Origin: Entomortierella parvispora E1425
Lineage: Eukaryota; Fungi; Mortierellomycota
Assembly (NCBI GenBank): GCA_020891255.1
Contig: BQFW01000006.1
Location: forward strand, 744,001 to 808,000
DNA: 64,000 nucleotides
Direction: 5' to 3'
Part shown: piece after piece, positions 1 to 64,000 of the stretch
How positions within the stretch are numbered: position 1 is the stretch's first letter
Layout of the letters: each line of letters opens with the position of its first letter
The notes under the pieces: generated by a model
The model's input: the letters and a program-made list of their open reading frames with translations, nothing else
Told to the model about the DNA's origin: nothing
Databases searched by the model: none
Position numbers and translations under genes: made by a program

Positions 1-860
1 CCACTCGTTCACGCGAATTGACCCCGATATCGAAAAGTTGTTTGACTCTGTCTCTCGCTCCGTGAAGCGATCGACGTAATTCCTCTTCGTGTCTTTTTAC
101 TTTCTTTTGCAGTTTCTATTTCCTTTTTTTTTTCCTTTTTGGTATACTCTTTTCTTCGTTTTGTACATAACGAATGTTTTCTCTTTTTTTTTTTCATTTC
201 ACTCCTCTTGTTGTTTGTGGATTAACTCTTGTATTATTACGAACAGAAAAAAAGGGTCGGGGGTTCGGAGGGTTGAATGGTTTTGTTTTGGTAATCTCTA
301 TATATTTTTTTTCTGTACAATAAAAACGCACTCTTTACGTTTTCTATGAAACTGTGGGAAAGAAACCCACGGTGAGCTCGAGGACATGATAATGGTTGGT
401 CGGTTGGTGGAAGCGCGTGTGTATTTTCGTGCCTTCATTAGGGAAGGGAGGTGGGTACAAGAAGAGGGGCAAAATATTAAGCGGCGGCTAGTTGGGTTAC
501 GAGTTGGGGTCAGGCTGAAGGATGTTGGTCCCATGGTGGGGGATGGGGTTGGGGGGGGGGGGAAGTCAAAGAGTTTTTGTAGTTTTGTGAAAGTATCCTA
601 ACCCTATCCCCTCCTCCCTTCCTCCTCCTCTCAGCCGCCAAAGAGAAAGGAAAGAAGGATGGTGCTGGGTGGCATGGTGAGTCGAAAATTTTTTAGTGTC
701 TACAAAAAGCATGCAAGGGCGGGAGAAAGACAAAAAAAATAGCATGCATGCATGACACGCGCTTTGTGGAACATTGAAAAAAAAGAAAAGAAAAAAAAAA
801 AAAAAAAAGAGAGAGAGCGGCGAAGTTCGTGAGGGATAAGAGAAGGAAAGAAAGAGAGCA

Positions 861-905
861 AGTGAGTGAGTGAGTGAGTGAGTGAGTGAATGAGTGAATG
901 AGTGA
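861..905. repeat. (GAGT)n microsatellite
   Basis: agtgagtgagtg... run, ~11 units with two GAAT variants. Confidence 0.9.
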
Positions 906-3900
906 TTGCGGCTTGTCAGTGAAGTGCAGTGAACGAGAAAAGAAGAGAGGAGGGCGGATGTGCAACAGACACAAAAGGGCCAAAAACAAAAAAAAGAAAA
1001 AAAAAAAAAAAAAAAGAGATTTGAGAGCAATCTGGCTTTGCTCCGCCTGACCCAGGAATCAGGGACCAAAATTTGACACTTGGACCCACAAAAATCGAGA
1101 TTATTTAGTCGCAAAAAAAAAAAGGCAAGATCCGATAAAAACGCGTGCTTTTGGGATAGAGATATAGATTGAGCAGGATATAGGTTGAGCAAGATATAGA
1201 GAAATAGAATGATAGAGAGCCAAAAGTGTGGGAGAATGCAGGATTTGCCGTAGTGCGTGCTTGCCATCGATTTACGCGATAAGACCTCACTTCCCTTGAC
1301 TCTTCCTAAAGGAGAAGACGGCGTTTGCAAAGGACAATGTCAACAAGAGGACGGCGGGGAAAGAGCTAAATGGAAATCCCGAGGATCCTTTTTTGGTCCG
1401 CAAGCCAGGAACTCTCCAGGATGAGGCGATGCACATCTGGGCTCGTTGCGGAGTAGTTAACTCAGGTCTGTCGCGTCGATATTCACGGAGTGTCCAAGGG
1501 AACCAGGGAGAAAAAGAAAAGATGGAACAAAGGAAAGGAAAGATTGAAGGAACAAAGGGAGGAGGAAGAAAAACGAGGGGACCATCTTTGATGCGGGTAG
1601 GGGCTCGGCGCTCTCTTTGTCACCAGGTTGTGTGGATGTCATGTTTATATGTTTATACATGTAGGTGCTTTGTCCTTTGACCTCTTGGCTTCCCGTTTGT
1701 TCTCTCTCCCACTTTCCTCCCCTCTTTGTCTCTGGTTCCGTTGCTAATTCTAACCATGTCCCATCCTCCATAAGAGCCACCCCATTGAAAACATGGCATG
1801 TGGACATACAAAAAAAAAAAAAAAAAAAAATCAGAGCCGGAAAAAGAAGTCTGACTACAATAGTAAACGGTCAATTGGATGGGCTATGACAAAGACGCGC
1901 GCCTTCTTTTTGTTTGCATAGGCATCTCATTCTTATTGTCCATCTGTCCCTCTTGTTGAAGGCAACACATGGACACAAAGAGCATAGAGGGAGAAAGGGG
2001 AAGAGGAGGAAGCCAAGATAAAGACAGATACAGCAAGGGATGGAGGGAGTGAGAGAGTGAGGATGTGGCAAAAGAGAGGAACAGTAAAAAAAAATTGGCA
2101 TTGGGCTGTGTGGGGTGTGCCCTCTTTCTTTTTTTTTTTTTGACATACTTGGTGATAGCTCTCGACAAAAGGATCGACGAAAAAAATATATGTAAAAAAA
2201 CTAAAATTCCGGTCGAGCCAAAAAAAAAAAAATCGAGGAGAATAAGGAGGAAGGATAGGGGAGGCGGAGACGGAGGCGGGACGAGAAGGCGTAGAGCTTT
2301 AAGGCTCTAGGTTTCTCTTCTGTGTTTTTTGTCCAAGCCCAACCTTGAAAGAGTCGAACATAACGACATAACGGACGCGGAGAAGTGAAATAGACAGGGC
2401 GAAGGAAAGGCGCGTCCTTTTTTGGATTGACGCTGCTAGGCTATGATCCAAACAGCCCGTTTTTTGTTTGTTTCCATGATGGTTCTGTCCTACCACTCCT
2501 TGCGTGCATTCGTCTTTTTTGCTTTCTCTTGGAAGGAAGAAAGGACAAAGAAGGGGGTGGGTGAGATAGGCTTGAATGGTCTGCACTCGTGCTTGAAGGC
2601 CGGCGTCGAAAACAGAGAAAAGAGTGTGTGTGATAGAAGACTGCGGACGAAATCATTGTGGTCCTTGGAGGGGACCATGCATTGTGCGCTTCTAGGCGTG
2701 AGATCAAACCTGAAAAAAAAACGAGGCATAGTGGGAAACTAAAGAAAGGCGTGCGGATAAGTGGGGAGAAAGAGAGACATGGAGTGATGAGGATTGTATC
2801 TAAGCAGGTCCAAATGATTTTCGATCCCTTTTTCTTTGATCTATGGAGTCCACGTCTGGACGCAGGGTCTGCAGGACATGGTGATGGAGCAATAGGGAAC
2901 GACGAACAAAGAGCAGGATTAGCAAAAAGAGGAGGAGAGGGAGGCGAGTCAAGAGAACAGAGGACGGGAGGATGGGGGAGTAAGCAGAAACATTGAGTAA
3001 AAAAGTAGTCAGAAATGAGAACAAAGAGCGCGATCTGATTGAATGGGCTGTGTTGCACCCTTCTTTTTAAATATCTCCCACACCCCTCCTTGAAGGTTCT
3101 CTTTTTTTCCTTGTCTCCTCTTCTCTTTGTTCTTGTCATTCGCTCACTCTTTCTCTCATTGATCTTCCCCTGCTCCTCCATCCCCTCGCATCCATCCACT
3201 CGACGACCGAAGAGATAGAAAAGAGAAGGAGACAAACACGAAGACCCGCAAGAGCCAGCGACAGCGACAAGCGCATGGACGCGAGAATCGAAACACCATC
3301 CCACACGCCTTCAACCACTCATTCGCGCTCCTTCCACTAAACACAAACAACACAACAAATAGCCAGCGCACACTCCCCTTGTTCCATCCACCCATTCATC
3401 CCATCCATCTCTCTCTCAAGTCAAAGCACCCATCTGTTCCTTCCCTTTTGCACTGCCTCACCCCGTCTTGCTTGCCTCGCTTTTCTGCCCTGTTCACCCC
3501 TCTTCCCCCCCTCCTCACCCCCTCCCGTCTTCGTCCATTGTCCTCGCCGACTTGACTGTGAGCGAGATCCCTCTCTCTGACGAACGAACGACCTCTGACC
3601 CCCACCTGGCACCCCGACATGTACGTCTTGTTCTTTACCCCCCTTGTTTCCAATGGTACATTCATTCACTGTCCATCTTCAGGGTCCTCTCTCTGTTGTC
3701 TGTTTCTGGTCGGCTGGCCTGTTTGCTCGCTTCTGTTTACCCGGCACGGCACTGCAGGGCACTGCACCATACCATTGACCCATTGACCGATGGATAGCGA
3801 CCCAGAGAAACAGGGAGTCGATCCCTGGTCTCTTCCTCTTCTCTGCACCCCTGCCGCCCGATCACGATCCTCATCTCGATATGTTCTCTTTGGGTGTTTG

Positions 3901-4131
3901 TCGATGCTAACCAATCTATCTCTCTCTCTCTCTCTCTCTTGTCCATCCCCATCTGTCTTTTTCTTTGCCGCCCCTTTTCGGCCCCCTCTTCTCCTACCCC
4001 TTTTCTCCATCACCTCCCTGTCCTGCCACTAGAGTACCCCACCGTGTCTAAAGCCGTGGTCTATCCTTTTTCAAGGATATCATCAATACCTGCACAGCCG
4101 ACCCAATCCTCGCCACTCCTAGGCTGTTGCA

Positions 4132-7100
4132 ATGAGGGAACCCAATTTTTCGTTCCCGCAACTCAACCGGGCCGCCATCTGCATCACCAGCTCGATCTAC
4201 GATCGCCGTGCCCTGGATTGTACCGATTATCTGCCCATGATCAACACCCTGACGAATCTAGCCTACCTCACCGGCTCCACCCCTACCATCCGTGAGTACA
4301 TTGTCCGCGACGGAGGACTGGAGACTTTGGTGACTATCCTCAAAAAAACTAAAGTCAATGACCGGAAAAACGGACTCAAGTGGACCCTGGCCTTCCAGTG
4401 TGTTGTCAACATTGGTGTACGTGGTACAGAGCATATCCGGAAACGTGTCGTCCAAGCAGGAATGGTCCCCATCATTGTTCATGTCCTCGAGTCCTTCTTT
4501 GAAGTCCTCAAGTCTGTGAGCGATGAGAACGAACGGCGGAGATTACAACGACGACAGGAGGCCATTGCGGCCGGAGTAGGAACAGAACAGGGCGGCGTTG
4601 TCGCAATACAGGCGCCCTTCACTCACGCAGGAGTATCAGGACCAGCGGCGTCGTCAGGAGTGGCTGCAGGCATGGTGAGCGCTGATGATAACAATGGGGC
4701 TGGCTCTTCAAGTGCTGCCGCTGAGAGCATCAGCGCCGATGCAGCTCTCGAGACTCGCCAGTCGATCATCAACGGACTTGTGGCAGCCTCTGGCGGCGTT
4801 GTCGACTCTTCCAACAACTCGTCTTCTTCTTCGCTCTCATCGACGACTGCGCCCGCTCTCAGTTCCACCCTCAGTACAGCCACCACCTCCACAACCGCTT
4901 CTTTAATTCTTCCGAATCCTGCAGGACCGGCAGCCGCCGCTGCAGGCTCCTCTGCAGCCTCAGCCCACGCAACACACGAAAATGCAGCTTCGCCATACAC
5001 CAGTCCAGTACCGACGGCCCAACGTCCTCATCGCCAACATCCAACTGGAACCGCCGCAACAGGAGGCGTAACCACAGCGCCCACAAATCCAGAGGGAGGG
5101 GCGCAAGAACAGCAGCCACCTTTTGCACAATTCTTTTACAGGGAAGACGACATCCTGCATTCCCTTCAGTTGCTGGCGTACCTTTCAAAGTACCCATCAC
5201 TACGATCTTCCTTCCACACAGAATCGGGATCGAACGTTTTTGCGATTGTGGAAAAGTTTACGCACCGGAGTATGCATCCTGTCGAGATTCAATACTGGGC
5301 AGGAGTGATTATGCGAAATGCCTGCCGCAAGGACGACAGTCGCAAAGGAATCCGTCAATGCGCTTATACTGGATGTGGCAAATGGGAGACTCGACCCAGA
5401 GAGTTTGCCAAGTGCCGTCGGTGTCGTAAAGCCAAGTACTGCAGCAAACAATGTCAGTCCAAGGCATGGAGCGAAGGTCACCGTTGGTGGTGTGTGGAAA
5501 AGAAAGCTGACGGGACAAACTCCAACACAGGATCCAACTCTTTTGGTTCCGACCTCCCACCAGCTCCACCGCCACCACCTCCTCCTCCACCACCACCGCC
5601 AGCAGATCTACAAGACCAACCGGATGCAGGAGCAGACATGATGGAGAACGGCAGGATTAACGCCTCAGGAATGATGGGCGGTGGTCAAGCAGGTGGCAAC
5701 GGAGGCGGAGGAGGTGGAGGAGGTGCTGGCGCAACGACTCGTGCAGTAGGTTCCGTTCACTATCCACAGCTTCATCAGGCACAGTCGGACCTTCACTCTG
5801 ACAATGGGCGGACCGAACAAAGGTCGGATTATCATCGACATTATCCACAACAGGAAGAGGGATCGCACTCCAGGTCAACAGGCAACACCGACTCACAATC
5901 GCGGCCACCTCATCAAGCTGCTCCACCGCACCATAATGAAACCTTGCTTCGCCTGCAGCAACGACAAATGGAGCAGCGTGCGCGGCACCAGCAGGACCGC
6001 CATCGATCGAGCGCCTCCGAATCCCAGCACTCACAGCAGCCTAGGCCAGATCGCTCTTATTATCCCGAATCTCGATCACGAGAACACAGTAGCGAGCATC
6101 TCCGCCAGCACCCTCAACGACCTCAACATCAATCACAACCAATGCCCCATCCTCACCATCCACATCAACGAGCTTACCCACCCCACCTCTCGTCAATGAG
6201 CTCCCCTGCCCTGCGTCCTTCAGAACATGCCTATCCACGGCCTGGTGGACCAGGACAAGCGCCACCGCAACGATCCCAGACCCTTCCCAACTTTTCGACG
6301 CCTTCCCCTAGAACCCCAGCATCGCCCATGTCTCCTATGGCAGCCGCAGCATCTGGATCCGGTGCAGGTGTTGGTCTATCGGCCCCGATGATTAATGAAG
6401 AATCGACCTCCACTTCCAGGGAGGTCTCTCAACCACATTTGGGGGTCTCTCCAGATTCACCGACGCCCGATCAATTGGCCCAGCAGTTTGTGCAACAGGT
6501 GGCTCTTCACCCTGGAAAGCACAACGAGTTGGCTCAGAATTTGAATGCGCAGTTCAAACGTTACTTCCCTCCAGAGCACCAGGCCGAGGCCAAGAAACAG
6601 TTTTCGTTCAGAGCACGAGAGCACTTTGCGAGATATCAGCGTCAGCAGGAGCTGCTAAGGGCAGCAGGAGCTGCCGCTTTAGCGAGTCGAACAGCGGCTG
6701 CTGTAGGGGCTGCTGGGTCGGGGTCTGGTTCTGGAGCACCCCCTCGCCCTTCTCAGGGACGTTTGCCTCACCAGGGCATCGCCCCATCTGGACCCTCTGC
6801 TCAAGTGCGGCCGCAACAGCCTACATCTGAACCTTCACATCCATGGCCCCAGGCTCAATCACAGCACCCCTACTTTCAACAGCGTGCGGGTCCATCCAGT
6901 TCGTCGTCTCTGTCTTCACCGCCAGTGACGGCAGGCACGGCGAGACTGCGGTCTGAGCTGAGTTCGGATGACGAGAATGTACCGGGTTATGGCACAGAGT
7001 CAACGGCTCATTCAAAGCGAGTTGCGAAAGAAGGACCTGTTCGGAACGAGTCTGGACCCACGAGTTGGAAGAATGACGGCAGCAGCAGCAGCAGTGGCGG

Positions 7101-7812
7101 TGGCAGCAGTAGTAGTAATAATAGCCATGGCCACGGCGAGACGTATGGGACCGATAGCTACTCCATGTCGATGCCCATGTTGACCCAGGACATGTCTTCT
7201 GGCAACACAGTCTACCCTTCAAGCGATTTAAACTCGGGACCTCTCACCTCTCAGTCCCAGCTCCCTCATCCACAGCCTCCACATTCTAATCACCATCAAC
7301 AGTACTCTTCACATCCGGAACAGCAGCAAAAATACCAGTCAAGGCAACAAGAAGGATCCCATCCTTCTGCTCGGATGCACTCGTCCATGTCGGCACCGTC
7401 ACTTACTCTGGGATCATCCTCTTTGCCCAACAGGCATTACCAGTACCAGCAGCAGCCACACTCTTCCTATGTCCATCACCACCAGCAACACTATCCTCAA
7501 CAACAACATCCGCAGCAGCAGCAGCACCAAGGCCCCCCACGTGCCCACTTGAGTAGTCATTCAGGTATGATGCGAGACTTTAAGATGCGAAAGCTGATGG
7601 CGGATGAGGAAGGTGAAGAGGCCTCTCCCCAGTCTTTGGTGGGCTCATCCTCCTCCACTGGAACCGTGATGGCGGGACCAAGAGGAGGATCGGGCCTAGC
7701 GAGTGGGAAGGATAGTCGACATTTGGTCTTGGCCCATGAGGACCATGCAGCAGCCAGGAGCTCCAATCATCATAGCGATGTAAACAGTAATTGGTCTGCC
7801 AAGGAAAAGTGA
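4132..7812 (+). CDS. samB: MYND-type zinc finger protein SamB/Mub1 with long low-complexity C-terminal extension
   Basis: Intronless 1226-aa ORF. N-terminus MREPNFSFPQLNRAAICITSSIYDRRALDCT is typical of SamB/Mub1. MYND finger CAYTGCGKWE...FAKCRRCRKAKYCSKQCQSKAWSEGHRWWC. Confidence 0.9.
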   Translation: MREPNFSFPQLNRAAICITSSIYDRRALDCTDYLPMINTLTNLAYLTGSTPTIREYIVRDGGLETLVTILKKTKVNDRKNGLKWTLAFQCVVNIGVRGTEHIRKRVVQAGMVPIIVHVLESFFEVLKSVSDENERRRLQRRQEAIAAGVGTEQGGVVAIQAPFTHAGVSGPAASSGVAAGMVSADDNNGAGSSSAAAESISADAALETRQSIINGLVAASGGVVDSSNNSSSSSLSSTTAPALSSTLSTATTSTTASLILPNPAGPAAAAAGSSAASAHATHENAASPYTSPVPTAQRPHRQHPTGTAATGGVTTAPTNPEGGAQEQQPPFAQFFYREDDILHSLQLLAYLSKYPSLRSSFHTESGSNVFAIVEKFTHRSMHPVEIQYWAGVIMRNACRKDDSRKGIRQCAYTGCGKWETRPREFAKCRRCRKAKYCSKQCQSKAWSEGHRWWCVEKKADGTNSNTGSNSFGSDLPPAPPPPPPPPPPPPADLQDQPDAGADMMENGRINASGMMGGGQAGGNGGGGGGGGAGATTRAVGSVHYPQLHQAQSDLHSDNGRTEQRSDYHRHYPQQEEGSHSRSTGNTDSQSRPPHQAAPPHHNETLLRLQQRQMEQRARHQQDRHRSSASESQHSQQPRPDRSYYPESRSREHSSEHLRQHPQRPQHQSQPMPHPHHPHQRAYPPHLSSMSSPALRPSEHAYPRPGGPGQAPPQRSQTLPNFSTPSPRTPASPMSPMAAAASGSGAGVGLSAPMINEESTSTSREVSQPHLGVSPDSPTPDQLAQQFVQQVALHPGKHNELAQNLNAQFKRYFPPEHQAEAKKQFSFRAREHFARYQRQQELLRAAGAAALASRTAAAVGAAGSGSGSGAPPRPSQGRLPHQGIAPSGPSAQVRPQQPTSEPSHPWPQAQSQHPYFQQRAGPSSSSSLSSPPVTAGTARLRSELSSDDENVPGYGTESTAHSKRVAKEGPVRNESGPTSWKNDGSSSSSGGGSSSSNNSHGHGETYGTDSYSMSMPMLTQDMSSGNTVYPSSDLNSGPLTSQSQLPHPQPPHSNHHQQYSSHPEQQQKYQSRQQEGSHPSARMHSSMSAPSLTLGSSSLPNRHYQYQQQPHSSYVHHHQQHYPQQQHPQQQQHQGPPRAHLSSHSGMMRDFKMRKLMADEEGEEASPQSLVGSSSSTGTVMAGPRGGSGLASGKDSRHLVLAHEDHAAARSSNHHSDVNSNWSAKEK

Positions 7813-7865
7813 GTCTTAATTCCTGTTGACCTTTGATACCTTGTCCGCTTTTCCTTCAGTTTTGA

Positions 7866-7926
7866 TCCTCCTCCTCCTCCTCCTCCTCCTCCTTCTCCTC
7901 CTCCTCCTCCTCCTCCTCCTCCTCCT
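7866..7926. repeat. (CTC)n microsatellite downstream of samB
   Basis: ~20 TCC/CTC units with one interruption. Confidence 0.9.
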
Positions 7927-8288
7927 TGTCCTGTCCATTGTCCTTTCTGTTTGTGTTTGGACGCTATCCTCCCTATCGACGTTCACCAATAACGCCGTGC
8001 AATGACCCTTATTCATGCCACCCCTTCCTTGCCCCTTGTGCCTCTTTATTTTGTACCATAGAACCGCCTCTCCTCCTCTCACTCAATATGGTTGAAGTCA
8101 TCTAAAGACGAAACCACGTGACGACACACGAAGTGATCAATAAAACTGATCTCAGGCGAAAAAAAAAAAGACCACGAGCACAACTCTGTTTCTTTCCTCC
8201 TAGCCCAACGCGCAAACGAAAGACACAGATACACGACTAGGAGCACTCACATACGCACTGTTACTAGAAGCACTACTACATACACAGC

Positions 8289-11200
8289 ATGGAGAGCGGA
8301 GAAGAGTCGTCGATCGTTGATCTGGACCCTTTGAACTCAGTCAGCCAGACAGGTTCATTATTGAACTCTGGGGATACGCAAATGGAGTTCCTTGAAGAGG
8401 TATTGCCAATACTTGACTTAAAGTCAGTCCAGGTCATGAAATGGCAAAGCTGATTTCGCAATGCTGATTGTGCATTTCGCTGCTCCATTAGATTGCACTC
8501 TCATTCGTTACGGACGCGCTTTTTTTGGAGAAAGCCAACGCGCTCCTTTTGAACGAACAGCAGCAGAGTGAAACTCTCCAGATTCGAGCGGAGAGTATTG
8601 TTCGGGATGGCGGGGCCAGCTTTCCATTAAACGACAACGTCGACAAAACCCTCTACATCCTCCAACGGCAGTTTGGCCTCGTTGTTGACGAAACCAGCGA
8701 CACTCTCTCCGCGTACATCGCCGCACTGATGAACAAAACCGTTCATGCAACCTTCCAGCTGATTGCACCCGAGTCTAATATCGACATTCCACCATCAAAC
8801 CTGCTTTTACGCGTCATTGCCCAACAGCTTGGTTTGACCATCATAGTGCTGTCAACGAGGTCAATGGCATTACAATATGGAAACGATTTCTCTTCGACCA
8901 TCGTTCTGCTGGAGGCTGTGGATGCCTTCAAAAGCGTGCGAACCTACACCCCTCTATCATGCGCGTCGTGTACACCTGTCTATACTGCCACACCCTCTCC
9001 TACCGCGGAATTATCTTTGAATCCTATCGCCAAGTTCCGGGATCATAAAAGGGCTCGACATACCAAAGACAAGGGCATTGTCAATGTTGTGGTTGGAAAG
9101 AAATGCATCAGAGAAAGATGGTACGTTGAATTGATATTGAGACACTGCTCTGAGCCCCCAGCACATCTTACTAATCCGCCAATTGTAACAACCTTAGCGA
9201 GATCGTACTCCGAGGACTTGTGAAGGCCGCCGCACAGACAGCCTTCGACACGGCCATGAAAGGCAAGATTGCGTGCCCGCCCGACCTGTCTTTGTTGATG
9301 GAGCAGAAGTTTCCAGCCTTAGAGAAGAGGGAACTGGGGCGCAATCGGGTTCCGCCACACATTGTTCAGGAAGCTGTGCGGGATATGGAGCTTAAGACTG
9401 GCCAGCCCGTGGGATCTGTTACGACTCAAGCCTTTAAAGCCAGACTCTGCGAAGAGAACTCTGACTTTTCATCGATAAAAGTATATTTGGAAACTGCCGA
9501 AGAGAAACTTCGACAGATTTGGGACGGTTATGTGCTGGAACACCAACACAATGGCACTCAGGCATCCGTTCTGGCCCCAGCAAGCACCTCATCGTCCCCC
9601 TCATCAGGCAGCATTCAGAACTCTGAACCATCAAAGGAGGGAGCCGACGAGGAGCAAGAGCTGCGTATGTGCGATGCATCACTTGGAAAGATCCTCCGGC
9701 CAGGAATATACAAAGAAGCTGAGAGGATACTTACGGACAAGCAGACAAGAGTCTCCAACTATATCGACGAAGTGCAAGTTGCACTCCGGAAAGCGGCAAT
9801 AGTGGTAAGAGACTGGCGGCCTGCTCTATTATCTCGTCATGTTACTTATTGGTTTATTTCTTTGCTTGACCAAACTATAGACATGTCAGGGACTTTTGCA
9901 CACGCAGTCGGAAAACGTCGATTTGAAGTCGTTCCTTCCGAAAGATTTTAAAATAAGGGATCTTTCTCTCGAGAAGAACCCGGTCGTATCGATAGGAATT
10001 GTCTCCAGCACTTTTATGACAAAGTTTGTGAAGACAAAAGACCACGACAGCGATATCGACTCCGACCTCCTCAACCTCTTTGATCAGGCAACCATCCAAC
10101 ATCTTTCTTCGAGACTTATTTCAACAGCCTCGGCTTCCGAGCCCCCGCCCAAAAAGCAAAAGCTGGACAGTGGGGATATTGCTCCTGCTGATGATGAAGA
10201 TGACGAGGAGGAAGATAACCAGGAAGATGATGGAGACGACAATACTGAGGTCAAGGATGTCGGTGGTGCAAAGACCAGTAAGGGAAGGGTCCATCCAGCT
10301 TGGGACACATTGGCGTCTATTGTACAGCAAACCACAACCACCACCATCGACTACACTAAAGCGCCGCAAGGGATGGGCCAGGTGAAAAACGAGATGATCC
10401 GGACCATGGCGACAAATATGAAAAACATTTGGAGCGGGGACATTTATGGTCACGTCAAGAAGGCAGTCGTTCGATACCTTGTCAGGATCCATCTTCGCCC
10501 TTTGAGTGAGAAGTGGTTTAGAGAGTATAAGCAAAAAATGGCCGAAGAAAAGAGAAAGGAAGCCAGGCGACGAAAGTCGATACCAAGATCCAGACACAAA
10601 CAGGCGAGAAGGAGGCATCGCAGCCTGCTGAATCAGCTTGACCACACAATCCACAAGTGTGAACTGCACTGGTCAGGATCGACACTCTACGTGCGGGATC
10701 AGGAGTCTGAAGCTACCGATGTGGAAGTCGAACATCCTTCGCTTTCCGACGGCATGGTCTCTTTGACCCCAAGCTCCCGTGTCTCTAGAGTCCAGAAGCT
10801 GCTCTATTTGATTGGGAACGGACCACTTCCTTTCAACGCCGAATCAGCTGCTGCTCCCACCGAGGGAGGCCACGATCTCTTGGACGCAGAGGAGATCGAC
10901 GACCAGGACGATGAGGTTGGCTTTGAGTTAGATGGGATTGACTGCCAGGAGGAAGATGAGGATGGCTTCGACGAAGTTGTTGCTGAGTTGGAGGTCAGTG
11001 AGACAGTAAACGAACAACAGGCCAAGCAAGGTACAGTGATGGTGTGTGGCCACTGTATTTGTACTCGGTGAGTAGAGTATTAACACGTTCATTCATCTCA
11101 TGATAGCGCGAAAAGCTGAACCTACATCGAAGCACGTGAAGGGGTTGGAAGTAGTCATCTGCAAACTGCTGGACTTGTCAGAAGCGGATCTTCCGACCGT

Positions 11201-13763
11201 GATCACGGACGATGACTTCCGCGCTTACTTGTTCACGGGCCACAAGTTCCTGCACGACGAGATCAAAGTCGCGGCAGGAATCGTTAACCTGCTTCGCCCA
11301 TTTGCCCCGAGGAAAGATCAATCTGGCCATATTCCACGGCACATACTGGCAACGGGACCATTCGTCTACTTGGCAAATCTACTTTTACGAGCAATGGGAT
11401 TTCAAGATTTCACCAGAGAGATTTCTCCCATCTCGTCTGCGGGTAGCATCCATGCCATTCCGTTAGGATCGATAGGATTGACACAAGTCCTATGTTGTCC
11501 TGACAAGGGACACTTTGACGTCCACAGCCAGCGAGGAGAGTTACTTTCCAAACCAGAGCTAGCAGTCGATCATTCCTCTCTGATCTTTGCCGCGTTCTTC
11601 AAAATGGAGACAGTAAACTCCATTTGCAAAGCACATGGACTCGAGTTTGCGAACAGGTAAGCGATGCAGAGCTGGTGAAGAGAGGCATGGTACTTTCAGA
11701 GCATTTTTTTTTCTAACGCACCTCATTTTCTATCGAACTTTAAAACGATCGTAGGATGATGTTTGTTGACCACCAGACTGTACGGATCCTGGGGCGTAAA
11801 ACAAAACTAGGCGCACCTTCGGACTTGACGAAAAAGAAAAAAGGCAAAAAGGCTACAAGGAAGAACTGGCAACCATCGGATGCAGACCTCCGACAGTTGA
11901 AATTGGAAGAGTCCAAGTTGGACAAGTCTACGGCCAAGGAGCGAGCGGCAGAGTTGGGAGAAGCGATTAAGGACAGCGAAATAGATATGAAGGGTCTAAA
12001 TCGCCAAGCAGCAAAACTGGAGCTGTCGGTTAAAAAATACAAATCAGAACTCCAGCAGCTCAAAGGAGACGATCACATGGCCGACGAAAGCGCAGAGGTC
12101 GAGGACTGCTTGAACAAGGATCGGCAAGAGCTCTACGACATACGACGTCAAATTATTCCGCAGAAAGTTGCCCTCAAAAATTTGCGGCAGAAGAAGTATG
12201 ACTACGACCGATACAGCAAATCCTCCTTGTCAGCACCGTCAAAAAAGAAGGACAGGGAGCAACCTGACGCTCCAACTATGACCACCCCAACATTGAGCCG
12301 ACCGGGCTGTATGAACAAGACCGAGTCCGTTGATATCAGCACACTTCTACGCGATATTGACGCCAACAATGCAGATCCAACGGCACGCAAAGTGCAACTT
12401 GTACCGGGGGGAACGGACCCAGGGTCCCACATACTTTTTAACACCGTCCCAGTCCCAATGGCTTCGCTCATCAAGCTTCAGAACAGATTTGAGGTCTTGG
12501 CGGATGGAAAGGACCCGGACGATGGACTGCCGTCACTTGAGAGTATGAAGTTCCCTGATGCGCACCAGACAACCACTCAGCAGCTACGCCACCATGCTGG
12601 ATTGAATAAGAGGGCAGAGAAACGACGTCGCTTGATTTCATCCAACAGAGCCGTGTCGGACGCCCATTCTCTGCTGGCCGAGAACTCCATTAAAAAAGCC
12701 CATTGCATCCAGGACGTTGAGCAAGCCCAGACAATCCGGAGAGGGACTCGCACGACTCTTCAAGGCTTTGAACAGTCAAAAAAAATGAGGAACAGCCGCC
12801 GAAGAGGAGAACTCGAGCTGAAACGCACATATGACAGGGCAGCTGCTGAAGAGAGGAAAGCGTTCGGGAAGCAACCTTGCGGTAAGTCATGCAACTTGCA
12901 ACTTCAGTCTTTAGTCTTGATTTTTTTTTTTTTTGTGAGATACAACAATAGACGACATCGTACTAATTGCAAACTTTTCTGAAAATAGGTGAAGATGCGT
13001 TCACGAAAAAGCTAGAGAAGAACGGACAGTGCACCTCTTGCAATACACACCACCGACCCGAGCTTCTCCCAGATCCATAAGACCCCTCCAAACGTCGCCT
13101 AATCCTGAAGCACGTTACCGATTGTCCGAAGACCAAGCCCAGAGTAATACCCTTATTCTTACACGGCGCCGCTGGTTCTGGCGTAGGCTCTCGTCTGAAG
13201 GGTCGCGCTAAAATGGGTGGTAGTAAAATCCCTCAGAGGCACATGTGCTCCTCTCCGGTTTGCAAGACCAACGAACATCTTTCTTCACAGACGTGCCCGC
13301 TATGCTTTCAGCTGCTTCGACTTGCAAGAGGGAGACGGTGGCGAAGAGGCATCCACAAGCTGGTCCGGCTACATGGGGCAGTCGAATGTTTTAATCCAGA
13401 TTGTGCTGCATTCAGGCGCGGATACACACAGAGAGGAAGAGACACGAATGCATCGATGAACATTGCTTTGGCAGGATTTTCGCTCCTGCTCTCACCAGAA
13501 CGCCGCCCAATCGCGCCGTTCGACCCACAGGCCCCCGCTTTGGCGTGCCCAACAACCACAGACACCAGTGCGTTACCAGCTGGATACCAAAAACTTTCCC
13601 CTCGCATCGAAGCAGATGCCGAAGCGGACGCGGATATCTGTCCGAGTTATGTAAGTACTCTAAGATCAAATTGCTTTCTGGCCCTATTATAATTGTTAGC
13701 CCGAGTTCAAATCGACCCACTTACTTTGTTTACGCTTCCGTTTTATGCTAACAGACACTGTAA
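8289..13763 (+). CDS. Giant multi-exon Fanzor (eukaryotic TnpB-like RNA-guided nuclease), ~1614 codons, interrupted by one in-frame TAA (possible pseudogene)
   Basis: Predicted exons 8289-8399, 8492-9120, 9198-9804, 9881-11030, 11107-11656, 11755-12881, 12989-13650, 13755-13763 join in phase through GT-AG introns. RuvC-I GGTDPG (D 12416-12418), GxGVGSRLKG motif, RuvC-II TNEHLSSQTCPLC (E 13273-13275), Zn finger C..C, RuvC-III RDTNASMNI (D 13441-13443). TAA at 13078-13080. Confidence 0.82.
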
Positions 13764-14011
13764 AACAAACCAGAATCGATTAAAAAAAAATCTGCGCGTG
13801 TCAGGCGCGTCCCCCAAAAAAAAAAAAAAAAATCGCATCGAAAAGTCACGTGCAAGGTGGCAAAGCAGCAGCTTTCGAGCATGCATCTGCGTTCTCTTCA
13901 TTTTGATCACCTCTCTTTCTCGCTCACACACCGCATCCCTTTTTACGCTCCTGGCGACAACTCGTAGTCTCTCTTCCTGCCAGAAGGACCGCAGAGGACA
14001 CTACACAGGAA

Positions 14012-17000
14012 ATGGCAGACGACTCATTCATTGTCCTGGGCACGCCCTTGCCCCAGATCAAAAAGACGGATGCATTTGGCGATCCCAAGAAACCCAATCC
14101 CACGCGCGATCAGGAGGTACTACTTGTGCACCATCTTTGAAATGGACCCCTTTTCAACTTGTTTTGTTACACTTCTTTTGGGGCCTTTCTTTTTCCCCAT
14201 CCGCGCGGAATGAAAATGCCGAGACCGTTATGCGCCTCCGTCCGCTCTATCAAAAAGATAGAATACCTAACCAAATTTCCTTGCTAAAAAAATAGGTCCG
14301 CGATGAACAGGGACGACGAAGATTCCATGGCGCGTTCACGGGCGGGTTCTCAGCTGGATATTTTAACACTGTTGGATCCAAAGAGGGTAAATCATATCAT
14401 CATATCGTGTCTTTCTTGTCTACCGACTATGCCGCCTTTATTCGTTATTGGGCGAACAAAGTGTACTAATGCGATCGAAATGTTGCTTTTCTTCTGCTTT
14501 ATAGGGTGGACCCCCTCCGAGTTTGTGTCGTCGAGGAATAAGCGGTCGGAACAAAAAGTCCTCCGACCAGAAGATTTCATGGATGAGGAAGACAAGCAGG
14601 TAGCGTACTCACCAACGATATAACTCAGATGTTCTGCGATGGGGATACGTGTCCGGACCAAATGGACTCAGTCTTTGTCTTTGTCTCTATATTGAATATC
14701 TATGAATAGCTTGCAGCAGAGTCCTCTAGACTGGTGGCCAAAGAAGATTTTGATACCTTGGGATCCACTCAACGGGAGCTTGAAAAGAAAAGAGCAGCTG
14801 CACGGAACATGCAAGCAACTGGAGGGTAAATGATGGAAAGAAATGAAATCAACTCGCCAAAAGGTGATTTTGACTAATGAACCTTTTTCTGTCTCTCCTT
14901 CCATAACAATAGTGTTCTTGGTGCCCTTCCAGACAATATTATTGACGACCTCGTCGTCCCGAGCTCCGAACCTGTTGGAATGCGGTTACTGAAACGCATG
15001 GGCTGGAAACCTGGTCAGGGCATTGGACCTAGGGTGACGAAGCGTGTTAGGAAACAGCAGCAGAACCTAGAGGAGGATGATATTCTGGATGTGGACTTGC
15101 CCGTCGGTATGACCTTTGCACCGATTGATTCAGCTATTGTCGTTTTCACCAATAAGGCCAATCAGTTTGGACTTGGCTATGATCCCTACAAGGATGCTCC
15201 AGAGTTTGATCAGTCCCTGCAGGAAAAGTCAAGTAAGATTTCACTTTTTGACTATGTAAGCTTTTCTTTGTGCTGGATCTCCTGACCTGGATCTAAACGC
15301 AACGGTGCATCGTGCTTTCATAGATTCAAAGTATCTTTCAGGAACTACCACTGGGGAACGCAAAATTGGCTTTGGATTCGGATCGCTGGACGATGATGAC
15401 GAAGACGATGACATTTATGGATCAGGACCTGGACCTGCGCTCTCGCTCTCGTCTATTGAACAACACGACGTGCCCCTCTCCAGAACCAACCGTTCAAGGA
15501 AACAGGACACACAGTCCCGCTCAGACTCAAAACGCCCCAAAGAAGAAGATCTTGTGCCTAGATACTGCCATGATGGTCGGTCACCGTTAAGAGGGTTTGT
15601 TCTCGCTGGCAAGGATTCCCAGACGGCTGTCAAGTGGTTCGATCCACCAAAAGTGCCCAAGGACTTTGTACCCAGACATGTTTTTCGACAGGAAGAACTT
15701 GAAAGAAGGCCGTACCCTGGTGTGCATGTGGGACCTCCTCGTAGAGGCGATCAACTGCAGCCCAAGCTTACTGCAGATGATGTAAGTTCTTTCTTTGTGT
15801 AGAGATATTCGACTTGTCTTTTCTTAAAGAGGTTGATGACTGACGCTAGATCTCTTGACAACTCAGCGCTCTCTCATTCTAGGAGAAACCCCGATCGAGG
15901 GACCAAAGCGATCTGTTTTTGAATACATCTCAGCAGAAAACAAGAGCCGATTGGACAACATCTTGGGGTTCGTCATGGATACAGAAGGCGAAAAGCATAT
16001 GCGCAAGGACCGCTGGGAGATCCCCAAGCTTGACCCAGCGGCTGCATTGGCGGCCTTGCAGGGGTATATCCCTTTTGGAGATAACCTTGCAAAGCAGAAT
16101 CGATACAAGCTTTACCTGAATGTACAAGCGGGTCTTGTGCCCGAAGGCGAAAAGGCGATTGAGAAGGTCGAGGGCTTCACTGGTGAGGACATGAACAAGG
16201 AACTGAACGAGTTTTTGCAGGCAGCCAGGATCTTCAAGCCCTTGACGGCCTCGATGGCCAATCGATTCACGAGTGCATCAAAGACGGTCGAGTTTGCGCC
16301 TTCAGTTTCCCCTGGGCTGAGGACTGCGGCTGAGATCCAGCAGGCAGGGAAAGATTCGCCCGGACCATTTGGGGCTGTGGAGCGCATGGAAGTTCCTGTA
16401 AGTCCATTCTTGTTATATACTTATTTCATTTGTTGTTCACAACTTATGTTTTCTAACGGACATCTCCTTGTATTGTGCAATAGAAATCTCAAGCAGCCAA
16501 GGCAGCAGCTATGGGGATGTTTGGCCCCTTGACGCGATCTACTGTCGATTTCTACCCTGTAAAGCTTCTCTGCAAACGCTTCCATGTCGCTGATCCTCAT
16601 CCAGAGCACAAGGATCAATCCAAAGGTGACAATATCAAGGACCTTTTGGATAAACGAACCATGGAGACCATGATGATCAATCGCCGACAAGGTGAAGGCA
16701 TGGACGAGGCTGGCGAGAAGGCTGAAGCTGCGGATGCTGCAAAGAAGGAAGCTGAGCAAAAGGAGGAGATGGAACGGAAACAACAGGAGGAGGAAGAGCG
16801 AAAAAAAGAGGAAGAGTCACAGGTAGTACCAGAGCGACCTCCCATGGATATTTTCAAGGCTATCTTTGATGATTCGGACGAGGACGAGGACGAGGATGAG
16901 GATGAGGACAACAAACCCTCCATTATCCCTGGACCAGAAGAGCCGTCGAAGACCACAGAACCTGACACAGCGACGGACGATGATAACAAAGATCAAGCGG

Positions 17001-18100
17001 ACCTTTCTGGGAAACCATTTAGGCCCATGTTTTCGATGCCCACGAAATCGGAGAGGTCGACGGGGACCAAGTCGGGATCAGGTCGGGCACCCAGAGCTGT
17101 TAAACTGGATTTGGATGATGATGCTGAAGAAGAAGATGAGGATATTATGGGGCCTAAACTGTCGATTCCAAAGCCAAAGACTGTTGGTACGAAGCGATCT
17201 GTCTCTCGCAGAAAGGAGGATGAGGCAGAGGAGACAGGGTCTGGAGACAAGCCAAATGTGGAACCAGTCAATGATGAAGACGATGACGATGTTATGGTCG
17301 GACCCATGCCCCCACCCCCACCACTTGAGGGCGATGGGGACTACTCGGATGCAAGGAGCAAGCGTCACAAATCGTCTAAGGAAACTGAATGCTCTCCGCT
17401 AGCCGAGTTGTGTGATCGGGGTCACGATGGCTCTTTGTCTGGATCAGAGAGTGAAGATGACGAACCGTCTATGTCGCGATCGCATCAAAGGAGCAGCAGT
17501 AGCAACGGGGGTGGCAGTGCGCATGGAACCAAGCGATCCCATAGGTCGCGCACACGAAGCAAGAGTCCGCTATTATCGTCAACTGAAAAGGACGAAACAG
17601 AAGGAAAAGAAAGGAGCAACAGTCGCAGTAAAAGCCGTAGTCGTAGCCATCACGAATCCAGTCGCAAGAAATCCAGAAAAGATGACAGGGATCGTGATCG
17701 CGACAGAGACAGAGACCGTACGAGAGAGAAGGATAGAGACAGAGACAGGGAGAGAGACAGGGAGAGAGACAGAGACCGCGATCGAGATAGCAAGAGCGGG
17801 AAGAGTCGATCGTCAGAGAAGCACCGGTCTTCGTCCTTGCGCCATGACCGACATCATGAAAGTAGGGATAAGGATAGGAGAGACAGGGACAGGGATCAGG
17901 GTCGCAGTAGTCGTCACTCTGACAAAGACAGGAGCAGAGACAAAAAGTCGAGTCGACGTGATCGAGACCGTGATGGTGATTATCCCAAGGAAGCACTGGA
18001 TGATGAGGACCTCTGGGTGGAAAAGGAAGTAGACGTCCTGCCCTTGGAGCCGAACAAGCCTCCTTCGATCAACCGTCCTCGAGCATCTGCCTTTTTTTAG
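14012..18100 (+). CDS. GPATCH1: G-patch domain-containing protein 1 (GPATCH1-like), multi-exon
   Basis: Exon 1 [14 protein letters not shown]; exon 2 [31 protein letters not shown]; G-patch [18 protein letters not shown]; [13 protein letters not shown]; RD/RS-rich tail. Confidence 0.92.
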
Positions 18101-18162
18101 TGTGAACATTTGAAAGTAAATGCGCATTGCAATTTGAGATTTTATTTAGCAATCAAGGCTCC

Positions 18163-19032
18163 TCATCTCTCTGCAGGTCTCTCTGAAAGTGAAAGTCTCT
18201 CTCCAAAAATTTTAAGCGCGGGCCTCTCGGCCGCTTGTTTCTTCTGGTCCTCATTCTCTCGCATTTTCTTCAAGAGCCGCTGCATTCGCTGCAGGTTTTC
18301 TTCCTTCTCCTGCTCCAGTTTCTCCTTCTTGGCCAAGAGTGCCCTGTTCTTTTTGAGTTCCTTTGCCAACATTCGTTCGTTCATTTCAAGTTCAGAGATA
18401 AGACTGGTTTGAGCCTCGTTATCTTTTTCCATGGCAGCGATCGTGACCGTGGACATCTTGTTGTCCTCCACCACCTTCCTGCGCTCCTCTTGAAGGTTTA
18501 GGATGGCGGTCTTGGCCGCGAGCATGGCGGCATCCATAGAGGAGACTTGGTCCTCTGGAGGAAAAGCCACCTTTTTTTCTTTTGGGGCCCATAATAAACT
18601 CGTGTCTTGGCCGACAACAGGAACGGTTTGAGCTGCATTGCGCTCAAAGCAAGTGCTTCTGTCTCTTTGGGGAGATATAAAGACTGGTACTCTTCGTGCT
18701 GAATAGATTGACAGAATACCATGGGAGGGTTCAAATTGGTCGTCAGTGGCTTTTGTCTTTTTTTTTTTTCCTTTTCTTCATGGCAATGTTGGTTTTCCGT
18801 CATATTTCTTACCTTGATCGCGGGTATGAGGAAATCTAAAAGATTCAACAGTGCAGGGACTCTCACCGTTGTACACGTAGGTGTCTTCGTCGTCATCTGA
18901 GTGATCCACTTGTCGGCCGCTGCACGAGAACGAAGGCGATTCTTGGTTCCATTCACTATAGAGAGGAGCCCGGGTTGGCCATTTACCGCGAGTGCTTGCT
19001 GTGGGACTGCCAGATCGAGTGAGGGTGTTCAT
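18163..19032 (-). CDS. Hypothetical coiled-coil protein (multi-exon)
   Basis: ORFs 18778-19032 and 18163-18570 appear linked by GT-AG introns (donor gtaaga near 18812). Last exon is E/K/L-rich heptad sequence. Confidence 0.5.
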
Positions 19033-19436
19033 GGCAAATAACGAGAGAGTGAGTTCTTCGGCGTGGGGATAGAGGACGAGACTGCACAGGGAAGGAAATG
19101 GGAAAGGGGAAGCGACAAGAAACCAAAACGGGAAGAAAGGCGCGTGTCCTCATAAAAAGAGTGACAAAGGAGCACAGGGCAGCAAAATATTCTATTTTTT
19201 TTTTTTTTTGCTTTGCCTTTCAAAGGTCACACACATAAAGGGAAAAAAAAGGGATCCGTTGCTGTCAGCCTCCCCGCCTCTGCCGGGACAAGGATGCAAG
19301 GTGACAGCATGGTCAAACACTGAAAAAGCCTGTGGTATTGTTCATGCCACCATCTGCATAAAAAGCGCTTTACTCTCTCACCCTTCCCATTCACCTATCT
19401 GCCCGCTTCCCATCCTCGCACCATCCTTTATCCACG

Positions 19437-21386
19437 ATGATACCAATCTCTGAAATAACCACTTTCTACGAACACCATTCCATCCTGCGAAAAAGGATCT
19501 GTCCAATATCTCTCTGCGATGATCCTCCCCCATCAATCTCTGCCCATGAAATCCAACCTCTGATCGAGCTTTGGATGGGCGTCATCCAAGCCAAGCTTGG
19601 ATACCCACACAACCTCCATTTCCTAGAAGCCATCACGTACTATATCCACAGTCAGTGCCCCGAGTTGTACCCACAGCCACCAGAGGACCTCAGGTGTAGA
19701 GCAGAGTACCGTGTGCGGCAGCTCTGGTGTGAGGCCAAAGGAATCATAAAAGATCTAATGCCACATCTCCAATGGACGAGCTATGTTTCCATGTGCCATG
19801 TCGGTATGTTGTTGCGGACCTTTTCAGCCTCAACTCCATTTCAAATCGACGACACGCAGATTCACCAAGGAGTCCTTGGCCTGCTCGGGACTAGCACCTA
19901 CAACATTGGCAGCTATCTCTCAAAGCTTCCTGGTCCCCCTCGCTCTGCACCGCCCTCTGTACTCGACCACGACTCTGCACTGTTAAGGTCCGTCAACCTA
20001 TTGGATCATATTGACCGGAATGGACTTTTGAAAGTTGCAAATTCTGCAAGTGTGGACATCACACTTCCTTTTTGGTCTGGCGTGGGACCTGAAAATCTCT
20101 TTACGCCTTCCAGCACCGTGGCCTCGACCTCCTCTCCTAAAGCAGGAAGGGTGGCTCCAAAAGAGGAAACATGCCCTCTGGTCATGCCGCAGACCTTATC
20201 TTCACTGCAGATCAGACATCCGACTCAAATAGAGTCGTTGAACGAACTTTGGCGATCATTGATCGTTGCACAGAACAGGCAACAGTTGTGTCCGTCGATC
20301 GGGGAGGGCTCTCATCATCTCGAATCTTGCGCCTCGGTCGTCCTTGCTAGAAATCAGACTGATCTAGCAACCTCAACAGGCCCGTCAACTTCACTGGAAG
20401 CTGTAACGACGACTGAACCTCGCTCTCGCTCCTCGACATGGCCACCCTTATTCAGACATCGCACTGCTCTGGCACCTCCAAAGGTGCTTCCCATACCGTT
20501 AACCATGACACAGCAGGGGTCCGATCCACGGCTGGCAGCCAACGCTCCTCCCAGAATCTCGGCTTCCCCTCTGCCATCACCCATTTCCTCCAGAGACGTG
20601 ACACCGGACAAACCCGCTCAGTGTGCGTGTGCGTTCACAAGCGTTTGTTCAATTCTCTCCCAGCAAGCACGGCCCTATAGCGTTGATAGCTCCCCATTCG
20701 CGAATGTTTTGTCTGCGCCTTTGGACAGCAAACAATCCAAACACCAGACGACTGCGATGGCGCCCCTCAGCTTTTCTCCAATTGCCGTCATCGACTCTTC
20801 TTCTGGCACGTTTACACATTCCTCGGTGACAAGACCCTCAAAAGCGCCGCCAAACATCCCGGTATCCATCCTGAAAAAGACCTCACCGGCGCCGCTGCCT
20901 CAACCGGAAACGAATGCAGTCTCTCACCACCTCCTCCATTGCTCCGCATCCGAGTGGTCTAACCTCACTCAGAGGCACAGCGATCTAGCTCCTGATCAGA
21001 CACCGAGCGAGCAAGATAATCCCCGGCAAATGAGGACCCAGTCTCCTATCGCCGGCACAAAACGGTCGGGATGTTGGAACGAGACACCAAGAGAAACGAA
21101 AGAGGCCATTGCCAGTGATGTGGGATTCTTTGACCATGGTCCAGAGTCCGAAAAGAGAGATCGAGTCTCACCAGACAGATGGGGAAGCAGTGACCACTCC
21201 ATAGAACCTCCTGGACAGTCCTGGTCGTACTCTTCTTCTCCGACTGAGCAGGAAGAAGGAGAGATTAGTCCTACGGCATCACCCTACCCATCACCGCCAC
21301 CACCCCCTTCAAGTGTCAATAACAAGCCGTGGTGGCCATATTGGCCTCATAGACAGCCATATTATCACAACACTCGACCAAAGTAA
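19437..21386 (+). CDS. Hypothetical protein, paralogue A of the LW..YP.NL.F.EAITY..C domain family
   Basis: Intronless 649-aa ORF; N-terminal ~150 aa align with the ORFs at 22312 and 30721; S/P/T-rich C-terminus. Confidence 0.75.
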   Translation: MIPISEITTFYEHHSILRKRICPISLCDDPPPSISAHEIQPLIELWMGVIQAKLGYPHNLHFLEAITYYIHSQCPELYPQPPEDLRCRAEYRVRQLWCEAKGIIKDLMPHLQWTSYVSMCHVGMLLRTFSASTPFQIDDTQIHQGVLGLLGTSTYNIGSYLSKLPGPPRSAPPSVLDHDSALLRSVNLLDHIDRNGLLKVANSASVDITLPFWSGVGPENLFTPSSTVASTSSPKAGRVAPKEETCPLVMPQTLSSLQIRHPTQIESLNELWRSLIVAQNRQQLCPSIGEGSHHLESCASVVLARNQTDLATSTGPSTSLEAVTTTEPRSRSSTWPPLFRHRTALAPPKVLPIPLTMTQQGSDPRLAANAPPRISASPLPSPISSRDVTPDKPAQCACAFTSVCSILSQQARPYSVDSSPFANVLSAPLDSKQSKHQTTAMAPLSFSPIAVIDSSSGTFTHSSVTRPSKAPPNIPVSILKKTSPAPLPQPETNAVSHHLLHCSASEWSNLTQRHSDLAPDQTPSEQDNPRQMRTQSPIAGTKRSGCWNETPRETKEAIASDVGFFDHGPESEKRDRVSPDRWGSSDHSIEPPGQSWSYSSSPTEQEEGEISPTASPYPSPPPPPSSVNNKPWWPYWPHRQPYYHNTRPK

Positions 21387-22311
21387 GTGTGATCTACTCT
21401 ACTCGATATTCGTACCCAGTATTAGGAACCCTTGATGATTTTTCTCTTTTGACGTTGTCCTCTCCATTTTTTTTTTTTTTTTTTTTTGAATGACCAAAAC
21501 AGTACGTTCAAACCGTCCAGAGGTGGAGGGAGAGGCTACTGGAACAAGACTCATTACAAGAAGAACTATTGTAGCAGACCCTAGATTCAAAACCAATTGA
21601 GGCGCACAATAGAACATTCAGAAGTACCATCCATACCCCTCCACCCAACCATATGCGTTCGCGTCACTTTTTTTTCTCTCCCTGAAAACTTGACGATATT
21701 TAAAAGGCCCATGTCTCGATTTGGTGGCAAATCGCAGTCATCAACCTTCCTCCGCTTTGGATGAAGCTTGCACAAACTATGCTGTGGTGTGCCCAACCAC
21801 ATCGTGCAGAGGGGTCGGCTTGAATAGCGACAATAGTGACGAGTCTTCGTCCCACAAGGGGATCCTCCTGACTCCGAGGATACTTCTGTGGCACAAGGCA
21901 CCGAAGACATCATTCAGCGATCTTTTCTACTTTGACAACAAAACACCACAACGGCCACGGAGAAAAAGGAGAAAAATAAATTGAGGTACTGCCTCCGTCG
22001 CGTTCTTTCTGTCGTCTTTCATATCTGTGGCTCGCGTTCATTCTTTAACGCCTTCCTTCCAACTTGTTTTTTTCCTTTCTCGCATCCTCTCTAGGTCTGA
22101 ATTAGCCGCAACATGCCTCTTTTACTAGTATAAGAGCAGCCATGGTTTTTCTACCGTTCGTCTCTCGTCTCGGATCTATGTCCAAAAACACCACTTTGAT
22201 ACGCCCTCACATCACTCATTCTCTACCATCAAACTGCCTTTGCCCCACGGCCACCCTTCTTCAGCTTTACCCTCCACACCACAGAATCAAAACGAACCTC
22301 CAAAACCCGAC

Positions 22312-25215
22312 ATGATTCTCAACAGTTTTCTCTTACAACAGGACGCCTTCCGCAAAACCCTCCATCCAGAGACCGAGGACCTTGACCCCTTCACCAAAAT
22401 TGAAGTCTGGGAGCATATAGAATTGCGCAAACTCTGGTTCACATACATCCGCGACCGATGGACCTACCCCTCAAACCTCTACTTTACCGAGGCCATCACT
22501 TATTTTCTCCATGGACACTGTCACGGATCTGCAGAGGCACCCTTGGATGACAACGCTGCAACAATGGTCCGGCTCGATAACCTATGGGCAGAATACAGGG
22601 ACTCTTTCCCTTTTATTAACGACAATGGGACGCTCCTTCGCATACACCGACAGGCCAATCAGCAAGCCATGGACGACGTCTTGACCATGTTGCAAGCCCT
22701 GCACGGGATATGTGAGGATCAGGACGTCTTTGACAAATACGCAGACAACCTCGGGTTGATTGGCAAGTACAGAGATCTCCCGTTGATATGGAAACGCTAC
22801 CCCGACAACCGCTTCTACGCCCTTGGTCCCTCGGATGGAAGTGCAAACTCGGATGAGGCAGAGAATCAGGAGGATGGGGAGAATGGTGAAGATGACGACG
22901 ACAACGAAAATGGCCATGGTGGCGGCCGTCCTCGCAGCAATCGATATGGCAACAGACATCACATTGCTAGTCGACGCCGCTCCTGCGACCTCTACTACGA
23001 CGCTCCCAGCAGCAGCCAGCACCGTCCACCCCCTGTCACTCACCAAGCCGGGGTGTCGCACAACAGCCCACCTACCCATGATGAAAGGCGCCAGCCTGAA
23101 TATGAAGGCGACTATATCAGCAATCACCAGCGACCCGCTCGGACCTTGAACGATCACCTTGACGACGGTGAGAATAGCAATGAACGTCACTTGCAGAATC
23201 AGCGCCATGTCCCCGAGGAAACCCACCATCGCCCCATTGAGAACAGTAGTCGGACCCAAACTGCTGACTACCGCCCAGTCAACCACGTTCCTCCGCAGAA
23301 TCATACAGTGGACACCAGACTCGATTTACACGATAACAGCCAACAGAACCATACTCCCTGTCAAGAACAGAATCAGCATGCCACTCGTCCTTCAACAGAC
23401 TCTAACCAAGTTCACGCCCAAAGCTTCGTCTACCGCCCACCTCATCGACCAAATGTTCACCTCAACTCGTCTTATCAGAACAATGTCCAAACCGACCATC
23501 ACTACAGCGAATATCGTAACCCTCTTTACCAAGCCGCCTACATTAGTGCAGCTCGCCAAAGTGCAAATAGCCAAATCAAACCTCACTCTAGCGCCAACCA
23601 GAGCCACTTTAGCCTCAGATTCGGAACTACATTCGATGGTCCTCGCCCTCGTAACGACCTTGATCAGTACCACCTCGGCTCCACTCAGCGTTACAACCAC
23701 TACAACAATAGTCCAGGACTTTTCAACCGTTATGGTGATCGCCTCCAAGGCAGCTACGGTACCGGCGCTGTGCTTTCCTCCACCCAACCTCTGCAAAGTC
23801 AATGCGACCCGCGTATCTCTCAAGCAGCCTCGGCGATGCAGCATACTGTCAATATCAGCAACGCTCGTAGAGTCTACTCGCCATGTTGGCCCTTTCTGGC
23901 GCCAGCGGCAGCAGAACCTGTGCGTATGAACGACAACAACGGCAGTGGGAACACCCCAGCAACGGTACTTGCGATGGCATACAGCTTGCTATCTCAACGA
24001 TTTCGATTTGACCAACCCGATCATCCTCGCTTTCACTCTCAGGCAGTCGACAGGCCCGTTTTTTATCCATCCGTTGTCACCGCCAGACCGCAAGGGTTCA
24101 TAACCACGTCCACTGCGAACAATCCCATGGCGGTACAGGATATGGCTGAATTGACCAGCGGGAGCAATGCCGGCAGTCGAGGCGTGTTGCCGCCGGAGGT
24201 GGGCAATCAAGCTCATGAGAACGACGAGGGCCGACAAAGCAGTGGCAACGGCGACATGATACTGGATCAGCATGAAGGGTGTCATGGTCAAATCGGTCAT
24301 GCTATTACCCATGAAGGCGGTGGTGGAGGCGCCCTTGACACCGACAATTCTAAGGATGGTCGTGACAGCGATATTGACGATGCTGAGGAGAACAAAGAGA
24401 AAGATGTGGACAATGACGACAAAGAAGAGAGTTCCGACAACGACGAGAGCGATAACCGGAGCAACACGGCTGACTATGGTGGCTCTAGGGATGATAGAAG
24501 CGATGACGGTAGTAACGGCAGCGGCAACGGCGGTGGTGCTGGTCATGATAACGGCAATGATGAGGACGGAGATAATGATGAAAACACCCCTGGCAGTGAC
24601 AACGGCAACGACAACAGCAACAACGGTGACAGCGACGATAAAGGCAACGGCAACAGCAGCATCGATGGCAGCGGCACTGGCAGTGACTCCAATGACAATG
24701 GCTGCGACAACAGCAATAACAACAACAATGGCAGTGGCAGTGGCGTTGATGGCAAGAATTCAAACAACAATGACAATTGCCAAGGCAACGACAATGACTC
24801 TCGCGATGACGGAGACAATGTGGTCAACGACAGCAGTGGCCACAATAGGAGCAGTCAACTCCCAGTCGAAAGTGCTGAGCCAGAATCCCAAGAGAAGAAA
24901 GCGAAGGAAGCCATTGCTTCTATTCAGCCTGTGATGACCGAGTATGGTGAATATTTAGAGGAGAAGCGCAAGGCCTTGGAGGGCCCTCGGGAAAATCTCG
25001 AAAAGCGACGAGCTACTCTCCGAAAGTTGAAACGTGTCGCTCAACGGGTCCAGGATCAATTCGACGAACGGGATGCGTTGGCAGAACAAGCCAAGTCCAT
25101 TGACTTTCAATTCCGCGTGTGCGACGATCAAATGTCAAAGGTTCTCCTCGACATATCCATGTCCAACACGTACATGTCCTCCGCTCTGAAGAGAAAACGA
25201 GGTCAGGAGCAATAG
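22312..25215 (+). CDS. Hypothetical protein, paralogue B; N/D/G/S-rich region and C-terminal coiled coil with KRKR
   Basis: Intronless ORF (track start 22240 is TTG; ATG at 22312 aligns with the MI starts of the paralogues). Confidence 0.78.
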   Translation: MILNSFLLQQDAFRKTLHPETEDLDPFTKIEVWEHIELRKLWFTYIRDRWTYPSNLYFTEAITYFLHGHCHGSAEAPLDDNAATMVRLDNLWAEYRDSFPFINDNGTLLRIHRQANQQAMDDVLTMLQALHGICEDQDVFDKYADNLGLIGKYRDLPLIWKRYPDNRFYALGPSDGSANSDEAENQEDGENGEDDDDNENGHGGGRPRSNRYGNRHHIASRRRSCDLYYDAPSSSQHRPPPVTHQAGVSHNSPPTHDERRQPEYEGDYISNHQRPARTLNDHLDDGENSNERHLQNQRHVPEETHHRPIENSSRTQTADYRPVNHVPPQNHTVDTRLDLHDNSQQNHTPCQEQNQHATRPSTDSNQVHAQSFVYRPPHRPNVHLNSSYQNNVQTDHHYSEYRNPLYQAAYISAARQSANSQIKPHSSANQSHFSLRFGTTFDGPRPRNDLDQYHLGSTQRYNHYNNSPGLFNRYGDRLQGSYGTGAVLSSTQPLQSQCDPRISQAASAMQHTVNISNARRVYSPCWPFLAPAAAEPVRMNDNNGSGNTPATVLAMAYSLLSQRFRFDQPDHPRFHSQAVDRPVFYPSVVTARPQGFITTSTANNPMAVQDMAELTSGSNAGSRGVLPPEVGNQAHENDEGRQSSGNGDMILDQHEGCHGQIGHAITHEGGGGGALDTDNSKDGRDSDIDDAEENKEKDVDNDDKEESSDNDESDNRSNTADYGGSRDDRSDDGSNGSGNGGGAGHDNGNDEDGDNDENTPGSDNGNDNSNNGDSDDKGNGNSSIDGSGTGSDSNDNGCDNSNNNNNGSGSGVDGKNSNNNDNCQGNDNDSRDDGDNVVNDSSGHNRSSQLPVESAEPESQEKKAKEAIASIQPVMTEYGEYLEEKRKALEGPRENLEKRRATLRKLKRVAQRVQDQFDERDALAEQAKSIDFQFRVCDDQMSKVLLDISMSNTYMSSALKRKRGQEQ

Positions 25216-25527
25216 GGCCATCAGTATTTCCCCCCTTTTTCATTGTCTTACAACTCTTCAACATACATACAATATTTATTTCTTAATAAACAGTCGAAAC
25301 ATATATAATGTGGAACGCCTTCACCATTGGCCGCGATGAACATCCTCAAAGTAAAACGAGAACAAAAAAATGGCCCACAATTCAGAAGCTGTTGTCCCAT
25401 AGTGGACAAAATTTCTTTATCGCCGAGAAAGCGCGAGTGCCCTTCAAACCTCACTCTTCCACGATGGCTCCAAATTGCCGCAACAGAATGGACCTCACTC
25501 ACGAAAACTATCCATAAATCCCCCGTC

Positions 25528-25592
25528 CTTCTCTCGTTTCCTTCTCTCGTTTCCTTTTCTCGTTTCCTTTTCTCGTTTCCTTTTCTCGTTTC
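25528..25592. repeat. 13-bp tandem repeat CTT(C/T)TCTCGTTTC x5
   Basis: Five contiguous units read directly. Confidence 0.9.
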
Positions 25593-25811
25593 CCTCTTTT
25601 CCTTTCTCGTCGTCATACCCTCACCCTCAACTCCCCATATACATGGCCGTGGTCTCCCAAATCTTGGGATTTCAAGAAGACAATCTCCACTCTCAATCAC
25701 AACGCCCTCGCGGGCATTCTTAACAGCTCATCTCATAATCTATCCAAAACCTCACGCAATTGAACCCGTGGCACGACATTCAGCAACCTCACAAAGAAAA
25801 CGCGACCATCA

Positions 25812-26141
25812 ATGAATCTTCTGATAGCAAGGTTCAGTGAACTCTCCCTTCGAAATGGAGTCTCGATCTCCCATGGATGGCAGAGCCAGTTAACTCGACC
25901 GCACACCCTGCGCTGGGGCCAACAACACCAATTCAGGCACACATTGCTCCGGAAAGCAAAAAGACTAGCAGCCAACCACAGGCGAGAGAAGGCCCGAGCC
26001 GATTTGTTTGCCCAGAAATGGCTTCAGAGACAGCAGCAGCACGAAGTAGACATGCGGATGGACATTGAGTACTACGAGTGGTGTTCTTTGAGTGGCCGTT
26101 ATTCGTACTACGACAAAGACTACGATGCAATAATGAGCTAA
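25812..26141 (+). CDS. Small hypothetical protein (109 aa)
   Basis: ATG-initiated ORF downstream of a CT-rich promoter-like region; no recognisable domain. Confidence 0.4.
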   Translation: MNLLIARFSELSLRNGVSISHGWQSQLTRPHTLRWGQQHQFRHTLLRKAKRLAANHRREKARADLFAQKWLQRQQQHEVDMRMDIEYYEWCSLSGRYSYYDKDYDAIMS

Positions 26142-28189
26142 GCGAGGCAGCCAGGACTCGCTCTTGACAGTGGACCCAACTGCCCCATATGCAAACGAAT
26201 CAGTGGGCCATCTGCTGTTTATTTATCCTGATCTAGTCGAAAGACAAAAAAAAATGGGCTCTTCGGATCTGGGCTAAGCAAGTCAGCGAAGGATGGTCAC
26301 ATGTCGAGGCTGCTCATTCGCGCCCTCATTCGTTCATTCCTCAATCCTCATCCTTGCATCTGGCGACATGAATGAGCTGTTCCTCTCCCTTTTCAAGTGT
26401 CTGAAAGCCCTGCTCCATCAATGAGGGTCAAGAGGATATTGGCCAGTAGGTGCCTCCGTGCCCAAAGTGGGTTTGTAACCAAGTACACGATAGGTCGCGA
26501 TGGCTCAGACACAAGTTAAATTCGATTAGGATGCTCGGACCATGGTCAGTGCCTTCATCTCGCATTCACCTTTCCTCCTCCTTTGTGGCAAGGGCAGCTG
26601 CACACTTTTGAAGGGACAGTTTTTTGCCTCTATCAAAGAGTTTTTCTCTACTTTGCATGAACCCCTCATAATGACTTAGATATGATGCCCTCCTGGCACA
26701 ACTGCATTGACCAATTGCTGCTTATCCATCCTGATCTGATCTACAGATAAAGACAAAAAAAAAAAAAAAAAAAAGAAAAGAAAAGAGAGAATGACTGGCA
26801 CCGAAGACCTGCATTGACCAATCATTCATTTTCTTTCATCAAGTACCATCCATAACAAGAGCAGCTTCAAGTTGTTTTTTTAAGTGGAGAGTTCTTTGTC
26901 TCCGAAGAGTTTTTCTTTAATTTGTTTGAATAAAGTGGCTAAAGTAAAATAAAAAGAAGTAGATTTGAAAGAAAAGAGAGAGGGAAGGAAGGAAGGGAAG
27001 GGAGGGAAGGAAGGAGGAGGTTCGGAAACGTCTTTAAAGTGCTATTTGGAAGGTGTCTTTAAAGTGCTTTGGAGAGAGTTGGTGAGTGTTGATGACTCCG
27101 TGGCGGTATCTTTGCGCGGCCATGGCGTACAAGTGGACCCATGTTCTCGGACACCCGAAGGCGTCCGCACACGTAACCTTGGCAATCAAGAACAGAGGAC
27201 AAGTGGATAAAGGAAGGGGAGAGGCGGTGAATGTTGAGACCCCGTGGCGGTATCTTTGCGTGGCCATGGCGTACAAGTGCACCCATGTTCTCAGACACCA
27301 GAGGGCATCCGCACACGTAACCTTGGCAATCATCAGCAGAGAAGGAGGGTGCTTGGGGAGGGGAAGGAGGGAAGGGAAGGGAGGGGAGGAGAGGGGAGGG
27401 GAGGGGAAGGGATGGGAAGGGAAAGAAAGGGAAGGGAAGAAAGAGGGAAGAAAAGAAGAAAGAACAAGTGGAAAAGAGAATGGAATCGGGGGCCAAGGTC
27501 TAGGGGAGCGGGCAAGAAGAAGGAAGGGAAGCTTGGTTAGTACCTGTTGACAGCATACAAACCAAAGAACAAGACATTCAGACTCGCCTCTTGGCCGTTT
27601 GGATTCGGGATCGAGAGGGACCGCGGCGAGGGAGGTGGCCTTAGTTGTCGTGCCCATTGTTTTGGAAGGGCAGACGGTCTCTGCGGCCGAGGTCAAGCCA
27701 GGGAAGGCAGACAACTTTGGGGCCGAGGCTTGAGCAAAGAAGGCAGGCGGTCTTGAGGGCCAAAGTCAAGCCAGGGAGGGCAGGCGACTTTGTGGCCGAG
27801 GCTTGAAGCGGGCGGTATTGTGGCCGCGAGGCTTGAGAGGCCGAGGGCTTGCTTGAGGCAGATGGAGGGCCAAGGAAGGCGGGCTCGAGGGACCAAGATC
27901 AAGGGAGAGGCCAGGCAGTGGAAGGACTTCTTGAAGGCATGGTGGATGGCCAAGTGTGAAGGGGCAGCATGATGATTTGTTTTTTGTATGGAAGGAGAGA
28001 GAAGTGAAGCAGAAGAATGAGGATCAAATTTGGGGGGATCGAGGCAGTATTTATATGAAATGCGGCCGTGAACTGCTGCGGTCCCCTCGGTCATGAGCGA
28101 TAGAGGAAGAAAAATGGTCATGAGGACAGATAGGGCAGAGGACGTCGATTGGATGAATGGAGGAGGGAAAGAGGTCAAAGAGTCGACGG

Positions 28190-28402
28190 ACCATGGGCAA
28201 TAATCCCTCACCGGGGAGATAGGGGAGATAGACACGAGGAAAGCCCTTCTCTTCGATACCGGGAGATAGCGTCAAGAAAAGCAGCGTGCAATTTCCATAT
28301 ATTTTTTCCAATATCTTGGAGAAGGCCAAAAATGGCTTTTTCCTCGGCCTTTCCTCGTGTCTATCTCCCCTATCTCCCCGGTGAGGGATTATTGCCCATG
28401 GT
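28190..28402. repeat. Nested perfect 54-bp inverted repeat (28190-28243 / 28349-28402) with 105-nt loop inside the palindrome spacer
   Basis: accatgggcaataatccctcaccggggagataggggagatagacacgaggaaag and its exact reverse complement. Confidence 0.93.
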
Positions 28403-29412
28403 TCTTTGGTTCTTGGGCCTCTTTTCCTTGGTTCTTTGACCTCTTTTCTTCCTCCATTCATGCGACAACGGGCCAATCAACGTTCTCTGTCGCTATCTTC
28501 CTCCTTCATCGCTCTATCGCATCTCCCTGCCATCCTGATGACATATTTCCTTCCTTCCGTCAAGAGGCCGAGGCCGTCTGTTCCGTCCTTCATCTCTCTT
28601 TCTCCCTCTATCGCCACCTTGTCATCGACCCTATCGCATCTTCCCATCTTTTTCCGAGGGGACCGCAGCAGTTCACGGCCGCATTTCATATAAATACTGC
28701 CTCGATCCCCCCAAATTTGATCCTCATTCTTCTGCTTCACTTCTCTCTCCTTCCATACAAAAAACAAATCATCATGCTGCCCCTTCACACTTGGCCATCC
28801 ACCATGCCTTCAAGAAGTCCTTCCACTGCCTGGCCTCTCCCTTGATCTTGGTCCCTCGAGCCCGCCTTCCTTGGCCCTCCATCTGCCTCAAGCAAGCCCT
28901 CGGCCTCTCAAGCCTCGCGGCCACAATACCGCCCGCTTCAAGCCTCGGCCACAAAGTCGCCTGCCCTCCCTGGCTTGACTTTGGCCCTCAAGACCGCCTG
29001 CCTTCTTTGCTCAAGCCTCGGCCCCAAAGTTGTCTGCCTTCCCTGGCTTGACCTCGGCCGCAGAGACCGTCTGCCCTTCCAAAACAATGGGCACGACAAC
29101 TAAGGCCACCTCCCTCGCCGCGGTCCCTCTCGATCCCGAATCCAAACGGCCAAGAGGCGAGTCTGAATGTCTTGTTCTTTGGTTTGTATGCTGTCAACAG
29201 GTACTAACCAAGCTTCCCTTCCTTCTTCTTGCCCGCTCCCCTAGACCTTGGCCCCCGATTCCATTCTCTTTTCCACTTGTTCTTTCTTCTTTTCTTCCCT
29301 CTTTCTTCCCTTCCCTTTCTTTCCCTTCCCATCCCTTCCCCTCCCCTCCCCTCTCCTCCCCTCCCTTCCCTTCCCTCCTTCCCCTCCCCAAGCACCCTCC
29401 TTCTCTGCTGAT

Positions 29413-29646
29413 GATTGCCAAGGTTACGTGTGCGGATGCCCTCTGGTGTCTGAGAACATGGGTGCACTTGTACGCCATGGCCACGCAAAGATACCGCCAC
29501 GGGGTCTCAACATTCACCGCCTCTCCCCTTCCTTTATCCACTTGTCCTCTGTTCTTGATTGCCAAGGTTACGTGTGCGGACGCCTTCGGGTGTCCGAGAA
29601 CATGGGTCCACTTGTACGCCATGGCCGCGCAAAGATACCGCCACGG
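29413..29646. repeat. Two ~90-bp direct repeats with 144-bp period (mirrored at 27098-27331)
   Basis: gattgccaaggttacgtgtgcgga...ataccgccacgg begins at 29413 and 29557. Confidence 0.9.
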
Positions 29647-29957
29647 AGTCATCAACACTCACCAACTCTCTCCAAAGCACTTTAAAGACACCTTCCAAAT
29701 AGCACTTTAAAGACGTTTCCGAACCTCCTCCTTCCTTCCCTCCCTTCCCTTCCTTCCTTCCCTCTCTCTTTTCTTTCAAATCTACTTCTTTTTATTTTAC
29801 TTTAGCCACTTTATTCAAACAAATTAAAGAAAAACTCTTCGGAGACAAAGAACTCTCCACTTAAAAAAACAACTTGAAGCTGCTCTTGTTATGGATGGTA
29901 CTTGATGAAAGAAAATGAATGATTGGTCAATGCAGGTCTTCGGTGCCAGTCATTCTC

Positions 29958-29991
<34 letters not shown>

Positions 29992-30560
29992 TTGTCTTTA
30001 TCTGTAGATCAGATCAGGATGGATAAGCAGCAATTGGTCAATGCAGTTGTGCCAGGAGGGCATCATATCTAAGTCATTATGAGGGGTTCATGCAAAGTAG
30101 AGAAAAACTCTTTGATAGAGGCAAAAAACTGTCCCTTCAAAAGTGTGCAGCTGCCCTTGCCACAAAGGAGGAGGAAAGGTGAATGCGAGATGAAGGCACT
30201 GACCATGGTCCGAGCATCCTAATCGAATTTAACTTGTGTCTGAGCCATCGCGACCTATCGTGTACTTGGTTACAAACCCACTTTGGGCACGGAGGCACCT
30301 ACTGGCCAATATCCTCTTGACCCTCATTGATGGAGCAGGGCTTTCAGACACTTGAAAAGGGAGAGGAACAGCTCATTCATGTCGCCAGATGCAAGGATGA
30401 GGATTGAAGAATGAACGAATGAGGGTGCGAATGAGAGAATGAAGGCGTGAATGAGAGAATGAGGATAGCCTTGACATGCGACTATTAATCAACGACTTGC
30501 TTCGCCCAGATCTGGAGAGCCCACTCTCTTTTTGTCCGCATTGCCTTTTTATTGAGTTGA

Positions 30561-30609
<49 letters not shown>
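30561..30609. repeat. Compound (TC)n(AC)n microsatellite at the right edge of the palindrome
   Basis: Read directly. Confidence 0.9.
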
Positions 30610-30614
<5 letters not shown>

Positions 30615-30720
30615 ACACTCTCTTCCCCTTCTTCACCAGTTCACCCTTTGCACCTCTCCCAGTCGCTCTTCTCGTGCCCATCCTCTATATACTCATGTGC
30701 AATACTTACCGAGCAGCACG

Positions 30721-31437
30721 ATGATATCCGAGAAGCCAGGCACATTCATAGAGCAGAATATTCTTTTTCGACAGCAATTTCATCCATCCCTATCGATGGC
30801 TGACCCGTTCCCTGTCATGGACCTGAATGAGCACTATCAGCTACATGCGCTTTGGAGGGACTACGCCAGTATTCGAATTGCATTCCCGAAAAGTGTGCAG
30901 TTTGCTGAAGCAATCTCTTACTTTGTCGATGCACAGTGCCCTTACTTCCGACCACAGCCGTCACCGCTCTTGCTACGCCGTGCCACCAATCGATTGAATC
31001 GAATATGGCGAGAGGACCTCAAGGATAGTCTTCCGCTTCATGTTTTGAAATCCAGCGCTGATGCAATGGAGGAGACCTCAAAGCTGCTCTATGAATGGTT
31101 TGCTGTCGATCCAGACGGCGATGAAGTGAGACAGCAAGAGATGTTTGGCCTCCTCGGAGGTGGTGGTCGGCACTTTCTTTGGCATGCTCACCAAGAAGAC
31201 ACAAATAACTCGTTGGTCCTCAGTGGCTTTACACATCGTGCGGTGGTCAACGAGATGGACGGCTTACTGGAATCACTTGAAGATCTTATGGCGGATATGT
31301 CCCTCTCCTCCTCCTCCTCCTCCTCCTCCTCCTCCTCGCAGCTCAGTGCTGACTACATCGGGATGTACGGCGACAGAGATCGGAGAGCAATGAAGTTCTC
31401 CAATGACGAGATTCGAAGGCAAAAGCCCGATTTATGA
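30721..31437 (+). CDS. Hypothetical protein, paralogue C (essentially the shared domain alone plus a poly-Ser tail)
   Basis: ATG at 30721 (MISEKPGTF); HALWRDY...FPKSVQFAEAISYFVDAQCP...RLNRIWRE...GLLG. Confidence 0.72.
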   Translation: MISEKPGTFIEQNILFRQQFHPSLSMADPFPVMDLNEHYQLHALWRDYASIRIAFPKSVQFAEAISYFVDAQCPYFRPQPSPLLLRRATNRLNRIWREDLKDSLPLHVLKSSADAMEETSKLLYEWFAVDPDGDEVRQQEMFGLLGGGGRHFLWHAHQEDTNNSLVLSGFTHRAVVNEMDGLLESLEDLMADMSLSSSSSSSSSSSQLSADYIGMYGDRDRRAMKFSNDEIRRQKPDL

Positions 31438-32194
31438 AGCTTTGCCGCGGTTCACAAATGTTGTCAAGCCGCACTCCTCAGATCTATAGAGTCAGAAAAG
31501 ACGATCTCAACGCCCAGCCATTTTGAAGCCTCCTGATGGAGAACATGCCTGTGATAGTCTTGGTTTCTGAGCTGCACTTTCTACAAGTACATGTCAGCTC
31601 AGTTTTTGAAAAAGGAAGAACAGAGTCATTAAAAAAACACTCTTTTCTTGAGGTAACCTCAAGTGGTGAAGGACTCTGTAATGAAGCGACAATCAATCGC
31701 ACAGCAAACAGGACGAAAGTTGCGTACACAATCAAGCACATCAAGTCATGACCATCAGTTGATAACGTGACAATGGTGCCTCCGGGTTTTTACTTCTTTC
31801 CTTCTTTCTCTGTTCCTACTTCTCTTGTACTTTCCACTCCATCTGCCCCACCATCGCCGAACGCGTCAAGCGAACCTCCAACCAGAACCAGTGGATGGCT
31901 TGAAATACCCGACCAAAACCTCTAACAGCGATCATACTGTGACCTTGCTGCGCTTTTCTTCATCCTTCACATGGATCAATATCAATACACACAACTATAC
32001 CAGCTCTGGTAAGCACACAGGGTCTCCAGGCTCGATGGACGGCCACAAAGCCGCAAAAAATCAAAGACCACAATTCTGACTTTGACTCCCCTTAACATTT
32101 CTCCAATCACCACAGGTCCCCTTTTGCCACTCGACCATTCAAAAAAAAAGCTTCCCTTGGTTTCCACCTTCGTCGACAACACACCACTCCCAAC

Positions 32195-32788
32195 ATGATG
32201 ACTTCAAAGACGCCCTGCACCAAGAACCTTCCCCAGTCTTCCTCCAATTCAAAGCGCGATCACGACCTTCCTGCGGCAGTCAGTGGCAATACCATCGGGG
32301 GAACCGTGGACCCTGGCAAGGCCGCCGCTGATTCTAAGGCCGGATCGAATCAGTCTCCAAAGAAAACCAACGTTGACAAAAAGACCGAAAGCAAGAACAG
32401 CAGTACCAACCACGAAGGCAAAGCACAGATCGCGGCAACCAAAGGCGACAAAACAGTGAAAGGTGCATCCACCTCCAACAGCCAGACCAAAAAGAAACCC
32501 AAGCTCACGTATGAGTCTACCTTGGACTTGCTGGACGAGGCGGTGTCGGATGTGGGTGACCAACAGGATCTTGAAAATGAAAAGTGTGAAGAACTGGAAA
32601 CGTATGTATCTACCCTGGAAGAGAGGATCCAACACCTGGAGGAGCGAATTGGGGATGTTGAAAGGCAATACGATGTCCTGGACGAGATTCGAGAAAGCCG
32701 AAAGGATATCAAAAGAAAGGCTGAAGAACTCGAGGACTCTCTCGAGGAACTGATGCAACAAATCAAATCTCAATACGGAGATGACTGA
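32195..32788 (+). CDS. Hypothetical coiled-coil protein (possible additional upstream exon)
   Basis: 197-aa ORF; S/K/T-rich N-half, E/L heptad C-half. Confidence 0.6.
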   Translation: MMTSKTPCTKNLPQSSSNSKRDHDLPAAVSGNTIGGTVDPGKAAADSKAGSNQSPKKTNVDKKTESKNSSTNHEGKAQIAATKGDKTVKGASTSNSQTKKKPKLTYESTLDLLDEAVSDVGDQQDLENEKCEELETYVSTLEERIQHLEERIGDVERQYDVLDEIRESRKDIKRKAEELEDSLEELMQQIKSQYGDD

Positions 32789-33116
32789 GAGTGCAATGAA
32801 GGAATGGAGACACTCTAAGAATCGTTTTTATCAAATCAATGGAGAACTTCTCTGCCCGCATTATCTCCCTACAAGCTGATACGACATAGCTCCATTATCT
32901 CCTCAGACAGAACAATAAATTGCCCAAAGTGCTGTTGTCCTCGCATGTGCTAAAGAATAGTCCAAACATAACCATTTCCAAGTTGATTTCGGTGGGGTAT
33001 CCACAAAAAAGCAAAAAAAAAAAAAAAAAAAGTGCCACAAATATGCCAACAAGAGACATCGCAATGGGGCATGGCTATAGTTACAAGTTTATGGTGTCTA
33101 TCATAGTCTAAAATAT

Positions 33117-35813
33117 CTAAAACTTGATGCCCTTGAACTCGAAAGTCTCATAGTCCTTGGGGTAGGCGCCCTTGGTCAACTTGCGCTGGGAGGCAATCAC
33201 GACATCATAAGTACCTGAAGGCAGCTTGGTGGCGGTGGTTGAGTTGGCAGACGAGATCACGCTGCCAGTCCACACCCAGTTGTTGACCACCAGATCACCA
33301 TCGTCGTCCAAGTTCTTCATGCGACCAGACCAGCCAACAGCAGTGCTGCCTGGAACGGCCATAAAGCCAACAAACTTCTTGGCTGCATCAAAGACACGGA
33401 TCTCGGCCGAGGGAGTGTGCGATCCGAAGCGGGTTGAGAACACGGGAATGCTGGTCTTCATGTCAAAGGTACGACCCTTGGGCACATTGGTGAAATTACC
33501 AGCAGCGTTCACGGCCTGGAACATGGGGAACTTGGCGTCAACGTCCATGATAGGGACCTTGCTGACATCGCCTTTGAGACCAGTGTAAGGAACATGGACG
33601 GCAACGCCTCCCTTGGATGAAGGAGTAGCGACGACGAAACCAGAGTAGATGGGGAACTGGGAGGCCTTGCCAGCCTTGGGCTCCGAGAAATGAAGGGTGA
33701 TCTTGGCGGACTTGCCGGCGGGGATCTTGACAGTGTTTTGGGAAAAGACGACAGAAGCAGAGTCGGCCTCAATGAGAGGGACAGCCTCGGGCCAGCTGTT
33801 GCCCTTGGGGTACGAGTTAAGAGCATCAGCGGGAATGTGGGAGAGCTTGTAAGACTCGGTCTTCTTTCCATTGTTCTTGATAGTGATCTTGACGGTCTTC
33901 TGGAGGTGGTTAGTGTCCAAAAGGTCAATGTGATCTGGAGAAATGGAAGAGGTTGTCGTGACGGCACTCAAGACGTTAATGAGACCTGCACCTTGCTTAG
34001 CAGCCGAGGTGAAGGTCTTGGAGCCAGCATTCTTGGAGATAGTAGCCGTGTTCTTGAAGACCTTGCGAATTTCATCACCGCGAGGCTTGCTGTTCTTGGA
34101 TTGCATGTACAAGGCATGGGCACCAGCAATATAAGGAGTAGCCATGGAGGTTCCCGACATGAGAGTGTAACCTCCCTTGGCAAGAGGGTAGGTCGATAAG
34201 ATGTTGCCACCAGGGGCAGCAATATCGGGCTTGGAACGAAGCTCGCCATCCAGACCGAACGAAGAGAAGTCCGATGGAGCGCCACCGCCTTCGACAAGAA
34301 AGTTGGAGGGCTTCTTGCTGAAAGTGAGAGCGTTCTTGGGGTTCTTCTTGTAGGATGCCAAGAGGGCCTCACCAGCCTTGAACTCGATCGATCCCATTGG
34401 CAACTCGGCATTGCCCGCGAGCCCAGCCATGCCAAGGGGCGTGGTCTGGACAAGCATGCCAGCAGCGCCAGCAGCAAGACCAATGTCACCGCGACCCGCC
34501 GATCGGCAGCGGGTGATATCTCCAAGAACGAGAACAACCTTACCCTTGACGGGAAGGCCGGCGTAACGGCTGGGATCGCATCCATCGGAGAGGGATCCAT
34601 CCTTCTCAAAGATGGGAAGCAAAGCATCCTTCTCCAATGAAGTCAAGTCCTTGCCCCAGGCTTCAGAAGGAGCATAGGGGTGAGCGACACCGTCGTAGGT
34701 GACGGAGTTGTAAAAGCCGTAGATGTTGTCGAATGAGGCGACCGAAGTGGCGAGATCGCCGAGACCAGTGTCAGAGACCATCCAAACACCCTCAGAACCA
34801 TCGTTGCCGGCAGCGCCGGCCAAGACCATACCACGAGCAACAAGTTTGTCACCAAGGACGGCCTGGGGGTTGTACTTGTACGACGATCCACCACCGAGGG
34901 ACATGTTGATGATCTGTTGTTTGTTTGTGTAAAAAAAAAAGGTTCGTCAAGGCCGATCTGATCTTTGTACGACAGAATCAAAACGTCAATGTAAACAAAG
35001 CATTCAACTTACGTCCATGCCATCGTTGAAGGCCATCTCCATGGCAGCCATAATGACATCGTCACCGGCGTTGCCCTTGCATCCAAAGATGCGGTAGGCT
35101 CCCAAGGTCACTTCGGGGGCAACACCAACAAAAGCCTGGGGAGGCTTGGGGGAGGTCTTGATGTTCAAAGCATTGGCACCAATGATACCAGCTACATGGG
35201 ATCCATGTCCAAAGCAGTCCATGGGGTCAGCATCGGGCTTTGGTGCGTTATGACCAGTGTAGTCGTCGCCGACAAAGTCCCATCCATACTTGACACGACA
35301 GTTCTTTCCGAAGCGAGCAAAGCATCCCTTTTCGGCTCCAGGGGCAGCGAAAGCAGGGTGGTTGTAATCCACACCAGTGTCGATGACACCGACCTTGATA
35401 CCCTTGCCAGTCAACTTCAACTTCTTGTGAACAATGTCTACACCGGTCATGTGGTGGTCCGAGACAACTTCGGGGTCGGTGGATTTGTGTTTGCTGGTCT
35501 GGACCTTGGGCATCGAGTGCAAAGTAATGGGCCAGACATTCTTGATACCAGGGATAGATGCGATATCCTTGCCTTCGTGGCCGGACTGGACTTGAATGGC
35601 AGCGCCATTGAAGATTGAGAACTCGTTACGGACCTTGTAGTCAACCTTGTGTGAGTTGAGATGAGAATGAGCATTGGCATGCACAATTCCTTCATGGTAC
35701 TCAATAATATATCCACGGGGAACGACCTCGACAGTTTCAGGCAGAACATGGAATTTGCCGGCCGAAACCAATGTGGCTGCAGCGATAGTAGAAAGGATGG
35801 CTGTGATCTTCAT
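33117..35813 (-). CDS. Secreted subtilisin-like S8 serine protease (Vpr-like; I9 propeptide, PA domain, C-terminal Fn3-like domain)
   Basis: Signal peptide MKITAILSTIAAATLVSA; catalytic VIDTG, GHGSHVAG, SGTSMA; one intron 35012-34914 gives DIINMSLGGG. Confidence 0.95.
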
Positions 35814-38155
35814 GGCTGTGGAGAGTGGATTCAGCGTCTGTTAAAGACTTGGAAGGGAGAGTATGAGAAAGAAGAAAAAGAGATGGACGGGGTATGAATG
35901 GACAGTGGAGCGGATCGATAGGGGCGGTCGAGGGGAGGAAGAGGGAAGGAGTCGTAATAAAGGCTGAGGGAAACAAGAGAACGGCGAGGGCATCTTTATA
36001 GGAAGTGGAAATAAGGCGGTCGGTTGACTGTTGCAGGGGCACATGGATATTAGATTCGTAGCGTAGATTGCGCCAGCAATCCATCGAGGGTACCTCTCCG
36101 CATGTAGTGCATGCCATGCAAGGTACCAAAGTACCCAATGGGGTCTCTTCCGTGAGAATACCAAGAGACCATCATCGTGTATCCTCGGGTCGCCACTAAG
36201 CCGCCTTGCTGATCTGTCCTTGCATCGAACAAACAATCTCAATTAGGAAAGGAAATGCTCATAGGTCTCTCTGTCCAGCTGGAGCCCACTCTACTACCCT
36301 GGTTTATACACTAGCAACAGCAGTGCTTCCATGAACAAGAGATTGAACAGCAAACGACGAAGAGAAGCTGAACAAAGGGGTTTCTCCAACGGTTGACCCT
36401 GCAGATTGGTCCATATCTTGAGATAATGATCTATTGGGATCGTGCGTTGGCTCGGACACGCGATCATATTTATTTCCCCCTGCAGGACAAACCTGTCGCC
36501 TCGCGTCCGATCTGTTGCCAAGATCAGGACATCCTTCCCCTTTTTCATGCATCATCGAATCTTTCCCTCTCTCTCATCCCTTCCTCTCTCGCATTCAACG
36601 CGGAGCTCGGGCTTTCTATCCCCCTCCTATGCCTCAATCCCTGGATCGATCCTGCACTCACACGCGAAAGCTTAAAACAACAGCTTGAGTAACGCCTGAC
36701 TCTGTTCAATCTCAATCTAGCCAATCATTGCGTCTGACCTCCATGGGAATGTCCATTTTTATTACGCCCCAGTCTCCAATCCCTCGGCTTTTGTTTTCTT
36801 CGTCTGATCCCTTACATATTTTGCTGGGCTTTAATATCAGGAGCGTCATGTTTCATTCTTAGCGTCCGTGTGTGTGTGTGTTTTTGTGTGTTTTTATGCC
36901 TTATTGGGCAGCTAGGTTACCACTGCCCAGTAGGAATCTGCACAGTGGGATCCAGATTCTCTTCAAAGACTCTCGCTTTTTGCTTTCCTGAATGGCAGCA
37001 TCAACGCCTTCGTCCCTATGCATGGGCACGCGATAAGCTGTGTCTTCAGAACGGCTACTCGCCCGAGGTTCTAGTATGTGTCGGGCATTCTTGCTCCGAT
37101 CGCGGAGCAGGGGTTTGTCGAGCGCGCTCTCCTTGTCACATCATCTGCAACCAATCAAGCATGTACAGTACTCCATAGAATCCAAAGAGAGGAAGGCCTT
37201 GGAGAGAACTCTCTGCTTCCACACCATGTATAGCGCCTCTTGTGAGCGCAAGCGCCATGCATCCACTTTTTTTTTTATTTTTTTTTATTTTACATGCCTC
37301 ATAGGTACATAACGATATTCGCCCTGTATGACAAGTAGTCCTTTAACTTTTTCCACTCTTTCGGCGCTTTCCCTCGGTTAGTCCCCCCCGTTGCGCTCGT
37401 GAGAGCGATGCCATTCCTGGATCCGATCTGTCAATGGCCAGTAAATTTAGCGTTGGCTGTAAAAATCAAGTGTCCGCCGCGGCATGTACCTCGGTATTCA
37501 TATTGGCTCCCCTTTGGACTCATTTGCTGCTGGTTGCTGCACATATGACTCTTTTTCAATCGCGTGTTCATTTACCTTACGCCTCTCTCTGGATCTTGAC
37601 GATAAGCCAATCCAGCTACCAAGCTATTGTTGAACAAGTGAGCTCAGCTTTCACTCATCCTTGCATGGCATGGCTCTGGCTCTCCATATTGCGCCAAAAG
37701 CGGACCCGGACTAGACCTTTTTTTTTTCCTTTTCATGACCAATCCTCCTTCGAATTCAAAGGGTGGTCATCTCGTAGGAAAGGACGAGGAGAGCACCGCA
37801 AAGGCTCATAAGTCCAATGGACAGCCGAGATGGCCAAGCACTCCACTAGCCCTACTCATTCCTAGAATGATTTTCTGCTCAAGAGAGAAAAGTGATGGTC
37901 TGATTAGCTTCCAGAAAACAACATGTTTTTCCTGTTCGCCCAGCAGCAGGGTGTTGCTGTGTGTGATTGTGAGCAAACGAAGCAGACCCTGGAGATCAAC
38001 TGGATTTTGAAGGATCATGTACTGTACACGTGATGGTGATCACGTGGATGATCAAATTGCAACGCGTTCGACCCTGATGCGCGATCACAACAACACCTTC
38101 GCCCACCAACCACATCATTCATCCCTCACCTTCACTCGCACACTCATCATACATC

Positions 38156-38827
38156 ATGGAGTCGATTCTCGAACAAGCATCATCACATACCAAAGTCCTG
38201 GATCATACATCGCTGCATCTCTTGCCGTGCGGCATTCAACATGACGGCCCAGCCAACATTCCAGGCTTTTTCTTTCTTGTCGACGGTCAATACCCATCTT
38301 CCAGCTCCACTTCCACTTCAACCACAACGACAACTGCAACCACGACTACAGAGTCCACAGAGAATACCTCCATGACGATAGACGCCACTGTTCAAGCCAC
38401 TACCATTGCCACCACCGAGTCCTTGTCTTCTTCCTCAACTACCTCAGTATCGGACCACACTGCTCAATCCACACCCGAGACTTCCTTCCGAGGCAGGACA
38501 CTCAAGGCCACCGTCCTTCAAGTCCCTCAAGGATACATTGGCTCGCTCTATCAGCCCTACGATGCCGCACCTTCTTCCTCTACCACATCCAGCGGCAACA
38601 GCGCTATGGATCTAGACCAAGATCCAGATCAGGACGACGAAGAAAGAGAATATGAGGCCATGTTGAGAGGGATGCAAGAAGAACGCAAGACCTTGAGGAC
38701 CACCCATCAGTTCAACGAGTTTTCTATCTGGGGCCATGATGACGCCCCAACCCCAAAGAACGACAAGGTCCTGAAGGCAATGCAATGGATCGACATTGCC
38801 AATGTCTTGCACCAACCTGTTTGCTAG
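38156..38827 (+). CDS. RNH203: Ribonuclease H2 subunit C
   Basis: LHLLPCGIQHDGPA..FF, SFRGRTLK...VPQGYIG, FNEFSIWGHD, AMQWIDIANVLH. Confidence 0.88.
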   Translation: MESILEQASSHTKVLDHTSLHLLPCGIQHDGPANIPGFFFLVDGQYPSSSSTSTSTTTTTATTTTESTENTSMTIDATVQATTIATTESLSSSSTTSVSDHTAQSTPETSFRGRTLKATVLQVPQGYIGSLYQPYDAAPSSSTTSSGNSAMDLDQDPDQDDEEREYEAMLRGMQEERKTLRTTHQFNEFSIWGHDDAPTPKNDKVLKAMQWIDIANVLHQPVC

Positions 38828-39083
38828 GGTATGCCCTCCTTATAGAAGTCATTAGAAAATAACAGATCGTTTTTTTTTACATGAAGTGTTTGTATTGTTA
38901 TTTTTTTGGATCTGGATAATTCATGACTTTAAAGCGCCCCCAAACAAATAAAAGGGATTCAGGCGTCCATAGTCAGCAGTGTCCTGTCGCCCAAGACTCC
39001 GATTTGTTTTGAATTATCGATAAGAGAGAATCCTATCCTTGGTAAGAACTGCCCTGCAGTCCATACACATGTCTACAAACCAA

Positions 39084-41135
39084 TTAAAACTGTCGTCATG
39101 TCACCAACGAGAACGTTTGTAAGGTTAGCTACGCAGAAACCACAAACAGGAACTTTTTCCTCAAAATTCAAGCGTCAGGGTAAAAAACAAATCTAGCTTA
39201 CTCTGATCTGGTAGTTTCCTGCCTTGGTCATGTATCGCACCCACTTGACAGACTGGTAGTTATTCTTCTCAAACACCTTCAAGAACCGCACCAACAATCC
39301 TGACGAGGTAAACATCAACACTTGGAAGTCCATCGAGATCGGCGGACGAGACCATGCCTTCTTGTGTGTCATCGCTGTCAGATCTGCCTCGCCTGTCAAC
39401 ATGTATTCAGACTGGCCCTGGAAGCGAGCGATCCTATGAAAATGAGAAAGTGAAAGGGTGTTAAAAAATAAAAAATAAAAATGGGGCTTGAGCTCCCATA
39501 TTTTTGGTGGCAAAAATCAGGAAAATAACTTACTTCCACACAATAGAGTTCTCCGCGGGTACATATTTAGCCTTGCCTGCCGAGACAGAGCAGGTCACTC
39601 CTGCCGTGTTCAGGGGCGTCGGGATAGTGAGGACCACATTGTTGGCATTAAGCTTGGACGAAAAGTTGGCTTTGACCAAGATCTTGTACTCGATCTTTGA
39701 CTTTCCAATCTCGGTCACCACTGGGTGCACCCTGAAAGGAAGGTTAATGTTGTCGGATGTGCGGTATCTATGGAGTGGAGATTATATTCTTGTGTTAGAT
39801 TGAGGATTCCGAGCGGTAAGTCTGCTAATACCACAGCAGACAAGAACAGGCACCAAGGAGTCCTGAAAGTCACATCATTGTCATAATGTCCACGACTGAA
39901 TCGGTACCTCATGAGCTCGAATTCGCCATCGGGGGGTATAAAGCTGATGGTGCGGTCGCTGTCAAACTTGCCCAATTTGACACACTGGTGGAACTGACAA
40001 TCATCGATCTCGACCGTGTTGGAGGTTTTTCTATTTTATCGCCATCAACAGCATTAGCCTGATCCCATAAACAACTCACAAGTTTCACCGATATGGCTTT
40101 GTCCCTTACCTTCTGTTGTTAGGGTCCTTTTCCAGCAAGACCTTGTCGTTCAATCCAAATTTGCATTCAGGGGTTCCAGAAAGATATGCCCTCATCATGA
40201 TCTGGCCAGCCACATCCGCTCGCAAGACGTTACCCTGAGTACTCAACAGCAGGTTCACAGACTCGATCACGTCAATAAAGGCTTCGTTCTTCCTGTACTT
40301 GACATCGCTCCTTCTCCATGAGGTTGCTCCTGTTGCCTGAATGGTGATCTTGGCCGAGTCTTCCTTAATAGCCCTCTCTGATTTTACACTCTCGGTTGTA
40401 ATGTACATCTTGAGCGTGTCCGCCTCACTGTTCTGGGGGTATCCGAAATCCAGCACCTCTATATTACGATGGAAATATGTCAGAACCGGCCAACACCTCT
40501 TTCTTCAGCATCATCCTCTTGCTGCATGCAACAGTCAGTCCCTGGTTGGTTTGTTTTTCCTTACCATCGAGCAGCTCATAGATGAGCACAAAGTTGGCCT
40601 TGACGGACTCCTCGTCAAATTTACCAAAATACGATCGCCCCACATTGATGACTCTGTAACAAAATTCAAAGATCAAGGCTGCGTTCGCGTTCCATTTCGT
40701 CAAGGCAACAATGTACAGGTTTTCGTGTCTGACGTGGAAGAATGAGGTCGATCCCAAGGTGATGATGGGTGAACGGACGTCCGTGTTCGAGATAACTTGA
40801 ATTCGAAAGATATCAGCAATAGAGCGCCTATATAGCAATACATAAAAAGAGATAAATTGGTATGAGTGGTTGAGGCAACATTGTTTTGGAACTTGAGACA
40901 AGTAGTGAAGTAGCCACAAGGTCTTCATATTCTTTCAGCTGTCCATCATGGCCACATTAGGTCCATAAATGCATGCATGATGCACGCATTCTTGCAAACG
41001 TGCATTACACAGGTTGCAACAAAAACGATGACCCAGGTCGCAACCATGCAGAAACACCTACTTGAGGTCCTGGCGATAGAGTCGAGAGATGAGAACCTCG
41101 CCCTTCTGGTTGTAGATGAATAGTGCGCTAATCAT
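39084..41135 (-). CDS. APM4: AP-2 complex subunit mu (multi-exon)
   Basis: [25 protein letters not shown]; [10 protein letters not shown]; [19 protein letters not shown]; [13 protein letters not shown]; VKWVRY. Predicted 6-nt terminal exon TTT TAA at 39089-39084 gives ...YQIRF. Confidence 0.95.
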
Positions 41136-41756
41136 TGTTCCTGGCTATTGCGCCTGAACTCGGGCAGGCAAACTGAGAAGAGATTGGATAGATGAATGAA
41201 GGTGAAGAATGCACCCCTCTGGTTGGTCAGTCCAACGAGATTGAGCGGAGAGAAAAAAAGGATGATGCGAAGGTGTGTCCGACTTGTCCTGATGCGAAGG
41301 ATCTGAGGGCAAGCTTTGCTTTAGTTCTGAAAGGGCAGCGGGTGGGACGAGGCTGTTGCAGGTTGACTGATGAATGCGAGAAAGGACACAGGAACGGCAG
41401 GAAAGAAGGAGATGAGCGTCCGTTCGACGCTGTTCGAGAGTTTTGGACAGAAATTGCTCTGAAATGATCAGACAAATTTAGACCTGAGTGGCTTGCTCGC
41501 CTTGCATTCAGCCAAACCCTTGGTTTTCATTCACAAGAACACACAAGGAAACATGAATGCGGCGTGGACACGCCAGTTTGTATTTCTTCATATTCTCTAT
41601 CTAATAAAAAAGTTCTGGTGTTGTTGTTTGAGGGTGGGGTGGTTGGTTTACCAGAGTGGGCACCTTTCGGTCCTACCCTAGCGTGGCTTTTTTGCTCCTC
41701 TTCAAGAGGCGCGTATATGTTTCTCGTTTCTTCTCCTTCTTGTGATTAGTGGATAT

Positions 41757-43583
41757 CTAGACCTGGATCTGAGCATCCTGTCTGAACTTGGCCATGCGGG
41801 CCTCAAGCTCGGGACGGAAGTGGCGGATCAAACCCTGAACAGGCCAGGCGGCGGCATCTCCCAAAGCGCAAATGGTGTGACCCTCGATCTCACGAGACAA
41901 CTCCTCGATCATGTCAATCTCGCGAGGACGGGCCTGGCCGTTCTCGAAACGAGCCATCATGTTGGCGAGCCAAGAAGTTCCCTCACGGCAAGGTGTGCAC
42001 TGTCCACAGGACTCGTGCTTGTAGAAGGCAGAAAGACGGGAAATGGCAGAGACGATATCAGTGGACTTATCCATGACAATGACAGCGGCTGTTCCCAAAC
42101 CGGACTGGACATCACGAAGAGCATCGAAATCCATGAGAACATCGTCGCAAATGTTACGGGGCAAGACTGGGACCGAGGAACCTCCGGGAATGATTCCCAA
42201 GAGGTTATCCCAGCCTCCCTTGACACCACCGCAGTGCTTCTCGATGAGCTCCTTCAATGGGATAGACATCTCTTCCTCGACTGTGCAGGGGTTGTTGACG
42301 TGTCCAGAGATGCAGAACAACTTGGTACCGGCGTTACGGGGGCGACCGAATCCGGCGAACCACTTGCCTCCGCGTCTCAAGATAGTGGGGGCAACGGCGA
42401 CAGTTTCGACGTTAGCTACGGTGGTGGGGCATCCGAAGAGACCGACATCGGCGGGGAATGGGGGCTTCAGGCGAGGCTTTCCAGCCTTGCCCTCGATCGA
42501 CTCGATCAAGGCGGTTTCCTCACCGCAGATATAAGCACCAGCACCACGGTGAATGTACACATCGAAATCGTATCCGGAACCGCAAGCGTTCTTTCCGATC
42601 AAACCGGCCTTGTAGGCTTCATCAATAGCGACCTGGAGGTTGGAAGCCTCGTTGTAGAACTCTCCACGGATATAAATGTAGGCTAAGGGTAAAAAAACAG
42701 AGTGAACTCGTGTAAGGATTACCGCTATAGATTGCGCAACCGACTCTACTACAAACAAATAAACAGGAAAACGTACCGGCATTGGCGTTCATGGCACGAC
42801 CAGCGACCAAGCATCCCTCGACCAACTTGTGGGGATCACCACGCATAATCTCACGATCCTTGCAAGTACCGGGTTCGCCCTCATCGGCGTTAACGACCAA
42901 GTAACGGGGACTATTGAATAAAAAAGTCGTAGTGGTGAGTACTCAAGTATAAGAGTTTAGGCAGACATCCTTAATGCTAGGCACTTGACAGCGCGTCAGG
43001 CTTTCCGAGTTTTTGTTGTTTTTAATCCAAGTTACATCCAAATGCTCGCTCCTTGATGTCCACCGGCAGTATTCAACTCGAATTATGTAGATCCATAGTG
43101 TCCAAGAATGTAATTCCGAGAACGTGCAAAAATCCTGTTTCCCGTAGCTTTGATCTAAAACGAATATGAGCAGTTCCAAGCAGCCATCGCTTACCGGCCA
43201 TCCGAGGGCTTGTTCATGAAACTCCACTTCAATCCGGAGGGGAAACCAGCACCACCGCGTCCACGGAGACCGGACTCCTTCATCTCGTTCAAGATCCAGT
43301 CATGACCCTTGAGAATAATCTCCTTGGTCTTGTGCCAGTCACCACGCTTGAGAGCTCCCTTGAGCTTGTAGTCGTGGAATCCATAAATGTTGGTAAAGAT
43401 GCGGTCCTCGTCCTTCAAGTTTCCGAAGGAGGTGCGGACTGGTGGAACCGCAGCCTCGGAGGCGAATGAGCGGACAGCAGTCTTGACGATGATGTTGCGA
43501 GTCTGACGCGTGCTGGCCAGGAAGGCTGTAGTCGACAAACAAGTCAATGGAGAGCGTGTCAAAGGAACCAAAAGACGGGACAT
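41757..43583 (-). CDS. NDUFV1: NADH:ubiquinone oxidoreductase 51-kDa flavoprotein subunit (multi-exon)
   Basis: Mitochondrial presequence; [20 protein letters not shown]; [15 protein letters not shown]; [16 protein letters not shown]; [12 protein letters not shown]; [13 protein letters not shown]. Confidence 0.97.
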
Positions 43584-44039
43584 ATAGAGAGATAGAACGA
43601 GAAATAGACGTGATTAGCAACAAGATTCTGCACAGGGTAAAAGTGCTGCATGTCCATGATCCGGAGAGATTTGACTAGATTTGCCGAGAGTCAAATTGCT
43701 CAGCGTTGTGAGAATGATCATGATCGTCGCGGTCAAGTAGTTAAATGTTTTAGAGAGTTGTTGGGGTAGAGGCATGATTTGAGTGATCTGAGATGCGGCG
43801 TGGGTCTGGTCTGATCCCGATCCATGTTATATTTTCATCCGAGGATGAAAGTGCCACAAGGTGAAAGTCAAAGATGGGTAGACGGTGATGCAGTTGTAGA
43901 TGGCAAACTGGCCACGGCGATGTTTACCCTTTGACGACAACATGTCTAGCGGAGAGGGGGGAGGGAGACAAAGGGAGAGTGGAGAGAAGTGATGAGATGG
44001 GCGGATTCACTGTCTCTGGGTGATGTTGGTTCGGAATTC

Positions 44040-44135
44040 CGAGAGGCGAACCCCCGAAAGGAAGTGGCACAATTGAATCTATTTGACACGTCACCGAAGA
44101 TGACGCATCGCACAGACCCCGCCACTTCCCAAACT
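44040..44135 (-). ncRNA. Putative Fanzor omegaRNA (scaffold ~44135-44060 plus flank-derived guide from 44059 downward)
   Basis: Lies downstream of the Fanzor stop (44186) and ends at the TIR. GGAAGUGGC (44129-44121) pairs with terminal GCCACUUCC (44068-44060) and encloses the hairpin CGUCAUCUUCGGUGACG (44105-44089). Boundaries are inferred. Confidence 0.72.
44051..44059. repeat. 9-bp target-site duplication CCCCCGAAA, left copy
   Basis: Identical 9-mer at 51806-51814 directly abuts the other TIR. Confidence 0.92.
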
Positions 44136-44185
44136 CAGCCCGATGTATTTGCTGATACACAAAATGGACTGACTAAAATAAGTAT

Positions 44186-47100
44186 CTACTCCTCTGCTTC
44201 TCGCTTGACTTGATCGGGGTCATTCTCCATTTGTCGTTTGACTTGATCCTGTCCTCCCTCTGACCAATTGAGTGGCGCCTTTCGTTTGACTCCGCGAGCC
44301 GTGGATTTGACACTTAGTGTGGCTTCGGGGGAAGAAGGTACCCTCTGTGCGCTGAGCACCGTAGCACGTCTGCCCCCACGACCATCCTCCCACGGATATT
44401 TCCCTTCTGCATCCACAGGTTGAAGGTAACGAGGCCGTTGCTGTTTGGTAATGTGCCCCTGAACAACATTCGCTATGTTGTGCCCACCCATCACATCTCT
44501 GTGAAAGTAGGTCTTACAGTAGGAACAGTACAGCCGTCGAATGTTCACTTGGCCGACGAAGTTTTCACAGCCCGGACACTTTTTGGAGGTGTAATACTCG
44601 TTAACACCAACCACTATGTATCCAAGCGACCGTGCCTAGAAAGCAATTGATGTTAAACTTGATATAATGATATGAAAAATAAAAAAAAATAAAAAAGGAC
44701 CAGAGCACTATACCTTTTGGACAAAGTATGACTGAAAGGTCCCATGGAGGGAGGACAATCTCATTGTCGAGGAGAAGTCACCAAGACCAATACCAATGAC
44801 AACCTTGTTTTCGGGATCTCTTTTTGATCCCAATGACCCTCCAACAAGACTCAAAAGTTGGTTTGCGATAAGCCTATATTCTTCCACCTTGGCTTTCTGG
44901 GCGTTCCATCTGTGTTTTTTCAGAACGACATTGTCATAAAACTGTTCGAGCGGGGCACCCTTTTCTTTCAAATGCTGGACGTAATCCTTGATAGATGCCT
45001 CTGGACCACGAACAGGTGGTAGACTCGATTCCAAGTCGGCAACCGACAGTGTTCCTCCCAAAGTTTTTTTTTTCCTATGCTCTAGCCAGCTTCTGTGTCT
45101 AAAGACAGGTTGGTATACGGCCTTTTGCTTTACGGACAGGTTGAAAAAACGCTGCTTCGCAGGAATGGCAGTTGCTCCACCTTGTGAAGGTAAGATAGCA
45201 CTAGCCCCAACAACGAAGGCCTGTCCTAAGTCGATTCCCAATATTTTGATCTTCTCAGGATCGACGCCATCGCCCCAGAGTCGGTGGACATCTTCCTTGG
45301 ATTTGACGACATTCCTGATCTCCGTCAGATAGTAATCCAACCCACCCAAAGTAGAGGCAATGCGGTCAGGTAGCTTCTCTGGAGCAAGACGGCGGTACTT
45401 CACACAATTCAGCTCGTTGAGTTTGAACCCAAGTACTTGAAGACGGAATCCATCTGTCCTAATCGACCCTCGTAGGAGATATCCGTTGGCGGCATAGGTC
45501 TTGGGATCGAAGGTCGCTTGAGATATGTTGCTCAGATGAGTCATAACTTCTGGAAGTGACATGGTCCTTGCTGACCTTGAGAAGCTCCTCTTCTTTTTTC
45601 TCTCTTCCGCGCTGTATCCCCCGATGTCGGACAAGAGGCTGTTGATGAGTAGGCCAGGCTTGGAATATCCTAGCCACATCGCAACAACATCTTGGGTGAT
45701 TTTCTCGAATCGATGGACGTTAACCGTATGGAAGGCGAATTTCTGCAACTGTTCTTTCAAGGCCTGGTCCTGCCAGAAGAGCTTTATCAAGTCAAGCTCT
45801 GAGATGTTAACAAACGTGCTGTCCATAGGTGATATCGGGGTAACACATCGTTTGGACCCTGTGATTCGGTTTAGGATGATGAAGTTCTCCACTGGAGATA
45901 GCTTCAAATCGATATTGTCCACCGTGTTCGGAGGCAGTATACCCTTCTTCTTAAGAGCACGAATCTGAATAGGAGCACGCGAGGAGGTCATTAATACTTG
46001 AGAGAAAGAAATATTAACCCGAAATCGGCAGCAGGCGCAGACTATTATTGTTACCTTTTTGCAAAGATCAAGAGAGCCATGTTTGTAGTGCTTCATATAC
46101 TCAATAGTAAGATTCAGCGCAGTTGATTGAAGAACAGAAGAAGAAGGATATGGCCCTGCCGCTATCGATATGAGGACGAGGAGACCAAACGATAACATGT
46201 TAGATAGAGAATAGAGATGCTCAGGCACATGCAGACAAACCATTTAGTCATAGTAAGCACTTGATGACATCAAATTTACCATTGCCATTCTGCGGAGGCA
46301 AGAAGTCCTTTGCTTTGATCAGGAATTCGCGAACCGCACACACTGAATCCGAGTCCCCCTTTTCTTTCTTCACCTTTGCCTTGTCAGCGTTCGATGCGGT
46401 GTTTTTTTGCTCAACCGAGGGTGTTTGGTCGCTGGAAGACGTTTGGTCGGTGTAAGACAATTGATCGGTGGAAGACGATTGATCGGTCGAATGAGGCTTG
46501 TATTTGGCCTTAAATGCAGCCAATCTTGCTGTCTGTGACATTTTCGGAGGTTCCGAGTTGTAAATGCTCGACAGAAGTGACAAGAAAAAACTGGAGAGAC
46601 TTGTTCTTCTTAAACATCTCGTCATCTGCCTCGACGCTGGTCGTATTGAGCTCATTGCGTTCTCCTGGATCCTCGTTGTCTTCCAAAGCAGATCCCTCAG
46701 CAGGAAGCTTGTCTCCGGCAACGAAGGGCTTGCACAACATGCCAAGGATAAGCTTGTCATTCTTGTCAAGATTATCCATAGACAGGGTCTCCAAGTATTG
46801 CCCTATTGCTAGCTGGCATGCCCTCTTCGTCGCTGTCGCCAATCGTGCAACATTTGACAAGCAGGTCTTAATTCGAGGCAAATGTGACGCAGGAAGCAAC
46901 GTCCTTTGTAGAGCTCGAGTGACATTCGCGTTTAGAGTGCCTACATCCATGACTCGAAGGGGATGTTGCCGCTGGAGCTCCTTGACAAGCCGCATCTTAT
47001 CCATTGTCCGGAAATTAGGCGGATCTTTTGTCACACTCTCGCTTGATTTCGTTGTGGTGGGAAGCACAGGTCGAGGGGGAGGTTCTGTCCACGGCTTTAA

Positions 47101-48527
47101 AGTGTACTGCTTCAGAACATCTGGGGGGTCGTGCTCAATGATGCGGGACCTCGTTTTGATGGCGTACCGCTGGCGATATTTGTATTTCCTGCCAGACGCG
47201 TGAGGAGATGGCGAAATTGCAGGTTGACTGTCGACAGTGTTGTACCGATTAAACTTATACTCAATATCGCCAGTATGGGCGACGGGCAGGTTGGAAGAGG
47301 ACCTAGAAGACGATAATGATACCTTGTTAGTGACTGGAGAACACAGTCTTGCTTTCAAGTGCTGAAGTGCTGAGTGAAATGAAGAAAGTCCATACCCTTC
47401 ACTCCTAACAGTCTTGAGTTGGCTCTGCAAACTTCTCAGCCTCGCAGTTATTTCTGTCAGAGACGGGGAAGAACGCGGCTGATTCATCGTATCCTCATAA
47501 CAGGCTTGGGGCAGCAGAGTTTGATCCCAAAAGGTAAATTCTTGTCGGGCAAATACCTTCAGGGCCGAGTCGAAATATGAATTGCCAGGATCCTTAATGA
47601 TCACCTCCGGATGGGTCAAATAGGCACGAATCAATTCGTTGACATCTAATGGGGGGTCTTCACAAAATAGGGCTGTTAGTTGGTACTAAAGCATCCATCA
47701 TGGCAATGCATTGGTGGGAGGGACCAAAAGTACATAGAACAGATGTTACCTTTGTCACGCAATGATTGGAGGACCTCATAGTTGGTGACTATGCCCATTT
47801 GCTTCAAATTGCAGGAGTAGTCGTTCCGACAAACAACACCAAGAGCTGTGAGACCCGCCCTGGTTAGCTGCAAATGTATTAACAGCTTCGGGACGTCGTA
47901 CTCAAGGTATCCTCCCCTGGCAAGTGGCCTCCAAATTGTAGTGATCGAAGAAAGATGGACGAGACTATCACTGTCACCAGAGACAACAATATCCTCAGTG
48001 CGGCAATTGAGTGCAATCTGGATGTCAGCCTCTGATGGACATTGAATGACACTCCAGCCCTTTGCTATTAAGAATTGAGCAAGCGACTCGCGAAGGTCGG
48101 CAGAGAGATAAAATGCTGCGTTAAGCCCTTTGTTGAGTTTCCTGAATTGCTGTTTCTTGAGCTTCTTTTTCTGCCGAAACATATCCTCCATCTCATGCAA
48201 CAGCGAGTCCGCTTTCGTCAGGGATGTTGAGCAACGAGCCTCACGCAAGGCTCTTGTTGCGCGTTTCTCCTCTGGGGATGGTCCGTCCATATAGAGAAGA
48301 GTCGTTGCTGGAGGAAATTTAAGAGACCGGAGCTTCATCTCGAAGATGGAATTGGCCATCACTGGGTCGTGTTTGAGGAATGTGCGGCGAATGAGAGGGT
48401 ACATTGAGCCCAAAATATCGACATGAAAGGTTGTATTCGGGGGCCGAGAATGCTGGGGGCAGTTGGAAAGAACGTCGGGGAAGTATCCCTTCTTCTTGAC
48501 GAACGGCCATAAGAAAGGGACGCCCAT
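44186..48527 (-). CDS. XPG/FEN1-family (PIN-like) nuclease - Fanzor RuvC fusion protein, ~1330 aa, 5 exons, one +1 homopolymer frameshift
   Basis: Exon 1 48527-47750: MGVPFLW, FHVDILG, YMDGPSPEEK, SEADIQIA, SGDSDSL, GVVCRNDY. Phase-1 intron 47749-47673 joins it in frame to the next exon. RuvC-I ILGIDLG (D 45230-45232); last exon from 44635 ARSLGYIVVGVNEYYTSKKCPGC...YCSYC...HRDVMGGHN. A6 run at 46585-46590 has one extra base. Confidence 0.88.
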
Positions 48528-48881
48528 AGCAAAAGGCCCGGCGGAAGATAAAGGGCAACCAGGGATTGAGCGAGGAAGTAAAGGTGTATAAAAAATATGT
48601 GGGTGGTTGGGAGGGTGGGTGGAAGAGGGGAGGTCAGAAGGAGCGACAGAGCAGAAGGAAGTTGGGAAGAAAGGCGTGTCTTTTAAGAATCCTGGTGAAG
48701 GAAGGATGGGAGTGGGAATTTTTTGCCACCACTTTTGTTCCCAGTTCAAATTCAAGCCACTTGGTTGCACAAAATAGTTTGTGTTCCTGTTTTCATTTTT
48801 TTCCCGCCTTCCCGCCGCCGCGCTTCCCGCCACCGCGCTTCCCGCGTTTGTCCTCTTGCCTCCTGCTCCATTGCATGCCCC
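48528..48881. promoter_or_regulatory. Divergent (bidirectional) promoter region between XPG-Fanzor and MULE transposase
   Basis: 354 bp between head-to-head ATGs (48527 minus, 48882 plus); TTCCCGC x4 GC repeats at 48801-48845. Confidence 0.6.
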
Positions 48882-51634
48882 ATGGCCAGCCTTCGAGTGA
48901 AGGACATCCTCCTGCAGCCCGAGGACTTTGATCCCCGCGAGATATACACGCCCAACAACATTTCTCAGGAGCACGAGATCTGGAGGGCATCACTCTCCAT
49001 CGAGGAATTCAAAACGTTTTGGCATCGAGAGCGGACAGCAATTCAATTTGAACATCGTGTTGAAGGAGGATGCAATCACCATCTCTTGAAAGGTGACCCA
49101 AACGCCTTACTTCCAACCTACCGCCCTGCACCTCCCTTTGGTAGCGCTCCAGGGGGACAAAAGAGGTTCGATTGGAGTTTCCGCTTCACATGCAGAAGGT
49201 ACAGGCAGATCAATGATAATTTGACCATCAAACGCACATCCGTTGGACAGAGATGTCCTGTTTCTATCCGGATGAAAAAGCCTGTAGGGAGAGAGCTTGT
49301 GGTTGTAGAGTATCAATGGAGACACAATCATGACGACTCCGCGGAAGCACGAGCCAGAATTCCATTGAGCAGAAACGAATTGATGTGGACCAAGTCCCAG
49401 GCAAAGAACAACCAGAGGTGGACTTCAATTAAAGATCTTCTCCGTCCAGTTAACCAGGCAGCGATGTCCTTGGTAAGCAAGGTCCCAGACTTTGAACGTT
49501 AATCAGTGAAGAGGTATTTCCAACTGATGTACTCATATTTCCGTTGCTGTGATTTAGCTCGCGAGCACGACACCAGGAAGCCCGTTGAGCCCTGCTGCAT
49601 ACATGAAATACAAGCATGTAAAATCTGCCATCTACCGCTCAAAGACGTCTTTGTCCCGTAAAAGTATTAACCCCACCCTGAGTATCAAACTTTGGATGAA
49701 TGATATTCAAGCACATGGTGGCAAGAGTACGTTCGTCCCGAAAGTATCAGGGATCGACAATAATTACTTCTTTGCCTGGTCTACCAAATTTCAGCTGGAG
49801 GTAGGCATTGCTTTTTGATGTCTGTGTTTCCCATACCATACTCCCACTTACAAACACTATCCATGTTACTTCGTTGACCAGATTATGGCTAGGAACACGG
49901 GGATCGTGTGCATGGACTCTACTCACAAGACAGTTAAATCACTGTTACCTGATCCTAAGGATAAAAAAAGCGTGCCCTTCCGCGTACCTTTTCACCCTCC
50001 TTGTCCGAGATCGTCAGGCAAACTGTGGAGTGCCCGTGGCTTTTATGGTCTGCAATTCAGAATCCATGTAAGTTTCAGAGTATACCACAACTGATCCATT
50101 GCATTCTGAGGATGCAACAATGAACTAAATGGCCTTTTTTTTTTTTTTTAGAAATACTCTGAGACTCTGGCTAAAATGGGTTTCCGATCACTGTGGTATC
50201 AATGCAACCAAATTCATGGTGGATTGCTCCCAGGCGGAGTCAGAAGCGATATATCAGGCCTTCATGACCTCGGTAGATATTTACTATTGTACATTCCATG
50301 TTGCTCAAGCGTGGGAGAGGAAATCCAAGGAACTGTACGGAGTAAGTGTGTGAGAAAAGTGCGTTGCCGCCCGGGTAACAGATTTTGTGATGAAGCAATT
50401 AATTCTCATGTTGCAACAGGTCAAAGTCTGTAATGATTTACGTGGGCCACTGAAACGGATCCGAACCGCCGAAACTGAGGAGGAGCTTGCTAGAAGATGG
50501 GACAGCTTCACAGAAACATACAAAAAATACGACAAGATGATCAGTTACTTGAGAGCATGGATGACACCTGAGAAAAAAGTGAAGTGGGTGCTGTACATAA
50601 GAAAAGTAAAGTAGGCCATGGTTTGCAGAAGGACTGAAAGTCGAGTCAAGTTTGTATGACCTTTACTCTCTAACCATTTCAGCACTTCTTTCAAATTAAA
50701 CTAGGACTATCAACATACAAATACTAACAACCTTGTGGAGTCCTGGCACAAGACATTGAAGAGACGGCATTTGCAAAAGAGACGTAATTTACGTGCCGAT
50801 GACTTGGTGTTTATATTGCAAGGAAAAGTGGATATCGATTTTCAGGACACTTTGTTCAAAATCTCCCGAAATCTTGTTGAGAGACCACTGTCGACGTATG
50901 ACAAAGAAAGAAAGAGTAAAGCGATGGGTCTGGAGCATACCACTGCGATTCAGATGGTTAGATTACAGCTCCCTGCCATCAAGGTACCTCCACTTGCTGT
51001 TGCAAGTTTTTCTTTTGCTCCGCTCATCACGGTCACTTGCTTAACAGCTTCATATTATCACCCTACACTTCCTTAGTTTGATGTTCAATCCTTTCGATCT
51101 GCAGCTACATGGTATTCAATCCGTGTAGATAGAGACTTCAATCTCATCCTTGCATGCACATGCTCTGATTACCGCCAACATCTGTTGCCATGTAAGCACA
51201 TGTACCTTGTGGAAAGATTTCACGAAAGCATGAAGATATCATACACAGGAGAGCCAGCTGACGACCCCGAGGATGTGCTTGTTGATGAGCTTGCTATTGG
51301 GGAATCCCTGGAGCAAGCCAACCAAGACCTAGACATCTTTGGTCCCGATCTGGAAGCAGGGATTGGTCCCTTGCTCCGGCTTCAACTTGACCAACAGCGG
51401 GCCAAGGAGCAAGAAGCTCGTAGGGCTGCCAGAGAACAGGCCGTCCTTGCTGAATTTGAACACAATAAGGCGGAACTGAAAGATATGGCGAATCAAATTG
51501 TTGCGACTGTGGAGGCGAGAAAGGGGCGAAAATGTACCTTGGAGTATCTCAAAAGTACTGTGGCGGCTTTAAGAAACACTGTGTTGGAGATCAAGGGTCT
51601 TAACTCAGGGAACACCGGGCGGACTTGTCAGTAG
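48882..51634 (+). CDS. MULE (Mutator-family) DDE transposase with SWIM zinc finger, multi-exon, one +1 homopolymer frameshift
   Basis: N-terminal FAR1/WRKY-like C..C..HNH segment; catalytic VCMDSTHKT, KFMVDCS, YCTFHV (CxxH), TNNLVESWHKTLK; SWIM CTCSDYRQHLLPCKH. A7 at 49963-49969 has one extra A relative to the frame encoding YLFTLLVRD...GVPVAF. Confidence 0.92.
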
Positions 51635-51805
51635 TGGATGGATCAAATAAAGGGACTTAAAGTCAACGGCGCGTCGATTGACCAGTTGTCGATTGACCAT
51701 TGTCCATTGTCCATTGTTCGATTGACGATGGCGGGCCTTGTCGGACTTCGAAGGGGTCAAGCAAGAAGTCACGTTCCGAGCCATAGAAGCAATTGTGCCA
51801 TTTCC

Positions 51806-51814
51806 CCCCCGAAA
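51806..51814. repeat. 9-bp target-site duplication CCCCCGAAA, right copy
   Basis: Directly follows the right TIR ...gtgccatttcc. Confidence 0.92.
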
Positions 51815-53261
51815 TGTCGACGTCACCGGTTTGAATTGGTCACGTGATAGCGAGACTGCACAGAAAATGTTGTCGCATTCTCCAGCAGGAACAGGAAGAG
51901 AACCGCGTCGTCTGGTGAAGCGCGCGTGCCTACTGTAGGTGTCAGCTAGGAAGAGGGATGGGGAAGGTAAGGTGCCTGAAAAGAATGCTCGGGGAGGTTG
52001 GACAAACATGCGGCTTCCAGCCTGCCAACACGACGGGACAAAGCAAGCAACAAGGGAAGGAAAAGGCAGCAGGCAAGCAGCAGGACCGCGGACAATTTAT
52101 CCTGTGTGTCTGTTTGCATGCTCCTGCTGTGCAACCATCGAACATCAAGGACACCTCTCCCTCTGTTCTTTCTTTTTTTGCCCTGCCCTGCCCTTCCCAT
52201 CCTCTCTTTCCTCATCCCATCCTCTTCCCAATCGTAATCATCTTCCTCTCTTGTCTCTCTCGCTCTCTCCCCTCCTCCTCGACACCCCGCCCTGCCAACA
52301 ACTGCCCGCCTCCTTTTTACTCCCTCCACTCACTCCTATTTCCACTCTCGTCCAAGTCGACAGTCAATCCTGACTGACCGCCATCCCCCCCCCACCATTC
52401 CCTCGATTCCACAACTCACCGCCTCTTTCCCTTTCTAAACTCGACCCTGCAACTGTGCCCCCAAGCCAGCTTGCCTCTCTTCCTCCTTGTCCCCAGCAGC
52501 CCCCTGCATTTACACCAATTGGGCTTATTCAGTAGACCCCATCCCTTCCCCCTTTGAACCACACTCGCTCGCATATTTCCGCCCCACAACATTCCATCAG
52601 ACAGCTCCTCTCTTCCTCTTCCTTCCTTCGAAAACCCGAACCAACCGGAACCAGACGTGGCATTTAGGGCATTCAATCGACCAGTCGCCATCCTTCGCAT
52701 TCTGCTGCCCTTTCTTCAGCACTAATCCAGCCAGCCAAGCCAAACCCTGGCCATTACGCCTTTATCCCCCTAATACGGCCCCATCATATACATAATGTCA
52801 CAAGACACGCCAGTACCAAGGTAATGAATGACCTTTTGAATCCACATTCTCTCTGTTCATCCCGACGACAACCGCACACATCCAACCACCCAGCAGTAAA
52901 GAGGCCGCCAGCGGGCATGTTGGGACAGGAAGGGACTCTAAGGATACAAGCAAACTAAGCACACGCTCGACAGCAGGAACAATAGGATACGAGTGACACT
53001 TTGGCTCCTGGCCAGCTGGACAGGCTGGCAACCGTAGCACGGAGGATACAGGGAATGACCTCACCTCGGGCACACCGTCGCTGTCGATTCCACGTGCGCC
53101 GCGGCTCATCTCTGCCATGCTCTCGGAAGGATGGACAGAGGAGAGAAGACTGCCTCGCTGACACCACTGAACGAGGATGTGCCTTGAAGGGCAGCTAGCT
53201 TACTCCACCACTGCCAAGCTCCAATGATCTAACACACCTCTGCTGCTCTTGATATCCCTTC

Positions 53262-53262
<1 letters not shown>

Positions 53263-53298
<36 letters not shown>
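53263..53298. repeat. (CT)n microsatellite upstream of nudE
   Basis: Read directly. Confidence 0.85.
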
Positions 53299-53300
<2 letters not shown>

Positions 53301-53717
53301 CCCTCTGTCTCTATCTATCTTATCACTCTCCCTGCTTCCTTTGACCGCGTCTGAAACCCGCGTCCGCCAACCGCGTCCTCCCGCACCTGTGATCCGTCGC
53401 TGCCTGTCCGCGCTATGATAACAAACCTGCTCTCTGCTCGGTGCCCGTCTCTCCATGCTCATCACTTTCAATGAGCCTCCTTGCTTTCATTCGACACTTT
53501 TTCGGTCTATCTTTATTGCCCTTTTTTTCTCATTGTCCTGATTGTTCCTGCTCGCTTGGCTGTGCTCTATCTCAATCTCTTTCTTTTGCCACGAACGAAC
53601 GTGCTTTGCTGCACCTTTCCTTCTTTCCTTCTCTTCTGTCCCTTTTTCCCTTCAAATTTCCGACACGCCTCGCGCTTTGCTCGACCTCTGGACGAACTTG
53701 ACTCCACTTTGGCGCAA

Positions 53718-55748
53718 ATGGCGGCTTTGACGACCACCCTCAGCTTTCAAAATGTCGAAGAGGAACTTGAATACTACAAGAACCGATCCAAAGATCTAGA
53801 GCTTGAACTAGAGGAAACAAAGTTTGCACTCGAAGAGTTCCAACTATCGTCCAAGGAACTAGAAGAGGAACTCGAAAAAGAGATTGACTCCACGGAACGA
53901 CGGTGCAATGAGATCAAAATTCGCAATGAAGGCATGAGACAAGAAGTCGAGGACTGGAAGGTATGTTTGCAGCATGGACAGCACTGCATTTCCCTTCCGC
54001 ATTACATGTATTTGGCGCAGTACAAGGATCACAGCTTCTTTCGAAGGGGAGGGAGGAGGTGCATTGCTTTTTTTGCAGGGATTGCAGGGGCACTGAAATG
54101 ATCTCATCATGCCCTTGTGAACAGTTACCGCGCCTCAGCATACTTTTTCTCTAGAACTGCACAGCGTGTTACGAAGAGCGATGGCTGGTTGAGAGTCCAT
54201 TGTGACTCAAAGGTCTCTTGCAGCTGCTAACTTGTGATTCTTTTTCCTCGCGACGATAGGACAAATACCAGCTCGCTATGAAGGACTCGAATGTACACAT
54301 CAACCAGTTGACAAAGCAACTAGAGGATCTCAAGCAACAAACAGAGATGTTTATCAAAAAGGAACGGGAACTGGAACAGGACAATGACGATTTGGAGCGC
54401 AACGGAAGGTATGACGGGCAAAAGTCCTCGGGATATATTTCTGCTCCGCACTTTCTTTGTCGACTGGGACGGGAGTTTGCCTCGTGCTGCCGAGAAGAAT
54501 ATTTCATGGGTCAGTCATAGGCAAGGACAAAGGCGATACGGCAGACATGTGCTGTACGACGTGACTTTTGGTCCAGTGGGGTTTAATGCCTAGTTTTTCA
54601 GATTAATTTTGAGACCCTTGTGTTTTTGAGTTTTGGGCCTGGGTGTTGTTTATGTAACCCGCTTGGGCGACATTGAAATTGTGGATGGGCCGTGCTGACC
54701 TTTTTTATTTCTATTTTCTGCTGTTTGTGTCCAATTTAGAGCTGCAGAGTGGTCTCTAAAGGAGATGGAACGAAAGTATAATGTGGCTCTGGAAAAGACT
54801 GTCATGTTGGAAGGCGAAGTGGCTGCCAAGATCGCCATGCAAGAAGAAGTTCAAAGACTGAAAGACGAGCTCAGAGGTAAAACGACGCAAATTGAGTGGA
54901 ACCATGACTTCTCACTTTGGAGACGTTGAATGACTTGAAACTGATCCTTTTTTCGCATTTACTTGTATAAAGACGCAAATGTGGAGCTGGCGGTGATGAA
55001 ATCGAACCAAGCAAATCTTCATGGATCGACGGCAAGCCTGAGCTCTTACAGTGGTAGCACATCGTCTTTGGCGGAACGCAAATCACCTGCCATAGGAAAC
55101 CACGAAGCCATGCCTTCCATCCGAGCACGTCTAGCCAAAAATGGTGCTGCAAGAGCAGCGGCAGGAACACCAACATCTCGCCACTCAGGAACAGCAACAG
55201 GGTCCAACGGAATGACAACTCCACATCAAAACCCGGTGAAGATGGTGCAAGAGATGGTCGGACGCGTAAAGGTAAGAAAATGGACACTGTTGCCAAGCTT
55301 GAATCGTCTTTATGCAGTCTCGCTTTCGATCTTCTTCTTTAAAAATGTATCAAACACGAAGACTACCAAGCACCAACAAGCAAGTACAATTCTGACTTAT
55401 CCACTCTTGCTTCCTTTTTATACTGTCTTTGTCCCCGCTCCACTTCAAATTGTCCCCGTCACTCCGATCGCTCTTACTGTCTGATCCTGCACCCAATATT
55501 GCATTCGACAGTCTCTGGAAGCGCGTCTCGTATCCTGCAGATCGCTAGTGACGCCACTTCTCCAACCACCCCCCTCTTACTCGACCTCCATCCCTGTCTC
55601 GACTCGCTCTTCACAGCACAGCAGTAATGGATCCCGGCCAGGATCACCCAACTACTCCTCGCTCTCGAGTCCCAAAGTTAGCCGAAGGACGTCCTTGATT
55701 CACCAGCAGCACCGGTCATTGAATGGCTCGGGCACCATCAGCTCCTAA
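53718..55748 (+). CDS. nudE: Nuclear distribution protein NudE/NDE1 homologue (multi-exon)
   Basis: EEELEYYK...LEEFQLSSKELEEELEKEI; LEQDNDDLERNGR; LKDELRDANVELAV; NPVKMVQEMVGRVK|SLEARLVSCRSLV. Confidence 0.92.
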
Positions 55749-55991
55749 AGGATTTTATCAGAAACCGGGGTCGACTTACATGCACCCACTCGTCAGAGGG
55801 ATCACTATTTTTGTATTCACGCAATGTCGATCATGTAAAAATAATAATGTAGAGAATAATTGAAAAAGAAGAATAAAACATTGAACGATTTCCAAGAAAA
55901 CGCTCAGGAACAGCGCTGGGGGATGAATTGATATGTTTTATTCGTTGTCGGATTCTTTTAAAAAAAATGTTGATGTCCTTGTGGCTTCTCT

Positions 55992-56752
55992 TTAGTCCTT
56001 CTCGAGGTTGATAGCGTTACCGAAGCGAGCGTAAAGAACTTTCTTGAGTGCATCCATCTTTTCAACAGCATCGTCCATCTGGCTCTTGATCTGTTCGATC
56101 TCCTCCTCCAACACCTCCTTTGCCTTGCTGTTCCGCTCCTGTGCTGCCTCCAAGGTCAATGATACAAAGGCTTCTCCAATGCGGTACCTATTTGCAGAAA
56201 GTGCATAAAAGCTCATTAGGAATATTATCCCCCAAGAAAAAAAGGTCATCCAGAGCCACTATCGGTCAACGTGTCCCGATCGTATTCCTGGCAGTGTTGC
56301 TTACTTGACAAGAGCCTCCTCATCTGTCAGCTCGAGCTCCTCGAGTTCTGAAGTCAGATCATCCAAGTATTCCTTCTCGGTCTATTATTTTAAAAAGAGG
56401 AGACCATGTCAATAACACGACACGTTTCTTTTTTGTTGGAGCTGTGTACTGTCACCAAGCAACCCGCTCCCAAATAGCCGAACAATCACGAACGGTACCT
56501 TCTTTGCATCATAAGACTCTTCCAAGAGCTGCAGTTTGTTGTTATATTTACTGAACTCATTGATGTTTTGCTGATCCTGCCATGAGACCTGGATGTCGGC
56601 CTCTTCTTCGTCTTTTTCGAGCTAAGGTGGTACGATTCGATGAACAGGGATAGATTAGAGAGTGCATCGAGTCATCCTTGAGTTTTGGTCCATGGCTTCT
56701 ATGCTTGCGGTCCTGAGCGTAGTGTTTGTCCTTGTGCCCTTACCATGCGCAT
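55992..56752 (-). CDS. GIM3: Prefoldin subunit 4 (multi-exon)
   Basis: MRM|LEKDEEEADIQVSWQDQQNINEFS; YRIGEAFVSL; LKKVLYARFGNAINLE. Confidence 0.93.
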
Positions 56753-57167
56753 GGTGAGTTATATGGATGTGCGTGAGTAGGTGACAAGTGGAAATGAACC
56801 AGGAGATGAAGCTCATGGACCCAAAAGCTTTGGTCGCGCCTTACTTAATGGGCGCGGCGCGCTGACAGTCATGTGACTACTCCCACTGAATAATTTGAAC
56901 TCGGTTTAATTTATAATGCCGGTTAAATTTAATCGGGGTCCCTTGGGTCCACTCAGCACCGAGGACGTGTCCAAGAACGCGCGGAGGGCTCTTGTGAACT
57001 TCTTTGTCATTGTTCTCCTTTCTTCCTTGTCCCACATCCCATTGGACATTCCCTCCTCTTCTTCTCTCTGCCTTGTCTTGCTTCTTAATTTTCGCCCTTC
57101 TTTCACCCACGCAGTCCGTCCACCCCTATTTCATCTTCGCATCCACTTGCGCATCAACCGAACAACC

Positions 57168-58250
57168 ATGCCAGAGAACGAACTCCTCGCTGCCTACAAG
57201 AGTGTGCCCATCGTTACGAGGTCCATCATCACGGCCACCATCCTCATCAGCTTTGGCGCCACCCTCAAGCTGATCCCCTTTTACTACCTCGGACTCGACT
57301 ACCGACAAATCATCTACAGATTCCATGTAAATAAGTCCACAAGTTGCAGTCTCTGGCACATGCCCGGAATGCAAAAATTCCTCATTCATCCTTTTTTTTT
57401 TCTTTCAAACTCACACGCCCTTTTTTTTGTCTTTCCTTTAGGTTCACCGACTCCTGACACCGTTCTTTATCACAGGAATCAACTTCAACTTCTTGTTTGA
57501 TCTCTATTTTCTATTCACGTATGGATCACAGCTGGAGACAACAACTTTTGCAGGACGATCTGCAGACTTCGCGTGGTTTATCATTTTTACCTGTCTATCC
57601 TCAGGGGTATGTAGGGGCGGACAGTTCAGGAATCAACTGCCGATCGAGATATGCTTGTTGAGTGTGAGCAACTCTAGGCTCTTCAGTGAACTAACGCCAT
57701 GCCACGGTTGGTTCTCAATTTTTATCCAATGTTGTGTAGATTATTGGATCGTACATGGGCCACGCCTATCTTTTCCAGGCAATGCTCATTGCCATTATTT
57801 ATTTGTGGTCGCAGTCGAACTCGGACAGGATAGTCTCGTTCATGTTTGGATTCCAGTTCAAGGTAACGCCAACCTCCATCTTTTTTTCTTTCCAAAGATC
57901 CAGAGTTCATACTGATATTGACAATTTATTGCTTCAAACAGGCTCTTTATTTCCCATGGGTGTTGGTCGCCTACACCTCGATCATGTCTGGAGCGGCGAT
58001 TCCCTGGGTCATGTTGATTGGTATTGCTTCGGCACACTTGTATTACTTCTTGGACTCTGTTTACCCGGCGATGGGTGGACCTAAGCTGATTCCAACCCCA
58101 AGCTTGCTGTACAGATTACTGCCAGCTCAAGAAGTAGCAGGTGCAGGATTCACAGCCGGAGGCACAGCACCAGTCTTCAGGGCAAATGCACCGACACAAG
58201 CAGCAAACGCTGGAGGTCATCGCTGGGGAAGTGGAAACCGTCTTGGGTAG
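57168..58250 (+). CDS. Derlin family rhomboid pseudoprotease with C-terminal SHP-box-like motif (multi-exon)
   Basis: YKSVPIVTRS; FAGRSADFAWF; IYLWSQ; YFPWVL; GIASAHLYYFL; C-terminal GHRWGSGNRLG. Confidence 0.93.
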
Positions 58251-58484
58251 ATTTCAGAGTCTTACGTCTAGAGACGATCTATGGCCGAATAAAACTGAAT
58301 GAAAGAACATGCATGCATGCATCGCGCGAAGCTTTGTGACTGTTTCCTCGCCTTGAGTCCGTGCGACGAGTTGATCGCCGGGGTCAAACGAACAGCGCCT
58401 CTTTGTTCACCGTTTCCCACTGTCATCCACTTCCCTCTGTCTTGTTCCCTCGCTCCTCCCTTCTCAACCCGGGCTATTCACCCT

Positions 58485-60762
58485 ATGGACAGCTCTTCGT
58501 CATTACCCAAGTCGCCGTCGACAACGACAACGGCCCCGTCTCCCCGCAGCAGTAGCGCTTATGAGAATATGCAACCAGCACCATCAAAAACACCGCCCAC
58601 CTCTAGGCTTTATTTCTTGTTGCAGACAACACCGCCTCCCCCTACTCGTGAAGATAGCAGCAGCAGTGCCATGGATGTAGATACCAGAGAAACGGACGCC
58701 TCTTCTTCCTACGCTGGCGTCAGGTTCCAACCCGGAACAAGATCCCCTGTGCAGACTCGGCCGCGACCTCCGCTTACCCCTCGGCGACCATGCTCACATT
58801 CAGCCGAGCTATCCATCTTGGGCCGACCCCGAAAGCTTGACCTTGGTCGACCGCTGCATCAAAACAGTGATGATAGAGATGTTGATCCTCTATCCAGGTC
58901 TGGCACTATGCGTAACAGGAGTGAATCGGAGACTGAACATACAAAGCCAAACGACGGGCGACATACCCCAGAATCCTCTAGTGCTCTTCGCATCCACTCG
59001 CACCCATGGGACTCGGGCGATGACGGACATATGGACCTGGATATGAACAGCCCCTGGAGTCAGGACAATATCAAGGAACCCCACCGTGGCTCCTCAAGTG
59101 ATATGCAAAACAAGAGGCTATCTTCTCTGGAGCGCGCAAAAAAACAGCCCTTGGTCAAAGCTCTAGATTCAAGAAAACGAGTTTGGCAACCAGCAAAGGA
59201 CCCTGCATTAGGACATGGAGGATTGAGTGCCAGCAGTGTGGATGATGATGATGGACGGACAGACGAGGATGAATTCTGGGATCCCAAAGTCGACGACGCC
59301 GACCAGAGACCTGCTCAACTACACCCACGGCAATGGTCGGCAAAGCGAGTGATGAAATCGGCAGAGCGTCCTCAGGCACCGTCGCGATTGCAACATCTCT
59401 TGAAGACAACTACAGGCCGCACCAGTGATATTTCTGGGACGTCCAGTGTTTCCAAGAGTGAAGGTCATGGATACGGTGACATGTTGAAACCACCATTTCT
59501 ACAGACATCCATCGCACTCTGGCATCGTGAAACGCCTTGTGCATCAAGCGCCTCTTCTGTCCCTTCGCCTTTTGGGAATGTACGATCTCAATCCGTGTCC
59601 CAGCCTCATGGCTCTCCATATCCACCATTTATGAGCTGGACTCGAGAGAATAGGACGGCTGCAATAGCAGGTATTAGAAGGGGTAAATATTCAGCTGCAA
59701 CGCCGACGGAGGCCCCAGCATCCAGTCGTTTGTCGTCTTTGCCTCTTCCTGCCATGAGGGTTATTGGCGGCCAATCCTCAAGATATGAAATTGTGGCGCT
59801 CCGAACTCCAGGTTCCTTTACTCCGCGGCGCTATGCAGTTGAGGATGAAAGCACGGTTGACCGGGATTGGCCGAGCTCGCCCCTTGCAGGCCATTCTCTT
59901 CAGCCGGACAAGAAGGATAGCAGACCCATCTCTGCTTCTTCACACGCACCAACAGACCAAGCCCCGCCTGCCCATTTATATCGCTCTTGCCTCTCCAAGC
60001 GTTCACCCTCTGATGGTGAAGAGGATCAGAAAGAAGTTGACCATTTGGACCAAGAATGCCACCCCGACAATATCAGCAACCTAACTTTCAGTGGTGGTGT
60101 TCGAGGGTATATGACGCCTAAGAGATCGTCTTCGTCTTCAACACCCCCACGTCCACCCATTCGGAACCGTAACGTACGTACTCGGATCGCTCCGTTACAG
60201 GACGCTCCTCCCAGGTACCAACTACGGCTATCGATGGTCTGGTTACTGATGTCTTATAGGGTCAAGTCCTTACTGATGACCTGTCATCTTTTTCATTTTT
60301 TTTTACATAGATTCCGAGACCGTTGGAGCCCATCCGATTCTGTACAGTCGCCCTGTTCCCGGAAGCTGAACAAACAGCCAACGGGTTTGCCAATGTCTCA
60401 ACGCGGTATGGTACTTCATGAAAAGTAGGTCTCAAAAGTGTTTGTTATGGCTCCTATAAGACGTGTCGCGCTTTTGTCCTACCTTTGTTTGTTGTGGTGA
60501 TGCGTTGCTCACCTTTTTATGTTTCGCCCTTTCGTGGCATAGTGAGCCCCTGAACAAAAAGGCGGTGTTCAGTCGACTTGTACCTCCAAAGGCATTGAAC
60601 TATGACAGCGAGCTGGAAACTGGCAAGTGCACCGCCTCTGACTTGGACCCGTGTGACTCTGCCGTCCTTCAGTCATCGTCAACGTCAACTGATATGACTG
60701 TGCGCCTTCCGCTCAAACCCGCCGACACCAACATTTCCTCTTTTGGCGTCACAACTGAGTAA
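58485..60762 (+). CDS. Hypothetical S/P/R-rich disordered protein (3 predicted exons)
   Basis: Long ORF from ATG 58485; probable introns near 60213-60311 and ~60408-60543; no recognisable domain. Confidence 0.55.
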
Positions 60763-62729
60763 AAACGAGTACGGTAGCCACAATGAACGCCCACAAAACT
60801 CTGCTCTACTGGAGAGATAAAGGCGGCGCACAAGAGTCAATGTCGACCAAAGATATGTGAAGGGGCCGAAACGGCGAAAATTTCCTCCCTTCATGTATTC
60901 ACGATGGATGGATCTGAACACAAGGATCGGAAACAGACGACTGACAAAATCGATTCCAAATAAAAATACTTGTTTGTGCGTTCTTGAAGGGAGAGGCACT
61001 GTCGCCATGATTCCCCCAGCTCGTTTTTGCAGACAGCTTTGACGCTCACTTCAGTGATGTCAAGAATACTGGCTCTCGAGCAGTATTCGGAGACCTTTTT
61101 TTTTTCTTGGGAGAGAAGAGAGAGGACCCTGAGTCGGAGCTTCGACTATGGAACCATGGCTAACGTTCTCAGCTGGAAGCGAACATCGAATGCCCGGAAT
61201 CGCTCCGTTTTTGTGCTCGGGTTCTTTACTTGGCAACTGGCGCATGCTAAAAAATTTCCTTAGTTCCTATTCAATTTCCAAGCCCTCAGACACAGAGCCG
61301 TACTTTTGGGTTCCTTGATTTAGGAATCATTGGCCGATTGGCCTCTTCCTCTCTTTCCCTCTTTACCTCTTGTCTTATTCCTGCGGGAAGGGTTATCCAG
61401 GGCTGCGCGCGCCCTCTCGGTCTTGGCAATAATTGCTAGCCCTCCCGATTCGTCTCTCCTCTTCTTCAGGAGCAGTTCATTGTAGGAAGGAGTTAGTACT
61501 CCCCTTGAACAGGCTCAACGGCCACCGAAGTGTTTGTCGTTATTGTAATGCTCATTGTCCAGGGCGAAGGGTGAAGGGTGAAGGGTGAAGGGCAGCTTAA
61601 AGAGAGATGATGTCCGGAAGAGCTGGTTGGTCGACTGTTTTAGAAAATTGGGTGTTCAGCAATCAATGAGTCCAACAGGACAAATGTCATGGTGATGTCT
61701 GTTCCCCGCTTGTGGATAGGGCTAATAGTGGGCGTGCTCATGATGGTCTCATTGGATCGGCCGAAGGGGTTGCGCTAGGTCGTCTTTTGGGCTGAATGCG
61801 GAATAGGGTGATTGAAAACAACTCAAAATTCAAAAAATGACGTGAATCTCCTGGGGTTGTTGTGCGACAACAAATGTGAGCGAGTAATTTTATGATTGAC
61901 GGGGTGAAGGGGCCTTTCTTCCGCTGCCAGGTCTCTTGCGGCGTGAGTGGACTACACAGGATGTGAAGAAACAAGAAGAATCGCGTCGTCATCTCTTTTG
62001 GCTCTTTGCTCGCAAGGTAAGAGGATAGATTTTCTCCCCGTTCATTGGCGCAACGCATGCATGACTTTGGCGTGCACGCTTGTACCTGTAAAATCACTCT
62101 CACCTTTTCATAGACCATTCCAGCGATCGACCCATCCACCATTCATTCGACTGTTCGATTGAATAAATGAAAAGGGCATAGTGCGCACCTTGTTTAGTCC
62201 TCTTGCCCTTTCGCCCCTCGGTGAAGCAGATGCGCATTTTCCTTCGACAGCCAACAAAAACCTCAGATATCGTGGACTCTAACTGTATCCCCGCTTTCAA
62301 GGGTGTCCTTGAGCCTTTGCTCCTTCTTTTTGTCCTAATCACTTGTCCTGACACTAGCACCTTTCACCCCACACATTCGCCTCCCCGAGAGAATTACATA
62401 AATATCCCCTTGGGGGTTGGTTCCCCTCTTTCTTATTTTTGTAAACTTCTGCACCTTCTCTTCCTCTTTCTCCTTTCTTCCGTTACCATCTTTTTTTTAT
62501 ATTTTTATCGCACTCCCCCCCCAGTTCTTAGCCCACCCATTAGACCTCCCTCCTTCCCCTTTCCTCTCGTCATCAATTTTGTAAGTTTTCAACAACTTTT
62601 GTTTCCCCTCTACAACTCTCGACGCGTCTCACCACACCTTGTAACAACCCTTCTCACCAGCTTGACCGACACTGCTTCTGCCAATAGCCCTTCTCATCTT
62701 CAAGGACAATCATCTAAAGAGCGCGAACA

Positions 62730-64000
62730 ATGGAGCCATCATCAGAGGAAAAGGGCGGTTTCCACAACTCACCCTCCTACAATTCCGGCGTCGCCACTCC
62801 AGGCGCCGCCTACCCTTCTTCGGGTTATTCTCAAGGGTCTGGCTCTGGTTCTGCGGAAAACTCACCGATGCAGCCGTATAACACAGACAATAGCATGGAA
62901 AAGATCGAAATGCCGGTGGAGGACATGACGAACATGAAGGGCGAGGCCGGTGGGTTGAAGCGCGACCTTCGCCTGCGTCATATGGTGATGATTGCGATCT
63001 CAGGCACGATCGGCACAGGTCTATTCTTAACCTCTGGAAAAACCATTGCAACGGCAGGACCATTGGGAGCCTTGGTTGCCTATATGGTGATTGGTGTTTG
63101 GTTGGTGTTTGTCTGTCAGGCGATTGGAGAGATTGCAACCTACATGCCCTTACCAGGTGCATTCACAGTCTGGGGTCTCCGCGTGTTTGATGAAGCGTTC
63201 TCGTTCCAAATGACATGGGTCTACTTCACCAACTGGGCCTTGACGATCCCTGCAGAATTGTCGGCATCGAGTCTGATCATTTCGTTTTGGCTGCCAGCTG
63301 GATCGAGTTTCCCTGTCTGGCTTGTACCGGTGATCATCATTATTGCTCTGGTCATCATCAACATGTTGGGTGTGGTAAGTGAGACTGTTAGAGTTGATAC
63401 CTCAACTTGTTTGTTTTCTCGGAGCACAACATGAACTATCTCACTTATACTACATTGAACGTACCAATACCTTAGAAAATCTACGGCGAGGTTGAATACT
63501 GGTTCAGTATCCTCAAGGTCGTAACCATCATTGTCTTTATCATCTGTGGTATCCTCGTCGACGCTGGTGCAGTCGGTGGAACCCGATATGGCGTCGACAA
63601 CTGGCATGGTGCTGGAACACCCTTCAAGGGCGGCTTTAAGGCCTTCCTTTCTGTCCTGGTCTCTGTTGGATTTGCCTACGGTGGTACCGAACTTTCTGGT
63701 GTCACTGCTGCAGAGTCAAGTAACCCTCACAAGCACGTTCCCAAGGCTGTCAACACAGTCTTGGTCCGAATCGCCTTCTTCTACATTCTCTCGATCTTCT
63801 TCCTCGCTTGCATTGTCAACAACGAAGACCCTCGCTTGATAAACACCTCAGGCACAACACAGAACGCACCCTTCACGATCGTGTTCCTCAAGGCCGGAAT
63901 GCACGGTGGAGCAGATTACATGAATGCGGTCATCTTCACGTCGATCGTCTCAGCCTCCAACTCTGACTTCTATGTCGCCACTCGCATGTTGCTTTCCCTC
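62730..64000 (+). CDS. Amino-acid permease (APC superfamily, fungal YAT type), 3' truncated by the window
   Basis: LKRDLRLRHMVMIAISGTIGTGLFL; GEIATYMP; YGEVEYWFSILKV; YGGTELSGVTAAES; MNAVIFTSIVSASNS. Confidence 0.95.

Follow-up and report, generated by a model that had tools for sequence, protein, structure and literature searches.

An old palindrome of non-coding DNA in Entomortierella parvispora, probably homogenised by arm-to-arm gene conversion, and its dispersed relatives

The window that we analysed, a 64,000-nt stretch of contig BQFW01000006.1 of Entomortierella parvispora E1425, contains, around 770-775 kb of contig 6, a palindrome of about 4.3 kb, and this locus is probably an old head-to-head duplication of a non-coding unit whose arms have recently been made identical by intrachromosomal gene conversion from arm to arm. 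The palindrome has a diverged sister on contig 5 with which it has its layout in common, its arms evolve in concert, and it has no coding signal. Judged by sequence similarity, it is part of a dispersed non-coding family that had escaped the earlier note on this DNA, and its arms look like transcription units with a possibly structured element.

The left arm lies at 26313-28090 on the minus strand and the right arm at 28654-30435 on the plus strand, with the unit reading outward in both; the arms are 1778 and 1782 nt long and 563 nt lie in between (repeat search). In the same search, identity was 100% over 1336 nt in the inner block of the arms (26755-28090 and 28654-29989) and 98% in the outer block (26313-26797 and 29951-30435). 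Global alignment of the two arms yielded only two substitutions (at 26340 and 26322) and one 4-nt indel, which sits in an A/T-run microsatellite near 26774 and 29971-29974. Pilon short-read polishing is able to erase small differences between near-identical arms, and the near-100% identity, corresponding to arms about 0.1% apart, may thus be slightly overstated. Along the palindrome, global alignment resolved three tiers of identity, with near-identical arms, tips at about 0.58 and a centre at 0.38-0.67. The left tip (26243-26312) is degraded palindrome outside the homogenised tract and is about 0.58 identical to the right tip (30436-30536), which is likewise degraded palindrome and carries additional copies of a 20-nt repeat (repeat search and half-versus-half alignment). 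Within the arms we found tandem repeats of 144 nt (1.9 copies), of 73 nt (1.9 copies, or 3.2 copies of 36 nt) and of 5 nt, (GGGAA)n. The 36/73-nt repeat, at 27669-27806 (minus strand) in the left arm and 28938-29075 (plus strand) in the right arm, contains a motif common to all other subfamilies. The description in the earlier note, namely near-identical arms of about 1.77 kb with internal tandem repeats and with degraded homology both outside them and within the spacer, was thus borne out.

1D Nanopore reads can include fold-back chimeras. An artefact of assembly or polishing, for example a chimeric read of this type taken up into the contig, would find some support in the origin of the assembly from 1D Nanopore reads polished with short reads (PMC8759367). 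The locus, however, is located in the interior of a 2.4-Mb contig with 409x coverage by Nanopore reads (PMC8759367), and the asymmetric 563-nt centre, the diverged tips, the microsatellite length difference and the two arm substitutions all speak against such an origin, as do the diverged sister palindrome and an entire family with the same layout. We therefore share the doubt about an artefact that had been expressed before, and consider this explanation extremely improbable.

In a search of the genome, contig 5 was found to bear a sister palindrome that agrees with the window palindrome in its centre, layout and order of features; these two are the only full loci in the subfamily. The contig-5 arms differ from each other by 5.3% and from the window arms by 12.3-12.6%, while the window arms, aligned together with them, showed 0 differences in 1307 aligned nt. 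Site patterns among the four arms comprised 114 fixed differences between the loci and 56 sites private to one contig-5 arm, with none separating the window arms. The sequence patterns behind the conversion reading come from a single assembly. Because a sister with the same centre is so much further away than the window arms are from each other, the palindrome appears to be old and the window arms recently homogenised. In the proposed course of events, an ancient inverted duplication of a non-coding repeat unit would have given rise to a head-to-head pair around a short centre, and later conversion between the arms, along about 1.78 kb, would have made them identical, while the tips and the centre, outside the conversion, would have retained the older divergence. 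The arms would be transcribed outward, and the 116-nt units within them (described below) would act as RNA. We infer that conversion and not re-duplication made the arms identical; a second, recent inverted duplication laid over the old palindrome would look similar.

Arms homogenised by gene conversion are known from primate X and Y palindromes and from long inverted repeats of C. elegans (PMC1803023; PMC3723533). As in these systems, the window palindrome has inverted arms around a spacer, a putative conversion tract of kilobase size, and an arm identity (about 99.9%) far above the similarity to a paralogous locus. Unlike in these systems, the window arms measure 1.8 kb rather than tens to hundreds of kilobases and are non-coding, and the fungal locus is a member of a dispersed family of small palindromes. 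Nor did we see a GC bias: at the fixed inter-locus differences, G/C stands in the window at 57 sites and on contig 5 at 53, the changes being unpolarised.

By their sequence, the window and contig-5 loci are members of a larger superfamily of non-coding units in this genome, family A included, and the genome search located related palindromes on contigs 1, 5, 6, 7 and 10. The units of this superfamily stand head to head, each beginning with an outward-facing TTTCATAYAAATAC. This family box had 25 genomic matches versus 0 in the control, mostly in divergent pairs 420-640 nt apart, and 24 of the 25 fell within family loci; the remaining one, on contig 15, was dismissed as a chance match in low-complexity DNA. 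In the window, the TATA-like box (TTTCATATAAATAC in the left arm) is found at 28047-28060 on the minus strand and at 28684-28697 on the plus strand, pointing outward in each case, and the right-arm box is conserved in both contig-5 arms. Outward of the box come a CT-rich leader, tandem repeats of 32-37 nt and, after these in the present subfamily, two tandem elements of about 116 nt. At the sister locus and at some 10 others, the axis of symmetry falls on one and the same point of the unit. Family A resembles the window palindrome in its head-to-head layout, outward TTTCATAYAAATAC box, CT-rich leader and 32-37-nt tandem repeats, in a conserved core present twice per non-coding arm, and in the concerted evolution of its arms. 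It differs in that overall identity to the window palindrome is only about 61-70% and does not extend beyond the repeats and the promoter-proximal region, and in that the window's 116-nt unit is not recognised in the family-A core, which retains the basal stem alone. Contig 1 carries two pairs, at about 188-190 kb and 246-248 kb, in which a family-A arm faces a B-like arm, and such mixed pairs show that head-to-head pairing predates the subfamilies. For six of the eight family-A loci the nearest neighbour of an arm is its partner; at the other two, arms are nearer to those of other loci, which points to an inherited inverted arrangement with episodic homogenisation. Taken with the divergence of the sister and the identity of the window arms, this makes an old inverted duplication with conversion between its arms, one of several options in the earlier note, the best-supported reading.

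The centre (28091-28653) is itself palindromic in a decayed form: inverted repeats at 28153-28246 and 28346-28461 are nested around a loop that spans about 28247-28345, with 28164-28246 matching 28346-28428 at 89% and 28153-28181 matching 28433-28461 at 93%. Sequences homologous to the right half of the centre are present in both contig-5 arms. What had previously been called a unique, asymmetric spacer is thus asymmetric, some 150 nt having been lost on the inner left side, but it is not unique. A search of the centre with Rfam 15 returned merely sub-threshold matches to miRNA models, and these only reflect the central hairpin. The nested short repeat could also have primed a fold-back or template-switching event, and a young inverted duplication of this kind, without any conversion, would fit the finding of just two substitutions in 1778 nt as well as the restriction of the outer 440 nt or so of the arms to this locus. 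It is, however, difficult to reconcile with degraded homology flanking the identical tract on both sides, in tips and centre, or with so many loci being palindromic about one point of the unit, and family-A loci with arms 8-10% apart indicate that the arrangement is old. We thus regard a young duplication as unlikely, and retain the old palindrome with recent conversion as the probable history.

The outermost 440 nt or so (26313-26748 on the minus strand in the left arm) are present genome-wide only in the two arms of this locus, and contig-5 homology of the left arm starts at 26749. A comparison of the arms with the whole genome, which had been proposed as a check, recovered the contig-5 sister and related dispersed loci and left this outer segment unmatched; because the segment lacks a counterpart at the sister locus, part of the window palindrome may be younger. 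The outer limit of contig-5 homology coincides with the motif ATCCTGATCTGATCTACAGA and a subsequent A-run (26728-26784, plus strand; mirror copy at 29960-30020). This 20-nt end motif occurs just 4 times in the genome, at either end of the window and contig-5 loci, and forms both termini of the contig-5 palindrome, whereas in the window palindrome it sits about 480 nt inward from the ends. A third, partial copy with an A9 run was present in the left flank at 26213-26254, as part of a 79% direct repeat of 26716-26763. In the alignment, the left flank beyond the palindrome (26105-26255, plus strand) paired as homologous sequence with the right flank of the sister palindrome on contig 5, and it is on a single side that homology between the two loci reaches about 150 nt beyond the palindrome. 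Retroposition as the source of the outer 480 nt was rejected: the A-run is genuine, yet the segment is found nowhere else in the genome.

These boundaries bear on the possibility of a palindromic mobile element, of the foldback or another type, non-autonomous and inserted whole, with the arms as its long terminal inverted repeats. Like foldback (FB) transposons, many copies of which are non-coding, the locus has long inverted arms with tandem sub-repeats (144, 73/36 and 5 nt) and a short centre; the dispersal of related palindromes over five contigs and the motif that the contig-5 palindrome has at either outer end would also fit. In contrast to FB transposons, the family of the window palindrome has neither target-site duplications nor common defined ends, its copy number is very low, and the extent of the palindrome is variable, with homology running into the flanks. 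We observed no target-site duplication in the flanks of the window palindrome, in agreement with the earlier note, nor at contig 5, and no transposase; the subfamily consists of two full loci only. The ends differ between the loci, as seen in the internal position of the end motif in the window, contig-5 homology continues beyond the palindrome on one side, and family-A palindromes range from about 1.1 to 2.6 kb with inter-locus homology reaching past them. The foldback element that had been among the earlier options is accordingly not supported, and we judge it improbable.

Using the covariance model R1, we detected two tandem candidate structured units of about 116 nt in each arm, at 27077-27192 and 27222-27336 on the minus strand (136.8 and 129.9 bits) and at 29408-29522 and 29552-29667 on the plus strand, and nothing else over the rest of the window, its Fanzor and MULE elements included, so that a relation to these elements was rejected. 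The predicted fold is Y-shaped, with compensatory changes among 11-12 diverged copies that all come from one genome. In the alignment of these related copies fitted to the model, 92.1% of cells were paired and 8 pairs had two-sided changes, a number reached by 0 of 500 shuffles; with MAFFT alone, the corresponding values were 89.8% and 7 pairs (8 of 500), with extra pair types at 2 of 500. The predicted fold works better on the outward strand (55 G.U cells versus 11 A.C cells), while the folding energies of the units were no better than those of shuffles (z 0.07 to 0.31). We present the two tandem units per window arm, which are new here, as a lead only: they may constitute an undescribed structured RNA.

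The perfect complementarity of the arms would also suit a source of hairpin RNA or siRNA, in which read-through transcription across both arms, starting for instance at the 25812 ORF, would produce an RNA that folds into a double-stranded stem of about 1.8 kb to be diced; this ORF points into the palindrome and ends 100 nt before it. The TATA-like boxes, however, face outward and would thus yield two identical same-sense transcripts, not complementary ones. The preference of the candidate structure for the outward strand argues in the same direction, and the diverged or mixed arms of other family members would make poor hairpins, so that we find a hairpin source quite unlikely. A more elaborate possibility, which we raise tentatively, is a divergent pair of non-coding units of the RNA-polymerase-II type, belonging to a lineage-specific superfamily of about 20 loci with 40-50 arms, whose transcripts contain the tandem Y-shaped RNA of about 116 nt and whose uniformity is kept by gene conversion between arms. 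Such an RNA would have a basal stem, a UUCG-type hairpin and a third helix tolerating variable insertions. The layout recalls non-coding host genes or polycistronic precursors of small RNAs, such as snoRNA host genes and clustered snoRNAs of fungi and plants, in its promoter-like box, its poorly conserved non-coding body and its better-conserved tandem units of about 100 nt with conserved stems. Unlike snoRNA precursors, the candidate units of the window have no conserved C/D or H/ACA boxes and no Rfam match. Public data for this fungus include Nanopore reads (DRA010776) and stranded RNA-seq (DRA013164).

Searches for known genes and RNAs gave no match. Pfam returned nothing for the ORFs of arms and centre, the arms having been examined on both strands, and none of the reverse transcriptase or tyrosine recombinase genes expected between the inverted repeats of a DIRS-like element. 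A coding interpretation of an apparent 11-residue repeat and a Kozak-like ATG in family A was discarded: the repeat has a period of 32-33 nt, variable sites are without codon periodicity, and indels are not multiples of three. An intron at 29186-29245 in the right arm was rejected as well, its 5' splice site not being conserved on contig 5. The locus contains no tRNA, and a tRNA-bearing palindrome was dropped as a reading; Rfam 15 matched no curated family in the window locus or in family A. Neither a box C/D snoRNA nor a hammerhead ribozyme was upheld, as within one arm the two units do not both preserve the C-box-like or CUGAUGA motif, and for an H/ACA snoRNA the layout was absent and Rfam silent. 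The plasmid collection gave no match, and a search of metagenomes for cross-species homologues with a 25-base unit pattern produced chance matches only, inside unrelated 30- and 49-nt tandem repeats.

To our knowledge, gene-converted small palindromes have been studied in depth on animal sex chromosomes and barely described in early-diverging fungi. The present family, with identical arms, arms 5-10% apart and mixed pairs, provides many natural replicates for asking how long conversion tracts are, how their edges decay and how pairing is lost. Should the tandem 116-nt units turn out to be processed RNAs, they would represent a new RNA class in an unusual head-to-head gene arrangement; if they are not, the locus would be a clean case of ordinary concerted evolution in non-coding DNA.

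A repeat search found the inverted arms at 26755-28090 and 28654-29989 to be 100% identical over 1336 nt, recovered their outer parts (26313-26797 and 29951-30435) at 98% identity, and placed a gap of 563 nt between the arms. When the halves were aligned globally, 26313-28090 and 28654-30435 differed only by a 4-nt indel, located in an A/T-run microsatellite, and by two substitutions close to the outer end, at 26340 and 26322. Identity falls to ~0.58 between the tips (26243-26312 and 30436-30536), the right one of which has additional 20-nt repeat copies, and to 0.38-0.67 between the halves of the centre, in agreement with the near-identical arms and diverged tips and centre described in the earlier note. 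The spacer, there called unique and asymmetric, is indeed asymmetric, as ~150 nt have been lost from its left inner part, but it is not unique: it contains nested inverted repeats (28164-28246 and 28346-28428 at 89%; 28153-28181 and 28433-28461 at 93%), and its right half has homologues on both arms of a sister palindrome on contig 5. Weak matches to Rfam miRNA models only reflect the central hairpin. A (CA)20 microsatellite (30578-30618) lies directly beyond the right tip.

An origin of the palindrome as a fold-back assembly artefact is very unlikely. The E1425 assembly was built from 409x Nanopore reads and polished with Nanopolish and Pilon (PMC8759367), and a 4.3-kb structure in the interior of a 2.4-Mb contig would thus be easily spanned by reads. 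Further points against an artefact are the asymmetry of the centre, the divergence of the tips, the unequal length of the microsatellite in the two arms, and the fact that diverged sister copies exist; the doubt expressed about it beforehand was justified. Short-read polishing could have removed a few true differences between the arms.

The arms do not look coding: ORFs on either strand gave no Pfam match, and neither a tRNA nor an Rfam family was detected in the arms. Going outward from the centre, the first feature of each arm is a TATA-like box (28047-28060 on the minus strand, 28684-28697 on the plus strand), followed by a CT-rich leader and then by a tandem repeat of 36/73 nt (27669-27806; 28938-29075). 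After a run of (GGGAA)n / (CTTCC)n there are two units of 144 nt in tandem (27074-27343, with a mirror copy in the other arm), and the outer part, which is AT-rich, ends in an A/T-run adjoining the motif ATCCTGATCTGATCTACAGA (26728-26747; 30001-20). Outward transcription of each arm may start at its own TATA-like box, and the 116-nt units, candidate structured elements present in tandem twice per arm, might then be freed as RNA. The two transcripts of such a divergent pair would be identical, not complementary, so a hairpin RNA could arise only if transcription ran on through the centre, for example out of the ORF at 25812-26141. The latter has 109 codons and no Pfam match, and a 13-nt tandem repeat, TCCTTCTCTCGTT, occurs 5.5 times upstream of it (25526-25597). 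Further out lie an open frame of 991 codons (22240-25215), also without Pfam match and with GACAAC/GGCAAC-type codon repeats at 24594-24798, and, on the minus strand, a 595-codon ORF (33117-34904) with subtilase S8, PA and Fn3-like domains, whose listed start falls inside the catalytic domain and whose product is probably a secreted serine protease.

The genome search with the arms that had been proposed was run on the 38.9-Mb assembly of 20 contigs, with the left arm as query, and recovered another palindrome, at 1103112-1106376 of contig 5, together with many inverted pairs of 36-nt repeat matches on contigs 1, 6, 7 and 10. The contig-5 locus shares its centre and feature order with the window locus, and its arms are 5.3% apart from each other and 12.3-12.6% from the window arms. 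Across the arm region, 114 sites are fixed differences between the two loci, 56 are private to one contig-5 arm, 5 show three different states, and 0 separate the two window arms. At the fixed differences G/C counts are 57 vs 53, so that a bias is not visible among these unpolarised changes. A perfect 1.78-kb tract flanked on both sides by an older, diverged palindrome is the pattern expected of recent arm-to-arm gene conversion with edges converted less often, and a recent conversion tract of ~1.78 kb would have rendered the arms identical. These data support the proposal of an old inverted duplication homogenised by gene conversion between its arms.

A foldback-type element, the other origin suggested in the earlier note, is disfavoured. 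As that note had reported for the window locus, no target-site duplication flanks it, and the same holds for the contig-5 locus. Homology between the loci ends at A/T-runs (26749 and 29999), and the outermost ~440 nt of each window arm had no other genomic occurrence in the left-arm search. The 20-nt end motif ATCCTGATCTGATCTACAGA, with only 4 occurrences in the genome, is terminal on contig 5 but ~480 nt internal to the window palindrome. The motif recurs, as a third and partial copy, in the ~150 nt of left flank at 26105-26255, a stretch homologous to the contig-5 right flank. Given this one-flank homology and the position of the motif, the two loci look like a segmental duplication with insertion/deletion between direct repeats, rather than two insertions of a fixed-end element. 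In related palindromes elsewhere in the genome (family A), palindrome extent varies and homology between loci runs beyond the palindrome; the window palindrome thus does not show the features that define foldback transposons.

Self-comparison showed that 10 of 11 fetched loci are palindromes, with arms of ~0.6-2.4 kb. Eight of the palindromic loci make up the close group of family A (82-93% identity between loci), the core of which occurs in 27 copies, arranged as 10 inverted pairs plus 7 arms that appear to be single, and is non-coding, with no codon periodicity and with indels not in threes. The partner arm is the nearest neighbour at six of the eight loci, while at the other two each arm is nearer to an arm elsewhere and 90-92% identical to its own partner, which makes the inverted arrangement an inherited one and homogenisation episodic. 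Judged by sequence, the window and contig-5 loci form a separate subfamily, B, which resembles A only in the promoter-proximal region and the short tandem repeats (~61-70% identity). The two subfamilies are tied together by a common 14-mer, TTTCATAYAAATAC, with 25 genomic matches vs 0 in a reversed control; 24 of these lie within A/B-type palindrome loci, where most of them form divergent pairs spaced by 420-640 nt, and the 25th is a chance match outside the family loci. On contig 1, two family-A arms classed as "single" (~188-190 kb and ~246-248 kb) in fact face a B-like arm and are not truly unpaired. In these mixed pairs (~186000-191000 and 244500-250500) the left arm is family A and the shorter right arm combines one 116-nt unit with a promoter-like region or 36-nt repeats, which implies that head-to-head pairing predates the subfamily split. 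A third subfamily, on contig 7 (2117500-2123500; arms of 1334 nt, 98.7% identity), consists mostly of long 36-nt-repeat arrays. The analysis shows that the two non-coding units of the window locus stand head to head by inheritance, that its arms evolve in concert, and that its layout is common to the superfamily.

Lastly, the 144-nt repeats were compared with diverged copies on contig 5, contig 7 (2537, 2542 and 2788 kb) and contig 1 (190 and 248 kb), and stems were found to be kept through paired changes. RNAalifold predicted from 7 copies a Y-shaped fold, of which the basal stem is long and interrupted, the hairpin has 8 bp and often a UUCG closure, and the third helix bears an additional hairpin in some of the copies. 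R1, a covariance model made from this alignment, found 13 copies genome-wide, 4 of them in the window (27077-27192, 27222-27336, 29408-29522 and 29552-29667) and none in the third-subfamily palindrome on contig 7. Standard pairs form in 92.1% of cells in the model-fitted alignment and 89.8% in a MAFFT-only alignment, compared with 27-49% and 30-50% after sliding the 3' partner by 1-3 columns; 8 and 7 pairs, respectively, are changed on both sides (reached by 0/500 and 8/500 shuffles), and 29 and 27 further pair types occur (0/500 and 2/500). G.U pairs outnumber A.C (55 vs 11 cells), so that the fold holds at 92% when read outward, against 79% on the opposite strand, in agreement with the outward-pointing TATA-like boxes. 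From the window to contig 5, divergence is 5.2-7.8% in the 116-nt units and 5.8-7.3% in the 36-nt repeats, a conservation about double the arm average, and it is 23% in the CT-rich stretch; in scattered copies, homology is limited to the 116-nt unit itself. The contig 7 copies at 2537-2542 kb have an extra outer stem, GGAUG ... CAUC, around the unit and, after it, the motif ACATCGG..ACTGGTA, which also closes each family-A core unit and thereby links the two types. That the 116-nt unit is an undescribed structured RNA is nonetheless a lead rather than a finding, and a rather doubtful one, because its folding energy is no better than that of shuffled sequences (z 0.07 to 0.31), all copies come from a single genome, family A retains the basal stem and nothing more, and a metagenome scan with the unit pattern gave chance matches only. 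Two such matches, Ga0065710_10025376 and Ga0065711_1019540, are contigs made almost wholly of 30-nt and 49-nt CCATGG-rich tandem repeats, unrelated to the fungal family.

In summary, the structure is a palindrome, probably homogenised by gene conversion, which is of an already known kind, and belongs to a genome-specific non-coding family; what is added is the link between subfamilies A and B, the evidence for ancestral pairing, and a testable candidate RNA.

What the first reader, a model, noticed from the sequence alone, without database searches (positions are those of the whole stretch)
44051..51814. Complete MULE transposon with TIRs and 9-bp TSD carrying the XPG-Fanzor head-to-head with its transposase
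Seen: TIRs of 23 bp (20/23 identical, GGAA start), a perfect 9-bp TSD CCCCCGAAA, and two divergent genes filling the 7746-bp element. Established: 9-11-bp TSDs and DDE+SWIM transposases define Mutator elements. The TIRs here are very short for a MULE. Intact TSD, TIRs and catalytic residues suggest a recent insertion. Inference: a self-contained module of transposase, RNA-guided nuclease, accessory nuclease and guide RNA that could act as a homing/drive element.
Basis: partly seen in the sequence, partly recalled or inferred. Interest (0 to 1): 0.86.

Follow-up and report, generated by a model that had tools for sequence, protein, structure and literature searches.

The report
Mutator transposon carrying a Fanzor nuclease
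This is a real 7.7-kb Mutator-type jumping gene in a Mortierella-family fungus that carries its own transposase plus a Fanzor (probably RNA-guided) nuclease fused to a flap-nuclease domain; the design recurs in related fungi, but both genes in this copy have a one-base frameshift as assembled.

Summary
A perfect 9-bp duplication (CCCCCGAAA, 44051-59 and 51806-14) flanks 23-bp inverted ends (20/23) around a 7,746-bp element. It is the only such configuration in the window (about 3e-5 expected by chance).

Inside are two divergent genes 354 bp apart:
- a seven-exon Mutator-like (MULE) DDE/SWIM transposase;
- a four-exon, 1,355-codon XPG/FEN-like-Fanzor fusion.

The 130 nt after the Fanzor stop, up to the element's last base, form a structured region conserved between species. 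This is where a guide (omega) RNA would be expected.

The same two-gene design, with its own ends and 8-9-bp duplications, occurs in Podila clonocystis, Gamsiella multidivaricata and Mortierella sp. GBAus27b. Another strain with the holder's species label has about four ~91%-identical copies, and one of its contigs starts exactly at base 44060. That strain and two others lack the element at this site.

Not supported: "intact". Each gene has a single-base homopolymer frameshift as assembled, either real or an assembly error. The homing/drive idea remains untested inference.

Fanzor in MuDR-type elements without a transposase was published in 2013. I found no paper describing an autonomous MULE-Fanzor. 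This scan had already noted similar two-gene elements and many XPG-Fanzor fusions elsewhere in this genome.

The parts
44051..44059 (.). Left target-site duplication CCCCCGAAA
   Evidence: identical 9-mer at 51806-51814.
44060..44082 (+). Left (Fanzor-proximal) terminal inverted repeat, starting GGAAGTGGCACAATTG
   Evidence: (I2, 20/23). A multi-copy contig of strain X5 starts with its first letter at 44060 (record 3). The terminal pattern G..(9-10 nt)..CAATKG is shared with L003 and L006.
44060..44185 (-). Conserved structured non-coding region between the Fanzor stop and the element end (candidate omega-RNA scaffold). Stem-loop 1 is about 44134-44174. The terminal hairpin is 44060-44129, where the TIR tip (44060-68) pairs with an inverted copy at 44120-28. 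The motif ACGTCACCGAAG sits at 44088-44099.
   Evidence: RNA fold z = -5.4 in Fanzor sense against -2.8 antisense. The same two-hairpin architecture appears in L003, L006 and L002 although their TIR sequences differ. Two of 6 pairs in hairpin 1 show compensatory changes. TTCGGTGACGT is invariant in window, L003, L006 and L007; L002 has TTAGGTGACGT. The right ends are unstructured, z about 0. No Rfam match and no RNA data.
44186..48527 (-). XPG/FEN-like-Fanzor fusion gene. Model exons: 48527-47750, 47672-46280, 46161-44714, 44635-44186; 1,355 codons. A 1-nt frameshift lies in the T6 run at 46585-46590.
   Evidence: GT-AG introns of 77, 118 and 78 nt. Pfam Cas12f1-like_TNB at 37.6 bits, cut-off 26.3. 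RuvC D1034 (45230-32), E1219 (44597-99) six residues before the CPGC...CSYC zinc finger, and RD at 1252-53. Atlas features for exon 3 score 0.97 to DUF8286/TNB clusters of Mucoromycota and giant viruses. X5 copies lack one base at 46585, which joins the two frames.
47750..48527 (-). XPG/Rad2/FEN1-like 5' nuclease domain (exon 1, residues 1-260)
   Evidence: phmmer against PDB: Rad2 catalytic core 4q0w at E 5.5e-5, plus XPG and FEN-1. Pfam XPG_I is below its cut-off, 16.9 against 24.9 bits. Acidic residues D37, D81, E166, D168, D185, D187 and D236 are present.
48528..48881 (.). 354-bp spacer between the two divergent start codons (presumed bidirectional promoter)
   Evidence: Gene models. The function is inferred; no RNA data exist.
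48882..51634 (+). MULE-type transposase gene. Model exons: 48882-49472, 49558-49800, 49882-50067, 50152-50341, 50420-50605, 50705-50983, 51077-51634; 743 codons. A 1-nt frameshift lies in the A7 run at 49963-49969.
   Evidence: The model is colinear with independent gene predictions: P0161 over residues 1-511 at E 3e-104, plus P0196, P0192 and P0197. D290 (49915-17), D364 (50222-24), E477 (50738-40), CxxH (C386) and SWIM CxC...CxH (51155-51199) are conserved in the family alignment. P0161 sits among MULE/ZSWIM/FAR1 clusters by features (0.97) and by structure, TM 0.5-0.65. Relatives read through the A7 site in one frame.
51783..51805 (-). Right (transposase-proximal) terminal inverted repeat
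51806..51814 (.). Right target-site duplication CCCCCGAAA

Best explanation
Window 44060-51805 is one copy of a Mutator-like (MULE) cut-and-paste DNA transposon family of Mortierellaceae fungi. It inserted 468 bp upstream of the NDUFV1 start codon and made a 9-bp target-site duplication. The element has two divergent genes. One is a DDE/SWIM MULE transposase, which by established MULE biology binds the ends, excises the element and reinserts it with a staggered 9-bp cut. The other is a 1,355-codon protein that joins an XPG/FEN1-type 5' nuclease to a Fanzor1-type TnpB-like nuclease. Downstream of the Fanzor stop codon, a conserved structured RNA-like region runs to the very last base of the element. 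This is the position from which Fanzor/TnpB guide RNAs read into the flanking DNA. The inferred working model has three steps. The Fanzor-omega-RNA complex recognises the flank of its own insertion site. It cuts copies of that site that lack the element, either after excision or in other nuclei of the coenocytic hypha. Repair from a filled copy then restores or spreads the element, with the XPG-like domain possibly processing the cut ends. Shown here: the boundaries, the gene content, the family conservation, the multi-copy status in another strain, and the asymmetric conserved structure. Inferred: all nuclease activities, the RNA itself, and any homing. As assembled, this copy has a one-base frameshift in each gene. 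It is therefore either a recently disabled copy or the victim of homopolymer assembly errors.
For: - Boundaries: TIR plus TSD are unique and non-random. In strain X5 the family is present at about 4.3 times single-copy depth and ~91% identity. One contig begins exactly at 44060, and another copy has a different flank.
- Absence elsewhere: the single-copy flank contigs of X5, X6 and X8 do not run into the element.
- Transposase: the spliced model is colinear with MULE-annotated Mortierellaceae proteins. D/D/E, CxxH and SWIM are conserved. Atlas places the homologue among MULE/FAR1/ZSWIM clusters. Sub-threshold Pfam MULE and SWIM hits point the same way.
- Fanzor: TNB domain above its cut-off, the Bao-Jurka motif and the rearranged glutamate (PMC3627910, PMC13565253), and Atlas features.
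- XPG domain: Rad2/XPG/FEN-1 matches in PDB.
- Family: the same head-to-head design is found in Gamsiella multidivaricata L002, Podila clonocystis L003 and four copies in Mortierella sp. GBAus27b, L006-L009. Their termini are homologous, with TSDs of 8/9 (L003, L002) and 8-9 bp (L006).
- Omega-RNA-like end.
Against: - Both genes are frameshifted as assembled (A7 at 49963-69, T6 at 46585-90).
- No RNA run was listed, so splicing, expression and the omega RNA are unobserved.
- A clean empty allele was not seen. The X5 flank contig stops aligning at 44042, 17 nt short of the TIR, and I could not read what follows.
- Direct Pfam MULE and SWIM scores are below the curated cut-offs.
- The Fanzor body has no sequence match to solved Fanzor structures, and the AlphaFold model was unusable.
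- MULE target sites vary (CCCCCGAAA, GGCGTGAAG, CAAGTCCG, CACCCCAC). A fixed TAM at empty sites is therefore not guaranteed, which weakens the homing step.
Confidence: 0.85

Rival explanations
1. The copy is a dead relic. The two frameshifts are real, neither protein is made, and the element can move only if supplied in trans by other copies, if it moves at all.
For: The A7 (49963-69) and T6 (46585-90) frameshifts break both reading frames. Relatives and X5 copies read through both sites. Other family copies also show decay: L008 has a 975-bp deletion and L007 has lost its right end.
Against: Both breaks lie in homopolymers, and there are no other stops in about 6.3 kb of coding sequence. The TSD is perfect. 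The holder run's contigs share only 0.96 of the sampled words with the assembly, which leaves room for several single-base assembly errors.
Confidence: 0.4
2. Fanzor is passenger cargo with no role in transposition. It would be a selfish nuclease gene captured by a MULE, much as MULEs capture other ORFs (mudrB, mutB, vanB/C), and the conserved left-end structure would be a transposase-binding or terminator element rather than a guide RNA.
For: MULEs often acquire extra ORFs (PMC6446971). A related transposase in Lobosporangium has no Fanzor beside it. In GBAus27b the same transposase module sits with two very different Fanzor genes. The window's right end also has an ACGTGAC core about 30 nt inside.
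Against: The pairing is kept in at least five genomes at 30-60% protein identity. The structure is found only at the Fanzor end. It is stronger in the Fanzor sense strand (-51 against -29 kcal/mol), and its arms co-vary with the TIR sequence. This fits an RNA read from the Fanzor transcript.
Confidence: 0.2
3. The TIR/TSD pair is a coincidence, and the two genes are independent neighbours rather than one mobile unit.
For: The TIRs are short and imperfect. L002 has only weak TIRs.
Against: The chance expectation is about 3e-5. A contig of another strain starts exactly at 44060. Homologous termini and TSDs occur in L003, L006 and L002. Copies in GBAus27b lose similarity exactly at these ends.
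Confidence: 0.01

Closest known systems
[quoted passage not shown]
   Same: A Fanzor1 gene lies inside an element with MuDR-like TIRs and 9-bp TSDs, in an early-diverging fungus.
   Different: Those elements are reported not to encode a MuDR transposase. This family carries transposase and Fanzor together, head-to-head, and its Fanzor has an N-terminal XPG/FEN-like nuclease domain. Relatedness of the TIRs or proteins to ROr-4, PBl-3 or MCi-4 was not tested.
Two-ORF autonomous MULEs such as maize MuDR (mudrA/mudrB) and Yarrowia Mutyl (mutA/mutB) (PMC6446971)
   Same: DDE transposase plus one accessory gene, TSDs of 8-11 bp, insertion near gene 5' regions. TIR length falls within the reported range of 14-500 bp.
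   Different: Here the accessory gene is a TnpB-family nuclease fusion, not mudrB or mutB. The genes are divergent. The TIRs are 23 bp against about 200 bp in MuDR.
Autonomous Fanzor-carrying Mariner/Tc1 and Crypton elements (Jiang et al. 2023, PMC10530073)
   Same: Transposase and Fanzor lie within one transposon, and a structured non-coding RNA region sits at the Fanzor 3' end.
   Different: The transposase superfamily is different (Mutator). The TSD is a variable 9-mer rather than a fixed TA. The extra XPG domain is not described there.
IS200/IS605 and IS607 TnpA-TnpB-omega-RNA systems (restorative homing; review PMC13565253)
   Same: The same logic: a transposase plus an RNA-guided nuclease whose guide is read from the flank at the nuclease-proximal end.
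   Different: Those elements have no TIRs or TSDs, and their insertion motif doubles as the TAM. Here a DDE enzyme makes variable TSDs, so how an empty site is told from a filled one is unexplained.

Membership tests
Mutator/MULE superfamily | Target-site duplication of 8-11 bp | tested here: met
   Perfect 9-bp TSD. Relatives: L003 8/9, L006 8-9 bp, L002 8/9. The definition comes from PMC6446971.
Mutator/MULE superfamily | Terminal inverted repeats (14-500 bp in surveyed MULEs) | tested here: met
   23 bp, 20/23. The termini are homologous to those of L003 and L006.
Mutator/MULE superfamily | Transposase matches the Pfam MULE domain (PF10551) above its gathering score | tested here: inconclusive
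   The domain is split over three exons here, and the pieces give no hit. Family homologues score below the 27.6-bit cut-off: P0197 at 21.4 bits, P0171 at 17.5 bits.
Mutator/MULE superfamily | MULE-type RNase H-like DDE core with conserved D, D, E and C/DxxH | tested here: met
   D290, D364, E477 and C386xxH389 are conserved in the family alignment. Homologue P0161 (34% identity over 511 residues) groups with MULE/ZSWIM1-3/FAR1 clusters by features (0.97) and structure, TM 0.5-0.65. UniRef names P0161, P0171 and P0197 as MULE-domain proteins.
Mutator/MULE superfamily | SWIM zinc finger CxCx(n)CxH after the catalytic core (common, not universal) | tested here: inconclusive
   The CTC...PCKH pattern is present and conserved in P0192 and P0215. 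Pfam SWIM scores 18.1 bits against a 19.6-bit cut-off.
Autonomous (self-mobilising) element | Uninterrupted transposase reading frame | tested here: not met
   A 1-nt frameshift in the A7 run at 49963-69, as assembled. Relatives read through in one frame. Real mutation and assembly error could not be told apart.
Fanzor1 / TnpB family | C-terminal TNB zinc-ribbon domain (PF07282) | tested here: met
   37.6 bits against a 26.3-bit cut-off, E 2.5e-9.
Fanzor1 / TnpB family | Motif D-X(125,275)-[TS][TS]-X-X-C4 finger-X(5,50)-RD (PMC3627910) | tested here: met
   D1034, then T1222-S1223 188 residues later, CPGC (1226) to CSYC (1243), and RD at 1252-53.
Fanzor1 / TnpB family | Rearranged RuvC-II glutamate six residues before the zinc finger (PMC13565253) | tested here: met
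   E1219 in NEYYTSKKC, with the first cysteine at 1226.
Fanzor1 / TnpB family | Omega RNA encoded at the 3' end and running past the element end into a guide | tested here: inconclusive
   A conserved, strand-biased, end-specific structure is present. No RNA run was listed and there is no Rfam family.
Fanzor1 / TnpB family | RNA-guided, TAM-dependent DNA cleavage | not testable with these tools
   This needs biochemistry.
XPG/Rad2/FEN1 5' nuclease family | N and I regions with the seven-carboxylate active site | tested here: inconclusive
   PDB phmmer hits Rad2 at E 5.5e-5, and XPG and FEN-1 at about 5e-3. Pfam XPG_I is below its cut-off. Acidic residues sit at D37, D81, E166, D168, D185, D187 and D236. 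Their equivalence to the FEN1 residues rests on my recollection of FEN1 numbering.
OMEGA-type restorative homing element | The nuclease cuts the element-free allele and spares the filled one | not tested
   No empty allele sequence and no TAM are known. The variable TSDs make the discrimination rule unclear.

The most novel reading that the evidence does not exclude
A self-contained, TIR-bounded DDE transposon that carries its own RNA-guided homing system. The Fanzor-omega-RNA would read the flank of each new insertion and cut element-free copies of that site in sister chromatids or in other nuclei of the coenocytic mycelium. The fused XPG/FEN-like nuclease would resect the break and channel it into homology-directed copying. 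This would be a natural nuclear-level gene drive, and a natural exonuclease-nuclease fusion of the kind engineers build.
Probability: 0.2. Interest if true: 0.85.

Novelty: new variant of a known kind. Interest (0 to 1): 0.6.

Why it matters
The biological role of Fanzor nucleases in eukaryotes is still open. The best-studied Fanzor loci have no transposase within their inverted repeats (PMC10432273). The published MuDR-type Fanzor elements also lack a transposase (PMC3627910).

This family is compact, cleanly bounded and present in several species. Transposase, nuclease and the presumed guide-RNA end sit in one unit with known ends and target-site duplications. That gives a concrete system for three tests:
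- whether an RNA-guided nuclease helps a cut-and-paste DDE transposon persist;
- how a TAM-dependent enzyme copes with variable 9-bp target sites;
- what a fused 5' nuclease adds.

The fusion may also interest genome-editing work.

Tried and rejected
- Piecewise Pfam scans of the transposase exons gave no MULE hit.
- Exact-product look-ups of raw window ORFs found nothing on record.
- Cross-species empty-site search via NDUFV1 failed. The Mortierella alpina locus L001 and the metagenome contig L010 are only 80-86% identical in coding DNA and do not align upstream.
- A word-index protein search with P0161 returned only itself. The same search with exon 1 found nothing above 72% identity, so the window's own species is not in that protein collection for this gene.
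- No RNA run was listed, so I used the single read-laying run for a strain comparison. As a result I could not check homopolymer lengths in the source strain, nor see both junctions at once, because the element exceeds the 6-kb limit.
- Rfam gave no match.
- PDB sequence and profile searches with the Fanzor body gave nothing, and Pfam on that alignment gave nothing.
- AlphaFold on exon 3 with a 5-sequence alignment gave pLDDT 39. I judged it unusable and ran no fold search on it.
- RNAalifold on MAFFT alignments recovered only the small hairpin. The terminal hairpin is visible only in the single-sequence folds.
- A strict-consensus splice search found no solution. Introns were placed by hand and checked against homologues.
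- L002 has no convincing TIR. Its ends were placed by homology plus an 8-bp repeat.
- Programmed frameshifting at the A7 run was considered and set aside, because relatives read the region in a single frame.
Full report
**1. Observation**

- CCCCCGAAA lies at 44051-44059 and again at 51806-51814.
- Directly inside these repeats are 23-nt inverted repeats, 44060-44082 and 51783-51805. They are 20/23 complementary and both begin GGAA (pair I2).
- The 16-nt core of the repeat occurs nowhere else in the 64-kb window (0.09 expected).
- I enumerated all 10,190 pairs of identical 9-mers lying 0.5-20 kb apart. Only this pair is bordered by an inverted repeat of at least 16/23.
- Forty Markov-simulated windows gave best values of 13-17/23. 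The expectation for at least 20/23 is about 3e-5.

The element is 7,746 bp long. Its left flank is the NDUFV1 gene (41757-43583, minus strand), so the insertion lies 468 bp upstream of that start codon in a divergent intergenic region.

**2. The transposase**

The plus strand between 48882 and 51634 holds a run of open pieces separated by short GT-AG introns of 78-99 nt. My model has seven exons and 743 codons.

The model is colinear with independent gene predictions from other Mortierellaceae:
- P0161 of Lobosporangium transversale: residues 1-511, 34% identity, E 3e-104;
- P0196: residues 131-513;
- P0197: residues 121-531;
- P0192: residues 393-743.

The family alignment conserves D290, D364, E477, a CxxH motif 22 residues after the second aspartate, and a C-terminal CxC...CxH SWIM pattern.

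Direct Pfam evidence is weak, because the MULE domain is split across three exons. The scores are SWIM 18.1 bits against a 19.6-bit cut-off, and MULE 21.4 and 17.5 bits against 27.6 in homologues P0197 and P0171.

Stronger support comes from the homologue P0161. Its nearest Atlas clusters carry MULE, ZSWIM1-3 RNaseH-like, SWIM and FAR1 domains. The feature score is 0.97 and the structural TM 0.5-0.65. UniRef names it and two relatives as MULE-domain proteins. I therefore accept the Mutator-like assignment.

One correction is needed. In exon 3 the frame shifts by one base inside an A7 run (49963-49969), a few codons after the first catalytic aspartate. No intron can absorb it. Relatives read the homologous stretch in a single frame (L003 9570-9758; alignment).

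**3. The Fanzor gene**

The minus strand from 48527 to 44186 gives a four-exon, 1,355-codon model with introns of 77, 118 and 78 nt.

Exon 1 is the XPG/Rad2/FEN1-like domain.
- phmmer against PDB finds the Rad2 catalytic core at E 5.5e-5, and XPG and FEN-1 at about 5e-3.
- Pfam XPG_I is below its cut-off.
- Acidic residues are present at D37, D81, E166, D168, D185, D187 and D236.

The C-terminal half carries the Fanzor features.
- The Cas12f1-like TNB domain scores above its cut-off.
- The Bao-Jurka motif is complete: D1034, TS at 1222-23, a C4 finger, and RD at 1252-53 (PMC3627910).
- The catalytic glutamate sits six residues before the zinc finger, as described for Fanzors (PMC13565253).
- Exon 3 matches DUF8286/TNB clusters of Mucoromycota and giant viruses by Atlas features, score 0.97.
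- It has no sequence match to solved structures, and my AlphaFold model was unusable.

This frame is also broken as assembled. A T6 run at 46585-46590 shifts it, and the multi-copy relatives in strain X5 have one base fewer exactly there, which joins the two frames.

The window's element thus carries two frameshifts, both in homopolymers, and no other stop in about 6.3 kb of coding sequence. The pattern is compatible with assembly error. The holder run shares only 0.96 of the sampled words with the assembly.

**4. The Fanzor-proximal end**

The 126 nt between the Fanzor stop and the left terminus are conserved across species. In window, L003, L006 and L007 the motif TTCGGTGACGT (Fanzor sense) is invariant at 27-29 nt inside the end; L002 has TTAGGTGACGT.

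Folded as RNA in the Fanzor sense, the terminal 131 nt form two stem-loops in four elements:

| Element | z-score |
|---|---|
| Window | -5.4 |
| P. clonocystis (L003) | -4.3 |
| GBAus27b (L006) | -2.2 |
| Gamsiella (L002) | -1.4 |

- Hairpin 1 keeps its pairs through compensatory changes at two of six positions.
- In the terminal hairpin, the TIR-derived 3' end pairs with an upstream inverted copy. In the window this is 44060-68 against 44120-28.
- The TIR sequences differ between the four lineages, so the upstream arm has changed with them.
- The right ends show no such structure, z about 0.
- The antisense strand folds much less well, -29 against -51 kcal/mol.

This asymmetry and strand bias are what an omega-RNA scaffold ending at the transposon terminus would give. 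No RNA data were available and Rfam has no matching family, so the RNA remains inferred.

**5. Other copies and relatives**

Strain comparison by read laying on 42600-48500:
- Strain X5 has the holder's species label, and its flank is about 95% identical. Its contigs match the element at ~91% identity, at about 4.3 times the depth of the single-copy flank.
- One of these contigs starts with its first letter at 44060. That is where a repeat-bounded assembly graph should break.
- Another X5 copy has a different flank.
- The single-copy X5 flank contig aligns to 44042 and then continues for 1,465 letters that do not match the element.
- X6 and X8 (88-90% identical flanks, one contig 14 kb long) cover the flank but have zero depth on 44176-48115.
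- The element is therefore absent from this site in three other strains. A clean empty allele was not read.

Loci found through transposase homologues:
- The same head-to-head XPG-Fanzor / MULE-transposase design occurs in Gamsiella multidivaricata (L002), Podila clonocystis (L003) and four copies in Mortierella sp. GBAus27b (L006-L009).
- L003 has termini starting G[T/A]AAC..GGACAATGGGCGCGA and a TSD of GGCGTGAAG/GGCGTGAAA.
- L006 is delimited by loss of similarity between copies at 5283 and 12675, with CAAGTCCG on both sides.
- L002 has TCACCCCAC/CACCCCACA at the ends predicted by homology.
- All termini start with G and share a CAATKG core 10-11 nt inside.
- The Lobosporangium transposase has no Fanzor neighbour.

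**6. Mechanism and its weak point**

Transposition by the DDE enzyme, with a 9-bp staggered cut, follows from established MULE biology.

The role of Fanzor is inferred by analogy with TnpB restorative homing (PMC13565253, PMC10432273). An RNA read from the Fanzor end into the flank would direct cleavage of element-free copies of that site, and repair would copy the element back.

The difficulty is that IS605 and IS607 couple the TAM to a fixed insertion motif. The TSDs here share no motif across all elements. After insertion, the TSD also sits next to the putative target in filled and empty alleles alike. How the filled allele is spared is unknown. The XPG-like domain could process the cut ends, but that is speculation.

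**7. Comparison with the literature**

- Fanzor1 in MuDR-type elements with 9-bp TSDs was reported in 2013 for Mucorales, explicitly without a MuDR transposase (PMC3627910).
- Later surveys list autonomous Fanzor-carrying Mariner/Tc1 and Crypton elements, and non-autonomous hAT, EnSpm and Helitron ones (PMC10530073).
- The Spu-1 Fanzor elements have no transposase inside their repeats (PMC10432273).
- I found no paper combining Fanzor with Mutator transposases, Mortierella, or XPG/FEN1.
- MULE TIRs range from 14 to 500 bp and extra ORFs are common (PMC6446971), so 23-bp TIRs are not anomalous.
- This scan had already noted similar two-gene Mutator-Fanzor elements (s1-193909, s1-185128) and many XPG-Fanzor fusions in the same genome.

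**8. Verdict**

This is a real, well-bounded member of a conserved Mortierellaceae MULE family with a Fanzor-fusion passenger and a probable guide-RNA end. It is a new variant of a known association. It is of moderate to high interest as a test system. This particular copy may be disabled.

Noticed in passing
L007:5213-12476 against L006:5283-12675 (Mortierella sp. GBAus27b): The two elements share a 95-98% identical transposase half and a 97% identical outermost 38 nt at the Fanzor end. Their XPG-Fanzor genes match only in short patches of 66-82% identity. These are mosaic elements, which suggests Fanzor module swapping or gene conversion of the transposase half.
   Followed up: partly
L008:5239-11695 and L009:5280-12728: L008 has a 975-bp internal deletion in the transposase and no TSD. 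L009 shares L006's right flank for more than 6 kb but has a different left flank. The cause could be ectopic recombination between copies or an assembly duplicate.
   Followed up: partly
window 44051-44059; L003:3287-3295 and 11475-11483; strain X5 copy (loose end at 44056): Beside the Fanzor-proximal TIR, the TSDs end in GAAA in the window and in GAAG on the left / GAAA on the right in L003. One X5 copy ends in GAAA, but that case is biased by alignment extension. L006 and L002 do not follow the pattern. This may be a weak target preference and may bear on the TAM question.
   Followed up: no
L004:10001-12042 and L005:3831-5872 (Lobosporangium transversale, two assemblies): A related 524-residue MULE transposase sits at the same host locus in two assemblies, next to an abhydrolase gene, with no Fanzor beside it. 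It may be a solo or domesticated copy.
   Followed up: no
window 46407-46487: Four tandem 18-nt repeats (repeat finder D1) encode the STDQ-rich low-complexity linker between the XPG and Fanzor halves.
   Followed up: no
window 44075-44114, strain X6 (record 8): A 40-nt match to the subterminal left-end region lies about 100 nt from the end of a 3.6-kb X6 contig, although X6 has no element of this family at 85% identity or more. It is probably the conserved end of a more distant family member.
   Followed up: no

Follow-up and report, generated by a model that had tools for sequence, protein, structure and literature searches.

A predicted fusion of a FEN1/EXO1-like 5' nuclease with a Fanzor in a fungal Mutator-like transposon

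Introduction

Fanzors are, to our knowledge, the only RNA-guided DNA nucleases native to eukaryotes. Frequent end joining in eukaryotes is one obstacle to restorative homing by such nucleases. A locus of the soil fungus Entomortierella parvispora E1425 raises the question whether a transposon could bring its own end-processing enzyme to the break, in the same polypeptide as the RNA-guided nuclease. The locus lies in the window, by which we mean the whole stretch of 64,000 nucleotides that was analysed (contig BQFW01000006.1, positions 744,001 to 808,000 of the forward strand). A first-pass annotation had proposed here a natural fusion of an XPG/FEN1-family 5' nuclease to a Fanzor, an architecture that is not known to have been characterised. 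In the searchable literature we found no prior description of the fusion, and no report pairing Fanzor or TnpB with XPG, FEN1, Rad2 or Exo1 in the fusion sense.

Gene structure and reading frame

The minus strand from 48527 to 44186 is best read as a single gene with five exons and about 1325 codons (Table 1). The motifs named by the first-pass annotation were all found on this strand where it had placed them. Across its GT-AG intron at 47749-47673, exon 1 continues in phase into the following frame, and the body ends as claimed with GIDLG, VNEYYTSKKCPGC, CSYC and HRD. A second possible acceptor of intron 1, at 47658, leaves the phase unchanged.

Besides this single intron, the locus contains three further introns and a surplus of one base in a T-run. 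When one T is dropped and the four introns are removed, an open frame of 1325 codons results. The surplus base is missing from short-read contigs of the same sample (X1) and of another strain (X3), and the frame after correction agrees with the homologues. If the surplus T is real, the window's copy is broken.

We infer the splicing of the four introns from comparative data. The break at intron 1 has one and the same place along the profile for the window and five further loci (L001-L005), and it is bridged by one open reading frame in Umbelopsis (L006). Intron 2 is bridged by an open reading frame in Benniella (L005, 10167-11228) and intron 3 by one in L003 (9522-10997); at intron 3 the tblastn alignments of three homologues also have a gap. 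Strain X3 differs from the window by indels of +3 and +1 within intron 1 and of +1 at 44643, inside intron 4, and its intron 2 region is replaced. The RuvC motifs are split by intron 4. The conserved middle region in exon 2 is marked by RQRY..KPW, KRACQLAIGQYLE and FFLSLLSSIYNSEPP.

Table 1. Features of the fusion gene and of the element that carries it (window coordinates)
Feature	Position	Strand	Description
TIR, Fanzor-proximal	44060..44082	+	preceded by TSD CCCCCGAAA (44051-44059)
3' untranslated end to transposon tip	44060..44185	-	candidate omega-RNA scaffold; hairpin pairs TIR tip with 44120-44128
Exon 5 and stop codon	44186..44635	-	E1189 (VNEYYTS), C4 zinc finger, RuvC-III (HRD, D1223), basic C-terminal tail
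Intron 4	44636..44713	-	78 nt, GTATAG..TAG, phase 0; kept at every locus examined
Exon 4	44714..45964	-	WED/REC-like Fanzor part and RuvC-I (GIDLG, D1004); G1152 at canonical RuvC-II position
Intron 3	45965..46054	-	90 nt, GTAACA..CAG, phase 0
Exon 3	46055..46161	-	start of conserved Fanzor body (YPSSSVLQ..HYKHGS..CKK)
Intron 2	46162..46279	-	118 nt, GTAAAT..TAG, phase 1
Exon 2	46280..47672	-	end of nuclease fold, disordered linker, conserved middle region, S/T/D/Q-rich low-complexity stretch; surplus T
T6 homopolymer	46585..46590	-	sole frameshift of the window's copy, one base surplus
Intron 1	47673..47749	-	77 nt, GT..AG, ACTAAC immediately ahead of acceptor; exons joined in phase
Exon 1	47750..48527	-	first 259 codons; main part of FEN1/EXO1-like 5' nuclease; start MGVPFLW
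Transposase gene	48879..51634	+	divergent, multi-exon; SWIM-type CxH motif PCKHMY at about 51185; approximate boundaries
TIR, transposase-proximal	51783..51805	-	then TSD CCCCCGAAA (51806-51814)

The N-terminal 5' nuclease

By its sequence the N-terminal domain is a divergent subfamily of FEN1/XPG/Rad2. A phmmer search of the PDB with exon 1 gave direct matches to Rad2, FEN1 and XPG chains (E 1.3e-4), and a family profile of the domain matched Rad2 (4e-15), FEN1 (1.6e-12) and EXO1 (4e-10) over the full length. Pfam XPG_N did not match the window's domain. As its score on Pfam XPG_I stays below the threshold (16.9-18.7 bits, cut-off 24.9), the family assignment rests on profile and structure evidence. 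XPG_I is matched at E<0.01 by 38 of 49 relatives, in some of them above the cut-off (P0075, 30.2 bits), and a few family members have weak matches to Pfam XRN_N and Mut7-C.

All seven acidic ligands are present (D37, D81, E166, D168, D185, D187 and D236). Each of them is invariant or conserved to at least 90% among 49 family members, and full-length relatives retain them. The gateway pair K88 and R95 has FEN1-like spacing from D81. Of this pair, R95 does not vary among the same 49 members and K88 is conserved to at least 90%. When the domain is aligned to 5zod by HMM, the residues D37, D81, K88, R95, E166, D168, D185, D187 and D236 correspond to D34, D86, K93, R100, E158, E160, D179, D181 and D233 of human FEN1. 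Exon 1 also contains the H3TH-like motif GVVCRNDY.

The AF2 model of the domain (pLDDT 94.4, pTM 0.89) shows the twisted central sheet of the superfamily and has arch helices at residues 86-118 and 125-138, and its fold runs across intron 1. With Foldseek the top matches are FEN1 and EXO1 (TM 0.72-0.77; in the PDB 0.72-0.73), and the best 30 matches in Swiss-Prot are all FEN1. Residues 2-309 of the homologue P0047 superimpose on human EXO1 with a Z of 23.1 and an rmsd of 2.7 A (VIA-align), and on FEN1 with a Z of 22. Taken together, alignments and models show residues 1 to about 310 to be a predicted FEN1/EXO1-type structure-specific 5' nuclease whose two-metal site is complete and which also has the gateway Lys/Arg, a long helical arch and an H3TH. 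Within the XPG/FEN1 family named by the first-pass annotation, the modelled domain has its nearest structural counterparts in FEN1 and EXO1, and XPG proper is less similar. The arch-bearing FEN1/EXO1-like fold of the model, unlike the XPG or GEN1 type, suggests threading of a free 5' end.

The C-terminal Fanzor

The Fanzor end of the protein matches Pfam Cas12f1-like_TNB with 37.6 bits (cut-off 26.3). Its RuvC triad consists of D1004, a relocated glutamate, E1189, and D1223, all kept in relatives. The glutamate lies about 50 residues nearer to the zinc finger than its canonical place, which is occupied by G1152. The finger is of the C4 type (C1196, C1199, C1213 and C1216, within YTSKKCPGC..CSYC..HRD), in agreement with the [TS][TS]xxC..RD motif as defined by Bao and Jurka (PMC3627910). 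A profile match to ApmFz2 aligns E1189 with E467 and D1223 with D501, both of which are catalytic in that enzyme (PMC11832414).

SpuFz1 gave no direct sequence match. A model of the homologue P0047 (mean pLDDT 79), not of the window's own protein, matched the SpuFz1 structures 9cey, 8gkh and 9ceu with Foldseek (E 1.5e-7 to 8.6e-7, probability 1.0, TM by target 0.49-0.52). Motifs and models together show the C-terminal part to be a predicted omega-RNA-guided nuclease of the Fanzor1 type, with RuvC triad, relocated glutamate and C4 zinc finger; the intact TnpB/Fanzor RuvC of the first-pass annotation is borne out by these matches. In the full-length AF2 model of P0047 (pTM 0.60) the linker between the two nuclease domains is long and partly disordered, and the relative placement of the two active sites is not fixed by the model.

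Conservation of the fusion

Are the two nucleases really parts of one protein? Collinear alignments over 48527-44300 were obtained for sixteen long homologues. We found 24 proteins of up to 1327 amino acids in Actinomortierella, Gryganskiella, Linnemannia, Podila, Dissophora, Mortierella, Entomortierella and Benniella, and full-length fusions with both active sites retained occur in at least ten genera of the Mortierellaceae. Both active sites are retained across Mortierellomycota in relatives that are only 30-47% identical, and seven proteins from different genera keep 18 of 18 catalytic and zinc residues. In each of the five testable loci the two domains are found linked and on the same strand. 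Among these loci is Umbelopsis, a distant linked pair in which a stop codon separates the two parts and which is annotated as two genes. The pairwise identities of the N- and C-domains correlate (Mantel r 0.66, p 0.002). The nuclease domain alone has 504 representatives. Dozens of full-length proteins are in public databases, labelled only as 'hypothetical', 'Rad2 nuclease', 'XPG-I domain-containing' or 'Cas12f1-like TNB domain-containing'.

The open frame of 1325 codons, the bridged introns 1-3, the collinear homologues and the conservation of both sites support the natural two-nuclease fusion that was proposed. As judged from sequences and models, the gene very probably encodes a single transposon-borne polypeptide of about 1325 amino acids which joins two catalytically complete nucleases.

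The transposon and its 3' end

The fusion gene is carried by a probably active Mutator-like transposon (MULE). Its TIRs of 23 nt are 87% complementary, and their 16-nt cores do not recur in the window outside the two ends of the element, which is flanked on both sides by the 9-bp TSD CCCCCGAAA. Read depth is about 4-fold, the repeat contig of X1 begins exactly at 44060, and there are about four near-identical copies of the element. Homologous transposase regions lie head-to-head with the fusion gene in Dissophora (L001) and Benniella (L005). The Benniella transposase exon matches Pfam SWIM with 26.4 bits (cut-off 19.6), and the Pfam MULE domain gave no match on the short transposase exon pieces. 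At three loci (L002, L004 and L006) the fusion is found without a nearby transposase.

A Fanzor1 is expected to have an omega-RNA that arises at the 3' end of its locus and reaches about 15 nt beyond the element. In the window the stop codon of the fusion (44186) is 126 nt from the TIR tip (44060). The 3' end has a fold z-score of -3.86 and no match in Rfam. Between strains it is far better conserved than the neighbouring coding tail; among the differences listed, X3 has 3 substitutions and 1 indel in 44060-44223 and 16 substitutions in 44224-44333.

A possible mechanism

We suggest that the enzyme could work in the following steps. Transcription that runs from the 3' end of the gene across the tip of the transposon would yield an omega-RNA, and this RNA would guide the RuvC site to element-free DNA, either the footprint of an excision or an allele without the element. 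The tethered 5' nuclease would then work on that same break, where it could strip the 5' overhang or flap of a staggered cut of the TnpB/Cas12 type or begin 5'-to-3' resection. This end processing would block simple re-ligation and end joining and would expose 3' single strands. Finally, homologous recombination from the MULE-bearing copy might repair the break, and the element would be restored or spread. For OMEGA nucleases a restorative-homing model has been put forward, with the remark that homing is less adaptive in eukaryotes, which rely on end joining (PMC13565253). Engineered fusions of IscB with T5 exonuclease raise editing, and the 5' end at the break is degraded (PMC12660989).

Trimming or resection toward homologous recombination appears to us the most plausible among several mechanisms. 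For the architecture and the cut-then-process mechanism as the whole explanation we estimate a probability of roughly 0.55. The mechanism itself, in which processing after the cut favours homologous repair, may operate, yet we would put it a little below even odds. Somewhat more tentatively, the protein could be an RNA-programmable enzyme that cuts and resects in one natural chain: the R-loop of the Fanzor would place the tethered EXO1/FEN1-like nuclease on its own break, and a cut prone to end joining would become a recombinogenic 3' tail.

The strongest competitor is that the FEN1/EXO1-like domain helps to make the break. It would cut the non-target strand where this is displaced, a flap with a 5' end at the R-loop junction or the R-loop RNA, while RuvC cuts the other strand, and a gap or a clean double-strand break would result. 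Both active sites are indeed co-conserved, and junctions of single strands and duplex are substrates of the Rad2/XPG family. Cleavage of R-loop RNA by Rad27/FEN1 has been reported (PMC10201435), and according to a paper on the Cas12a R-loop a lone RuvC site otherwise has to cut the strands in turn. Yet in characterised Fanzors and TnpBs RuvC alone cuts both strands, the fold is nearest to the arch-bearing FEN1 and EXO1, which require a free 5' end, and not to the bubble-cutting XPG, and the linker between the domains is long and partly disordered. We consider this role unlikely.

It is less probable again that the 5' nuclease serves the cut-and-paste transposition of the MULE, for example by flap removal in gap repair at target-site duplications or excision sites, and is fused to the Fanzor merely for co-expression. 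The head-to-head arrangement with the transposase in the window, Dissophora and Benniella would fit, and eukaryotic DNA transposons are known to carry helicases and nucleases as accessory genes (Bao and Jurka 2013, PMC3627910). However, the nuclease is joined always to the Fanzor and never to the transposase, three loci have the fusion without a nearby transposase, and the N- and C-domains co-evolve.

We give slightly less credit to a role in RNA processing, in which the PIN-like 5' nuclease would mature the omega-RNA out of the 3' end of the mRNA or degrade RNA and would have no role on DNA. The superfamily does include RNases, as the weak XRN_N and Mut7-C matches recall, and a eukaryotic omega-RNA needs to be released from a Pol II transcript; but the nearest relatives by sequence and structure are all DNA 5' nucleases, the DNA-handling features of FEN1 (K93/R100 equivalents, H3TH) are kept, and TnpB-type enzymes process their own guide RNA.

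That the fusion does not work at all, being either adjacent genes wrongly merged by gene predictors or a decaying pseudogene, is very improbable: the T-run frameshift, an ATG (46243) after a stop (46250-46248) inside the predicted intron 2 and the split Umbelopsis locus could be read this way, but the frameshift is missing from the short-read contigs of two strains, a continuous open reading frame in some relative spans each of introns 1-3, intron 1 interrupts the nuclease fold itself, the roughly four copies are about 99.9% identical to each other, and the 18 catalytic and zinc residues are intact in the seven proteins of different genera.

Processing of the RNA-guided break by the tethered nuclease is our preferred reading. 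An EXO1/FEN1-type nuclease kept fused to a Fanzor across a whole fungal group offers a testable answer to the obstacle of end joining, namely that the element supplies its own end processing. If this is true, a cut-and-paste MULE in fungi would act like a homing element or a gene drive. As a tool, the protein would then be an evolved compact scaffold to raise homology-directed repair. Genome engineers would have a naturally optimised counterpart of hand-built exonuclease fusions, with linker and domain order selected in a eukaryotic nucleus.

Comparison with known systems

Fanzor1 of Spizellomyces punctatus (SpuFz1; PDB 8GKH, 9CEY) is likewise a eukaryotic transposon-borne relative of TnpB. 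It shares the RuvC glutamate beside the zinc finger and the CxxC..CxxC finger followed by an RD motif, and it is the structural match of the P0047 model. In contrast, the fusion is about twice as long and has an extra N-terminal nuclease of another fold as well as the conserved middle region. In Mucoromycota, Fanzor1 was already known to occur inside elements of the MuDR type that have 9-bp TSDs (PMC3627910).

With FEN1 and EXO1 the N-terminal domain has in common the seven acidic ligands, the equivalents of K93 and R100, the helical arch, the H3TH and the full-length fold, although it is only 13-20% identical to them. It lacks the PCNA-binding tail and the EXO1 C-terminal region, as its C-terminus runs on into the Fanzor. 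FEN1 and EXO1 are housekeeping repair genes, whereas the fusion is encoded by a transposon.

The engineered proteins enIscB-T5E, enDelIscB-T5E and TREX2-Cas9 also combine an RNA-guided nuclease and an end-processing nuclease in one chain. T5 exonuclease is a member of the FEN/5'-3' exonuclease superfamily. These fusions are man-made, with IscB or Cas9 as partner and the exonuclease at the C-terminus, whereas the fungal fusion is natural and ancient, carries its nuclease at the N-terminus and is maintained by selection in a transposon.

A lineage-restricted domain gained by Fanzor1 in early-diverging fungi has a parallel in the FRI domain of Parasitella and Rhizopus (Xu et al. 2024, PMC11423790). 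FRI is a cyclophilin binder and not a nuclease, whereas the domain described here is, as predicted from its residues, a catalytically complete 5' nuclease.

Finally, the proposed logic is that of the restorative homing of TnpB in IS200/IS605 and IS607, where a guide RNA from the element end directs the cut to element-free DNA and recombination restores the element (PMC13565253). This homing has been shown only in prokaryotic elements with TnpA. In the fungal case the carrier is a eukaryotic element with TIRs and TSDs, and the effector would bring its own putative end-processing nuclease.

Gene model and reading frame

The minus strand of the window has five successive open frames between 48527 and 44186. 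The first starts with MGVPFLWPFVKKKGY and holds VDILG, YMDGPSPEEK, SEAD, SGDSD and GVVCRNDY, and the last two hold GIDLG, then VNEYYTSKKCPGC, CSYC and HRD. After removal of four introns and one T, 1325 codons are open (table).

Features of the fusion gene and of the ends of its element (window positions)
Feature	Position	Strand	Remarks
exon 1	48527-47750	minus	259 codons
intron 1	47749-47673	minus	77 nt; phase also kept by an alternative acceptor at 47658
exon 2	47672-46280	minus	
intron 2	46279-46162	minus	
exon 3	46161-46055	minus	
intron 3	46054-45965	minus	
exon 4	45964-44714	minus	
intron 4	44713-44636	minus	
exon 5	44635-44189	minus	stop codon 44188-44186
inverted ends, 23 nt	44060-44082 and 51783-51805		16-nt cores nowhere else in the window
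9-bp duplication	both flanks of the element		CCCCCGAAA

The T belongs to a T6 run (46585-46590) in exon 2, at which the only frame change is found. We compared the Logan contigs of four runs with this stretch. Base 46585 is missing from the contigs of X1, a short-read run which is possibly the source of the window DNA, and of X3, a run from a strain diverged by about 8-10%. With one T less the frame reads FFLSLLSSIYNSEPP, far closer to the family consensus FL..L..LYSGN.P than the uncorrected frame. The extra T may have arisen in assembly or be a genuine lesion of the single copy in the window; the X1 contig merges about four copies, so that a minority variant would be masked.

The linker contains STDQ units, an S/T/D/Q-rich repeat, at 46380-46500. 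The X3 contig breaks here with repeat-like loose letters, which suggests that the repeat number varies between strains. Exon 2 also has an 8-nt tandem duplication at 47350-47380 (GCACTTCA), one unit of which is absent from the collapsed X3 contig. This loss would shift the frame unless compensated; the window version is in frame with the homologues.

One gene or two

The case for a single gene is comparative and draws on homologues, linkage, bridged introns, continuity of the fold and intron indels. No RNA run was among the sequencing runs listed for the fusion gene, and those found with the neighbouring NDUFV1 gene were DNA or carried no label. Exon 1 alone found 16 long predicted proteins which are collinear with the whole 4.3 kb, and Pfam recognized the C-terminal TNB domain in five of the eight long homologues scanned. 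The full-length search yielded 24 relatives, the longest with 1327 aa, in the genera Actinomortierella, Gryganskiella, Linnemannia, Podila, Dissophora, Mortierella, Entomortierella and Benniella. At every locus with downstream DNA (five of five), the match to the nuclease-domain profile A1 precedes that to the Fanzor-body profile A2 by 1.1-2.3 kb, both being on one strand. This linkage extends to Umbelopsis ramanniana, that is, outside Mortierellomycota.

Three of the introns are bridged by open reading frames at other loci: intron 1 in Umbelopsis (L006 8917-9942, model residues 1-304), intron 2 in Benniella (L005 10167-11228, residues 400-635 and 706-763) and intron 3 at locus L003 (9522-10997, residues 734-1175). 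At the homologous loci L001-L005, intron 1 interrupts the profile exactly where it does in the window. Intron 4 is found at every locus and interrupts the RuvC motifs, so splicing is required for a working enzyme. The nuclease fold continues past intron 1: the FEN-1/Rad2 profile matches reach profile position ~288, and the EXO1 structural alignment spans residues 2-309 of the homologous protein P0047, whose exon 1 equivalent ends near residue 262. X3 has indels not divisible by three within introns 1 and 4, and its intron 2 is replaced. Judged by such sequence differences, introns 1, 2 and 4 behave as non-coding.

Homologues of 260-280 aa originate from metagenome contigs that are short or from gene calls made exon by exon. 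We reject them as free-standing nucleases because a Fanzor body lies downstream wherever DNA exists. There is, however, one counter-example. In Umbelopsis (L006 8917-12599) the annotation gives the nuclease and Fanzor parts as two neighbouring genes with 44 nt between them, and a stop lies at 9943-9945. The next frame is open across this stop and a one-base shift would join the parts. The locus may be a copy with a frameshift, or its two genes may truly be separate. The first-pass annotation had proposed a single-gene XPG/FEN1-Fanzor fusion and named homologues with always separate genes as a finding that would speak against it. The collinear homologues, the linkage and the bridging of introns 1-3 argue, at the sequence level, that the fusion is real and conserved.

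The N-terminal 5′ nuclease

Against PDB sequences, exon 1 matched yeast Rad2, archaeal FEN-1 and human XPG with a best E of 1.3e-4. The family profile gives full-length matches to Rad2 (4e-15), FEN1 (1.6e-12), XPG (~2e-11), EXO1 (4e-10) and GEN1 (1.5e-5). In the 49-member alignment M1, G2, D37, D81, G82, E87, K88, R95, E166, A167, D168, D185, S186, D187, N235, D236 and Y237 show no variation or are conserved in 90% or more. We took the residue equivalence from the alignment of the profile to FEN1 (chain 5zod), by which D37, D81, K88, R95, E166, D168, D185, D187 and D236 of the window protein correspond to D34, D86, K93, R100, E158, E160, D179, D181 and D233 of human FEN1.

The AF2 model of the window exon 1 (mean pLDDT 94.4, pTM 0.89) has a 33-residue helix and a second helix at the position of the FEN1/EXO1 arch. 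Foldseek ranks FEN1 and EXO1 at the top (TM by query 0.72-0.73), ahead of XPG and Rad2 (0.57-0.62), and the best 30 Swiss-Prot models are all FEN1. For P0047, VIA-align gives Z scores of 23.1 for EXO1, ~22 for FEN1, 17-21 for XPG and 16.8 for GEN1. XPG proper can thus be rejected as the closest relative since the structure matches FEN1 and EXO1 better. The shape is most like that of enzymes which thread a free 5′ end.

We conclude that the N-terminal domain belongs to the FEN1/XPG superfamily and is divergent yet complete in its catalytic residues. The XPG/FEN1 motifs and metal ligands read from the sequence are in place, as profile, fold and residue alignment agree. The family assignment stands by catalytic residues and fold, but not by the Pfam XPG_I cut-off, which the window copy misses with a sub-threshold match; when the 49 members are searched singly, 38 match XPG_I, 12 match XPG_I_2 and a few match Pox_G5 or XRN_N.

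The C-terminal Fanzor

The family members align well in their C-terminal halves. On the C-terminal piece of the window protein, Pfam Cas12f1-like_TNB, the zinc ribbon of TnpB and Fanzor, scores 37.6 bits at a cut-off of 26.3. The 511-aa body by itself had no match in the PDB by phmmer and a family profile was needed, which found mimivirus Fanzor2 (9b0l, E 2.9e-5) and TranC, CasPhi and TnpB chains. The catalytic triad of ApmFz2 is D324, E467 and D501, and E467 lies ~50 residues from where the Glu canonically sits, an arrangement peculiar to Fanzors and the TnpBs ancestral to them (PMC11832414). In the profile alignment E467 is paired with the Glu of VNEY, and D501 with the Asp of HRD. The window protein has G1152 at the canonical Glu position and E1189 at the relocated one, together with D1004, D1223 and the zinc-finger cysteines C1196, C1199, C1213 and C1216. 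The RuvC domain, described as intact from its motifs, indeed keeps the triad and the four cysteines.

The AF2 model of full-length P0047 (pLDDT 79, pTM 0.60) matches FEN1/EXO1 and the Spizellomyces Fanzor1 (9cey, 8gkh; E 1.5e-7 to 8.6e-7; TM by target ~0.5). Because the Fanzor1 alignments reach ~790 columns, much of the conserved middle region probably lies within the WED/REC part of the Fanzor. The middle region had no Pfam match and only low-scoring, disorder-like matches in the ESM Atlas. For the fusion family the Atlas has a cluster of 58 proteins, each of ~1312 aa, whose next neighbours are giant-virus TNB proteins. By sequence, structure and context the C-terminal part fits Fanzor1; a guide RNA and activity are predicted.

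The window has a second, very long Fanzor-like gene at 8289-13763. It matches neither the nuclease-domain nor the Fanzor-body profile and was rejected as a family member, being of a different lineage.

We examined both active sites in 21 proteins at the positions covered by the gene models. The nine nuclease and eight RuvC/zinc-finger residues are kept apart from a handful of substitutions (two in P0090, one each in P0166, P0138, P0012 and P0165). All residues are present in seven proteins from different genera, whose nuclease and Fanzor-body domains are just 27-47% identical to those of the window. Pairs of proteins that are similar in one domain tend to be similar in the other (correlation of identities, Mantel r 0.66, p ~0.002). 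This fits one old fusion inherited as a unit, though relatedness itself adds to such a correlation.

Transposon setting and 3′ end

The fusion gene lies within a 7.7-kb Mutator-like element (MULE), 44051-51814 with its target-site duplications. A multi-exon transposase gene is divergent from the fusion gene and shares the intergenic region with it; Dissophora and Benniella have this head-to-head pair too. Pfam finds a SWIM finger in the Benniella transposase homologue, to which the PCKHMY motif in the window corresponds; the transposase exon pieces had no Pfam match to a MULE domain. Fanzor1 proteins with highly variable N-terminal halves are known from MuDR-type elements with 9-bp target-site duplications in Mucoromycota (Bao and Jurka 2013, PMC3627910).

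The X1 element contig starts exactly at 44060, has a depth of 317 against 81.5 for the flank and differs from the window in three letters and one gap over 4.6 kb. Depth and near-identity point to about four near-identical copies and thus to a recently active family. Further insertion flanks are visible as loose ends at 44059/44060. In X3, which may or may not have an empty site here, the flank contig ends at 44042. Searches for terminal inverted repeats at L001 (Dissophora) and L002 found no convincing ends. An intron-containing gene for the NADH dehydrogenase 51-kDa subunit (NDUFV1-like) lies at 41757-43583 on the minus strand; the MULE end at 44060 is ~480 bp upstream of its start codon, hence the insertion is promoter-proximal. 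In Mortierella alpina (L004 3754-8252) the upstream neighbour is a host Sla2/Hip1R-like gene with ANTH and I/LWEQ domains and not a transposase, so some fusion copies have no transposase nearby.

The 126 nt from the stop codon to the tip, together with the tip (minus strand, 44040-44223), form a stable long hairpin (z -3.86). This 3′ end is almost invariant between strains which differ by 8-10% elsewhere: among the listed differences, X3 has three substitutions and one indel in 44060-44223 versus 16 substitutions in the 110 coding bases that follow. Rfam had no match on the 3′ end. The 3′ end is a candidate for an omega-RNA scaffold whose guide would extend into the target-site duplication and flank; transposase-binding end sequences would look the same.

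Proposed mechanism

Two complete nuclease domains are established here in one conserved protein in a transposon setting. By analogy we consider a cut-then-process mechanism plausible. A guide RNA reaching from the 3′ end of the gene through the transposon tip would direct the RuvC site to DNA without the element. The tethered FEN1/EXO1-like domain could then strip a 5′ overhang or flap or begin 5′-3′ resection. Re-ligation and end joining would be disfavoured and recombination with the MULE-bearing copy favoured. Our reasoning draws on the restorative-homing model for OMEGA nucleases and the argument that homing is less adaptive in eukaryotes, which rely on end joining (PMC13565253). It also draws on engineered fusions of IscB with T5 exonuclease, by which editing is raised and the 5′ end at the break is degraded (PMC12660989), and on the arch-bearing fold suited to free 5′ ends.

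Other roles compete with this mechanism. The 5′ nuclease might cut an R-loop strand directly, serve gap repair of the MULE or mature RNA; finally, the fusion arrangement might be non-functional.

Comparison with known Fanzors

Public records label the family proteins as 'hypothetical', 'Rad2 nuclease', 'putative transposase', 'XPG-I domain-containing' or 'Cas12f1-like TNB domain-containing'. The architecture had been put forward as possibly new, and our full-text literature search, whose coverage excludes most subscription journals, found no description of a Fanzor or TnpB with an XPG/FEN1-family nuclease in one protein. The main Fanzor/TnpB surveys and structure papers make no mention of a 5′ nuclease fusion; the sole accessory Fanzor1 domain in them is FRI. 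The apparent novelty is the combination of a FEN1/XPG-superfamily nuclease with Fanzor1: where the FRI domain of Fanzor1 binds cyclophilin, the fusion described here carries a 5′ nuclease instead.
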